From assembly GCA_051047955.1 (NCBI GenBank), contig JBPGPT010000008.1:248001-312000 (forward strand): a stretch of DNA of 64,000 bases, in the 5' to 3' direction. Origin of the DNA: Cystobasidiomycetes sp. EMM_F5. Lineage: Eukaryota. The notes below the pieces were generated by a model. The model was not told the DNA's origin. It searched no databases and worked only from the letters and a program-made list of their open reading frames with translations. The first letter of the stretch is position 1, and the number at the start of each line of letters is the position of its first letter. The position numbers and the translations under genes were made by a program. Shown piece after piece: positions 1-64,000 of the stretch.

Positions 1-54
1 GTTTCCGACAGCCCAACCTGGTCGCAAATCTGAAGACGGCACAGCGCAGTGGAC

Positions 55-76
55 ACGACGACGACGACGACGACGA
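55..76. repeat. (ACG)n trinucleotide microsatellite upstream of COP1
   Basis: About 7 tandem ACG units (acgacgacgacgacgacgacga). Confidence 0.8.
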
Positions 77-210
77 CAGCGGGCAACGCGACCAGGCTGC
101 GCTAGGCTGATAATTCAAACACAAAAGACTGGCAATTGGACCCGTATTCCGCCCAGACGCGACCGAGGTATCCCCATCCAAAAGACAACGCAAAGAGCTG
201 GTCGCCCATC

Positions 211-3200
211 ATGCAGATGCTCACAAAGGTGCGCACAAGGACCGATATCGCTCCCTCGTATCGCGCAGTCTCGCCGACTGACTCGGGTTTGTGCGAGCAG
301 TTTGAGTCCAAATCCAACAGGGTCAAGGGTATAGCTATGCACAGCAAGCAGCCCCTCCTCGCAGCCTCACTCCACAATGGAAACGTCCAGCTGTGGAATT
401 ATCAGATGGGCACCCTCGTGGGACGGCTGGATGAGCACGACGGTACGCCTTTTGGGGGTTCGAATGTGGACCCGCAATGGTCAAGGATGTGCGAAGTAAT
501 TGTACTGAATGAGTGATTCTCAACAGGACCCGTCCGCGGAATAGCCTTCCACCCAACTCGCGACCTCCTCGTGACGGGAGGAGACGACTACAAAGTCCGA
601 GTTTGGGGTGAATACGCGCAAACGACATGAAGCGTCTGGCTTCCTCACTGACGCGCTGTCACTCTACGCACCACAGACACCAAAGTTCAGAACCGGAAAT
701 GCCTATACACGCTGCACGGCCACCTCGACTATGTCCGGTCATGCCAATTTCACCACGAGATGCCGTGGATTGTGCGTATTTGCGATAGCATACTTTCCTT
801 CTTGGACGCGCAGGCTAACCTGTTCGCACTCTGTACAGCTATCCGCTTCGGATGACCAGACCATCCGCATATGGTCATTCTCATCCAGGCAATGCATAGC
901 CATCCTTACTGGACACAACCACTACATTATGTGTGCACAATTCCACCCAAAAGATGATCTGATCGTATCTGCTTCAATGGACTCGACTGTCCGTGTGTGG
1001 GACATTTCCGGCAAGTCTGACAGTCAAAGTCTATGATTGTACTCTGGCTGATCCATGTTTTGCTGTGATATCAGGCCTTCGCAAAAAGATGACGACTGCT
1101 CAGCCAATGTCGTTTGAAGAGCAGATGCAGCGGGCCAACCAAGGCCAAGCTGATCTGTTTGGCAACACAGACGCAGTCGTAAAGTATGTGTTGGAAGGGC
1201 ACGACAGAGGCGTAAACTGGGCGGCATTCCACCCGACACTGCCGTTGATTGTTTCGTGCGGAGATGACAGACAAGTCAAGCTATGGCGAATGTCAGAGAC
1301 GAAAGCCTGGGAAGTGGATACCTGTCGTGGTCATTTCAACAAGTAAGGCACCGTATAGCATTGATGAGCCAGATGCACTGACGACGTTGTGCGTCGCAGC
1401 GTCTCAGCCGCGCTGTTTCACCCGAAACATGAGCTCATCCTGTCAGTTGCCGAGGACAAGACTATAAGAGTATGGGACATGGGCAAGCGTACATCAGTCC
1501 AGACTTTCCGTCGGGAAAACGACAGGTTCTGGGTGCTAACAGCTCATCCGGAATTGAACCTGTTTGCTGCTGGACACGACAGCGGATTGATCGTCTTCAA
1601 GCTCGACAGGGAACGACCTGCTTTCAATTTACACGGCAACATGCTCTTTTACGTCAGAGACAAGCATGTTCGCGTCAATGATCTCAACACTGGTACAGAT
1701 TCGTCGGTCGTTAGCGTTCGTAAGCTTGGGAATCAATTTACAAGCCCACGGACGCTATCATACAATCCAGCAGAGAAGGCCGTCATTGTCACGTCTGTGA
1801 GTTGTGACAGTGACACCGTCTGCAGACGGCGCGACACTGACGAAGCTCATGCCTACAGCCGTCTGACAATGGCCTGTACGAGGTTGTATCTCTGCCACGC
1901 GACACGGCTTCAGGCGAGGTCCGAGATTCGACCATCGATGGCAAACGCGGTTCCGGATCATCTGCTTTGTTCGTTGCGCGTAACCGGTTCGCAGTCCTTG
2001 ACAAGGCTGCTCAGACCATCGAGATTCGCGACCTCAGCAACAGCATCACAAAGAGCATCAAATGTCCTGTCCAGACCAACGACATTTTTTATGGCGGTAC
2101 AGCTTGTGTGCTCCTCTCGACGGGTACCGCAGTAGTACTGTTTGATATCCAGCAGCAAAAAATCTTGGGAGAGATTGCTACCCCGCCGGTCAAGTATGTC
2201 GTGTGGAATGCAGACGGCAACATGGTAGCTCTCCTTAGCAAACACAGTGGGTGTCTTCGCCCGCAATATCCTTGATACACTAGCTGACGATTCCGCAGCC
2301 ATAATGATTGCAAACAAGCTGCTCAGTCAGAGCTGCCTTGTACATGAGACTATCCGCATCAAGTCTGCTGCTTGGGATGATACGGGAGTCCTCATCTATT
2401 CGACTCTGAATCACATCAAGTACTCCCTTCCACAAGGGTGAGTGCCAGGATGGCCATACATTTCAAATTGGCATGACTGATGCATGCTGCTTGAAGTGAC
2501 AATGGCATTATCAAGACCCTCGACCAGCCTGTCTACCTTACGCGCGTCAAGGGCAAGGTCCTGCATTGCTTGGACAGAGCGGCCAAGCCCAAGACTATCG
2601 CCATCGACCCGACCGAGTACCGATTCAAGCTAGCATTGGTTCGCCAAAACTACGACGAAGTGCTCCACATTATTCGTACCTCGAATTTGGTTGGACAGAG
2701 CATCATCGCGTATCTGCAAAAGAAGGGCTACCCGGAAATCGCATTACATTTCGTCCAGGAGCCCAGTACGCGTTTCGATCTGGCCATCGAGTGCGGTAAT
2801 CTGGACGTTGCACTTGAAACGGCGGGCATTCTTGCTCGAGATGATGCCTGGAATCGCCTTGCTCAGCAAGCACTGAGACAGGGCAATCACAAGGTTGTCG
2901 AGATCTGCTACCAACGTACTAAGAATTTCGACAAGTTATCATTCTTGTATCTCGTCAATGGCAACCAAGACAAGCTTGCAAAGATGCTCAAGATTAGCGA
3001 GATGCGCGGCGATCCTATGTCTCGCTTCAACAACGCCTTGTACCTCGGTAACGTCGCAGCCCGTGTACAGACTTTGAGGGACGTCGGCATGTATCCATTG
3101 GCTTACGCTACTGCCAAGACGAATGGCCTGGATGAGCTAGCCCGAGAGATTCTGGCTGAAGCGGATATTTCGGAAGAGCAAGCAGCCGAAATCGTGCTTC

Positions 3201-4616
3201 CGCAGAAGAAATCCACACTTCATCCTCCGCACTCGCTTCCGTCTGCAAGTGATGCCAATTGGCCATCCGTTGGTATCGTCGAGAGCTTCTTTGATCAAGC
3301 ACTTAATCAGGCTGCTCAGGGCGATGCTGTAGCCAGCTCTTCCCAGCTTCACGCCAACGGACTGGACAACGGTAGTAATGATCTGGATGAATGGGCGGGT
3401 GAAGGTGAAGGCGTGATGGAAGAGGAGGAGCGAGCGGCAGAAGAAGAAGCTTGGGACATAGCTGCAGAGGAGCCCGCCCAGACCTCGCAAATTGCAGCCG
3501 CTATCGCCGTCGAAGAAGATGATGAAGGTGCACCAGCTGCTCAAGCAGAAGCTGTCGACGTGACGCCCGGCATCAGCGAGTCCGCTTTATGGGCACGCAA
3601 CTCACCTCTGGCTGCAGATCACGTTGCAGCCGGGTCATTCGAAACAGCTATGTCTCTGCTCAATCGACAAGTCGGAGCAGTTAATTTTGCGCCGCTCAAG
3701 CCTATATTCATGCAAATATACGGAGCATCGAAAATGTACGTCCAAGCGAACGCCTCGTTACCTCCCATCACTGTACATTTGCGTCGCGACCCTGCAAACA
3801 CCGATCCGAGAAGCCTTCTTCCTGTCGCAGTCAAGTCGATACAATCCATTACCGGTACCGAGTTGAAGGCGGCGTATACAGCGTTCAATCGTGCCAAATT
3901 TGCCGAATGTCTCGATATATTCCGTTCTATCCTCCATGCGCTGCTACTGGTGGTTGCTTCTTCGCCTGCCGAAGAGACAGAGGTATCTCTCCATATGATG
4001 CTGAACTCTCGTGCTTGATGCTGACTTCGTTACTGCTTCAGATTCGCGAACTCATTACCATTTCCCGCGAATACATTCTTGGCGTTTCGATTGAGCTTGA
4101 ACGAAAACGCGTCACCGCAGCGGAACCGCAAAACATTAAGCGACAGCTCGAACTCACTGCCTACTTCACGCATGTCAAGCTGCAAGCGGCCCACCAGGTC
4201 TTGACACTACGTCAAGCTATGAGCAACTTTACAAAAGCTCGCAACTATCCCCTTGCTGCGACTTTTGCAAAACGCGTGTCAGATCTTTCGCAAGACGAGC
4301 GAGTCTTGACATCCGTAAGTCTGGAACGAAAGACAAGGAGTGGGGACTTTTCGCTGATTATCGCTTCCGATAGGCTCGGCAAGTTTTGGCCGCAAGCGAT
4401 CGCAATCCTCAAAATGCCGTTGCAGTCGACTACGACCACTTCAGCGAATTTACTGTTTGTGCGGCATCATTGACCCCCATCTACGCTGGACAGCCAGATG
4501 TGCAAGATCCTTATACCGGCGCGCAATACAAGCCAGAATACAAGGGGAGATTGTGCACGATCACGCAAGTCACAGAGGTCGGAAAGGCAGCCAGTGGATT
4601 GAGGTTGTCTGTATGA
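211..4616 (+). CDS. COP1: Coatomer subunit alpha (alpha-COP), multi-exon
   Basis: Spliced N-terminus [22 protein letters not shown]40 repeats ([26 protein letters not shown]); [13 protein letters not shown]-terminus [15 protein letters not shown]. One intron is GC-AG (1011-1074). Confidence 0.96.
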
Positions 4617-4852
4617 TCTTGCGTGTCGAATTGCGCATTGTATAAGTCAAGCTAAATGAGTCACAATGTACCGCTGCACAAAGGGGCTACTACTGTGGAG
4701 CTTAACGATAGAATTTTTACGATGCAGTGCATGAAAATACGTATTACAGAAACTCCCCCAGAAAGACATCCATAATGTGTGTTTTCCGTTGCCCTGGACC
4801 TGGAAGCGAACCGCTAGGTCTGGCTAATGCATTTATGTCTGAGCTGGTGCTG

Positions 4853-5904
4853 CTACGAGAGCATTTTTTCAATATAATCAGGCAGAGGAGCCTTGTTGTA
4901 CGAGCTTGGCTCCGCCTGGTAGAACTGCTCTCGCTTGTGGATGACACCGGTCCTAAAGGTGTAGTCAGTATAGTATACAATTGCATGCACGGGCCGCGAC
5001 TCACCAGTATTTCGACGCATAACCTTCGATGTCTTCCTTCTCATCATTCGGGCCGCCGCGGCGTATCTTGGCAGATGCCATCTCGATATCAAATGCGATG
5101 ACTCGGGTCGATTTCAGCTAAGACAGTGATGCTTATCAGTTTCAGTATATTGAAGAATCATAATCTCATATTGGCCTGACCTCAACTTCGCTTGTCTCTC
5201 GCGATAAAGTCCATCGGTCTCCTTCTGTACCGTCCGGAGCGCGAAAGGAGTGATTTGTTATGCGCGTCAGCGCGTCGTTTTTCTCTGTCGGATCGCTTAT
5301 GAAGCGAGTGAGGCCGTCTACAGAGCCAGCCTTAGTGGTCATCTGGCCGCATGTGAGCACGCTGCAACATACATAGAACTGCAGATTCGTAATTCATGCT
5401 ACGGCATGGTTAGATGGAGTCAAGGCGAGCGTTGGCGGACTCGCTTACCTGCTGTGAAAGGGTGACATGGCTACGACGACTCCGTCAACATTGGTGAAAG
5501 CCAGACATGCCTTCACTTCACCGTCGTCGGACAGTACTTTGAGCAGACGCGAGCTCAGATGGCCATGTAAATAGATCCTGCGGCCTAGTAAGCGGGTGTA
5601 TAGCTCTTTTCGTATCATGTCAGCCCTACACATTGTCCTTGCGACCAAATATCATCGGTATGATGGCTGCGGGGAAATCGATATCAACAATATCTGATTT
5701 CTTTCGGCGCAACTGTCGTATCGACTCACTTGGCCAATCATCGGCATCGCTTTGCGCATCTTCTGATTGAGGTAATCTGAAGGTCGCATGGCAAATAGCA
5801 GCACGGTCGATGGCAGCATAGACGCTTTCCTCGTCGTACGCTGCGCGCTGGGCCAGCCGCTGGACGCGATTGGGAGCTTTGCGGGATGATGGCTCAAAAG
5901 CCAT
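4853..5904 (-). CDS. Flavin-nucleotide-binding split-barrel protein (pyridoxamine 5'-phosphate oxidase-like / NimA-like), multi-exon
   Basis: Spliced peptide: NRVQRLAQRAAYD...IYLHGHLSSRLL...VDGVVVAMSPFHSSMNYESAV...ASAKIRRGGPNDEKED...YWTGVI, typical of this family. Confidence 0.8.
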
Positions 5905-6225
5905 GGCTGAGGAGGATTAGTGATGCGGAAACCACTGGTCAGCTCAGTTTAAAATGATCCGGAGCACATCGCTTCACGAGTCAGCATCGTAACGAGTCAG
6001 GCGAGTTGCTCCCGGCAAACGAGCTTGTCGACGTCTTTTAAGCGAAGTCTCTCAAAAGCGCAGGCGACCGTAGAATCTTTGCATGCAGCTCTGAAGTACA
6101 GCTGCTGCGTCATGCTTTTGCTCTATGGCTACATTGATGGCTTTAGAACCACTGCCTAATGTGCAGAGTCCCGCTCGAGCCGGAAGATATGGATCGGCCT
6201 GCGGGCCCCCTTCTCCACCACACGC

Positions 6226-8026
6226 TCAGAAGTAGTTGCTCTGATGTTGAGGCTGATCGACCTCACTCCCGTCGCTATCCTCGTCTCCATCATCCACCAA
6301 GCCCATACCACTGACGTGCCTCGCAAGGTCAGGAAGCATTGACTGAGCACCGCCTTTCCGTGATCCGAAGGCTGCCTGAGGGAGTGAGAAAGTCTTGATG
6401 GCGAGCACGGAACGGCCGCCTGGCACAGCAGATAAGAGGGTGGTTTCCGGCGTGACCGGCTGAAACAAGACCTACAAGTATACAAGGTCAGGACTTCGGC
6501 AGAAGGAATAGGAGGGCGAGTACCCACCGTGTCGTTGATGCGTTTGTACGCCTTTATGAAGCCGTCGATGTCATCCAATTCCTCAGTTATTCTGTCTTTC
6601 CGCTTAGCTCGCTCAACCTTGCCCTTTTTCAGCGGCAGAACCGTTTTCGAGCGGTCTTGTAGGGCGAGTAGACCATTTCTGGACAAGACTAACCACCCAA
6701 GAGCTGTACCGGTGTTACTGCTGTTCTCGCCGGCATCCACCCCTAGCCATTTGTATCCCAAACTTGAAGAAAAGGCCCGACCGTCTGTCATGTATGTACG
6801 AAAGTCAGGTGCTATCCCATCTGACGCTTCACTATCGCTCCCTCGAGTCGTCAATGCGGGCCTGTCCCGCTTGATGCTATTTAGTAGCTTTTGAGCCCCA
6901 CCCGTAGTCGGCCCGACAGATTTGGCCAGAGCTCTGCTAGATTCGTACAAGTTGTAGACGTTGAGGTATAGTTTGGCAAGAAGTGATGGCGACGGGTGAG
7001 ATGCGGGTAAAGGCGGTCCAGGTGTGATGGTAGCCTGCGCAACCATGATAGATTTCGACATTAAACGCCGTATTGCGAGCTTTTCTGCGTCGGCCAAACA
7101 TAATCTGTCGATTACGACAGAATGAGCTCCTGCTTGGATTTCACGTATGAAAAGCTTACTTGGACAAGGCGCTACTCACTTCCTTCGTCAATTCTGGTGT
7201 CCTTGCTTTCAAGCCCCCCGCGGCTGATTCCCATCGCGGGATAGCTGTCTCCGATAGGTACTTCAGTACGCCCGCGGCCTGACATAGCAGGTCAGCGGCT
7301 GCATTGATTCGCTCGTCTCCGCGCTTGCGGTCTGCATCTGATGTGTTTGCATGGCGCTCGTATTGCCCTGTAGACTGAGCAGTAGACGTTGCCAAGTTGC
7401 TGAGTGCCAGAGCATAGGAGAGGAGAACGAAGCATAATTCGAAATGACTGGATTGGTCCAAAAATGAGTCTCAGCATTCTCCAAGCAAGCTCGATGACAG
7501 TTAGTGACGTACAATGAAGTCATAACCACCCTTCCGGATCCCGATTTGCGCATACCAGCAGACAGACACGGTCTCCAAGCAAAGGCTGGTGTGAGCAATT
7601 CATTAAGCATGGGTGTGTGGTGTGACAGGCTCAAAGTGGGTGCAGTATCGTCGACGTACATGGTTCCCCCTTCAAAAGCAGGAGATCATCAGTTTCGAGG
7701 CAATGAACGATTGCAAGAAGGTGAGGAAGATATTCTTGCAGAGCCTGTGTCAGTGAACCGATATTGTCGATATCCAGCCGCGCCAAGCATGACCACAAAT
7801 CAGCTTCAAACCCATTCCGGCTCTGGCAACTCTCACGCACAGCTACGCATCCAGCCCAATCCTTGTTTGCAGCTTCAGCCCGTCTGGCTTCCTTGAGCGC
7901 TGTCCGAACGCGACCTCGAGCAGCTCCAGCTCTGGCCAAGTCTGCTGCATGGACGTTGTCGGGATCCGAGACGAGCGACGACAGCCTCACAGCCCCAGTT
8001 GTAGGCAGAGAGTACAGGTAGCTCAT
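6226..8026 (-). CDS. palC: pH-response regulator PalC (BRO1-like domain), multi-exon
   Basis: N-terminus MSYLYSLPTTGAV; ALQEYLPHL; FAWRPCLS; ELCFVLLSYALALSNLA; KWLGVDAGE; YKRINDTV/FQPV; PGGRSVL; C-terminal NYF*. Confidence 0.8.
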
Positions 8027-9221
8027 GGTCTGCAATCACGTAGAGTTTTGGTGCTTCATATTGCGATTGGAGCAGGAGCAACAACTCGTCAAAATACCAC
8101 ACCGCGACCGAGCAAGAAATTGGCAAAACCATGTCGCTTTGAGCCATCTCATTTGGCACTGCCAAAGCTGTTTACTCCTTTCCAGCAACATGTCTCAGAA
8201 CGTTGAGAAGCTATAGCTACAAGCGGGAAACTGCGAAAAAGACTGGTTGTCTCCAAAAGACGGAGAAGAACCATTCCATGTACTCTACTGCATGCAGATT
8301 AGGTCACAAAGTAGGGGTACTGCATGCGGAACTGAAGTACTGAGGTATTGACGCTGAAAGGGCGTGTCGTGTATATCGGACGTCGTGAGAGGACGTAGTA
8401 TTGGTACAGGATTCACCATGCAGTGTGCACAGTATCGAAAAATCGTAACAGTGAACTCGAAAGTCGGTTCAGCCAAGCTGAGCCGTACGCGAGATGAAGT
8501 GTAACAAAGCATTCCAGCCAGAAAGTATTCCGGATAGCGATTGTGGTTTGATGTGTGACGATGCATAGACACTGGGTCCGGGCATGTCACGAAGCGAGAG
8601 TGTGAAGCCGCCGTACGCATGACGCGCCAGCATCGCGGCCTGTTTGAAAGCATTTACTTTTCCAAGTAAGTGTTGTTACACGGATCCATCCAAGGATTGA
8701 GAAGGTATTCGCAGGACCAAGCCAAAGATGAAAGAGACGGACAATTCCAGCAAGGTTCGTCGAACTAGTCATTCAAGCCGGAGTAAGAGAAAGAACAGAA
8801 AGAAAAGAAAGCAGACGCGTGGTACTGCAATGGACTCGCCATCGCATATAATTGCTTGATGCGGTCCTGGCAGAAGCGTTGGATACGCGAAAGAAATGCA
8901 AGAATTGCTGTAAAGAAAGACAGAAAGGCGATGTCGCCCACAGCTTGGTCCACACAATCGTGGCAAGTTTTCGTTTGTGATAATTTCGTAGTGTCGGGGG
9001 AGGGTGTCTTGTGTAGTTTTCGGGACTGTCTATGATTCTTTTGGGAGCTTCTTGAACTTGTCGGGACTGTCTGTTTTGAATGTACCGGTCATGTCAAGAT
9101 TGTCCGTAGATAAAAAAAGGGGAATGGATCGTGTGAAGATTTCGTTGAAGCGTAGTGGGTTGTATGGCTCTCTCCGGAACAATCCACACTGTGCATCTGG
9201 CGGGAAGGCACGGTTTGGGTT

Positions 9222-10394
9222 CTAATGTATCGACGAGCCGCGACGGTGATCCCCAAACAAGGTGATGTTTGCGATACCTAGCCCGATGCCGTCCAACGAC
9301 AATCTCTCAATGCAGACTTCTTGGGTCGTTTCGCCCTTCAGGATCATTGGTTCCGCCGCCGCAGACCAAATCATTGTGGGGACGACAGAACTCTGTGGGG
9401 TAGGAGGCTGAATGCACTTAGCGTGCATAGCTGGTCGGGCCGTCTTGATAGTATCTCGGACCTCATCTTGTGCAAATGCGTCTCTAGTCAGGCGAGCCAT
9501 CTGTTCCAATGCCGGAGATTTCTGGAGTAGTACGCGCCTGCGAGATCTGCCTCTTATGTCTGCTGTTTCACTGGCATTGGCTTTCGCACAGGCATGGCCA
9601 GGCGACAGAGGGACCAGTGTCCGTCTGGCAGTCTTTCTCGGTCTCATCATCTGCTTTGTCGGAATGTCATCAATGTCTGCATCTTCCTCGCTGAGTGTTG
9701 TGCTGCCGTCACTCTCGGCCATGCTATCGACATTTGGCGATTGTCCGAGGAAGAAAGACACTTTGCGCTTTCGGCCTCTACTGCTTTTTGTGCCTGCACG
9801 TACCGTTCGTACAGACGGCTGCGTGTCATTTTCAGGCGAACTGAATGAAAGGTCTGGCGACTTTGGCGTATAAGGTGTCGGTGCGATGATGGAGATTGGT
9901 GGTAGAAGTGAGATTGTAGCGGTATTGTCAGTCGCCAAAATCTTTTCCGCGTGCGACGGGACAAGCGGAGGCATCGACTGTAACTCCATAAACCCCCGAC
10001 CGATTCTGGCTGTCGCTGGAGCAGAGGAGGGTACGCGTGAGAGAGGAACCAGAGGTGGAGAAGCAGCGGAAGCGTAGAAGCTGTTTGATCGGACGTAGGG
10101 GCTCATGCCAGCAGAGGAGGAAAGAGCAGGTGAGCGATGGAGCGATGATATAGCAGACGAGGAAGACGATGACCAAGCACTTCGAAGCTGGTCATTGCCG
10201 TTGAAGGAGCCGTAGCCTGCCCATCCTGCCCCGCTCGTGACAGCAGGTCCAATGTCATCGGGGTTAAAGTCCTCATCGCTGTCAGTATAGACCAAAGATC
10301 CACGAGAGTGCAATGGCGGAGGCAGTAGCTGAGCGCGAGACTGCATTCGCGGTGTGCTGGGTGGATGTGGTTGTGAAGTGGCAAAATCGATCAT
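9222..10394 (-). CDS. Hypothetical Ser/Pro-rich, probably disordered protein
   Basis: Uninterrupted ORF of about 390 codons from MIDFATSQ; no recognised domain. Start uncertain; an upstream GTAAGT donor lies near 10590. Confidence 0.55.
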   Translation of the reverse strand: MIDFATSQPHPPSTPRMQSRAQLLPPPLHSRGSLVYTDSDEDFNPDDIGPAVTSGAGWAGYGSFNGNDQLRSAWSSSSSSAISSLHRSPALSSSAGMSPYVRSNSFYASAASPPLVPLSRVPSSAPATARIGRGFMELQSMPPLVPSHAEKILATDNTATISLLPPISIIAPTPYTPKSPDLSFSSPENDTQPSVRTVRAGTKSSRGRKRKVSFFLGQSPNVDSMAESDGSTTLSEEDADIDDIPTKQMMRPRKTARRTLVPLSPGHACAKANASETADIRGRSRRRVLLQKSPALEQMARLTRDAFAQDEVRDTIKTARPAMHAKCIQPPTPQSSVVPTMIWSAAAEPMILKGETTQEVCIERLSLDGIGLGIANITLFGDHRRGSSIH

Positions 10395-11459
10395 CCTCAG
10401 GCTGCAGGACGGGACGGAGAGCGGGAGTGTATGGGCGCAGTCAGTCAGAGGCAGAGGCATCAGCACACGGCCGCCGGTGGAATAGCAATGAGTGGATGTA
10501 TTTCCGTTAGAGTACGCGTAGTTACAGTCAAGAGCACTGGTCAGTCTGGGTTTCGACAGCAGCCAAGCGGGAAGCGAGAGGAGGACTTACGGAGCGTCCA
10601 GGTGTATCCGCGTATGCCTGGTGTCCCGCGTCGTGTGTATGCCTTGCACGCTGCACGCGTCTCGAGGCTCCCTTTACAGTTTACGCGTCTCTTTACGCGT
10701 CGATTTCTTGACCGGAATGAGGGTGGGACTTAGCAGTCGCGTCGCGGTGCTTGGACGTGACTGAGCGTGGATTTCGTGCGGTGCTTGCTATGTTATAAGG
10801 GTGTCGTGTCGTGTAAATGTTCCAGATCCAGCTGCACAAGGGAAGGGTGTTGGGAGAGAAGTCGGTGGGCAGCAGAGCAGCAGGGCAGAGTGGGATGGGC
10901 GGGTGCTGCAAAGATTGGGTCTGGCAAGCTGCTTCGAAGCTAGCTACTCTTTTGTAGACTGTATGCTCAATAGCGCTGCATACTCGTTGTAGGCGTCTGC
11001 CTGCTGCCACGCTTGCTTTTGGCTCCACGTTGGGTGACATGCCATCGTGTCAAACCACAACATCCAGACAAAAGCGAACCATTAGAATCAAAAGAACGGC
11101 GACAATGCATTGTGCAGACTGAAAAAAGATCCGCTAGACTGCTACGCAAAGGTCTGGTGTGCAAGTAGCCGAGATGGGGCAGAGACTCAAGAATGTCTGC
11201 AAAGCAGCCGGTTACCTACACAGACATCGTCATAGAACGTTTCGTGAGTTATATCAAAGACAGTGGTAGTATCAAATAGAATAAACAATGAAAAGATGGC
11301 TAATCGTATGAAGCGGGAAAGGAAGAGGCAAAAACAAGAGAATGTGGTTTCTAAGGATAGCCGATTGCTCATACGTCCATCCTGCACTCCTCTCCACTGA
11401 CCGGCTCATTGCGCGAGCCTAGACACAGTACTCTGTCGGATGCCCTCTGTTCAAGTTTC

Positions 11460-12369
11460 TTACGCTGCCAGCGCGAAGATCAGAGCACCGATGAGCAGGC
11501 CAGAGGCAGCCTTGAGTGTAGCGGCAGAGTTAGGCTTGGACGAAGTGGCAGCTGGCGAGCTTGAGGCACTGGCAGCATTGTTGTTGATGCCAGAAGAGAC
11601 TGGCTTGCTAGTCACGACGACAGATGTTGGCGTAATCAAAGTGGCCATCGAGCTGCTGAACGAGACGGGCGCGGCGGCAGACGAAGTTAAGGGTTGACGG
11701 CCGCTAGAGCTCGATGCGACCACAACGTTGCCGCCAGCGCTCGAAGAGACAGCGGCGCTTGAGGCACCGGCTGCGCAGTTGGTGACGGTGCCGGGTTGGA
11801 TCGTGACCTTGTCCGAGTAGCTGGATGGGTAGACAGAAGCGTCAGCGAGCGTTGTCAGACAGCGGAACCGACACTCACTTGATGGCACCGGTCGAATCTG
11901 TGACTCTGACCGTCACAGACTGGCCAGAGGCGAGATCAACGAGCCTGTTAAATGCCAATGGTCAAACGGGCAATATGAAGAGTTTTGATACGAACGCACC
12001 ATGTGTACGAAGTGCCGGTCTGCTGGGGCAGGTTCTCGAGTGCTGCGGCGCTGGGCTGACCACCTATACAGAATTGGCCACCGACGTGTCAGCGGGCACG
12101 TCTGTCAAGTGGCACGTCAGGCAGTGACCCGACGTTTGAGCACTGACCTGGAATGATTGCAAGGTAGTATGGCGCTACACCGTCACCCCATGACAGGAGC
12201 GTGGGCTGGCATTGAATGAGGCTGTCGGAGTTGTCAACAATGGAGCCGATCGACGCGCCTCTGGCAGCGGAAAAACGACTCACGCAGAAGGAGTGTTGAT
12301 GGTAAGGGCAGACGCGACGGCGAAGAGGGAGGCCGAGACGGCGAGTGTGGTAGCCTTGCTGGAGAACAT
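11460..12369 (-). CDS. Secreted Ser/Ala-rich, probably GPI-anchored cell-wall protein, multi-exon
   Basis: Signal peptide MFSSKATTLAVSASLFAVASA; LTINTP/LIQCQPTLLSWGDGVAPYYLAIIPG; Ser-rich stalk; hydrophobic tail GLLIGALIFALAA*. Confidence 0.82.
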
Positions 12370-13225
12370 GCTGTCCGACTTTGCTGTGTATTTGTTGGCT
12401 GGTGGGCTGTATGTACTTGAGGGTGTTCTCGCGAGAATGAGATGGACTACCGGTCAACAGTAGCGCAGTACGTCTCGACGATGGTGTGTGTGCGTGCGTA
12501 AGAGTCCGCTGTGGTCGCAACAAGGTTGCTCGATGGCTTGAAGGCAGAAAAGTTTGGTAGGGAAAAGAAAGATGGCCTGAAATTCCAAGGCAATCGCCGT
12601 GAAGGAGATGAGGCGGGCTGGGGGTGAGGAATGCTGGCGAAAAATTGAAACGCAAAATAGTTGGTTACCCAATCAGAAAGTAAGGTCTGGGACGTGTGAG
12701 GTCAGGGTTCTCGTAGCTCCGGAGCTGGATTCACAGCTAGAACGCCAAAGGGAGGTCCTCAATTTGATTAACTTTCAGATTGCAATGAACAATGATGCTT
12801 TACAACGGGCTTTCCGCTGAAACTTGTTGTACGAGGGCTGACGTGCGCGCGCACAGCACAGTGTGCTTTCCCAAACGTGTCTGCAAGGCAAGGCAGATGG
12901 ATTCGGACGCTAAGGTAGACATCAGGGTTTCACGGTTCTTACAATGGCAGGCTATCATCAAATATCGACATAGCCCTGGCCATGACTACTTTTGAAGAGT
13001 GTTTACGTTTGTACGAGATGCCCAGCGTGGTCTCGCCTTACAACGTTGGCTGAACTTTCAGTATGTACTGTACCTGACACGCGTCTTGCGGAGATTGGGC
13101 AACATCTCGACCTCACTTACTATGCGCCCTACAGGGATGTCATCTTGCCATAAGCGCAATGACAATGTCGGAAAACAAATTTCGTCACGCCGGCTGTATT
13201 GCGCTGATGTGTCGGAAACTTGGAC

Positions 13226-14872
13226 TTAGAGCGTGGTTTTAGGCTCAACAGCCTCGCTGACTAATTTGTCAACCAGATTACGATACAGCTCATGCTCGAA
13301 CTGCTTCGCGAATTCAATTACACCCTATACCAACCAAATCAGCCTTAGAACGATCTAGTCTTTGAATAAAAAATGTCGACACCAACCGGATCTCCGAAAG
13401 GTGCGATATCAGTCAACAGAGTCATGCAAATGCCGGCTGCGCGGTCAACAAACCAGAATGTGTTTCTGAGGCGATTTGTGCGCGAAAAAGCAGTGATTCA
13501 GCGACGCAGACTCTGGCGTCTTGACATCACGACTCACGCATAACCTTCCCCGTAAAAGGTGCCTTTCCGACGCCCACCCTCTATATCTTTCGTAATAATC
13601 TTGATAGTCATGCCTACTTGTCGGCTGGTGTCAATCTCCCTGCCAGCTGCCGGATCACTTGGCATATCGTGTTTCAGATAATCCCACACGGCTTTGGCAA
13701 ACTTAGGATCCGTCACCAGAGGTGTAGCCATCATGTCTATCGTAGTCTTCTGGACGATACGCTTGCCAGTATCCGGAGAAACGCCATCGTTTAGCAAAGT
13801 CCGTAGCAATTTCATGTAGGATTGCGCCGATCCAAAAAGCCCTCCGCCGCCCGAGCATGCCTGAGGTCGCTTAACGACGCCCAAAGGTATCCCCTTGAAT
13901 CCGGTGTCGTCCGAATTGCGAAAACAAAGGTCCACTTGCCGCGCCTCGTGAAAGGTTTCGCGACGCCAAACCATATCGGAAACACCCAACGGTCTGTCAT
14001 TCCGCAAGTCAGCTGCTCCAGTGACTTGTTCTACATACTTTTATAGTAATACCTACTCGAAGATGTGTTTCTGACAATATCTGTGATATAGTAAGTCTCA
14101 GTAGGGGCGATGAGCCAGCGCAGTGAATGCAATCTACATACGCTTCAAAATCCAAGCCTGATGCTCCTTCCACGGCAAATGCCAGCAGGTCAGTATCGTG
14201 AGCATAGCTGAACCCTTGTCCCGGTTCGTTTGATAGTGGGAGCCCGGTGACGGTTTCCTGACAGATGGCGACCAGTCAGGCAGATATCAAAACGTGGGAA
14301 TTCAACAAGCACTGACCCGTGGCGCTTTCGGACCATGCCACACTATTTCCAAGCCATGCTCATTACGGTATCTGTCCAAGTCTGCTGAGCTCGTGGTAAA
14401 TTTGGTCCTGTAGAGACGTCCGTAAGCACTGCATCATTGTACGTTCGAGGATTCAGTCTACCCACCCAGCCATATGAGTGAATAGATGGCGAATTGTAAT
14501 ACGCGATGTAGGCTCGACAAGAATCGCGTTTCCATTCTCGTCGTAGCCTTTAAGAATCTTTACGGAAGCCAGCTCTGGGATAAAGTCCTGCGCCAGACTG
14601 TCGAGGGTGAAGACTCCCTTCTCGATTAGTAGTGCTGCCGCCAGGCTTGTCACCAGCTTGGTTTGGCTAGCAAACCAGAATATCGAGTCCATTGCGACCG
14701 CATTGTTGGGCCTGGCAGGTCCATCCGCAAACACCTTGACGCCGCTGGCCTGCTCGAACACAATGCCATCCCGGTCTGCAACTGACACAATGATACGTGG
14801 AATGGGTCGCGATCCAGTCGTAGTCGCATCAGTGACGAGCTTCCGAAGCCTGTCGATATCAAACTTGGCCAT
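13226..14872 (-). CDS. Beta-lactamase/transpeptidase-like serine hydrolase (class C / LovD-EstB-like), multi-exon
   Basis: SxxK motif FWFASQTKLVT; ITIRHLFTHMAG; Tyr motif GQGFSYAHDTD; SGGGGLFGS; final exon GVIEFAKQFEHELYRNL...KTTL*. Confidence 0.88.
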
Positions 14873-14988
14873 GAGGAGCAATTTCGACGTCAACAGCCTG
14901 AATGCCACTGTCTCGCCTCAATTGCTGCCCAGCGCCATCTGCAGACAGCGACATCTCTGAAGCGCGCCCGCACGAGCCGGACGTTCCG

Positions 14989-15020
14989 CGATGCTGCGAA
15001 AAACTACCGCAAATGTCCCG
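14989..15020. promoter_or_regulatory. Candidate Zn2Cys6 binding element in the hydrolase-1/P450 divergent promoter
   Basis: CGATGCTGCGAAAA (14989-15002) is identical to 21931-21944; CCG-N8-CCG at 15007-15020. Confidence 0.45.
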
Positions 15021-15162
15021 TGCATCTCCCTGCTGATTCGGTGATTTAATTCGAAAAGCTCCGGACAATGCTTTAGGTTGATGCATATTTCCGTGAAGGC
15101 GTACAAGGCAATGGCTTGCGTTGCACTGACCGCAACCTGCTTCCAACTCGATTTTCTCTTTC

Positions 15163-16695
15163 ATGGCGACTCTCCTGGCGGTTCGCACGGCTGATGATAT
15201 GCCTGGACCCGTGCAGGAAAGAGGCTGTCCGTTCATGGCTCGTCCCCTCACAGCAGACGATATTACGGAGGAGGAGTTCGACTCAACAGACAACAAACCC
15301 CATCACGTCTACGCTCAATACGATAAACTGCGAAAAAGCTGCCCAGTGGCCCATACCTCAGCATTAGGCGGATACTGGCTGCTGACCCGGTATGAGGACG
15401 TCAAATATGCCGCCAGCCGAAGCGATACCTTCATATCATCTGTAAAAGCGGTTGTTCCTTCGGATCCTCGTGGCCTAAGACGACCTCCTTTGAACTTTGA
15501 CGCGCCAGCAAGTAGTCTCTCGCTTGTCGAGTAACGGGCAGTGAAACTAATGGGCCATCGCGTACAGGCGCACACACCATTCCGAACTGCTCTAGATCGG
15601 ACGCTCAAGGCATCTCGCCTACAAAGGCTGCGCCCAAAGCTTACAGAACACGCTGAGCGTGGTATTCAGGAGCTACTCAGCAAGGGTGGAGGCGACATCT
15701 GTTGCGACTTTGGGTCGACTTTTGTGGCCTGGGTATGCTCGAAATCTTCTCTCATTCTCGTGTCCCACAAAGCTGATGCGGCATTGTCACCGAACAGGTC
15801 GAGGTCGAATGGCTAAATCTAGATTCCGCTATCGCACCGATACTGTGCGAGTCGGCTTCCAAATGGGTGCGAGCCTGGAGGGACCTGGATAGCGCCAACG
15901 TCGCGAGATACAGTGCAATCATGTATGAAATTGCAACAGATCTAGTCAAAGACCGCAAAGAGAATCCACAAGACCCAGAGGAGGATCCTGCTTCTTCGCT
16001 GCTCCTGGAAATCGGACCAGACGGCAGCCCTCTGCCAGATACTCATCTAATCGGGGCAATCAGACAATCACTCGTCGTCGGCACGGTTGCCCCGCCCATT
16101 ATGCTGGGATCAATATGCCAACATCTCACCAGGCATCCTGACTTACAGGATCAACTAAGAAATAATCCCGACCTAATACCGGCTGCAACCGAGGAATTTA
16201 TCCGCTTATATACACCATGTGAGCCCGCTCCATCTCTAGGGACACACATCGATGACAGCTGCTGACTCAGTCACGCAGATCGCGGTTTCTCCAGGACAGT
16301 CAACAAACCTACTGAGATGCACGATCGCTTGATACGTCCAGGAGAACCGGTGACCGTCACGTACGCTGCCGCAAATCGCGATCCATCAGTCTTCCCGCAG
16401 CCGAACGAGTTCATCATGAATCGACCAAACATTCAGGCGCATTTGGGGTTCGGCAACGGAAGACATCGTTGCGCTGGAATGCCGTTAGCTCGCATGTGAG
16501 TGTGCATTGTAGCAACGTCAGCGGCTTCGTCAATAGCTGAATCGCGATGCGTTGCTCAGGGTACTGCAAACGGCTTTGGAGACGCTGTTAAGAATGACAT
16601 CGCACATTCATGCCGACGGTGTTGCAAGCGATGCCCCTATGCCGGAGCTTGGCTCAACCTTGTGCCCAGTACGATTAACACGCGCAGAGGTTTGA
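15163..16695 (+). CDS. Cytochrome P450, soluble bacterial-type (no N-terminal membrane anchor), 5 exons
   Basis: GGYWLLTRYEDV; PPLNFDAP/AHTPFR; ExxR in EEFIRLYTP; AANRDPSVF; heme motif HLGFGNGRHRCAG. Start may be the ATG at 15163, 15199 or 15235. Confidence 0.92.
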
Positions 16696-17112
16696 GCTAT
16701 AGTGGCCGTTGTTCCTTCTAGATACCTAAGGCTCTGCATTACATATCGATTCGAGCAGTCGTAGTGTCGCTTCATTGCTGTGTTTTCATTGCCGATCCAC
16801 GCCAGTGGGATGATAATACGGCGAGAATCGCTTCATTAGTGCTTGCCGCGAGCTAGCGTGTGATGCATGCACTGGCATTTACGGCCATTTGACAACGTCT
16901 TTTACACGTGCTGAAAGTAGCGTGCAGCAGAAACGATCTCAAGTCCATAATTCTTGTGGCAGAGCTGTGGAGTCGTGATCTAGCGGCGTAGCATGATCCC
17001 ATGTCATAAAGCTGAGATCTCGCAGGAAGTCCATGGTACCCAGGCCGGGTTCGACTGCTTGGTAACACCATATTCAGCCTGAACAGGTTCAGCAACCGCG
17101 TCGCTTAGTAGT

Positions 17113-19199
17113 CTACGCACCAGTACTATCAATCCACGTCTGTTCCAACGGCCATGACACAGGCAGCGCTTCGATGGCATTTCCGAGTCCGTCACTTGGA
17201 GCAGTAACGCCAGAATGGACTAGTTGATCCGGCACACTTTGAGATGACGGTTCTCTATCGCTATGCAAAGCCGGTGCTGCAAACATTGAGGTGCGGGCTG
17301 CGATACTTTCCAAAGCTTGTATAGCGACCTGCGCCTCATGATAGTTGAAAGGATCTCGAATAACCTTGGAGGCGGCTGTGAGACGCGCATAGCAGTGCTC
17401 TATAAGACAAGTCTGTGCACCAGTGGTCAGAATTATGAAGAAACTGTGGTGAAGTAGTCCACCGCACAAAAGGTGGCTCAAGTGCCATTAAAGCTCTGTC
17501 GGAGCATCTCGAGAGGTCTTCCGCTAGTCTTGCTCCTGTCCTGGCCAAGTTCTCGGCAAGTGAGCTTGCAGAAGCACAATCCAGGCAGGAATATCGGTAA
17601 TACACTATATCTTTGCGTGAGAAAATTTTCGGACGGCTGGACTCAACCTACACTCAATCCGCATAGAATGCGCCACTACAGTAAGCGTAGGGTCTGACTC
17701 TTGACCAGTGAGAGCAACAGCCAATGTCAATATACGAGCCAGGCTATCGTTCAGAGAAGCAAATGCGGCTTGAGACTTGTGCTTGACTGAGGTGGTGATG
17801 CTAAAGCGCCGCCACGAGAGCACAGAGTCCTCAAACACCTGACAGAACGCTATCAATGCATTGAAGCTTGCCAAGGTTGGCACTGCGCTTGTCGCGAGAG
17901 TTGTTTCTAGCGTTGCTGCCATTTCCATCTGTATGATAGAGGGCAGGAGTACGGCTCTCTCATCACTCCTCAACACCATTGATTGATCTTTGAGGAGAGC
18001 CCTCAGCTTGTCGCTGATGTCTACGAAGAGGTTTTGTGTCAGATGCTTCATCCATGCTATCGACCGTCAGATGCGCACACAAAGACCAGTATATCCGGCG
18101 GCGTAGCTCTCTCTGGACAGCGTCAAGACCAGGGTTTTCAGCTGGAAAGTGCGCCGCATGTGCAATTCTTTCGGCTTCAGCGAATAGCCTGTCGGCAACG
18201 GGTGAAGACCGAGAACATTCATAGCTGGCGACCAATAGAACGTTTTGTGCACACACTGTGCTACCAGCCTTCGCAAGTTGGTGTATTCTGTGCCCTGTCG
18301 CCATTGTAGCGGAATTAAAGCGTTTGCCAGCATCTAGCCAAGTTGAACAGCCGCACGCTGCTAGTATCGGCAAAAGCGGCAGCGAGCGGCTAGAGACACA
18401 GGTAGCAGCGCAGATGTTCGCTACCAGGCTGTAGAAAGCAGGATCTATTCTGTCGTGACGAGATGCAAGCCTGGATGCCAGGGAGGGTCTGTGCAGAATG
18501 GGTAAGCGATGCCAAAGGGTGGTGAAGAAGAGGTCGACAACAGCCAGTATGCTAGGAAACGGCATGACAGAATCCAAGCCCTGTTCTGGTCCAGCGGCTA
18601 GCGGAGTCGGCGAGCACGCTCGTGTAGGCCCGTCTAATTCTCGGCTACTGGTTTCAAGATCCCTAGGCAGGCTATTCTGTCCGAAGATATGACTTGAAGC
18701 CGTTGAGAAGTGAACGGCATCCGTATGCGAAGTTGAAGCTACCGGCTGCCCTAGTGATGCAAGGAATTCGGCAGTCTCCAAGCGGACCGGTTGCTGGCTG
18801 GCTGGCGATAGTTGCAAGGCATTGAGGCCAGAGCTTGTAGCGCGCTGACTTTCCCCGCCCATGCTACTTGCTGCGTTCACCATGGAATAGTAAGCTTTTC
18901 TGGGTCGTCCCCGCTTTGTGCTTGCTGGAGTGTAAACGCATTCCGCGCCAAAAGCAATGCATGAGGAGCAGCGGGGTAGTGCTTTGTCGCAAGCTGTCTT
19001 TCGTGCACGACAAACGTCGCAAGACCGAGTCCTATTGTAAGCAAGCTAGTCAGCTTCAGTCGTCTTTAGCATTCAACCGGTATATATGTGCCGAAAAAGG
19101 GTATCGCGCGCACTTTGGGTAGGCTAAGTCTGAGGGCCTTTTCCTTTGACGCCCACTGGGATGACTTGCGACAGTTGACGGCGAAGATGCATCCGACAT
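17113..19199 (-). CDS. Zn(II)2Cys6 fungal transcription factor, multi-exon
   Basis: Exon 2 encodes CDVCRARKTACDKALPRCSSCIAFGAEC followed by KRGRPRK; middle-homology region (LPILHRPS, RELRRRIYWSL). 3' end approximate. Confidence 0.88.
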
Positions 19200-19548
19200 T
19201 GGTCTGATCCGGTCTGGCACACGGATTGGCTCAGTATCGAGGCCGTTGGGTGGTCGGAATTGAGCTGGTTTGGATGTGGATTTCCATGAAGGCCTCTCGC
19301 AATACGCTCAAGCAAGACCTTGCGCAAGCCAGATCATTGTCAAATGCAGAATCATCGATAGTTGACAGCCTACTGAAGTGGTGTGTGGAGGACAACTTCT
19401 CAGCTAAATGGGGACCTGTTTTATGGACATTTTTCGCTCTCTTCATTTACTAATTTGCTATGCCACTACTACTAATACGAAAGCCTTATGGCGGTTATCC
19501 TCCCCCGCGATCCCATCTCACCCCTGCTTATTACTATTGCACAACATC

Positions 19549-21663
19549 TCACAGAGCACGGATGAAGGTGATCTTCTGGTCGCCTCTCCGAGCAGGGTTG
19601 TTCTTCTCTGCCTCAATCTCCTCCGCTGTCATATTAGCGACGAGCTTCCTGCGTTTGGAATTTTCAATCATGTACAGTACTCGAATTGACGAGAAGAAGA
19701 TGACTGCCGCGACCGTGATACCCATCGAGATGGCAAGCGGCGTCTTGAAAGACGGAGCATAGATCGGTTTGTAAATCTGCCCCGCAACTTGAGATTTGCG
19801 AGTATCAGTACTTGGCCAGACTGGAAGCACTCGACTTCTACTCACTAACTGAGGAGACTGGTGTTAGACCAAGAAGACCGAACAGGACCACGCGAATGGA
19901 CGCATCCGGTGTGTTGTCAGCGAGCCACGCAGCGATGGTAGTGCCGGGCGCGAAAGCGCCACCAATGCAGATGTGCAGGAACACGTAACGTAAGATGTTA
20001 TTACTGCTGCCTACCATCACTGCCAAGCCAATGATACTGTTCACGCGTCCATTGGGTTCATTAGAACTGATAGAGAGAATCGCGCTATCCAAACTCACGA
20101 CAGTAGCAGAGCAGCGACGGTGTGCAGCGAACGTTCTCGGAAATGGTCGGAGCTCTTCTGGAAGCCAAGCAGACCCAGATATGCCGCAAAGAAGGGAGTG
20201 ACTGACATCTTGATTGCCAGGTGTTAGCACCGTCGGAAACGCAAAACAAAATTTGTACTTACCAAGTTCGCCTTTACGCCAGCGTAACCCATACCACCCA
20301 CGAGGACGGGAGTGAACACGAGAAATCCAACCACGGGCATGACTATACAAATCTGACCGCAGAGGATGATGAGTTTCTTCCAGTCCGTCAAGGCGAATTT
20401 TATTGCGGGCCATCCGACGTTACGCCCATCAGCCTTGTCTTTCGAAAAGACATCGTTGTCGCGTGACATGCGCTCGACAGCATGAGCACGCTCAGCAGGA
20501 GTCAGAACTGCCGATGCTTGTCTATTAGCTTGCCTTATAGGTAGTCGCAAGAACACGTACTCCAAGCTGTGCCAAGTCGGTCAGGCACTATGGAGCCAAC
20601 AAGAACGCCGAAGAGGCAAGACAAGCTGCCGTAGAGTATAAAGAGCAGCTAGGACAGAGGAGTAACCAATAGTAAGTAATCTCCAAATTTGTCTCTCGCA
20701 CAAGCTGCAGCTTACCTGCCAATTCTTCAAATCCAAATGCGTAATCTGGAATACTCCGTAGGCAATTAAATCTGCCAGTAGCGTCTGCATCAGCGAGTCG
20801 AAGTAGCGTGTACAAGTCGAGCAGCTACCCACTTCCAAAGCCTCCACCGAATACGGAAAAGCCGGTGTAGATGGCCATTCGGAGTCCGTACTTGCTACGA
20901 GGGTACAGAGTCGAGATGAAGTAGAGAGAGAGTTGCGTTACGGGACTTTACATTGCTATGTCAGCAAGTGTATGTGGTTGTCTTGAGACATTCCCGACCC
21001 ACGTTTCGAGAATAGCCTGCAGAATTCGAATGAAGTAAAAGGCCCCCTGCTGCTTGCAGTATGCAGAGCCAATCGTGCACAGACCCCAGCCGAGCGTCAT
21101 TGTAGCAAGATAGTATGACACGCCAACACGTCGGCCAAGGGATATGAGGAATGGGGCAAAAACGACTGTGATTTGCGCGTTCAGTCGGATGCTATCAAAA
21201 GAGCTTGTGTGGAGACACCTACTAGAGACTGCAGTCATACTGACGGCATTAGACACGGTGTTTGGGTCAAATCCCGTATCCTTGATGAAGGTTACGGTAA
21301 GAGCGTTACCTGCGATCTGGTGTCAGCGGAGCGATGTGAATGCAGAGGCCGCTGCCTACCCAAGCTGTTCTTATCAAGACCAGCCAAAGCATAGTTCACT
21401 GACATTATCGGCAGAAGGATGAAGTCAAATTTGCGGTCAATCCGCTTGTCCAGTGCTCGCTCTTCATGACTGGCCGGCTCGTAGCCAGTCGGGCCCTTCT
21501 CACGAATCTGGACACCGGCAAGGTCCGAGTCCGGTTGCTTGTCAATGTATTCTTCTATAATAGCTTTCTCATCGCCTGCTATACCCATTGGGAGATGTGG
21601 ACGAGTGTCGAAGGTGGCAGAGTCATTGGCACTGTTTGAGGTTCTCGGATGGAAATTGGACAT
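19549..21663 (-). CDS. MFS transporter, anion:cation symporter (Dal5/Tna1-like), multi-exon
   Basis: ERALDKRIDRKFDFILLP; LDKNSLG/NA; FYFIRILQAILE; AWLADNTP; RGDQKITFIRAL*. Confidence 0.88.
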
Positions 21664-21797
21664 GTTAGTGTTCTGTCCGACTTGTTGGTGCGAAGGAATC
21701 GGGATCAAGCTTGAGGAGAACCTAGAAAGCGGGTTCAAGGAGGGTCTCCGCCCTCCCTGTCCGCATGCATGCAAAAGCTGAGACTGGGGCGTTTATT

Positions 21798-21951
21798 CGG
21801 ATATTTTTCGGGAAAGTCTGTGTTTCTGGATTTTCCGGGGAGCAGCTTTCACTCAAGCGGTTCATTCGTTTATACGCTCGCCAAGCAGCTTGTCGCATGA
21901 TGTCCGCAATGCACGCTTCAAGCTGCACGTCGATGCTGCGAAAATATCCCG
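21798..21951. promoter_or_regulatory. Two oppositely oriented CGG-N8-CG(G/C) elements in the MFS/hydrolase-2 divergent promoter
   Basis: CGGATATTTTTCGG at 21798-21811; GCGAAAATATCCCG at 21938-21951 (reverse complement CGGGATATTTTCGC). Confidence 0.45.
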
Positions 21952-22099
21952 AAAAGCAAAGGAGGAGGCGTGTAGATCAGACAGGACGTGCGCGCCATCA
22001 ACAGGCGGAACATCGTAGACGAGCCACCCTAAGTTCGTACATTCATGTATAGTCTCGTCCATCTGGCTAACACAGACAAGTCTACCCTCAAGGTCAACC

Positions 22100-23730
22100 A
22101 TGTCGCTATATGTGAACCGCGAGGCTCTGGACCAGATTGTCAAAGATGCATTGACGACAGCACCTCAGCCTTTACCGCGCATTTCAGCGGTAGTCGCATC
22201 GAAGGATGAAGTTCTCTGGGATGGAGCAGGCGGAAGACGGACGTTCTACGCAGACAAGGACAAGGAACCGGAAGGCGACGTCTCTACGGATACTCCTTTT
22301 GCAATGTTCAGCAATACCAAATTTGTGACGTGCATGTGAGTGTATGTGTGCTGATCAATTCCGCACGTCTCTAACGCCATCGGCCCTGAAGATGTGCGCT
22401 ACAAATGCTCGAGCAGGGTCGTATGGCCTTAGATGACTATGCTGAGAAATGGATACCGGAACTTGTGGGCAAGCGAATCTTGGTCGGTTACTCAGAAGAT
22501 GGAACGGAGCAATATGAGACGCCGACGACCAAGGTCACCGTCAGAGATCTATTCTGTCACACGGGCGGGTGAGTGGCCGGCTTGAGTCGTCGAAATGTGG
22601 CACACACTTACGCCAAACTCGATTTCCAAGCTTGCCGTATACTCCCGGCAAGCAATTGTTCGAGCGGTTCCGCAAGGAGCATGGCTTGGAAATGCAGGTC
22701 GAGGGACTGAAAGGTGAACGCGTAAGCGCGATGGACTCAGACAGCAAGCAAGCAGGCTGAGCGCGATCTGGTCTCCGCAGAGCGCGATTGCAGATATTCC
22801 GCATAACTTTACGCCTGGCAGCAGAGTGGACTACAGCACGGGAATCGACCACCTTGGCTACATAATTGAGGCAATTACGGGAATGGATCTCGAAGAGTGA
22901 GCGCGAAGCATATGGTAGCTGCGCGTTACCACTCGCTGAGCCTCTACCATACCAAGGTATACGAACAAGAATGTATTCGAGTAAGGATCTGTCGTGCACG
23001 TATCCAAAGCACAACACGGGGCTGACGGCTGTGCAGACCTCTTGGCATAGAGGACGGAGTATACCGCCGTAGCGCAGAGTATCTCAAAAAAGAAGTCAAC
23101 TTGGTCTACCCCGAAAAGCAAAATGACGGTCGGACTGTTTTCAAGCCAGCGCCATTCACACTCCCTGTCAATCCAGTTTCCTGCGGCGGTGGAGGGGGTC
23201 TTCATATTTCGACGGGTTCATTCGTCAAACTCTTACAGCTTCTACTCAATGGAGGGACGTACGCGCCCAATGGAACTCAGATACTCAAGCCCAAAACAGT
23301 GGACCTCTTCTTCACGCCCCAGTTAACGAACGACGAGGACGCCAAGTTTGGTCATCAGGTCAAAGACTGGCTTCACCTGAATCGAGATCCTTTCCATAGA
23401 AGCAAGGACAACGGCGGCGCAGACGCTGAAAATGTCCCGCATCGACGACGAGGATGGGGCTTAGGCTGTGGCCTGAACCTAGAGGATATTCCGGGCGGTC
23501 GCAAGGCTGGAACGCTCTGGGCATCCGGATTCGGGTAAGTGATTCGATCGCGAATAGACAGACTCCATCTGATCCGGGTACGGCATAGCGATACATACTG
23601 CTGGGTAGATAGAGCGTCTGGGGTGTGTGCCAGTCTCATGGTCAACACGGCTCCAGCACAGGCCCCTGGAGTGTTCGACTTCTGGAAAGAATGGGAAACG
23701 GCGATATACGCATCATTAGAAAGACGATAG
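22100..23730 (+). CDS. Second beta-lactamase/transpeptidase-like serine hydrolase, multi-exon
   Basis: SxxK motif FAMFSNTKFVT; TVRDLFCHTGG; PGSRVDYSTGID; CGGGGGLHIST; GRKAGTLWASG; TYCWVDRASGVC. Confidence 0.88.
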
Positions 23731-23966
23731 CGTTCGCATGTCAGCAGATCCTCGGCACTGTTCTCCGGGCGTCAGCGTCAGACTTTATGTTACTGTCAGC
23801 ATTTAATCGCAATTTAGTCCGCCTTTGTGAGACCTGGTCATCTCTGCGCCGGACTGACACGCCCCAGTCCACCATCGTGCTTCTTGCCATCTCGTTCCTG
23901 TGGCCTGCTGCAGGCTATCGAGCTGCTGCTGTTGCCAATGTCCGACATCTCGCATCCAAGTTCTTC

Positions 23967-26315
23967 ATGGTGCGTATATCGCAATCTAATCAGCGATTCT
24001 AAACCGTCAGGCTGGCTGAAGGCGGACGCGCTCGATATCATCAGAGTACGGCGGTATCCAGTCCGGGAACCACTGGAAAGAGTCTGTCGACGCTGGAAAA
24101 CCACAGTGTTCCGCTATTCTACGCGTGCTATTTACTGCGATCAAAGGCCAATGGCAACTACTCGAGGAGGACCTATGTTGGATCAACGTGAGCTTGATAG
24201 AGCGACATATGCGCATTCGTGGCCGTGCTGATGCTGATGCTGTCGTTTCATTTTGTTCAAACCGTCCAATTGCAACTGACGCTCCTACAGGCCTGACCCT
24301 CCTCGGCGAATCAGACAACACAATGGCGAGATCACCCAAGGCGCCCTAAAGACTCGTTTCGGACGGCCATGGGAAATGGAAGCCATCGTCTTTGGGTTTC
24401 CGAGCAAGCTAGCGGCGTTGCAGTTTGAGTGGGCATGGCAGGCAAGCAGGAACACCCCTAGCGGCCCTCTCCTCAACTGACAGTTTGAGCGTGTCCTTGA
24501 ACAGAAAGCTGAAATCTCGCGACATCTGCGTCGTCCCCGACCTGAAGCAATGGCAAAAGAGAGACCTTTATCATACTTTCCCGCAAAATCGTCGAATGGT
24601 GTCCCTCTGGCAAAGATTGCAATTCTGCAACGTCTCCTGGTAGTCAAACCATTTGCGCGGTTGACTCTTTCAGTACAGCTATTTTCGACAGCTGCACAAG
24701 AATGGTGGGACGCATCGCTCAGGGTCAACCCTGCACCTAAAGCTCCAGCAAAGAAGGCTAGTGTCAAGAGTATCGCGCAAGGTCTACAGCAGCTTGAATT
24801 GGAGCGAGGCTATCCGCCGGTCGAGAAGCCGGATGTCAGCAGAGTCTGCCGCATCCTTCGTCCAGAAGGAGTCGATGGAGGTCGGCTCCTTCGCGATCAC
24901 GGCTCCGAGACTTCGACGTTGGTATCTATAGAGGTGGACGACGGTACGGAATCTGAGAAAGCCACAGAAATTACTGTCTAATCTGTTCTGCTAGGCACAT
25001 GGAGCGATGAGCATCTCGCAAAATGGGATGACCTTGCGGACAGCGGCTTGGAAGATGTGCGATGTACAATCTGCAAGCAACCGGTAGACATATCCGTAAG
25101 CCGACCGCCCTTCCACATGACGGGCTTTGCTGAGTGAATCGCGACCAGGACCATACCTCCTTTGCTCTTTGCCACGTGATTCCGACGTGTATGAGCGTAA
25201 CGCATCTGCTCTGTCTGAGTCAGGACTTCTTGTCCGCCGAAGCGTCAACCTCGACTGCTCCTCCGCCGTTGGTTCCAGACCGAGGGAGCTGTCCCGGCTG
25301 TCAGCAAGATATGCGCTGGGGAGATGTAGCACGGGCATGCTATCGTAGAAGCGCACACGACGGCGATGGCGGCGCAGCCCGCGCGCTTAGACGCAAGCGT
25401 GTCGCCCGAATCGCAAAGCTGAAAGAAAAGGCAGATGGGATACTCCCAGAGATCGCGCCGCAGGAAGCGAACGGTAATGAAGATCAACCTGCTGAGACCT
25501 TAAGTCCTCAAGAACGTCAAGCAGCCAAAGGCAAACAGCGCGCAAGGCGTGCACTGCCTTCCAAAGATAAGCTGGTGATTGTTGCAAAGGATGGCAAGAA
25601 GCGAGGCCCTGCTAAGAAGACATCGGCTGTCGCTGTTGATGGACAAGCGGACAAGAGGACGAAGGTCACCCGCAGCAAGGAAGGTACTACACAGGCTGCC
25701 CTCGATGAAGATGACATTGGAAGCTCTTTGCAGTCTAAGTCAGATCAAGAGCAGTCACCTTCCACTCATCAGCCGCAGGCTGGCAATAGCGACCATGACC
25801 TTTTGCTTGAGGATCGATTCGGTAGCACCGAAATATCCTCTACATCAAAGAAAGGTGTAAAGCAACGGCGTAGTCGTAGCAAGAGCTTACCAGTCGAAGT
25901 CCACGACAATCATTCCGCTCTCGGTAACGGCGGTGACCGATTTGCGAAAGTCTCGCGAAGACGCAGGTCGTCACGCAGTACAGAAAGCGAGTCCATCGCA
26001 TCGGAAGCTGTTGCTTCTGAAGATGAAGCGACTGATGAGGAGAAGGACCTTGCATATGCAGCAGCGGCTGAAGGCTCCATGGAGATGGCTGCCATCGATG
26101 ACGATACATCATCGACAGAAAACTCTGTCATGGCACACGCCCGCAAGATAAGCGACGCCTCAATTGCGTCTTCTGCCGGGAAACGCAAGAAGGGTAATAC
26201 TTCCCCGTCGTTATCTGCAGCGGAAGGGGAGTCTCCCGGGAAGAGGCTAAGACAGCGCGCAGTCAGCCCAACGAAGGCTAAGAAAGCAGTGACATATATC
26301 GAGATTTCTGATTAG
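23967..26315 (+). CDS. SLX1: Structure-specific endonuclease subunit Slx1 (GIY-YIG plus zinc finger, long disordered tail)
   Basis: Spliced FYACYLLRS...[28 protein letters not shown]...[29 protein letters not shown]...HLLCL...CPGC. First coding exon appears to be the ATG alone; GC-AG intron at 24442-24504. Confidence 0.92.
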
Positions 26316-26464
26316 GCAAGTACGGCATATTTGTGCGCGAATGGAGCGTTTCTGCAGGGCGCACCACCGTGTAACCTCTTGTCGATATGTCAGAAACCCC
26401 TTTCATTGCACAGGGACAGCTATACATATATCTCGCACGACTGCGCAAAATTCGTAACGGTTGC

Positions 26465-27796
26465 CTAGTCTTCATCGGGTCCGCTTCGGCGGGCCTGCAA
26501 AGCAGCCTTCAAATCACTTTCTTTGCCCTGGAAGAGATGCGAGTTGGTTTTGTCGTGTTATCATAGCATGATCAGGACTCACCGCGGAAGTTGTCTCGTC
26601 GCGGTTAGTCGCACTCCTCCTCCGGTCATTGGGTGAACGTGAGCGACTTCCTGATGCTGCTCGTCGTCGCCGCTCATCGTCATCCCGTCTCCCTTCATAT
26701 TCTCGGCGATTCGGAGCTCCGTTGTCGTGTTGTCTACGCGCTGGCGACCTACTGCGACTGCGACTGCGGGAATGGTCTTGGTCTCTAGTATAGACGGGCG
26801 TTGTATCACGATCTTTTCGGCTACCTTCGGCTCGAGATGGCGATGGGGAGCGCCGTCTCGGCTGCCTTGCACCTGGACTACGTGACCGAGAGCGACGCTG
26901 AAGAATATGGGAGGCAGTCAGCACTTGTTGTACTTGGGCAGACCTACGGGTCAGAAAGTCCACTTACTCTGTCTCGCCGATCTCGATATTCGCGGTCGCT
27001 GTTACGGTCACGCCTACTGCCGTACCGGTCCGAATCTCGCGTATCGCGCCCGTAGCCACGCTGCGAGCGGTCGCCGCCTCTGTCTCCTCTATGATCTGAT
27101 CCGTTTCCGCCTCGCCTATCGTCATTGCGGTAGCTGAGGTCTCCATGACCGCTCGACCGGTCTTGTCTGTCTCTCTGCCGAGCTTCTTCTACTCTTCTGA
27201 CCTTTTCATCCTCGTTGGCTTGTCTGACCAAAGCAATGTCAGTAGTCTTCTTCTGCTCTTCTTGACGTCTGCGCATTTCCTCCTTTTTCTGTTCGATGAA
27301 GATGGCAGGAACCTTGACGGGTGACTCCTGAGCAGACAAGAGTAGTTCCCACAGTTCAAGCATGAATGCTTCAGTCTTGGTTTCGAGAAAGCCGAGGAGA
27401 CTGATGTAGGTGCGCTTGCCATCAATGACCTGGAGCGGGAGAGACCGCAGTCAGAGGTAGTGTGAAGTGCACACCCGTTGGATCACGTACCGGGCTAGTA
27501 GGGTCTTCGAGCAGCCCAGAAGCGTATTCGATGACTACGTCGTCTTCAAAGCCGAGAAGCTCGACCACCTTTCTGCCGATCCATGGCTTCATGACCGACA
27601 ACTCGACCTTGCGCATGTCGACCTACGTATCGCAATCGAGTACCGTCAGCCGTTGTTGCCGTTGCTTGTGATACATTGTCCTGCCGCCGACCTTTTTATC
27701 CAAAATGGGCGGAAACTTGAGCGACTTGAGCAGTTTGCGCTCCTTGTCGCCAAACCTCACGTCTTGACTTGTGCTCGTTCCCTTGAATGCGTCCAT
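26465..27796 (-). CDS. PWI-domain SR-rich splicing coactivator (SRRM1/SRm160-like), multi-exon
   Basis: MDAFKGTSTSQDVRFGDKERKLLKSLKFPP; VDMRKVELSVMKPWIGRKVVELLGFEDDVVIEY; LWELLLSAQ; RS-repeat tail. Confidence 0.88.
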
Positions 27797-28040
27797 TTCT
27801 GCGGCCGTCTAGCCTGCGCTCCAACAGCCTTGTCCGTCCGGCCTCGCACTGCAAGAACGACTCTCAACACCGTAGTCTAGCAGACTGGAAAGTACGAAGG
27901 TCTTGTACTCGTTGGCTGGGTCTTGCGTAAAGATAGCAGAAATGGTCAGAACGGTGTTCAATTGTGGCTTTGCTCGAAAATGTCGACACAAAGTCAAGCC
28001 AGGCTCAGCTTTCGAACGATTGCGAGAAGAGAATATTGAT

Positions 28041-29580
28041 ATGTCCAAACTGCTGCAGACCCTGCCATGCTCTTCAAGATCATTTACAATACCACGGACA
28101 ACTTCCAATTGTCGCTCTTCCCTGCCCGCTTCATGCCCAAAAAGTCCCGTCGCCGTCCGATGCCTACATCATTATAACCGCCAGATATGCACACGTCGTC
28201 CGCAACTTGGCCTGCTGAACCAGCGCAGACGCTTTGCGTCAGTATCCGATAGTCCACCGCCCCGGGGTGGAGTCAAAGTCGGCGGCCTCTTTCTCGCCCT
28301 AAGCATACTGGGAATCGGTGTGACGTCGGTCGGCTTGTACAATTACTACACTTCCGTCAAGGCATTCCCTCCGGAACTCAGAAAGGAGCTGAGGTCCGCT
28401 CTGAGGTGTAGGACGAGGCGAGACTATGTGTCATCGCATCGATATTTCGAAGTAGCCTGGAACAAGGCATTGGAGTTGCAGGACAGCCTAGGAATCCTGA
28501 AAGTCACAGGAATAGCTGCAAAGTGGGCAGAGATGCTCGAGGAAGCCGAGCAGCAGCCAGATCAGGGAGGGTTGTCCAACTGTCGCGGACAAGCATATAC
28601 AATTCTCAATGACGCTTTTGAATGGTCAAAAAAGACAGTCGAAAGCAACACCACACCGCATCCCCAAGATGCTATGCGGGTCGTGTCGTTAGCCATCAAG
28701 CTATCAGAGCTGGCTGAAGATCAGGCAGAGTTGGAGGAACAAAGCGAGGAGCAGCTGACATGGGCCGTGTGAGCTTTAACATCAGCAGAAGCACACCAAT
28801 TGACCTGAAGCATGATCAACAGGGATGAACTGTTGAGGCAAACCCGAGCCAAACAATACGCTGATGATAAAGTATCGAACAATACGAGCGGATCAGCAGA
28901 CGATGGATTCTTGGTCGCCGAGTTGGAACTGCCCAGCTGGATAGCAAAGACAGATATGGGAGCTTCACTCGAGGCTCTGGGCAATCTGTATGCTCGAAGA
29001 GGCAATGTCGAGTAGGTCACTTTCCAGTCTTAAACCATTATAATCGATGGCTTATCAAAACCATTTTCAAATAATGTTAGGTACGCCATGCCGTTGTATT
29101 TGCAAAGCTTGTCGCTTCTATTACCTCCGCAAGGCCTGCGGGATATAGAGCCTAGCATATCAGACAAATGCCATGCCGCAACGATAGTAAGGATGCGAGT
29201 TTCTCTGGAAAAGTGTGTGACGCGCTCATTCCAGTATCTGTCAGATGAACAACCTGTCTTCAATGATAGCAGCTGCACCGACAGCGCCATCAAAGGATAT
29301 ATCGCAACTCACGCAAGCAGGCGCATGGGCGAGTAAAGCTGCCAACGTCGCTTCTGCAGCGTTGAAAGAGGGCAGCGATTCCACAGCAGCTGTCAAAAGC
29401 GAAGTGGACGGATGCAAAGCAGTACTCGTGGTTGCACTGTACAATATGGGCATGCTTAAACTCCTCGATGAAAAGCCGGACGAAGCCCGCAACTTCTTGA
29501 ATGAGGCTAAGGAGAAGGCGAAAGGCTGGAAGTTAAAGGAAGCCGAGATACGAGCGCACGAAGCGTTGAAGACGTTGTGA
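28041..29580 (+). CDS. Mitochondrial inner-membrane TPR-like protein (MGR3-like), multi-exon
   Basis: Arg/Ser-rich presequence, one TM helix (GLFLALSILGIGVTSVGLY), FPPELRKELRSAL, LKVTGIA, helical repeats (YAMPLYLQSL, ALYNMG). Confidence 0.6.
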
Positions 29581-29649
29581 TCGTTACAGCATTGGAAGGG
29601 GGTAGCTTCGTACATCCTACACTATCATTCGGAAGAGCGAGAAGAGTCT

Positions 29650-30648
29650 TCACGCATCGATGAATTTCTTGACACCTGAAAGCCACTTGACGTATTCTGT
29701 CTGCTCCTTGTGTTCTGCCAGGTCTGGGATGAAGAGGGCTAGGCTGCTGTCGATGCCTCGCTCCTCGAGGAAGGCCTCGAAATCGTTTTGAAGGTTTTCA
29801 TCAAGGTGATCAAACTGTGTAGGCATTGGCTCAGCGTGTGCACTTAAACCACGTCTTTCTATCTGGCAAACCCACCGCAGGTCCCATGTACAGGCCCCTC
29901 CGCTTCCAATCAGCCTCGGAGGTGAGGTCGGTCGCCAAACCTTCATCGGTGTAGAAAGATATATTGTCAACGAGGAACAACCCATCCTGAGCAACTGCAT
30001 CGATTGTCAGGGCTCCGTGACCTTTGCCCTGTTTATGAAGGAGCATTGAGTCAGATTCGTCTACTACTAGCCTGCGAAATATTCATACTTTTGAAACGGT
30101 GATGGCAGTCCTGATTGGCAAGCTCTCGCCCTGTGCACTCTCTGCTTGTTGCTCAGCATCTTCCGCCGCATCGTCTTCCGCTTCGTCCTTTGACGACTCT
30201 GGTCCATTATCGATATCGGCAATGGAAAAGAGGACCTTGATTTCCTCGTTTCCGAATTTCCGCTTGAGCGCGACCTCGTCTGCACCCGGGCGGTCCTCGA
30301 TGGTCCAGATACCGTTGCTCTTGAACGCTGTCAGGAATTCTGGCTCGCTGCCTGGTGACGAGCTTTCATTTTCGTATTCGAGTTCGGCCGCCAACTTTGA
30401 AGACAATGCAGCATCATCTGGACAGACAAGGCAGATAGATGTCAGATCCTCTGTAAAGTGACCCATGACTGTAGGAGCCTACTCTCGCCATGGCTTTGAC
30501 GGCTGGCCGACACGGCAAAAGTGCGCGCAAGCCTGGGTGACGGTCTGGATGTCAAAATTGTTGGTCGAATACATCTTTTGACAGCGACAGGAGCAGCAGA
30601 TGAGCGCAGCGCTGAGCGCGCAAATGTGCCGACAGCTTTTCGATACAT
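29650..30648 (-). CDS. MAM33: Mitochondrial acidic matrix protein Mam33 (C1QBP family), multi-exon
   Basis: Presequence; LSSKLAAELEYE; LKRKFGNEEIKVLFSIADI; DWKRRGLYMGP/FDHLDENLQ...LEERGI...KEQTEYVKWL. Confidence 0.92.
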
Positions 30649-30722
30649 GGTGTTTGTAGCTAACCGAACATACGTCGACTCTGAGTCGCAGCTCGACACC
30701 TGATCGGCCTGATCCCCAACGC

Positions 30723-31740
30723 TCAGTGGTCGTGCTCCGCATTGCGCAGGTTGGTCATTGCGGCTGTAGCCGTCTCTAGAGACCCAAATATCTCCACCTT
30801 GTCTATTCTTGACGTCTCCTCGTCGTCTTGATTGTCAGCAATAAATATCTATTCACGGAGGACTTAGCAGATTGCCATCAGAAGTCGAGGACAGCCATAC
30901 CGATATAGAGTTCACTTTCTGAAATTTGACATATCGCAACAGTACCAGCTCTTTGCCAGCAGCCTGCTCTTTCGTGAGCTCAAACTCCTGGGCAGGCGTT
31001 TGTGACGTTGCATCGTCAAAGCCAATAGTGAGCATATTGCTAAACACCTTGACCTTCTTGGGAGCCTGTCCGATATGGTCCTGTTTTGTCGTGAAGCGCA
31101 GCGCAAAGACCTTGACGGACTGTGAGAAGGCAATGCCGAGCAGGAGCTGTTCGTCGGCATCGCTTTCGAGGTACGCGCCAGATATAGTTTGTGAACCGAG
31201 TATACCGCGCAGACCATGACTAGAGGACTCGTTGAGGCATGTTGTTTGTGATGAATCGACTTGGCTGTTCAACGAGGAGTGTGAGCCGAGCACCTTGCTG
31301 TCGGGATCTGTAGTTCCAGATCCAGATGGGCCTTCAACGTAGTTTCTCTGCGGAGGTCCAGCATGCCGTTGTAGGGCAGCTTCGATGGCAGCCGGGTTCG
31401 CGCCCTTGATGGTCTCCACCGTCTGTCTGTTTTTGATGTAGACGAATGTAGGCATGGCGGATATGCGATACGCTTGAGCGACAGGTCGCGCTTGGTCGAC
31501 GTCGCATTTTGCAAATACAACTTGACGATACTCGTTACTCCACTGCTCAAACTTGGGTGCAATCATCTGCGGATTGGAAACATGTCAGATTCTATCGTGC
31601 ATGATTGCTCAACAGGGCCTCACCTTGCAGGGTCCGCACCATGCAGCCGTAAAGTCAACCAGTACCAGTCTTTCAGCTCCGGCACGTCTAAACACAGCTT
31701 CCAGGTCATTTGTCGTAGTCAGGTGTGTTATCGACGACAT
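30723..31740 (-). CDS. txl1: Thioredoxin plus PITH-domain protein (TXNL1/Txl1), 3 exons
   Basis: VDFTAAWCGPCK active site; ISAMPTF; PITH motifs LESDADEQLLL and LRYVKFQKVNSI; last exon IFIADNQDDEETSRIDKVEIFG. Confidence 0.9.
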
Positions 31741-31944
31741 GTTGCAGTTGACGCAGAGTCAAACTTGGTGGCGGCTTGCAACAAATCTCGAGTAAATACT
31801 GATACAAGCATCTGGATACACACAGGCAGTGCATGATTCAAAACTAGCGAGGGTCCGCCAGGGTTCGGATAGGGCTTCAGCGGTTCCGAGTTGACACGGA
31901 TTGCCCTGCTTTACTTGGATTATCGGCATCCTGAACGTACTTGA

Positions 31945-34302
31945 CTATTGCTTGTCCTGATTCTCGACAAAAAGCATGTCTTTGCGCTCCTTGAAATCAT
32001 AGAACAGCGGCTTGAGTTTGTTGATGCTGATGCGCTCGGTATACGCCTGACGTATGTCTTCAATTCCGTATTCGGCATCCTGCTGCTGCGGCTCGGTACC
32101 ATTGAGGAGGTGCAACGCTTGCTCTTTTAGCGACGCAGATGTCCAATCCAGCTTGCCGGTATACAGAAGTCTGGCATAATTTGGCTTTGATATCTCGGCT
32201 GCCATTTTGGTGGTACATTTCTTTGGTACGAGGGAGGGATTTTCCTTGATCCAATCGCTGAGCTTGACACGCTCATACTTTTCGAGACAGTCGTCCTCGA
32301 CAACGCAGGACCTAGCTTTTTTGAGTCTCACGAGATCAGAAAAGTGGAGAAGTGGGGTAGCGTGTACGCATGTTGTAGCAAGACGCCCTCTGTCATCCAT
32401 TGCGCGTTCGTAAAGAGGAGCAGCTCGCGTGACGTAGACTCTGCCCTTGCTGACCTTGACTGGCTTGATTGAAAAGATGCTGTGCTCGTTGTCGATACGT
32501 TCACCAGTATTCCAGACTAGAGCAGTGGCTGGTGCGCATCTTGTAACGCCGAGACGGCTTGATTCGATATCTTCATCGGTGCGATTAGCTGGAGCAGTAG
32601 CTGCAGCCGCATCTGCCAGCTCGGCTTGGCGCTGATCTTCAGCATCGCTAAGAATTGCACAGAATTGAGCACGGATAACCTTGCATGCATGATGACCGGC
32701 ATTGGCGTCAAAAGCTTTGGTGATCCAGCACTCGCGACAATGAGGACATTCTTTGAGAAAGATGCTGCGACGGGGACGATCAGCTTTGCAAAGCGCAAAG
32801 TGTTCGAGGAGGTCGTCAAGATTGCAAGTATAAGTATTCTTCGCAGAAACCGCTTCCATTGGCGCTCTACGACGCTCTTCCTTCTCCTTGTCGGAGATGC
32901 CATAGTAATTACCAGCCGCCGAGGCAGAATTGACGATGTCAGCATCCTTTGCCGGTTTAGTGTACAGCCATTGAGCATGCTCGACGCTGCCATGCAGAAG
33001 TCCCCGTGGACAAGCAGCTAGCTTGATGAGCATACCCTGTTCGCGCTGACCTCGTACCTTGTTGATGACCTCGACTACCCAGGCTGACCGTTCTTTGCTC
33101 GAAGGTGCACCAACAGCAATGACAGCAAGGGCTTTGCGTTCTTCCGAAGCTGCGTATCCAGCATTTTGGTGCTTGAGGTGCTTTACGTCAGGATCAGGAG
33201 AGTCCTCGTTCGACCTGGGCCCAAGGAAGCTGATATTTGCTTTGACGACAGCAAGTTTTGCAAGCCTGAGCTCTTCCAGGTAGCCAAGTCGGGCGGCATC
33301 TTGCATAATCAGGCTGATCAGCGAAATCAGGGCAGACTCGCGGTCGTCATTGTTCGGAATGAGGTGCGAGTGTGTTGTGACATAGATTTCAGCCAGAGTG
33401 GCCATGACCCTAGCCCGTCTGTCAAGCTCAAGCCTTACGTTGAGAGTCGATGGAATGTGATAATTGGCATACGGGTGATATTTTGCGACGTAGATAGCGC
33501 TATGCTCCGGCCTTGGACCGTAGCGCACGATGCAGGGGATGCCGATAACGGCAACGTAGTCTTTCGAGATGTACTTTAAATCGTTCCATTTGCGGCCATC
33601 GGTAAAGACAATCATATTTCTCAACGACTGGTAGGAGAACACCCCGTTGAGGAAAAGAGAGAAGTCGGCTGCAATGATATCCTTCTTGAAGATGACCTCC
33701 GGCGTATACTCCATAAAAATACGATAGATTTTGCTGCTCTCCGCAATGACGAGGTTGGGTCGGATGATGCAGAGTATACCCCAGAAGAAAATGCAGGCTA
33801 GCCAGATCAGCAAATGAGTGCAGACAATACACCAGAAATCGATGAATGCATAGTAATAATGCGAGATGAGATTCATATTGTTGGTCTTGCGAATATCGTC
33901 AACAACTTGCTGAGGGATGAAGCGCGCTTTTCGCAGTTCTAGCTGTTCGTGTTGAGCTGCAGGACCTGCTTGTGCCAGCCAATAGCCTACGTCTGCATCA
34001 AGCAAGGCCTCCCGGGGCATGTCCTTCTTGATCCATACCATATCAACCGTCCCTGTCGAATTGCAGTGAAAGGCAGAAGCGGAGTGGATGACCTCGTCGA
34101 GCGCTGCAGCTGTCGCGATGACACCAGTTTCATACTCTGGCCGTCGTCTCCAGATCTCGTACGATGCCTTGATGAAGGTATCCACTCTTGCTCGCAGAGC
34201 CAGGGTGGCGGCAGATGGAGCCTTGACTTGAACCTCAAGCTCAGACAAGCCATGACGACCAGGCAGGAGGATGGTAGTGGTGTCAGTGCTGGCCTCAGCC
34301 AT
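31945..34302 (-). CDS. Orphan 785-aa protein with a putative uracil-DNA-glycosylase-like core and a Cys/His zinc-binding motif
   Basis: Uninterrupted ORF of 2358 nt. Ordered motifs MVWIKKDMP ... FIDFW ... IIRPNLVIAES ... YVAKYHPY resemble UDG-superfamily strands and the terminal HP motif; later CPHC-x14-HHAC. The fold call is inference. Confidence 0.65.
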   Translation of the reverse strand: MAEASTDTTTILLPGRHGLSELEVQVKAPSAATLALRARVDTFIKASYEIWRRRPEYETGVIATAAALDEVIHSASAFHCNSTGTVDMVWIKKDMPREALLDADVGYWLAQAGPAAQHEQLELRKARFIPQQVVDDIRKTNNMNLISHYYYAFIDFWCIVCTHLLIWLACIFFWGILCIIRPNLVIAESSKIYRIFMEYTPEVIFKKDIIAADFSLFLNGVFSYQSLRNMIVFTDGRKWNDLKYISKDYVAVIGIPCIVRYGPRPEHSAIYVAKYHPYANYHIPSTLNVRLELDRRARVMATLAEIYVTTHSHLIPNNDDRESALISLISLIMQDAARLGYLEELRLAKLAVVKANISFLGPRSNEDSPDPDVKHLKHQNAGYAASEERKALAVIAVGAPSSKERSAWVVEVINKVRGQREQGMLIKLAACPRGLLHGSVEHAQWLYTKPAKDADIVNSASAAGNYYGISDKEKEERRRAPMEAVSAKNTYTCNLDDLLEHFALCKADRPRRSIFLKECPHCRECWITKAFDANAGHHACKVIRAQFCAILSDAEDQRQAELADAAAATAPANRTDEDIESSRLGVTRCAPATALVWNTGERIDNEHSIFSIKPVKVSKGRVYVTRAAPLYERAMDDRGRLATTCVHATPLLHFSDLVRLKKARSCVVEDDCLEKYERVKLSDWIKENPSLVPKKCTTKMAAEISKPNYARLLYTGKLDWTSASLKEQALHLLNGTEPQQQDAEYGIEDIRQAYTERISINKLKPLFYDFKERKDMLFVENQDKQ

Positions 34303-34408
34303 GTTAGAGTGTGTGTAAAAGCGGTATCGTTCAGCTGTCGCGTCAGTGGTTGTAATGAGAGTTGGTCGGAGAATGAGATTGATCGAGCTTGCTTTCAGCC
34401 AATCCGCC

Positions 34409-34429
34409 CAGCAGCAGCAGCAGCAGCAA
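34409..34429. repeat. (CAG)n microsatellite between the divergent orphan genes
   Basis: Six CAG units followed by CAA. Confidence 0.75.
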
Positions 34430-34636
34430 CTCAAGCAACATCAGCGCAGTCTGCTCAGCACCAACCTGAAGCATTCTATCGATATACAGGGTCGAGCGTA
34501 CTTGCATTCCTACCCCTATTTTCAGTGAGTACAGACCTGATACGTGTTAGGCTGGGCTTGTTTACACCTCGAAACAACACGCGTAAACGAAGCAAAAACT
34601 GATGAATGCCGTCTCACACAATGCAGCTGCGCTCTC

Positions 34637-35669
34637 ATGGCCCACCAGTCCACTTCGACCATGCCTGCGGGCGCTTCCACCTCCAAACGCGTTTACACCA
34701 CTCCTGCCGCCGTCATCGCTGAGAAACGAGTGAAATACGCTGACAAGGTTCGGTCCGAGACCGAGATAGCTGCAGAAGCTTTCAATAAGAGATACGATGT
34801 GAGGGCTGCAGAAGTGGCTGCTCTGACGGGCAAGACTATTGTCGACGGCACCCGAGCGTCAGAGAAGATGCTCAAGGTCTGGAATGAGATGCGGCGTATC
34901 GATAGTCGGCCGTCCATCACCAACCGGGAAATGACTGCCATGCCCGGCAACGACGATTTCTACAAGGCTCTACTTGATCTCTTCCTCGACCCGCTAGCAT
35001 TTGACGTAGCAAACGCTCAGTCCGTCTTTACAGACCAGTCCAAAACTCACATCGATGTAGATATGCAAGCTTCAGACACATTTGCGCGCTACTATCTTCG
35101 CCGTCTCCATTTCCAAACCCATGACGAGCTTGTCCTCTTTACAGAAAATGTCAAGCGCCTCAAACCCAAGTATGCAGGACATCTAGACATGCTTGTCAAA
35201 AGGAGCGCGGGTATGACATCGAGCACCCGCTACTTGCATTACGGCGGTTACACCATCGCAAATTCTCCTGTCGGGCGTGAAGAGGACGACGAGGAGTCGG
35301 AGGGATTCTCTTTGGCAACAACCGCCTTTCAGGTCTACACTGATCCCGAGAAATTCAATCGCAAGGTGGAGGAGTACGAAATTCACGCTCTACGATTCGA
35401 TGCCAAGGGGGTCAAACCCGCCAGAGACGATATCCGCACCGGATTCTACGAGTCGCTCGTAATTGATTCCCTTGGCTTCTACTGTCTCAACGTCGCTCCC
35501 CCTGGTCAATTCATTGACATGGTGTGCAATGAAAAGTACGAAGCGGACATGAAGTTTCTCGCGACGTATGTTCCGAAGGTGACTCAGGCAAGTGAGCAGT
35601 ATCGGCAAACGCTTACGCACAGCTGACAACGCCATGTGCAGCTCGGTCGAGCAAGAAGAGGCTGACTAA
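34637..35669 (+). CDS. Orphan protein of about 320 aa with a putative GIY-YIG-like nuclease signature
   Basis: ORF to 35626. A likely intron at 35566-35641 (GTATGT..GCTGAC..CAG) gives C-terminus ATSVEQEEAD* at 35669. Motif order RYYLR ... LHYGGYT-x7-R ... FYESLVI ... CLNVAPPG resembles the Y/Y/R/E/N layout of GIY-YIG domains (inference). Confidence 0.6.
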
Positions 35670-35793
35670 GCTTCAGGTCGGTCCCAGAATTCGCTGTACC
35701 GATACGAAACCTGTTCTGTGCGGACACGTGAGATATCGGAACGGCGCAAGGTTCGCATGCGTTTCTTTCAGATTTGACACATGGCACCACTTT

Positions 35794-35823
35794 TATATAT
35801 GTTGAAAGAAGATCGGCTTTCAA
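35794..35823 (+). promoter_or_regulatory. TATA element and short hairpin upstream of the tRNA-Ala 5' exon
   Basis: TATATAT at 35794-35800, about 30 nt before 35829; inverted repeat TTGAAAG (35802-35808) / CTTTCAA (35817-35823). Confidence 0.5.
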
Positions 35824-35828
35824 GACTG

Positions 35829-35955
35829 GGGGAGTGAGTGGCGTACATGCGAATGGTCCCTAGACTATCACTAACAATCAAATTTAGTATAGCGCAGTTG
35901 GTAGCGCGTCCGCTTTGCATGCGGAAGGTCGTGAGTTCGATCCTTACTGTCTCCA
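35829..35955 (+). tRNA. tRNA-Ala(TGC): tRNA-Ala(UGC) interrupted in the acceptor stem by a 54-nt GT-AG intron (35834-35887)
   Basis: Exon 1 GGGGA (35829-35833) plus exon 2 (35888-35955). Acceptor GGGGATA/TGTCTCC with G3:U70; D-stem GCGC/GCGC; anticodon stem TCCGC/GCGGA with loop TT-TGC-AT; T-arm GTGAG-TTCGATC-CTTAC; discriminator A. Confidence 0.9.
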
Positions 35956-35987
35956 CTTCGAATTCATGCCAAGAGAGTTTGTCTTGG

Positions 35988-35997
35988 TTTTTCTTTT
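35988..35997 (+). terminator. Oligo-T tract, candidate RNA polymerase III terminator of the tRNA gene
   Basis: TTTTTCTTTT begins 33 nt after the discriminator base. Confidence 0.5.
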
Positions 35998-36249
35998 GTT
36001 GGAAAACAAGCGCGAGCGAGGAGGCTTTGCGAAGTGCCCTAAGCATATTGCCGTGACGACTCCAATAGTCATGATCATTATTTGTTTGCTGAAAGCTGCG
36101 ATTTGAATTTCTAGCCGCATTTTTCTGAAGACCCGTTGTCTTCTTGCCACATTCACCATTGCTCCACACTAATCTCCAAGCAGTACACGGAAGACTTACC
36201 AGATCCTCTGACTCACAGCTCTCCTCATTAGCTATTAGCTAATTAGATC

Positions 36250-37652
36250 ATGGATACTGTGAAGCAAGACAAGTCGAAAAGGCGCAAACGGGATGCGATG
36301 GCTACTACCGCTCACTCAAACGATGCATCTTCTCAGCCAGCGCGACCTCCACCTATCTCTTCTTTCTCTACGACGCACAAACCGCAAAAGCCATCTGCAA
36401 TCGCAAAGGCCGGCAAAGTAGGGTTATCCAAATTTATCAAGTGACACTAGCTGAACGTTTAACGCCAGGGCCGTTTCTACACAGTCTCTATTGCTCTACC
36501 TGGCAGTATCCTTCTCAATGCGCAAAGTCCAGAACTCCGGACACATCTAGCTGGACAGATAGCCCGTACTTGTGCGATATTTTCAGTGGACGAAATCGTG
36601 GTATTTCACGAGCCAAATCATGTTGCGGTCGACACGACACGAGCGACGTATCAGCGTGGTAAATATCGACAAACGACGTCTGAGACTGGTTCAGGTGACG
36701 AAAATGACATGGACGAATTGCTATGTCGTATTTTACAGTATTTGGAAACGCCGCAGTATGTACACACTGACTCGCAGTACCGCCACAGACAACTAACGCA
36801 CTTTTGAAGATATCTCCGCAAAGCCCTCATACCCATGCATCCATCACTACGTCTGGCAGGCCTGCTCCCTCCGCTCGACATGCCACATCATTTGCGCAAA
36901 ACAGATGATGCTCTCTTCCGTGAAGGAGTCGTAGTCGAGCCACCTGCTGACTGGAGACCCTCATTCGGTCAAAGTGACACATATTCGTTCGTCGATGTCG
37001 GCTTGGAGCACTCTGTACAAGTGCCGTCAACCCTGCCTCTGACCAGCAGGGTGACTGTGCGATTAAAACCACAACGTGATTAGATTCTCTGAAGGTACAC
37101 TGACATAGACTGACATCGACAACACAGCTTCGATAGTTGCAGACAACGCACCTAAAGCAGAGAATGGGTTTGGGTGGGGCTACAAAGTCCGCAAAGCTGG
37201 CAGCGTGAGCAAGGTACTGCTGGAGTGTCCGTATGAGGGCGGTTACGATCTAGGTATTGGGACTTCCGAGCGAGGTACAGATGTGTCGGTCATGGCTGCG
37301 GAGATGCCAGAGTTCCGGTAATCCGCAACTTATACAGAGTACACTGCTATTGACTAATTGACAACAACACGCAGGCATATGCTACTCGTATTTGGCGGAT
37401 TGGCCGGTCTCGAAGTTACCATCGAAGCCGATGGAGCACTGGGCTTGTCTGCAGAAGAAGCCGGCGACGCATTTGATCACTGGATCAACGTCTGCCCAAA
37501 CCAGGGGTCTCGCACCATCCGTACAGAGGTTAGTATACCAATTCTTTCCGGTTGTCCCTGCGTCCTAACTGTAGATGCGATTCTAGGAAGCTCTGATGAT
37601 AGCCTTGTCGCGGCTCAAACCAGCCATAGAAGGAAACGGGGCGAGAGTTTAG
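36250..37652 (+). CDS. SPOUT-family RNA methyltransferase (SPOUT1/C9orf114-like), multi-exon
   Basis: VSIALPGSILLNAQ; IARTCAIFSVDEIVVF; LQYLETPQ/YLRK; AGLLPPLDMPHHL; FREGVV; GYDLGIGTSERG; LLVFGG; NQGSRTIRTE/EAL. Confidence 0.9.
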
Positions 37653-37807
37653 GATTATTCCGTGTTAATTGTGAATGTAAGGGAGGCGAGTCAGTGTGTA
37701 AACATTTTTGGTCGGCTGGTCGGCTCCACTGTGCCTGTCCAGAACTCTAGACGTCCAGTCGTGACTTCATGCGATTGTTTTGCCATCTTCCCACCCGAGC
37801 TGCCAGC

Positions 37808-40220
37808 ATGGACACTGAACAGGAGCTACCGCTGCAAGCTGTAGTGCTCGCAGACGCCTTCGAATACCAAGCACGGTATGGCCCGCTTGTCCGGGGCGGT
37901 GGGAAGGACGGCGAAGGCTGCGACAATGCTCAGCCATGGGTAGGCTGCAAACAGTAATTTGATTGTTTCAACGCTGACCACATCTCAACTTGTAGTGCCT
38001 GCTGCCTTTCCTGAACGCCCCGTTGATTGCCTGGACGCTGGAATCGCTGTCGGCTTCCAACGTACAACAAATATTCATCATAATCCGTGAAGGCGCAAAG
38101 GAATTGCAGACATGGCTAGAGTGGGCGACAGATGGCATTACCATCCAAGATACGATGAAGCTGACAGGCTCATGCGGTCATTGTGCTGCCGTTACGACAG
38201 TTCGTCTACCTACAGTCCTGCATTGCCGACCTCGACAATGGAAGTACGGATCCGATCAACGCTTGCCAGCGCAGAAGGCGATGTGTTGAGAGAGTTGGAC
38301 AATGTTCCTCTACAAGGGGACTTTCTGCTAGTTCGGGCTGGATACATGGGAAATATCGACCTTGATTCTGCTGTTAAGGCGTTCACCGTCAGGCGCAAGA
38401 AGGATCCCTCCTTATTGATGGATTGTCTCGTTGCACCGCGATCAGTAGTGTGGGTATGATGCAGAATGACACATGTCCTCGAACTGATGTCATCTTGACA
38501 GGCCGCGAGCCAAATCCTCTACACATGTACTCGCCCCTACCGGGCAACTTCTCCATTTCACGCACCATGCCCGCTTTCCGCACAGAAAGCGAATGCAATT
38601 TCCCCGAGAACTTCTTGAATCTGGTCAGGACTTGACAATCAGGACAGATCTGGAAAGTATTGGTGTCGATATCTGCAATGTCGAGCTACCGGCCCTGTTC
38701 GTCGAGAATTTCGACTATCAAAATCTACGGCCAGACTTCATACACGGCATACTAACATCCGACCTACTCACAAAGACTATACGATGCACAGTCGTTGGAG
38801 CAGCTGATAACGATGCAGCTCTGTCAGTCATTGCCGGCAGAGCAAAACCTTACGCAACCTGCGTTGGAGATTTAGCGAGCTACGATCAAAACAGCTTTGC
38901 AATATTAGCGCGATGGGCGCATCCGCTTACTCTGGATGAAACAGTGCCCGGGACGCATGAACGATACGAGCAGCGCAGGGGTCGCTTGTATTTGGGCAAA
39001 GATGTTGCACTCGCTCGCTCGTGCGTGACGGGCCCGTCTGCAGTCATTGGGCATCGATCGACCATCGGCGAGCATACGAGCGTAAGCCATAGCGTCCTCG
39101 GTCCCAATTGCCGGATCGGCAGGAACGTCACGATATCCCATTCATACATTTTCGAGGGCGTCATGGTGGAAGATGGATGTGTCATCGAAAATAGCATTGT
39201 AGGCTATGCATCGCATGTGCGATCCGGAGCCATTATTACGCAAGGCACAATCGTTGGTCCCTATGTCACACTCAGCGAAAAGAGCGTGCTGGAGAGTCAG
39301 ACTGTATCTGTCGAAGCTTATTCTAGTAGTGCGATCAGCAACGGAAGCGCCGGTAAGCAGAACCCCTAATATCGTAACAAATATGGCTGTTTCTGATGCT
39401 GTCAGCAGATGACATACATCATTTGTGGCCCAGCGAAGAGGATCGCCTGATGGAAGATGTCGATTCCGATGATGAGGAGGCGCTCGACCATCGCAATCTA
39501 CGCATGTCAAAGTTGCATCGCAACGTCAGTCACGCCTACCTATCTGACACATCCTCGGTGTCGGAGCTCTCTGATTCGTCATCATCCGATACTGATGAGG
39601 GTGAATCTCTTGCCTCTGAAGCATCCGGAGGTGATAGCGAAAATCGTATTGCGGGAATATCTGCTCTTGATACGTCAGCCGAGTCCGAAGACTTCGCCTT
39701 CTTGCAGGAGTGCCTTGCGTCTTTGGAGCGGTCATTCGGTGAAGACCATACAGTCGAAAACACTGCTATTGAACTCAAAACACTACGGATGGCATCAAAC
39801 GTAACCTTGAAGCGCGTCATCGGTGTAGTCGTTCCATTTTTGTGTAATAGAGCCCACGTCAAGATCGAAGAAAGCAATAGACAGGTTGACGAGAAGGCTG
39901 ATAATATGGTGGAAAGGTGGGGTAACCTCATCACATCGTTGACAAGCGGGCAACAAGATGGCATGGTAGATGCCCTGCTCGCTCTGCAACATCACTGCGC
40001 ATCCACAAATGTGCATCCTCGGCTTTTCGCTGCATTCTTACAGGCATACTACAATGAAGACGTCATATCGGATGATGCTGCGGTCAGCTGGGTCAAAGAT
40101 CCTAGATCACGATCTGTGGGTGACGAGGCTGGCTTGAAACTGTGGAACACTGGAGCAGCTTTCGTGAAAGCCCTCATTGAGGCCGATGACGACAGTGACG
40201 AGGATGATGAAGACGAGTAG
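37808..40220 (+). CDS. GCD6: Translation initiation factor eIF2B epsilon subunit, multi-exon
   Basis: LQAVVLADAF; CLLPFLNAPLIAWTLESL; LFVENFDYQ; hexapeptide beta-helix repeats; W2 domain (IELKTLRMASN, YYNEDVISDDA). Confidence 0.9.
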
Positions 40221-40639
40221 ATGTGTCACAAAAGCAAGTCAGGCTATCGAAAGCGATCATCCGGTCGCTAGTCAAGACATTGACGATACGTCTTCGTCTC
40301 GAGCGAACAGCTAGCGCGAGTAATGACAGCTTCGAGCATCCTTTGCAAGGCGGATGTATCAGGAAGGGTCCGGCCAGACGCGTCGGTGCCTCGATCGCGT
40401 TCCCCATGATCGGGTCCTCCCCGTTTCAAATCACGAGACTGTACAAACAAGAACAATGGTCGCACTTGCACTAGCTCTACACAAGAATCGTCTGCAGCTT
40501 CGTCGCTCGCACTTTGGTCTGTTCGTTCATCAGTGATATCCAGTCAGGTACGCATCCCGCCTGTCCGTATGAAACTTGTCATTGACAATACGCGAAAGCA
40601 GGCTGTTACGCAACCGGTTCACACATTCCGGTTATCAAC

Positions 40640-41047
40640 ATGAGCGTATTCGCCCGCTGTTACGTCCTGCTCCTTCTAGCCACCATATCGATGGCTTGCA
40701 CCAGCAAAAAATGCTATAAGGAGCCTTTTCCTCGTCTTCTCGAGCAACATATTCGCGATCTTCATCAATGTGGCCTCAATAATCCCTTTATTGTCGACTA
40801 TGCGTGCGAACCAATACCAGCGTTTGCATCAGCCGTGCCGCTTTTGGAGAGAAATATTGCCACCCAGGCGGACCCCCTACCTGAAATCAACGAAGACAAA
40901 TATGCGTATCAAGCCGGCGTAGTATCAGCCTCTGCTAGACCGACTTCAAGCAAGAAGGGCGTTCACGGAAGCGTGGTCATCAAGCAGTGGGCCGATAACT
41001 ACACGAGATTCAGGGAAGCCGGTTTGATTGGCAGTCGCAAGCAATAG
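40640..41047 (+). CDS. Putative small secreted protein (135 aa)
   Basis: ATG-initiated ORF in an otherwise empty intergenic gap; signal-peptide-like MSVFARCYVLLLLATISMA followed by 4 Cys. No family recognised. Confidence 0.45.
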   Translation: MSVFARCYVLLLLATISMACTSKKCYKEPFPRLLEQHIRDLHQCGLNNPFIVDYACEPIPAFASAVPLLERNIATQADPLPEINEDKYAYQAGVVSASARPTSSKKGVHGSVVIKQWADNYTRFREAGLIGSRKQ

Positions 41048-41315
41048 GGAGCGTGAGGACTGGAGAGGACGCAGGTCGATAATTACGTGTGTGTGCTTCA
41101 AGCGGCACATTATTCATAAGCTTTCGTATGCCATACTTCTCATATATCGGCTTAATGTTTCACAGCAACGAGTACTGTACTTCATCATCCCCGTATGGCT
41201 GGCTGTCATGTCAAGGACTTTCACGTATTCCTGCCGCGACTGACTGTGCTGGAAGACTGGTCTCCCTTGAACCGCTATTTATTACAGCGAAACTCAGTTA
41301 CTTGGTGAACAGCTG

Positions 41316-43366
41316 CTAATAACTATACCGATACTCTGGATGCTTGTGGCCAAGCATTGCCTCCTGCGTTTCATCTAGGCCTTTAAGACGGTTATCACGC
41401 TTCCCAGCCGCTCGCTGGCGGTTCTCCCATTTCATATACGCCAGAGTAGCGACGTGCAGGATGACTTGAAGTATAGACATGGCGATGTTGACGCTGTGAC
41501 CTGTTTTATAAAGTGGGGCGTCACCCGGTAGATAAACCCAGGTAGATATCAAACCTCCGATATTGAGGCAGAAAGTAACGATTCCGATGCCTGCTGCTCG
41601 CGATGCGTCGGGCGCTAGATCAGGCATCACTGCCAGCCTCAGCCATTTGAAAACAGGAGACGGGGGACTTTACACGCACCTAAGTTAGCGCTGCCCCACG
41701 CCTGAAGCAATCCTCCCAAACAAGCCGACCCAGGTGCGATGAGGAACGCGCCCGCGTATCTGGTACCGGGTCTACCGTGATCAGAATCAAAATCAGCACC
41801 CATAATCATTCTTTTGTAGTTTTCCATACTCACGTATTGCCGCCCAGGAAGAGCGCAAAACCTACGATGATTAATGGCAGGCAAGTGCCCAAACCCCAGT
41901 ATCCTCGATAACCTCCACTCTTCCAGCTCAAGAACGGTATAAGGACTGTCCAGACGAAGCCGACTGCCCAGGGTGGCGCACTACGCAGATTACGGATAAC
42001 GGCAGGATCGGATCCATACAGCCTGTATATAGGATATATCAGAATCTCCGCCGTACAGTTAGGATGACAATATCAAGGCCCCACCCTGTTATTATCGTCG
42101 GAAGGAAGACTGCGAGTCCTTGCAGAACAATGGAATTGCAAAGTGCACAAGCTCCAATAAGCCATACGTTGATGTTGAAGATGCCCTGGTAGACGGCTTG
42201 CTTGCGTGTCTTGTTTGCAGCGTCAGATCCAGAGCCAGCTTGTGCGGGATCCTGAGCCTTAATTCTCTGCACGGCTACTATTCTCTCTTCGGCTGTAAGG
42301 AACCATGCCTTCTCAGGAGAATCGGACAAGGAAGCAATCGTCACTATGCCAACACCAATTGTGACGATGCCTTCGACGAACTAGCAAGAAATGATTAAGC
42401 CGTGCTCAAATGCGAACGGCGACAAACCCGCTTATACTCACGAAAAGCATCCTCCAGCCCTTGACTCCAGCAATTTCCGAAATGTCGTTTACAATAGCAT
42501 AACTGAGGACTCCTGCGAACATGCCCGCAAATGAGGCACCCGAAAGGAAAAGACCAGCTCGAAAGACCAGCTCCGCCTTGGTGTACCACCGCGTAAGGAA
42601 GTATATGCATCCTATGGGCAATCATCAATAAATGCAAAGGCCGATGCAAGGGAACGGCAGCGAACCTGGGAAGATACCGCTCTCAACTATACCGAGGAAG
42701 AATCGCACGACCAGAAGACCCGTGTAGGAGTTGACGTAGGCCGTAGCTAACGAGATGATCCCGAAGAGGATTGTGCATCCCGGCAGAAACCATCCCGGTC
42801 CAATCACCTTACACAGGATATTGGCGGGTAATTCGAATGCCACGTAGCTGCCGACTCGAACTCAGCCCCAAGGGTCGGTCTGCGTCTCATAGGTCCAACT
42901 TACGCAACGTAGTAGATGGTGAGGGCAGTATTAAAATTATAACCCACCATGCCGAGCTCTTTCTCCAAGCCGTACAGGCGAGCATTGCCAATATTGATTC
43001 GGTCAATGAAGGACCAGGTGTAGAGTAGCTGTGCATGATCTGATGTGTCAGCATCGAGGACAGTGTCATGTGCGGAGGAAGCATACCCAGAGCAGAGGGA
43101 TCAGCTAGACACGAGCCGAAATCAGTCAGCAAATTTACAGAGCCTACATTAGCAGACACCTACTGCGAAATCACACTTCCACCTGATTCTCGCGACTAAC
43201 TTGCTATCGAAAGTGTTCGTATTCCTTTCGGCCCGGTTGGTCTGTTCTGCGAAGCTACCGATGTCAGGTATTGCTTTCCTGGACGCCAGAATCCGGATTC
43301 ACCAATAAAGTCATCCCCGCCCTTGTCCAAGCCGGGCGTGTCCATCATTTCGTGCGACCCGTTCAT
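41316..43366 (-). CDS. MFS transporter, anion:cation symporter (Tna1-like), many exons
   Basis: Spliced LVARIRWKCDFA/LIPLLW/LLYTWSFIDRINIGNARLYGLE; VVRFFLGIVESGIFPG; YFLTRWYTKAELVFR; GVKGWRMLF; LGHKHPEYRYSY*. Confidence 0.9.
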
Positions 43367-43764
43367 GGCTAACCGGGATCAGGATCCTCGCAGATGTGCG
43401 ATGGGAAGAGCACGGAGGGAAAGCAGGAGAGAGACGACGTTGCATGCGTGCCCCATGGGGCTTCAGTCCAGAACAGGGCGAAGTTCCGCCAAGTTGCGGC
43501 TCATGCCGCCCGTACCAATTAAGCGGGTCGGGCCGGTGCAGCGGGCCGAAGACCGAGATGTGCCCTTCGGTCCGAGCGACGGCAGGCGAAGAGGCAGACG
43601 GCTTCGGATTACGGCTTGAAGGGTGGCAGAAGTCTATGCGGAGCTAGTGGGGCGTGCAGCGGCTAACTTCGTTGAAGTACCTTTGCGCGCAGCTTCCTCT
43701 TCCCTTCCTTCAGTCCATCTTCAGACATCCTTCCTCATATCCATCACAATTCGATATACACACC

Positions 43765-45406
43765 ATGGTCGGCGCTACTAACGGAAACGGATCTGCCGCA
43801 ACGGCGGACTTCAAGAAGCTCTTTTTTACCCCCATCGTACCATTCAAGGAAGACGACACCATCGACTATGACAACTACCGTGCTTTCATCCGCCGCTTCA
43901 GTAAGCAATCATCCATCACGCGAGCGTGGCATGCTGTGAATTAATCGCTTGTCCTGCGTTTTTCTCTACTGCAGTGCAAGATGAATACCTCAAGGAAGGT
44001 ATCGCCATCATTGCCAACCCAGAGGCAGGAGAACTCTTCACTCTCGATCGCGAGGAACGTAGAGCCATCGTCAAGATCTGCGTAGAGGAGGCTGCAGGCA
44101 GATGTCCAGTCGTTGCTGGTGTTGTTCACGTACACACTAAGGGATACATTGAGACCGCAAAGGACGCGCAAGAGCTGTAGGTTATGTTATTGGCAGAAGC
44201 GACTCGGACTAACAGCGATCATTGATAGCGGGGCAAACGGGCTCTTCATCTTTCCGCCTATTGGTGCTGGGGATATTGTCGCCATCTGGGACTCTGACAA
44301 GTACCCTGAGGTCTTTTCTGATAGTGAGTCAAGCATATGATAAGCCGCGGGCACTCGGTAACATTGTTTGTCAGTCATCAAGGATGTCTCCGCAGCAGTA
44401 GATCTACCAATCATTATCCATCCTGTCAGTAATAGTCATGCGAAGACTTAGGTGCCAAATAGATTCTGACTCAGAAGCTAGGTCGGTCGATACTCTATTC
44501 CCTTCGGCCAAGGTCTGCCGTTGAAGACAACCAAGGCGATTCTGGACGAGTGCCCTAACGGTCAGTAGTGATAGTGATGATACCTTGAGATAAAGTCGCG
44601 CCTGACAATGATCTCTCTCTAGTTATTGGATGGTTAGTAGGATTCGGCCACCGTGCAAGGAATGGGTAGGCTGATTGGCGTTATCTCTCCGATTCAATTT
44701 TGGCATCAACAGGAAGATGACGTACAACTATGACGGTCCGTTTGCGAAATGCTTCGTATCGGCTTTGATATCTTACGTACTCAAGTTGGACAGGATACCG
44801 CAAGATTGCGCGCTTCCTGCAATCGTATGAGCGTCCGGTTGCCATTCTTGCAGCTGTTGGTCACTACATGCACGAGTGAGTTATGATTAATCCGAAGGCA
44901 AACACTATCTGATTCGCTTCTGCAGAAACCACGCCAACCGAATGTTTGATGGCACTTCTTCTGGTGCTTGGTAAGTCTGGCAAGATTGTGGAGTTGATGC
45001 CTCACGATGGCTGACGTGCGATACAGGAACTATGCCTTAGAGCCAATGATGGAACACTTGAAGATGTGGAGAGCCGGGGACTTTAAGGGCGCGACAGACC
45101 TATGGGAGAAGGGCGGTCTTGCCGTTCTTCAGCAGACGTGAGCATGTCCAAACATTGACTTATCTGGCATTTTTCGCTAAAAGTCTCAACAGCATCTTTG
45201 AGGATATTGGCCGTCTGCACGTCAAGTACAAGACTGCTGTTTGGCTCCGCGGCCTCATCAAGTCGCCAGTCATGAGGGCACCGATGCCAAAGCCGAGATT
45301 GGCTGAAATTGAGGAGGTCAAGGCGGCCCTCAAGGGTGCCAATCTGCAGATCATCTCGGATGCGGAGATTCAAAAGATAATCAAGTCTCTCAACATTGTC
45401 TTGTAG
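43765..45406 (+). CDS. DapA/DHDPS-family class I aldolase or hydratase-aldolase, about 12 exons
   Basis: FTPIVPFKEDDTIDYD; NPEAGELFTLDREERRAIV; CPVVAGV; GANGLFIFPP; LPIIIHP; Schiff-base Lys in spliced PNVIGW/KMTY; KYKTAVWLRGLI...RAPMP. Confidence 0.85.
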
Positions 45407-45682
45407 TCTGCGCCGTGCATCAGTCTGTCTCTCTCTTAGGGTATCAGTCACTGTAGTCCTAGTCCTGCAGTTTTTGCATCCAAAGAATCGGATATCAGCG
45501 GGTTCGAATTTGACGCAGGAAGCAGCCTTGCAGAGCCAGTGCAAGCCAATCTAATTACACAGGTTCTTGCAGGTCGGTCTGCGCGAACGAAAGTCGATCA
45601 GCACTTTACGCGTCCAGCACAAGTAAACAGGTCTGATTATTGGCAGTTGAGCTGCGGAGAGCTGCCAGCGCCGTCAGCTACA

Positions 45683-46796
45683 ATGGCACTGGATGAGCTG
45701 CACCACCTGTTCCTGCAAAGCTGCATGTCACATCGGTACATGAGCCAGAAGACTGTCGAGGCGATTTACGCGAAATGTGTGGCAGCCAGTGATGGTCAGT
45801 GGTGCTGGAGGTACATCGTAGACTCGCTAATCCAGTGTCGTTAATGTGCTGCGCCTTCACGTCGCCATCACTCTTCTACAGCTCGAGGCGCGCCAACTTA
45901 CGAGGTCGCACTCGACCAAATCAACATGACTATGAATCGCTACGGCTTCGCACTCAAACGCTCGCAGGATGAGTATACTGGCAAGACGTGGATCGCCTTC
46001 GTCAATACAAAAAGTGACGATTTGGCAAAGATGGCTACCGAATACAACGCCCAGGATATCAGCTACTTTCGGTCGCTTGTACGCATTCAAGCGCGATTTT
46101 CTGGCCTTTTGCTCATGTCGTATGGGCTGTTTGCAGGTCAAAAAGATTGTCAAATCCGGACGACGATTTGCTATCGGCCACAAGGATGCCATCAATGCGG
46201 GCAGAGAGGAGAGCGTCACGCCGGCACTTTCCATTACAGTCGCCCAGGAATTGCTAAAGAATTTCGTGGCACGAGGTCCGTACGGCATACGTTCGAGGCT
46301 GTTCTCACAGAGCTAAGAATCCATGGCGACAGGCTGGCTCGTTGCATACCCCTTGAAGGTATCGGGCACGCAGCACATCATGTATCAGCTATCCGTCCGC
46401 TCCCGCATGGAACTGGAGCATTACCTACTTGACGAATATCCGAATCAATTGAATCGAGACGCAATGTGCGCAACGTGTTCCGAACTAGTTACAAAAGGCG
46501 GTGAATGCGGAAGTCAAGACTGCAATGCTAGAATGCACGACCATTGTGCCCGCCTGACTGCCCGTAGGGAATGTCCTAATTGTCGCGCGGCATGGACGGA
46601 GCAGTCTGTCCGCAAAATCGGCCCGGAAGCACCTGCTACTCGCGCTCAGGACTCGTCGAGCGAAGAAAGCGAACAGGAGGAGGACGAACAACATGCAGCG
46701 AAGCCCGAGTCGGACGAAGACGAGCTGGAGGATGATGACAGTACTGCACAGCAGAACACATCCTCAAAACGCAAAGCTGTCCGACCGCGGAAATAG
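45683..46796 (+). CDS. NSE1: Smc5/6 complex subunit Nse1 (RING-like), multi-exon
   Basis: HHLFLQSCMSH; AFVNTKSDDLAKMATEYNAQDISYF; LSVRSRMELEHYL; CATCSELVTKG.C...CNARMHDHC...CPNCRAAW. Confidence 0.88.
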
Positions 46797-47003
46797 ATCG
46801 TTACGTCTGAATCGGCCACCTAGTTCGTTGGATCTACGATAGTTTTAGGGGACTTGATAGGGCATTGTTGTTGTTTCACGATCATCAGACAATTATCACA
46901 CACTCGTCCGCTACTGTGCCGACCCGCTTGAAACGGAATGCCTTTGGATTGCAAGAGCATGGCAAAATTCATGGAGGTACAGATGTCCCAATCGCCCAGC
47001 CGG

Positions 47004-49541
47004 TTATACCTCGAGTATTGGATCAGACAACAACCAGCTCCACGAAGCCAGACCATCATCCTCAGCAGTATCAAGTCCTAGACCTGCTGTTGCAGCAAGG
47101 GACGGCGGCCACGGGTAGAGCATGGTCTCGTTGAAATTGCTAAACGGTCGCGTTAATGTGTCTTCCTGTGTGAAAGTAGCCGCACGTTCGCTGCCAGAAA
47201 TTGTTGCATTCGTGACGAGCGGAACGGTTGGATTGTCGCCACCGACTGGAGCCAAGTGCGAGCGGAGCACCCGCAGCAATTGGTGACCATAGATGGCGTT
47301 CGGACCGTTACGGTATGCTGGCTGAGAGCCACTGTCGACGAGAAATCGAGATACCTGTCCAATGAGCCCGATGATGGCAGCCCTTGGCACGCCTCGGGAC
47401 TCGATCGGATAGAGCTGCAGTGGTGTAAGCGAGGAACGAGTCTAAGAGATGCGAGCCATACGCACGGAAAGAGTGAGAAGAGCTCCGTACGTGATCATGA
47501 GGGCGATGCTGGCGGATAGATTACGCAGAGAAGACTCGTGCAGCACTATCAATTCGCAGGATCGCAATGCCGCCTCCCAGCATTGGGTACGCAATTGCGA
47601 GTAAGATTCCTCGGCACAATGATACGGCAAGCCGAGACCTAGCGCCCAGACTCTGGTTTCGGCATGTATGAGATTGATGCAAAGTGCCTGCTTGTATGCC
47701 GAAGGCCATCCTGAAGCGACACTTAGGTTGATCAGCTGAAGCTGATGGCGCTAGATGCGGACGAAGGTGAAACAGACAAACCTGCGATTTCAAGTATCGA
47801 GAGTCGAGGCTTCCAGGTATCGATACGTTCGTGTACCAGGTCGAGTATGAGTCGTGGTATTTTGCTGGAAGCGATTGCAGGCTGATCCTTTTGCGCTTGG
47901 ACCACAGCAGTCCGGATCTTACTCTACGGGAAGGTCAGTAATGGTCTAAACATGCAGCTCGTTTGGCGGCTCACACATTCAAGACGCAGTGACACTACGT
48001 CAAGCAAATGAGCATCATCCGGATGAGCATTGGCTGCCTTATCCCAGCCGTGTAAGGCCGGCATGACCGATGAATCAGGGAATGTCCAGGAGCGACCTGT
48101 TGCGAGAGCAAAGCTGCGATCCCATACGAAAACTGCAATAAACGATCGCTCCCTTGCCCTGTTGATCGAAAGTGAGTCAGATGATGTGTAAGCACACGAC
48201 GGTGATGACTGGAGGTCACTGACCGAGCAGCGCGAGCAGTGTATTCAGAATTGCCGTTGCCGTTGGTTTCGAGCGGTTCCAAAGATGGAGCGCGTGACCT
48301 GATTGTGTCATGCTTGACAGGATTATGTTCAAAGACGGAGTCTAAGCGCAAGTCCAGGATCATGCCGATAGCAAAATTGAGCCAACGTCCTTGCTGATCT
48401 TCGTCGGCACGAGCGGCAGAGCGTGGCCATATAGCCAAGACGTTTATGCCTTGCACAATCTCTAGAGATGAAAGGTTCCGCTTGAATATCAGATCCAGCA
48501 AATGCGATGCGTGCTTGCTGAGAACATCGACCGTCGCCTCACGGTCGGCCATACTCTGCGCCGCGACCAGGGCTATTGCAGTCAGTAATAGTGACGACTG
48601 TCGTCGTGCAAACCGCGGTGTTGTTAACACTGGATCTAATGTAGGCGCCAGGGGATGAATCTCGTTGAAAAAGTAGTCAAAGAGCTGGTCGAGATCCTGT
48701 TCTTTGACGAGACCAGCTGCCACAGGATCGTATTCGTGCCCTACATCGCGATGAGTTGAGCCAGCGGCTTTCTCTGCGAAGTAGTGGTCACCCGGCAAGG
48801 ATCCATGACACGGCTGACTTGGGCCGGCCTTTAGGAACTCTAGACCTTTGTTCAAGACATGACGGGGTACGCGTATGATGGGCAGAGGATCTGTTGTGCT
48901 TAAGTGTAGATCCTCGCTTGTATTGCCTGTTGCCAGATTTTGAGGGTAGAAAGTTGACTGAGGCGATGGATTTGTCCGGAGAGACTCTTGATGGCCAGCT
49001 GCAGCCACTTGAGATGCTCCCGCAAGTAGACCGAGAGGGTTGGGAAGGTCAGTGAAGGAGGACGGTGAACGGTCTTCCAATGCGGGCGGTGCGGGTTCGG
49101 CGACCGGGCTATAAGCCGCAAACATCTGACGGTCTGGCGTGAGTCCATTCCCGGAGCTGAATCACATCAGTCATAATCATAGACGAGGTCAGTATTCCCC
49201 AGAATGTGTAGAATTCTCGCAAAACACCTCACGCAAGAAACACCTTCCTACCACCGGCTCGGCGAACGGGAGTCTGCACAACGCATTCTTGACCAAGACG
49301 GATACATCGCGAGCATCTAGAGTAGTTTGAAGCTTGCGCCGATGTGCTTGCGACGTTGCATCGAACCTGTTGGACAATTCCGCGAGTGCCCGCAGCTCTC
49401 AGCCTTCTTCCGGCTCCTCGCATCGCTGAAGCCCACCTTGGCCTGCCTACAGCTCACGCAAGCTACAGAGCTCCTCGTACTGGTAGCTGTCCATGGCTCG
49501 TCGCTATTCTTCAGCGGGGTTTGGCCAGTATTTCCATCCAT
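47004..49541 (-). CDS. Zn(II)2Cys6 fungal transcription factor, multi-exon
   Basis: Spliced ACVSCRQAK/VRC...RCSRCIRLGQEC; NPLGLLAGAS; YDPVAAGLV...LFDYFF; SSLLLTAIAL; SSLEIVQG. 3' end approximate. Confidence 0.85.
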
Positions 49542-49737
49542 CGGGTCTCTGGGGAACCGTCCGGCCCGACCTGGCGCAAGGTTTCTGGCGTTAAGCACGC
49601 TGCTCAGTCATAGCTTAGGGCACTGAAACAGCTTGCGTCCTTGTGCATTGATGCTGATGTTGGCTTGAAAGAAAGGCTACAACATGTTCCCACGTCCAAA
49701 CGTACATTGCCTCCAAAGCGGGCCGCTATTTCGTACC

Positions 49738-50867
49738 TCATGTTAGACCCTGCACGGTCTGCACTATCCATGCTTTGCCCTGTTTGCTATCCGACAAGCC
49801 ATATCGCCTGCAGAAGGAACGCTGAGTTCGCGCTTTGTCTCCCGCGAATTCTTAGCTTACCATGCGAGCGGAAAGCAATGCATTTGCCTTTCCCAGACCA
49901 GCCAACGGCCAGAGACGCCTTGCTTTTGCGCCTTCTCCAGTAGCAGTACGGTATCTGGCGCCAGGACATCCCAAGTCCCCACAATACCATGGAGGCGTAC
50001 ATTGCGCTTTTGTAGGACACTCAGATCCGCCAGAAGAGGCGATACAGAAGGGTCGGCCGCATCCATACCCTTTGTCCATTGCTCCGCTACCCACCCAGTA
50101 TACTTTACGCTGAGGATCGGGTCATTACGGTCTACAGACTTCATTTGCGGATTACTATTTCGTGCGTCGGCGCATGGCGAAATGAGGAAGATGTCTGATG
50201 GAGCAAGTGCGTTTGTATCTTGCGAAAGAGCGAGTAGAGTGATTGATATGGCGATATTCCCACCAGAACTATCGCCCATGAGCCCAATTTGCTCGGATGA
50301 TTTTGCTGCTAGAGCGAGCAGACTATGATATAGCTTGACCAGCTGCGGAATACTGTCTTTGGCTGGAGAGTTGGGTGCCAAAGGCGGAGAGACGACTGTC
50401 ACTGGTATTCGGCTTGCGCACGTCAGTTCGGCAACGAAACTCCAATGATCTGATGAAGGTGGTCTGAGCAAAGATTATGTCAGTTGGAGATGGGCAGACT
50501 GGAAAGGTTCAGCGTCACGATTGGAAGCCCCCGCCGCAGAAGCTGTAACGGTGACCAGTAGGGTTCGTGAAATCGTCAATACACCTGTCACTGTCGCCAC
50601 CCATGTCACAACGTGAATGGCTTACTAGAGTATCCGTCTTCTGTTAGTAGACTGACCCGTCTTTGGCGTCAAATCGTACAGCCATATCCCATCAACCTGG
50701 CGCTCAACGATATCGCATCTCCGTTTCGCAGACCGATGCGGCATGCATTGCGGTGATCCAGCTGGCAGCGGCTTGCCTGGCTTGATGAGCATTGTTCCAA
50801 AAGGTCGCACGACATTCTGCAGAACCATCATTGGTATCGAACGGTCACTCCTCGTCGTCACCTCCAT
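49738..50867 (-). CDS. Alpha/beta hydrolase (HSL-like esterase/lipase), multi-exon
   Basis: Oxyanion FCGGGFQ; nucleophile GDSSGG; LISP; DPSVSPL; GTWDVLAPD; MHCFPLAW. Confidence 0.85.
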
Positions 50868-51020
50868 GGCCGCTGTGCCGCCTCAGCGTTGCGGCCTGAG
50901 GCAATCTGCGATATGTACGGTCGGCTCTGTCATGCATTCGTTGTGCTACATTGTGTGCGTGTATATACACAATAGTCACTGCTACATCAAGATTATCAAG
51001 CGGTCATCGCTATTACAGCC

Positions 51021-51748
51021 CTACTGTCCAAATTGCGAGCGAGCCTGTTGCGCTTCCTGCAGCCTAGCTTGAGCCTGTTCGAACTCTACGCGCGCCGCTT
51101 CTTCGCGGGCTTGCAGCTTTCCATGCGCATCCGTACGTGCAGCATTGTGTCTGATGAAAGTATACGACAATGTTAATCGCGAGCGCCTTGCAGAGTGAGA
51201 CATGTCGTGAGGACCTACTTTGCCATGGCCCTGTCAAGTTCCGCTTTGGCTTCGCGCTCACGGGCGAGCGAGTCTTCAATATCGTCCTTCTTGCGACCGA
51301 GGAAGCCCTTCTCGTCGTGTGTGCGAGTGTCTACGTGCTTGTCGTGACCAAGGATACCCGTGCCGGTGGTGCCGGTATGCTGGTTGTGGACTCCTCCAAC
51401 GGTATCCGTCTGATGGGCTACAGGTGCGTTGTGCGCATGCGATCCTGTCACACCGTGGTGAGTCCCAGTGCTGCTGCTGCGTTAGAAATGCAACCTTCAG
51501 CCGTCATAAGCATCGAACAAGCGGGCGCAGACTGACTGGGTCGCATACGGGTCCTGGCTGGCAGGAGCGCCATAGGCTGCACCCGCTGGCAAGGTAGACG
51601 ACTGCATAGCTGGGTCATGGCTGGTCGTGTGGGTGGTGGTGTTGCTGTGCGAGTGTCTGGCAGTATGGAGCATCATTCATTAGCCCGGACAGCCGTTAAT
51701 TCCAATAACTTTCTCCACCGACCCCTTGAGCTTGTCGAGGATGGCCAT
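51021..51748 (-). CDS. Small hydrophilic His/Thr/Gly-rich protein with a coiled-coil tail (stress/hydrophilin-like), 4 exons
   Basis: Spliced MAILDKLKG/HSHSNTTTHTTSHDP.../...HTGTTGTGILGHDKH...REREAKAELDRAMA/...ARLQEAQQARSQFGQ* with canonical splice sites. Confidence 0.65.
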
Positions 51749-52165
51749 TGTGCTGGATGTTTGACAGAAATGTGCAATTTGTTGGATGCAAAGTAAATAG
51801 ATTAAGCAGCACCACAGGTGGTTCAAGTAGCCGGTTTGCGGGACACAGCATGACGCGGTGGCGTACATTCGAGTCTGACGCGACCCTGACATCATGGGCG
51901 TTGCGTGCGTGAGAACAAGGGAAACGCAAAGCGGAGACGGAGCTCTCAGCTCATGTCCAAACTGTCATTCACACAGAGCCTGCCGTAGCTAGTACTGCAA
52001 CACAACAGGACACACCATACCTCACTAGTTTATAAACTGCCAGAGAAGAAAAGCCGCAATCCATACGCGGGAATGAGAAGAGTTGGAAGCGGTTATTAGG
52101 GTGTTGAAACACCGTAATGGCTGTTGGATGCATGCGAAGATTGCGCTCAGCGCTAAATCTGAAGC

Positions 52166-55100
52166 CTAGACATCGAGCAAGCCGGTAATCTTGCGGACGT
52201 GCGGGGCATGTAGCCTGGCGTGAAGCAACTCAGCGAATAATCATGCCAGAGCAGAGAAAGGATGACTCACCACGCCGGGACGTAGGTATAGAGATCCTCA
52301 ATCTCGCGTGGCAACGGAACCTCGTACGCACCGACCTCTTCGAGTTCCGGAGGCAAGAGAAGATGATCTATCAAGTCCAAGAATTAAGTAATGCCTGATG
52401 TGTCAGCAATCCATTTCATACCATTCTTATCATTTGCCATGACCCTTGAAGCTACTGCTTTCAAAACTTCAGCCGAGATGGGGGCCTGGGAAAGAATGAT
52501 CAGCTGTGGTGAGAATGCCAGAAAAGCTAGTCTGCTCACCTCGTAGTCAGCTACGTAATAGTGCGAGATGAGCTTCTGAATCTGCGTCGGCGTGAGCATC
52601 CAGCAAACATCGAAGATGATTTCGATATCGCTCAAATGCGCCTGTTTCAAGTGCGTGTTCAGCTGCCTTGGACAATGGAGAGGAGGACGGGTATGCACCT
52701 TTTTGAGCTGAAGCAGCTTGGTCGCTTGCATGAGATGCTCAAGTTGCAGCGTTCCCTCGGGCATGTCCTTTGACTGACACCATTCTTCAATTCGGGTGAT
52801 GTTGTACTGAATTTGCATGGCTATAAAGACGACAGGCTTAGCATCCAATTACTTACGAAAAGCCTCCGCGCTAGCTTACCTCTCTTCCACGAACAAAAGT
52901 TGCGTCGCATCAAGAGCTCGTTAAAGCTAGTCACGCCTACCAGTTTTAGGAGCTCAGTAACGACCTGCTGTAAAACGGTATGCTCGACATAGTAGCTCTT
53001 CAATGCCTTGTAGATCTTGTTCAATAGTCCCAAGATGTCGTCAGTATTGTAGGCCGGCGTCGTATTTCCAGACAGGAATCGATTGAAGAGTTTTGGTCCT
53101 CCTTCATTGCTGATGAAGCCTGGTAAGGCTTGATATTCGATCAGAGCAGGAATGGCCATCTTTGATAGTATCTTCTTGGTCTCTTGCATCCATGTGTGAT
53201 AAATGTTGTATTCGAGCGAATCCAAATCGTGTTTGACTATAGTGACTAGTCGCTCGTACTCATCCCAATCAAACTCACGCCCAGAACCGTCAGCGCCAGG
53301 TCCAATACCTTGCAGGATATCGCTTTCGGCAATGCATACGAACGACAAGATCTCGTGCACGTTCGACAGCCAGAATATTCCAGGAACAATGCATTCTTCG
53401 CCCGAAAAGTTCTGCGGCTAGCGTCAGCCCATATAATGTGTCAACCTATATCCAGCACCTTACCATGACATGCGATTGTATCGTTTGCATGACGTTTGCC
53501 AAGAATCTCTCACTTTCGCGCAACATACCGTATTTCCACATCTCATTGGTGACGAGCGAAATGAGGTGGGCGGGAAATAGCACTTCTTTCGGGACCGGAG
53601 GTGTCGAGGAACTCGCCTGAGGTATTCGAAGGTTGACAATGAGTGATCCTAGCATATCTTCATCGAGAGGTTTCTCGTCCTCCAGCAATTTAATGATTTC
53701 CTGTGCAATCGCTTCGGGATCAAGCGGTTGATCACCGGCAAGTTTGCGCAGAGCATCCTGTGGAAGTCCATTGACAGAGAACGCTCGTGGAGCAAACTCG
53801 TCGTACGGCGGCAATGTAGATTGAGTGGAATCGGACGGGTAAATTTGAGGCACGCTACCGCGTCGATTACGACGCTTATGCGGCGTGGCAAGGGCAGATC
53901 CTGCGCCGTTCTCGCCCGGCCTGCCAAGGGCCATGTTGAAATTTGGTGGTCCGTCTCTGGCCTGGGCACTGGAAGATTGCTTGCCACTGCTGAGGTTTGC
54001 CGCCCGACTCAGTTGCTCCCTCAATGAAGCCAACTCTGCTCGCAGGGTGCCGATAGCGGCGGAATCATCCGAATGATGATTTGTAGCACCATTTAAAACC
54101 TTTTGCCGCGCCTCCATCGCTTCGGTCTGCTTTGCAAAATCAGCCAAGAGCTTCTCAATCTGCGAGTCTTGATCCGCAATCTTCTTCATTGAGGTCTGCA
54201 GCTTCTCGTCGACTTGCTGTTTTTGTCGACTCAGGGCCTCAAATTCTGGAAGTGCAACAGATGACTTTTTCTGGACCTCGACAAGCTCTTTTGCTTTCGC
54301 CTCTGCTTCGTCAAATTTGACTGTCCACGACAAGAGCGACTCTTCCAGCTGCTTGATTTTCGCCTGCTGTTCGCGATTCTCCGCATTCCGCTTTTGTAGA
54401 GTCTGCGTGAGTTCAACAACCTTGTTCTCGAGCTTGTATGAGACTTCCTTGAAATGCGAGGCAGACTTGGCAGCGACACGAAGTGTCTTAAGTTGATTAC
54501 GCGCCAGTTTTCGTCGGACTGCAGATTGTGCCGTGATGATCCGCTTGCGATCGTGCAAATAGGCTCGTCGGACAACAGTGCCGCGCCAGAACGCCTGTAA
54601 GCGAAGTACTGCAGCTTCCTTTCGATACTCTCGATACTGCAATCGAGCCTTCCGACCTCGTAATGCTGTCAAGGCTGGCGTCAGCTAATTTTGCGCGTCT
54701 CCAGCACAATCCACATGCGCACCTGATTGCAAGACAATGACAGCCTTCTGCGTTCGCAAGTAGCGCTTGCGCTCAAGATAGCCTCTGACGACCTTTTGAA
54801 TACCCAGGGCAGCCTCCTCTCGCCTTCTCCGCTGTAATTCACGCGTAGCCAGAGTTCGCCGCCAGCGACTCTGCACGCCAAGGATTGCTTGTCGCAAGCG
54901 TTGATACCTCCCTTGGTGATAGAAACGCAAGGCATTCTTCTGTATCAGAGTAGCGAGGGCGTTGAGACGATCCGTGCGAACTCTTTCCAGGTACGCCAGC
55001 ATGCCAGCGCGGAAGAAGATTTTGTTCAATCCGACCTGATACTTGTCTTCTTCCGTAATGACTTTCTGGAGAATAAGAGAGCATAGTCCCTTTAGGTCAG

Positions 55101-57814
55101 GCCCCCAATTGGAAGAAGCCGTCAGCATATAGTAACGCTCTGCGAATTCTTCAAATGTCCATCTTGTCGGATAGCCTGCGCAGCTAATTCTGATGGTTTC
55201 GAGCACACCGCATGCCTTGAGCTGGGACAAGACGAGCGGAGGATCGAACGCCCAGGCTGTTTTGGCTTCATTAGGCTTGATGCAACGAATGTAGTGGGCA
55301 TTAGTCGAGTCGATGGTGATTTTCAAATTCTGCAATGATGCCTTGAAAATGGAGCCGAGGGTGGGTTTGCGGGAGCTGCCGCCGGCTTTCTTTGCAGGAC
55401 CGCCTTTAGCAGCAGCAAGATCCGCTTTCGCGACCGATTCTGCTTGGGAAGATGCAAGGGCTTTGTCGAGCACCTCCTTGAGGAAGGTATTCGAGGTCGC
55501 GTTGAGCATGGCAAGATGCTCGTCCGGGACCGTATCTCGATTCTTTTCCAAGAAGCCGTCGATTTCGTACGTCACGTCGTGAGCGTAGTGAGCTATAGTA
55601 AAGGCTGATGTCCCGAAGCGAGGTTTCTTGAAGACTTTGGCATTGGCGGGTTTGACAAGTTCTGAATACAGCTTTGTGATGAGCGAGTTGTCGGAACCGG
55701 CTGGCAAACGCGACTCTTCGTCCAACAGGGAAAGGATACCGAGCTTGCCTTCGATTAGGTCTATAGTAGGCTGGTTATCGCTAAAGTCAATAAACTTCCA
55801 GTTGATCTGCTCTGCCAGGTACTCCTCCTGTTCAAGCTTGAAGACGTGCGCGTTGAATTGATGTTGTAATTGTTCGTTCGCGTAGTTGATACAGAATTGT
55901 TCAAATGAGTTTTTCTCTGTGTGCGCAGAAAGGAACGGTCAGCCGTCTGGTCTTCAGCACGCCAATGGTGACCTACTGAAGTGCTCGAATCCATAAATGT
56001 CGAGAACACCGATAAAATTGGCAACATCGTGTGCATCCTTGGCGAGCGAGTCGTTGATGACGCCGACGAGCCAGTCGAAAAGGCAAGCATAGACAAATTT
56101 CGCTACAGAGTCGCGTACGACGACAGCTTGTTGTGGGGATAGAGCCGTTACAATCTTGTCAGTCTTGGTGCTGATCTGCTTCTTGACGGTCCACTTCTTG
56201 TACTCGGAGGCATCGATGCCGAGCAGCTGCGTTGCAAGCTTGAGATGCGGGTCATCGTCGGATATGACGGCATCGTTTCGAGCGGGTTTGATTTCAATGT
56301 TACCGATGTGCAGAAGCGCCCCTAGGATCTGGAAAATCTGCCATCGCATCTGACTATTGATACCAACCGTATCGAGCGCCTTCTGGGTTGCTTCAAAGTC
56401 TTCTGCATCATTGACGCCCTTGATCGTGGCAGAGGCAGAGCCACCTTGATTTAGGTAAAAGAAGTTGCTTGCGTCCTCCAATCCCATAGACTTTAGGTCA
56501 CTTGGAGGGAGTCCGGACAGAAGCTGGTAGAAGATGTGATAATTGCGCTCCGTTTCCGGTTGATATACCAAACGACTCCGCTCGAGCAGGTACGTTCGTA
56601 TCCGCGCGCCAATGATAGTTTGAGTGGAATCAAACAGGATCTGTGGCGAAGTATGAGTAGACATTGGAGTTGCATAGCAGTAGATGTACCAACCTCTATG
56701 TACTTGCCGAAACGCGAGGAATTGTCATTGCGTGTTGTCTTGGCATTACCGAAAGCCTCCATGATTGGATTGGTTGCTAAGATTTGCCTTTCGACCTCAG
56801 ACATGCCATCCTTGTCTTTTGATGCTTTCCGCTTTCCGGGGCGCTCGGGATCGTCGACCATTGCAAAGTAACGCATAATGTATTTGGCAGAGACTGTCTT
56901 TCCCGCTCCACTGTTTGCATCGAGTCAGTAATGCGCAAGGCTATGCATGTGCTTAATGACTACCTCTCTCCGCTGACAATGATTGTCTGATTCCGCTTGT
57001 CGCGGACCATGCAGCGGTATGCATCTTCGGCGATGGCGAACAGATGTGGTTCGAGCTGAATATATCCGAAAAGAATACACTGCTGGTAAGTACTGAGATA
57101 GATCAATGCTGGCCGAGTAGATACGCACATCGCCTTTCCGCTTGCCAGCATACGCTTGAACCAAGTCGGACGAATACAGCGGGACAGAGGCGAAGGGATT
57201 GACTGCGACCAGAACGATACCAGAGTAGGTGTAGATCTGGGTATTGCCCTGATAACGTGTTCGAATAGAATGCAACACGCTTGCCTGAGTTGTTGAAGAC
57301 GCGTAGAGGAGGGATATTCAGCATTTGGCGACTGCGATAATTCTACCGCCAAACTGACTTCGTTCAAGTAGGAGAGATTGGTCATATCTTCTGTTCCTTC
57401 GAGCATCGGGGGATTGCGCAAGGGCGGCAGTTGACTGTACGCGCTCGCCTCGAGGTCGGCAATGCTGGAGGTGAAGACATGGTCCTGGAAGAACGGTCAG
57501 TCAGTCACGAACGGAGCCCGAACAGAAGTCCAGGCGCGCCCAAGCGGAGCTCGTCTCGTCTTTGCTCGTTGCCAGGTCGCCACTTACTCTGCCATTGTCA
57601 TCCACAAACCGCAGCGTCACGGCGGTGTCTGTGATATCGCTCGACTGAAATGTCGCAGATATCCATCCTTCCTCTGTCAGCCATTTTGACATCCAGTCAG
57701 CCCATTTCCCTCGCATCTGCAAAGTCCAACAACAAGGCCAGGCTCACTCTGGTCCTGGAACCACGCCCGAGTGTCTGCCGTGAAGGCGAGCAGTGCTGAC
57801 GATGTCGACGACAT
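52166..57814 (-). CDS. MYO2: Class V myosin heavy chain, multi-exon
   Basis: [22 protein letters not shown]-loop [48 protein letters not shown] repeats; coiled coil; DIL domain ([24 protein letters not shown]). Confidence 0.97.
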
Positions 57815-58168
57815 GGCTCGATATGCTCGAGTACTACTCCAGAACGGCTACTCTGCCAGCCAGAATGTCGATACTTTGCGTTCACGTCCTTCGCTGCATC
57901 CGACTTTGTTGGGGGACGCGCCCAGTCTGCGCGATAAGGCTATGCGATGGCCGCAGCAGGCAGTATTTGATATCGCAGCAGTCCTAGTGTGCAGCTTGCA
58001 GAATTTCAGTATGTCTGTGTCGTTCTCGAATTATGTGCTCGACAACAGCTTTGCGCGCTCAGGCTCGATCGCGACGTTCAGATTTCAAAGACAACAAGCA
58101 GGCTAACTATAGTGTCAAGACTGACAATGTACCACGCAAACAGAACGTCATGTCTATTTATCTTCGTC

Positions 58169-59792
58169 TCACACTCCCCAGATGGACGCCAAACGGACTA
58201 GACTGCCGCGACGGAGCCTTCGTTTCGAAACCAGAAACTCTGACGGAACGGTGTGGTCATTGCTGCCAAGAATCATGCTGGCAAGGGCAGCTCCGCAGCT
58301 CCACGCATTCACCATTCCCTCGCCGTTGTATCCAGCTGCAATCCATTCGCCTGGTGGGATCCCACTTGCTTTGTCTTTGCCTTCATGAACATGCTCAGCA
58401 GGCAGGCTCCTGCCAGTCAAGCTATCATCGAGCCGACCGACCATCGGGAGGGCATCGATTGTGAAGCCGAGGACGCCAGTCCAATGATCAAGAATACGAC
58501 CTCGTGCCGAGTCTTGGCCCCAGTGCTGCCCAAATATGATCGGTGCGATGCCTCCAAGGTAGGCACCAACGACAGGATGTAGGCCCGCATCGTCGGACAT
58601 TCCAACTTCATCGAGACCGGCCAGTGTCAAGCCTCCACCCAGCAGAATCTCATCACTGCTGATGTCGCCTTCGCCATCCGTGCTGTCGCTGCGGGGACGC
58701 TGCGTTACATACTCGAAACCCTTTTTGCTGATGAAACTCCAGCTCCGCTTTCCGTTATAATTAGGCAGACAACTACCTGGGCGCTGTGCAGTCATTTGTC
58801 CGCGACATGGGAAAAGTTTGCCAGTCAAGCCAGGTACTAGTCCGCTTGCGTATCCATTTGTCGCATGGACTACGTGTCGAGCTCGAATGATACCTCGCGG
58901 AGTGACAACAGAATAAGGTTGAATACCTGTTGTATCTAGCGATACGGCGATAGCTGTGACTGGCGTTCTGGTAGCCAAGTGAAAATGACCTTCGTGCTTG
59001 GCAAGCAGATCATTCAAAATGGAAGTGATGAGGCGATAAGGCCACATCGCTCCAGCAGAATACGAGAGTGCGCCGAATATGTGTGCAGAAGTATCAAATT
59101 CCTAAAGCGAGGCAGTTAGCTTCTTCCCATCAAGTCGAATCATTGCAGGTAATGCATACCCGCTGCGCATCAGGGGCTTCGTAGACGTGAAACTCGGCCG
59201 CGACTTTCGGCATATGGGTTTGTAATTCAGACAAAGCCTGCTTGCCTTTCTCGAAAGACTCGGAATCGAGATACAGATCCACAGTGTCGACCTCGCGCGT
59301 CTCGCTTGCTGGGTGCGACAAGCCTAGCTGCAACAAAGTCTGTACTGTTTCCAGCTGGAAGCTCACTACCTCGACCGCCCTTTTCGGAGACATCCCTCCG
59401 CGTAGACATTGCGCAAATGCTTCGTGTGGGCTGGCCTTGAGGTGCCCGCCGTTTCTACCGGTAGCACCGGAACAAACATCTCTAGCTTCCAGCATGACAA
59501 TTTTGACATCAGCATCCTTCAATAGAGTGTGCACGACCGCTGTGCCAGTTATGCCAGATCCGATAACTATCACATCGGCAGTAGATGGCAATTCCACCTC
59601 CGAGTTATTGTGATTGACGAGCTCTGGGAAGGGAGGGTCACGAGTCCAGAAGGAATGGGTCGGGTTTGCCGCTGGTGGACTACATGGTTGACCCACACGT
59701 CTTGTCAGAGCATCGAAGTCATTGCTACTGCGGCGAAGCTCGGCTACGACTGCTTTGACGGTCAAAATCAGCTCGGATATCCAGCGAAGCAT
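58169..59792 (-). CDS. FAD-dependent oxidoreductase (DAO family), 2 exons
   Basis: ADVIVIGSGITG; LEARDVCSGATGRNGGH; VVHATNGY; WTGVLGFTIDALPMVG; WIAAGYNGEGM. Confidence 0.88.
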
Positions 59793-59974
59793 GGCGCACA
59801 CGAGGACTGAACGAGACCGAGGCCGAGATGGACCTCAACGATGCAAGGGATCTTGATGATGCGTCGCCAAAGCGATATTGCACCGTTCGACTGTTATTGT
59901 ATTATATTTCACGGCTTGACTGCGCGAGAATGGGCAGGCCGATGTCCCACCAGCCTTGACATGACTCCGCCAGT

Positions 59975-62900
59975 ATGCAGAGCTATATCCCGAGCCAGGC
60001 TGTCCTGGTATACGATGCCTTGCTGAGAACACCGCAGCCGAGACCTTCCAACGCAACGTCGTCGATACTGGCTGCCGCTCGCGAGAATGCTCCGAGCTAC
60101 GAAGCCCGACTTGCTTCAGTCCTGCAGCTCATCTCAGCTTGCTGGCTGTTGGCATATCTGGTGTCGCTTGTCGGCTGGAGGTATGCCGTTCCAAGGTCGG
60201 TCAAGACAAAACTGCGCTTCTTGACGCAAGATATCGTGACCCTAGCAGCAATCAACAACGACTTCGTACACCGTCAGCACGTCAAATGGAAAGCCATTAC
60301 TTCTACGCTCTTGAGCGGATTGCGTCTGGCGTTAGCTGTAACGATACTCGTCATTACCTTGGTGGCCACGCATGAATCAAAGACATGGTCGCATTGTGCT
60401 TTGCTTTTGCTAACGTGTTTGGCATGGGTACGCATTCATCGGAGGAAGCACTTACAAGATTCGGCTGACGTTTAACCAGCTCCTAGCCACACTTTACGCA
60501 TTTACACATCCATCCATCACGCCCCGCTACGGTCTCTTGCTATTCTACACTCTAGATGGACTCGAAGGTGTCTTCAGACTATCGTACACTCGCTCCGCTT
60601 CGTTTGGTATCCTCCCCTCGCAATGTATCGCTCTTGCCGCTACATTAGGCTTAGTCGCAATCCAAATGTCTCTACCGATGGAAGCCATTCTACCCTCGCC
60701 AAAAGTCGCAGGCACGCTCAAATCGCATAAGCATCCAAGTCGTTCACTTGACTCCCCGGAAGATGGAGTCTCACTCTGCTCCTGGCTACTGGTAACTTGG
60801 ATGAGACCCTTGCTAGCAACGGCGCAGAAAGGTACCCTTCAGGATACCGATGTATGGCAGCTCAGCCCATACTTTCGACATTACATCATATATCCAGTCT
60901 TCCGTGATTTGATGCCGAAAGCTAGCCTCATCCGTCGCATATATGCCTTTTCCGCTTTTGATCTGGTCATCACATCGACATGCACGGTAGTCTTCGCAAT
61001 GCTGAATTTCGCCAGTCCATACTTTCTGAAGAAAATTTTGGAAGCGCTATCTACAGACGATCCAGAGTTGCGCAAGACGGCGTACCGCTTGGCCTTGCTG
61101 TCGTTTCTGTTTGCAGCATTGCGCGCTGAGGTAGACCTTGTACGTACTTGGCATGGTCGACGTAGCTACGAGCGTACTAGAGGCGTCCTCATCACTATGA
61201 TATTCGACAAAGCGACTCGCAAAAAGGATCGCAGCGGCTCGCTTGGACATCGCAAACTAGACAAGGACGAGCAAGCAGCTGAGGGAGCGGACGCCGGGCG
61301 TATTTTGAACTTGATGAACGGAGACGCCTATTCTGTTGCTCAATGGTTTTGGGAGGTCAGTCTATCGAGTTTGGTCAATAATGTGCGCACTGACGGTATT
61401 TGTCCAGATATCAAGCATCGTCCGATTGCCTATTGATCTGTGTATAGCAGCGGTCTTTCTTTATCAGTGAGCCACTCTGGTAATCACGCCTCGTCTTGAC
61501 CTGACTGGAATTTTCTATAGAATCCTGGGATATTCCGCTCTTGTCGGTTTACTTCCGATCTTCCTCGGCCATGGCATCATTACGTTGCTCGGCAAACGGC
61601 AGCTAGCATTACAGCGAGCCATTTTATCGACTACCGACAAGAGGATTGCTGTGATTGCGGAGCTTGTTGCAGCTATCCGCTTTCTCAAGTACTACGCTTG
61701 GGAGCGCATTTGGGTGGACAAAGCCATTGCAGCCAGAGAAAAGGAACTAGCGGTTCGCTACAAGCTGAATTTCAACTCAGCTTGGTTCACTCTTACTTTC
61801 ATCGTGGTACCTAATCTTATGATTTTCACGACATTCTGGTGTTACACAAAGGTTGCCGGAAAGCAGCTGACAATACCCGGTAGGTCGGTGTCGGCAAACT
61901 GTGCATGACCAAGCTAACCGCTTGCTACAGTCGCATTTGCCTCACTTTCGCTGTTTGGCATGATTCTCCAACCACTGATTGAGCTGCCAGGCAAAGTCAT
62001 GTTCTATTTGAATACGCTCATTTCAGTCCGACGTCTGGAGCGTTTTCTGGCCGAAGAAGAAATGCAAGACTCTGACAACCTGCGCGGGTCGAGCAGACAT
62101 GACAGATCGATTGCCTTTGACGAAGCAGTCTTCGTGTACCCTCAGCAGGACGTGCCTGACGAATCGGCAGGCAAGCCATTTGAATTGCACTGTCCTTCTT
62201 TCGAGATACCGACAGGCAAACTTTCGCTTGTTTGTGGTGGAAATGCAAGTGGGAAATCCACAGTTTTGATGACCTTGCTTGGGGGTGAGTCTTCTCAGCA
62301 AAATTTTCATAATATGCACTGAGTCTGCATCTTCAGAAACGGATTGCCTGTCCGGCAGGCTGATCAGGCCAAATTACCCCGGAGCGTATGCATTGGTCAC
62401 ACAGGACTCGTGGCTGGAGCAAGCTACCATCAAGGACAATATCCTATTTGGCGCGGATTACGATGCGGAACGTTTTGATGCTGTCTTGGACGCTTGTGCA
62501 CTTAAACCGGATCTTGCTCGATTCGATGCTAGAGAAGACACCGAGATTGGTGAGAGGGGAATCAGTTTATCTGGAGGTCAGAGAGCCAGGGTGGCGCTCG
62601 CAAGAGCGGTCTATTCCGCTGCAGGAATTGTTTTGCTGGATGATCCGTGCGCACTGCTTTCGCTCATTGCCAGTAACGTCATGGCTCATTCATCCTGCCA
62701 GGTTATCTGCTGTGGATGCACATACAGCAAAGCACATTGTGGAGCACTGCTTCGCAGGTCCTTTAATGGCAGGACGTACTATCGTGCTTGTCACCCATCA
62801 CGTCAAGCTATGCTACGGGCGTGCCAGCTTGATCATTCGATTGGAAGATGGTCAGGTAGCTGTGACAGATACCGTACGGCTGGAAGCTGTCACTACTGCA

Positions 62901-64000
62901 TCAGAGCCTGCGCTTGATGTCGACTCCGAGAACGAAACGCTTGTCGTGAGCGAATCAACAAAGGCTGCCAGAACGACTATGCCAGCAACTCCAGCCAACG
63001 GAAGTCTGATTACCAAGGAGAACAGAGCTGAAGTAAGGCAGTCTTGCTTACCAGACAAATGTCACTGACGTCACCTCACAAGGGCTCTGTCAAATGGCTC
63101 GTCTACAAAATGTATTTAAAGGCAGCAGGAAAGGAGACCTGGATCGGAATATTGACCTTCCTCCTCCTTGGTCGGATTCTAACTATCACGCAACAGCGCT
63201 TTCTTGAAAGATGGGGAGAGAGCTATAACGAGAGCAGGCTTCCTTGGCTTCCTCCAGCTTCGCAAAACGTCAATCCGTGGTTATTGTCCTACTTCGGCTT
63301 TTCGTTGATTTCTGCCACAACTTACCTCGGTCGGCTCGCCTTTACGTACCACGGTAGTTTCAAAGCTGCTCGAACACTTCTGTACATCTGTCTTCTGCGT
63401 GTAGTCAATGCGCCTAGTCGATGGCTCGATGAGAACCCGACAGGACGCCTCATCAATCGATTCACTGCTGACATAGGGAGCGTAGACAACACCATCAACC
63501 AGAGCGTTACGGCAGTCTTTGACGATCTCATCGGAGTGGTTGGATCACTTGGAGCGGTAGTATACGTAGTCCCCAGGTTCATTGTCTTCGCGGTCGCAGC
63601 CATCGTCCTGTATAGCATCATCGCATCTCCCTACGTGGCATGCTCGCGAGATCTCAGGCGACTCGAGAACAATCACAGGTCTCCTCTTTTCAGTCGCTTC
63701 GGGGGCCTACTACGAGGCCTCAAGGTTGTCAGGGCATTCGGCCAGCAGGCACGTTACGTGGATTTACTCAATTCCGATCTGGACCTCTTTCAGTCCATGG
63801 ATCATTTTTTCTGGACAGCTCGCTTCTATCTGTCCCTACGCTTCGACATTGTCGGGGCCCTTGCTGTATATGTTCTCACGCTTGTCGCACTAGCGGGGGG
63901 AGTATCGCAAGGATCAGCCGCCTTCGCTATCATACTCGCAAATCAGTTCGTATACTACCTGCATGCCTCTATTTGGAGCTATGCAAAACTTGAGCTGGAC
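59975..64000 (+). CDS. ABCC/MRP-type ABC transporter (Ybt1/Vmr1-like), partial; runs off the window end
   Basis: TM helices; SPED..SLCSWLLVTWMRPLL; GRILNLMNGD; Walker A GGNASGKST; signature EIGERGISLSGGQRARVALARAVY; LLDDP/LSAVD; second TMD (NPTGRLINRFTADI). Confidence 0.92.

Follow-up and report, generated by a model that had tools for sequence, protein, structure and literature searches.

Spliceosomal introns in non-coding RNA genes are already known; a tRNA gene as their host is new and unexpected. The hosts listed in PMC5855946 are the genes for U6, U2, U5, U1 and rRNA, in keeping with the initial annotation of this locus, which had noted mRNA-type introns in fungal snRNA genes and rDNA. 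For the Pol III-made U6 RNA of Schizosaccharomyces pombe, PMC5855946 describes removal of the intron by the spliceosome, and it describes many fungal U6 introns as having canonical signals and unconserved, often species-specific sequences. Splicing of tRNA is attributed to an endonuclease and a ligase, and not to the spliceosome (PMC10275265, PMC13149111), and the three intron types are regarded as unrelated (PMC12530127). Algal tRNA genes disrupted by introns of the bulge-helix-bulge (BHB) type have also been described (PMC3978253). Full-text searches of open-access papers and preprints turned up no description of a spliceosomal intron in a tRNA gene, although one may exist in older or paywalled work; to that extent the literature agrees with the initial annotation, which knew of no described case.

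The locus analyzed here lies in a 64,000-nt stretch of DNA from Cystobasidiomycetes sp. EMM_F5 (the window), and comprises a tRNA-Ala(UGC) gene with a 54-nt insert in its acceptor stem. Like the fungal U6 genes, it combines a short GT-AG intron sequence with a small, structured RNA gene of Pol III type (PMC5855946). The arrangement is also U6-like: TATATA at −35, a T5 run at +32 from base 73, no terminator in the intron, and intact internal boxes. In contrast to U6, the tRNA host is not part of the spliceosome, and the usual account of how U6 introns arose, reverse splicing into an RNA at the catalytic centre, is not directly applicable to it. The 5′ exon supplies only 5 nt of the mature RNA, and the intron parts the start site from the A box. 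Removal by the spliceosome is described for the S. pombe intron and is proposed for that of the tRNA-Ala locus.

The introns of U1, U2, U5, U3 and lichen-fungus rRNA genes likewise have normal spliceosomal signals within structural RNA genes. The spliceosomal introns of U3 snoRNA genes have a branch-to-acceptor distance that averages 15 nt (PMC5832005), compared with 13 nt in the tRNA-Ala intron. However, these hosts are mostly Pol II (or Pol I) transcripts, and no tRNA is among those listed in PMC5855946. Canonical tRNA introns (position 37/38, TSEN endonuclease and ligase) likewise have to be removed before the RNA can function and also leave the A and B boxes in place; in contrast, the present insert lies at position 5/6 and has GT-AG and branch signals instead of a cut measured from the structure. 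The BHB-type, split and permuted tRNA genes of Cyanidioschyzon, nucleomorphs and archaea are likewise interrupted at sites other than the anticodon loop, the acceptor stem among them, and standard finders miss them as well (PMC3978253). Those genes need a bulge-helix-bulge fold, whereas none is present at the tRNA-Ala locus.

The tRNA-Ala(UGC) exons and the 54-nt insert

The body of the tRNA (exon 2, nt 6–73) occupies positions 35888..35955 of the + strand, and was delimited by the Rfam tRNA model, an ARAGORN cloverleaf and a count of stem pairs. The Rfam model, for which the gathering score is 29, has a single match in the whole 64 kb (35888–35949, 45.3 bits), and a permissive scan of the window (E ≤ 1) returned nothing beyond this partial match. 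The match covers only model positions 6–65 of 71, so that nt 1–5 are indeed lacking from the body, as the initial annotation had observed. Exon 2 contains the anticodon TGC (35916–18), A73 (35955), and, as placed by the box consensus, the putative A box (35890–35901) and B box (35934–35944).

TTTAG, the pentamer that adjoins the body on its upstream side, would form only one of the five acceptor pairs with nt 68–72. In contrast, GGGGA at 35829..35833 (+ strand; exon 1, tRNA nt 1–5), which carries G3 and makes up the 5′ side of the acceptor stem, forms all five, and among the 1024 possible pentamers only four are able to do so. Both parts of the original proposal therefore stand: the adjoining bases cannot build the stem, and the missing GGGGA is found upstream across a 54-nt spacer. 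A further G at 35828 directly precedes exon 1, giving a run of five G.

ARAGORN reports no tRNA gene in the 64-kb window and none in the unspliced stretch of the locus. After in silico removal of 35834–35887, the same program reports a complete 73-nt tRNA-Ala(tgc). In this excised product all 21 stem pairs are standard and all 16 of the conserved positions checked are as expected (U8, A14, G18, G19, A21, U32, U33, A37, G53, T54, U55, C56, G57, A58, C61 and A73). The G3:U70, G15:C48 and G26:A44 pairs are in place, position 73 is A, and the anticodon is TGC. The G3:U70 pair is the alanine identity element of tRNA-Ala. GT..AG excision thus yields the complete tRNA that had been predicted, with G3:U70, a TGC anticodon and A73, and the prediction that standard finders would miss the gene is confirmed by the empty ARAGORN result and the partial Rfam match.

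The insert between tRNA nt 5 and 6 (35834..35887, + strand, 54 nt) has the features of a spliceosomal-type intron. It begins with the 5′ splice site GTGAGT (35834..35839) and ends with the 3′ splice site TAG (35885..35887), which contains the first AG downstream of the branch A. The putative branch site, ACTAAC (35870..35875), has its branch A at position 35874, which is 13 nt from the 3′ end of the insert. The combination was scored by a strict rule applied to 54-mers on both strands, which specified a start of GT[AG]AGT, a CT[AG]AC with its branch A 8–35 nt from the end, a terminal AG that is the first after the branch A, and an end of [CT]AG. A single one of the 127,892 real 54-mers of the window passes this rule, and it is the spacer at 35834–35887; none passes among 2,557,840 shuffled 54-mers. 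A looser rule admits 5 of the 127,892 real 54-mers versus 17 of the 2,557,840 shuffled ones, and one of the five real matches is the homology-verified intron at 36756–36809. The donor GTGAGT, branch CTAAC and acceptor TAG named in the initial annotation are accordingly those of the only 54-nt segment in the window that passes the strict rule.

Taken with the pentamer count, these figures make it untenable that the tRNA part is a fragment that came to lie downstream of some unrelated intron; what is present is a tRNA gene with a spliceosomal-type intron. Judged by its signals and exons, the locus very probably holds a spliceosomal-type (GT-AG, U2-type) intron sequence within a genuine tRNA-Ala(UGC) gene. 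As the exon before the donor is exactly the missing pentamer (4 of 1024 would serve), the unit began as a tRNA gene, regardless of what transcribes it at present.

Introns of the neighboring genes and relatives of the insert

The two next genes provide a local standard of six introns, with lengths of 51, 54, 52, 57, 52 and 53 (or 56) nt. At 54 nt, the tRNA intron falls inside this 51–57 nt range, and the earlier description of its length as typical holds for these six neighbors. Four of the introns (51–57 nt) belong to a gene for a SPOUT1/C9orf114-like putative RNA methyltransferase (36250–37750, + strand; Pfam PF02598 Methyltrn_RNA_3; PDB entry 4rg1_A, E 1.9e-23), the ATG of which lies ~300 nt downstream of the tRNA. 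The ends of the intron at 36756–36809 (54 nt; GTATGT, CTAAC 13 nt before the end, AAG) were fixed by alignment to the solved structure 4rg1_A, as excision restores the aligned motif, while the three further introns (51, 52 and 57 nt) were placed by reading-frame continuity only. The intron at 36756–36809 and the tRNA intron have the same branch geometry, with the A 13 nt from the end.

The other two introns belong to an eIF2B-epsilon gene, in which three frame blocks align consecutively to residues 88–160, 166–431 and 459–675 of 5b04_I. The best matches of this gene are fungal-type entries, and together with the short neighboring introns and their CTRAY branch sites they give the genome a fungus-like character; a protein-atlas look-up returned Eukaryota. 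Its introns, at 38450–38501 (52 nt; GTGGGT, CTGAT, CAG) and at 39353–39405 or –39408 (53 or 56 nt; GTAAGC, CTGAT, CAG), are bracketed by the 5b04_I alignment, and their exact ends were chosen from frame and splice signals. The signals of the tRNA intron are closer to consensus than those of the six neighboring introns, none of which has a GTRAGT donor and one of which has CTAAC.

Two long open frames, at 31945–34440 (− strand, 831 codons) and 34541–35626 (+ strand, 361 codons), adjoin the tRNA and match no Pfam family. Both neighbors of the tRNA gene, the upstream frame ending at 35626 and the SPOUT1-like gene, lie on the + strand, as does the tRNA.

A blastn-short search of the 64-kb window gave no second copy of the tRNA intron, its best match being 12 nt, and inspection by eye revealed neither terminal inverted repeats nor a target duplication at the intron. 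A segment of the intron (35846–35858, CATGCGAATGGTC) resembles tRNA nt 36–48 (CATGCGGAAGGTC), with 11 of 13 positions identical. Derivation of the intron from the tRNA itself was considered and set aside as not significant, as 97 of 2000 shuffles score as well (152 of 2000 under softer scoring); the likeness between CATGCGAATGGTC and CATGCGGAAGGTC is a weak hint that the intron may be tRNA-derived.

A search for relatives through the open reading frames over the locus (an antisense 70-aa frame, P0001, and a sense 73-aa frame) found none, with too few shared words among proteins of 38–126 aa. A pattern scan of metagenomes yielded 118 loci, every one a bacterial tRNA-Pro gene starting ..GAG followed by YRTAGCGCAG. 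Two patterns had no match among prokaryotic and viral contigs, collections in which a blank carries no weight for this locus. The metagenome loci L053, L057 and L088 are tRNA-Pro matches that have a 5′ flank in common with the intact gene in L096 and diverge right after the anticodon; no Rfam tRNA or intron match at gathering score was obtained for these three.

Transcription signals around the gene

A TATA-like element, TATATA, is located at 35794..35799 on the + strand, 35 nt upstream of tRNA base 1. The motif TATA[AT]A occurs 19 times in the 128,000 strand positions of the window, which corresponds to a chance of ~0.003 of finding one per 21-nt window. The element at −35 marks GGGGA as the putative start of the transcription unit, with a predicted start region and short 5′ leader at 35820..35828 (+ strand), ~25–30 nt downstream of the TATA.

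On the other side of the tRNA, the predicted 3′ trailer (35956..35992, + strand) comprises a 6-bp hairpin (35969–74 / 35982–87) followed by a T5 run (35988–92) that resembles a Pol III terminator. This run starts 32 nt past base 73 and is the first run of at least four T after the TATA element. No such run occurs between 35795 and 35987, so there is none inside the intron; the absence of T4 across ~165 nt is not significant by itself (estimated chance ~0.66). The hairpin, CCAAGA / TCTTGG, is perfect, has a 7-nt loop, begins 14 nt after the tRNA 3′ end, and continues into T5-C-T4 (35969–35997 overall). Hairpin and T run together resemble a bacterial intrinsic terminator, and the trailer, at 32 nt, is long by the standards of tRNA genes.

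The A box lies 96 nt from the TATA element, a large distance that is due to the 54-nt intron between them. In budding yeast, TFIIIC bound to the A box sets the start ~20 nt upstream. At the present locus, a start set from the A box in this manner would lie within the intron, and the transcript would lack exon 1. The overall layout of upstream TATA, T run and boxes would fit a TATA-assisted Pol III gene, and a Pol II start would fit it equally.

The intron segment 35839–35849, TGGCGTACATG, begins at +11 from G1 and matches six of the nine specified positions of the A-box consensus, TRGCNNAGTGG. Lying at roughly the normal A-box distance from the start, TGGCGTACATG may be a surrogate A box or may be a product of chance. 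The S. pombe U6 intron contains the B box.

Proposed maturation of the precursor and alternative readings

In the maturation pathway proposed here, transcription would start a few bases upstream of G1 (~35820–28), as set by the TATA at −35, and would terminate at T5, 32 nt beyond base 73. The polymerase would be Pol III, as for the intron-bearing U6 gene of S. pombe, or possibly Pol II. The spliceosome would recognize GUGAGU, ACUAAC and UAG, form a lariat at A35874, and remove 35834–35887, joining A5 to the U at tRNA position 6. The 7-bp acceptor stem with G3:U70 would be complete only after splicing, and RNase P, RNase Z, the CCA enzyme and alanyl-tRNA synthetase would act only once the stem had formed. 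Because the stem is incomplete in the precursor, end-trimming, CCA addition and charging would have to follow splicing.

The T arm (nt 49–54, 35931–35936) reads GTGAGT, the same hexamer as the 5′ splice site of the intron. In the predicted fold of the precursor, the intron GUGAGU pairs with the 3′ strand of the T stem and replaces the true T-stem strand. The T-arm hexamer could act as a cryptic donor or as a folding competitor, and the modeled pairing between intron and T stem could hinder splicing or tRNA folding.

On balance, we lean slightly toward a gene that is expressed and spliced by the spliceosome into a working tRNA-Ala(UGC). The fuller proposal, of a working eukaryotic tRNA that needs the spliceosome, with a precursor probably made by Pol III, a G3:U70 pair that exists only after splicing, and a supply coupled to the spliceosome, has about an even chance of being correct. 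As reviews exclude the spliceosome from tRNA splicing, the prior for a spliceosome-dependent tRNA is low, and the passages on tRNA splicing in PMC10275265 and PMC13149111, which describe no such tRNA, also count in favor of a possible but rather unlikely alternative, namely that this copy is disabled. The intron would then be a recent arrival in one of several tRNA-Ala(UGC) genes, brought in by intron transposition, by reverse splicing and reverse transcription, or as repair filler; the tRNA would no longer be made, either because Pol III starts inside the intron or because a short, uncapped transcript is left unspliced, and decay would be pending. The displacement of the A box by 54 nt from the upstream promoter is consistent with such a failure. 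Fungal tRNA isoacceptor genes are normally multi-copy, and the loss of one copy would be cheap. The three splice signals are of consensus strength, and every stem pair (21) and every conserved position checked (16) is intact, which argues against a disabled gene, but intact exons and perfect splice signals are also expected of a very recent, unselected insertion. A functional gene is further favored by a TATA element correctly placed for a start just ahead of exon 1, by the lack of a donor intron copy in the 64 kb (best blastn-short match 12 nt), and by the splicing of Pol III U6 precursors with such introns in fission yeast, as described in PMC5855946.

The intron might instead be spliced within a longer Pol II transcript of a neighbor, either as part of an extended 5′ UTR belonging to the SPOUT1/C9orf114-like gene or in read-through from the frame ending at 35626, with the tRNA-like exon incidental or freed by RNase P and RNase Z. 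This is improbable: while both neighbors are on the + strand, the TATA would suit Pol II equally, and Pol II transcripts are where spliceosomal introns typically occur (PMC12530127), such a transcript leaves unaccounted for an exon before the donor that is exactly the missing pentamer (4 of 1024 would pair) and a hairpin followed by a T5 run behind the tRNA, and there are upstream ATGs between the tRNA and the SPOUT1-like ATG. A protein-spliced intron of the TSEN/BHB type at a non-canonical position has a precedent in BHB introns at unusual sites that include the acceptor stem (PMC3978253). Nevertheless, it is very improbable here and was rejected, given the 5/6 rather than 37/38 position and the lack of a bulge-helix-bulge in the folds or by inspection. 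Neither orientation allows such a motif at the two junctions, the modeled folds are no more stable than those of shuffles (z −0.77 for the precursor and −0.39 for the intron), and the GT-AG, branch and length signals would become an unexplained coincidence of ~1 in 10^5 to 10^6. Finally, that a 5′-truncated tRNA pseudogene lies behind intron-like motifs by chance has a vanishingly small probability. With the spacer unique under the strict rule and only 4 of 1024 pentamers able to pair, chance is untenable; the frequency of passing shuffled sequences (0 of 2,557,840) must be multiplied by 4/1024 for the right pentamer, and these two counts effectively refute it.

If the tRNA is made by spliceosomal excision, the separation that textbooks and current reviews draw between tRNA introns and spliceosomal introns, as served by unrelated machines, would be broken, and the range of non-coding hosts (U1, U2, U5, U6, U3 and rRNA) would extend to the most abundant Pol III product. 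The gene would offer a natural test of whether and how splicing acts on short transcripts made by Pol III in which the first exon has 5 nt, and would bear on intron gain, as tRNA is never in the spliceosome's active site. Genes of this kind are invisible to ARAGORN and partly visible to Rfam, so tRNA censuses could undercount them or call them pseudogenes. In the organism itself, the supply of this tRNA would be tied to the activity of the spliceosome.
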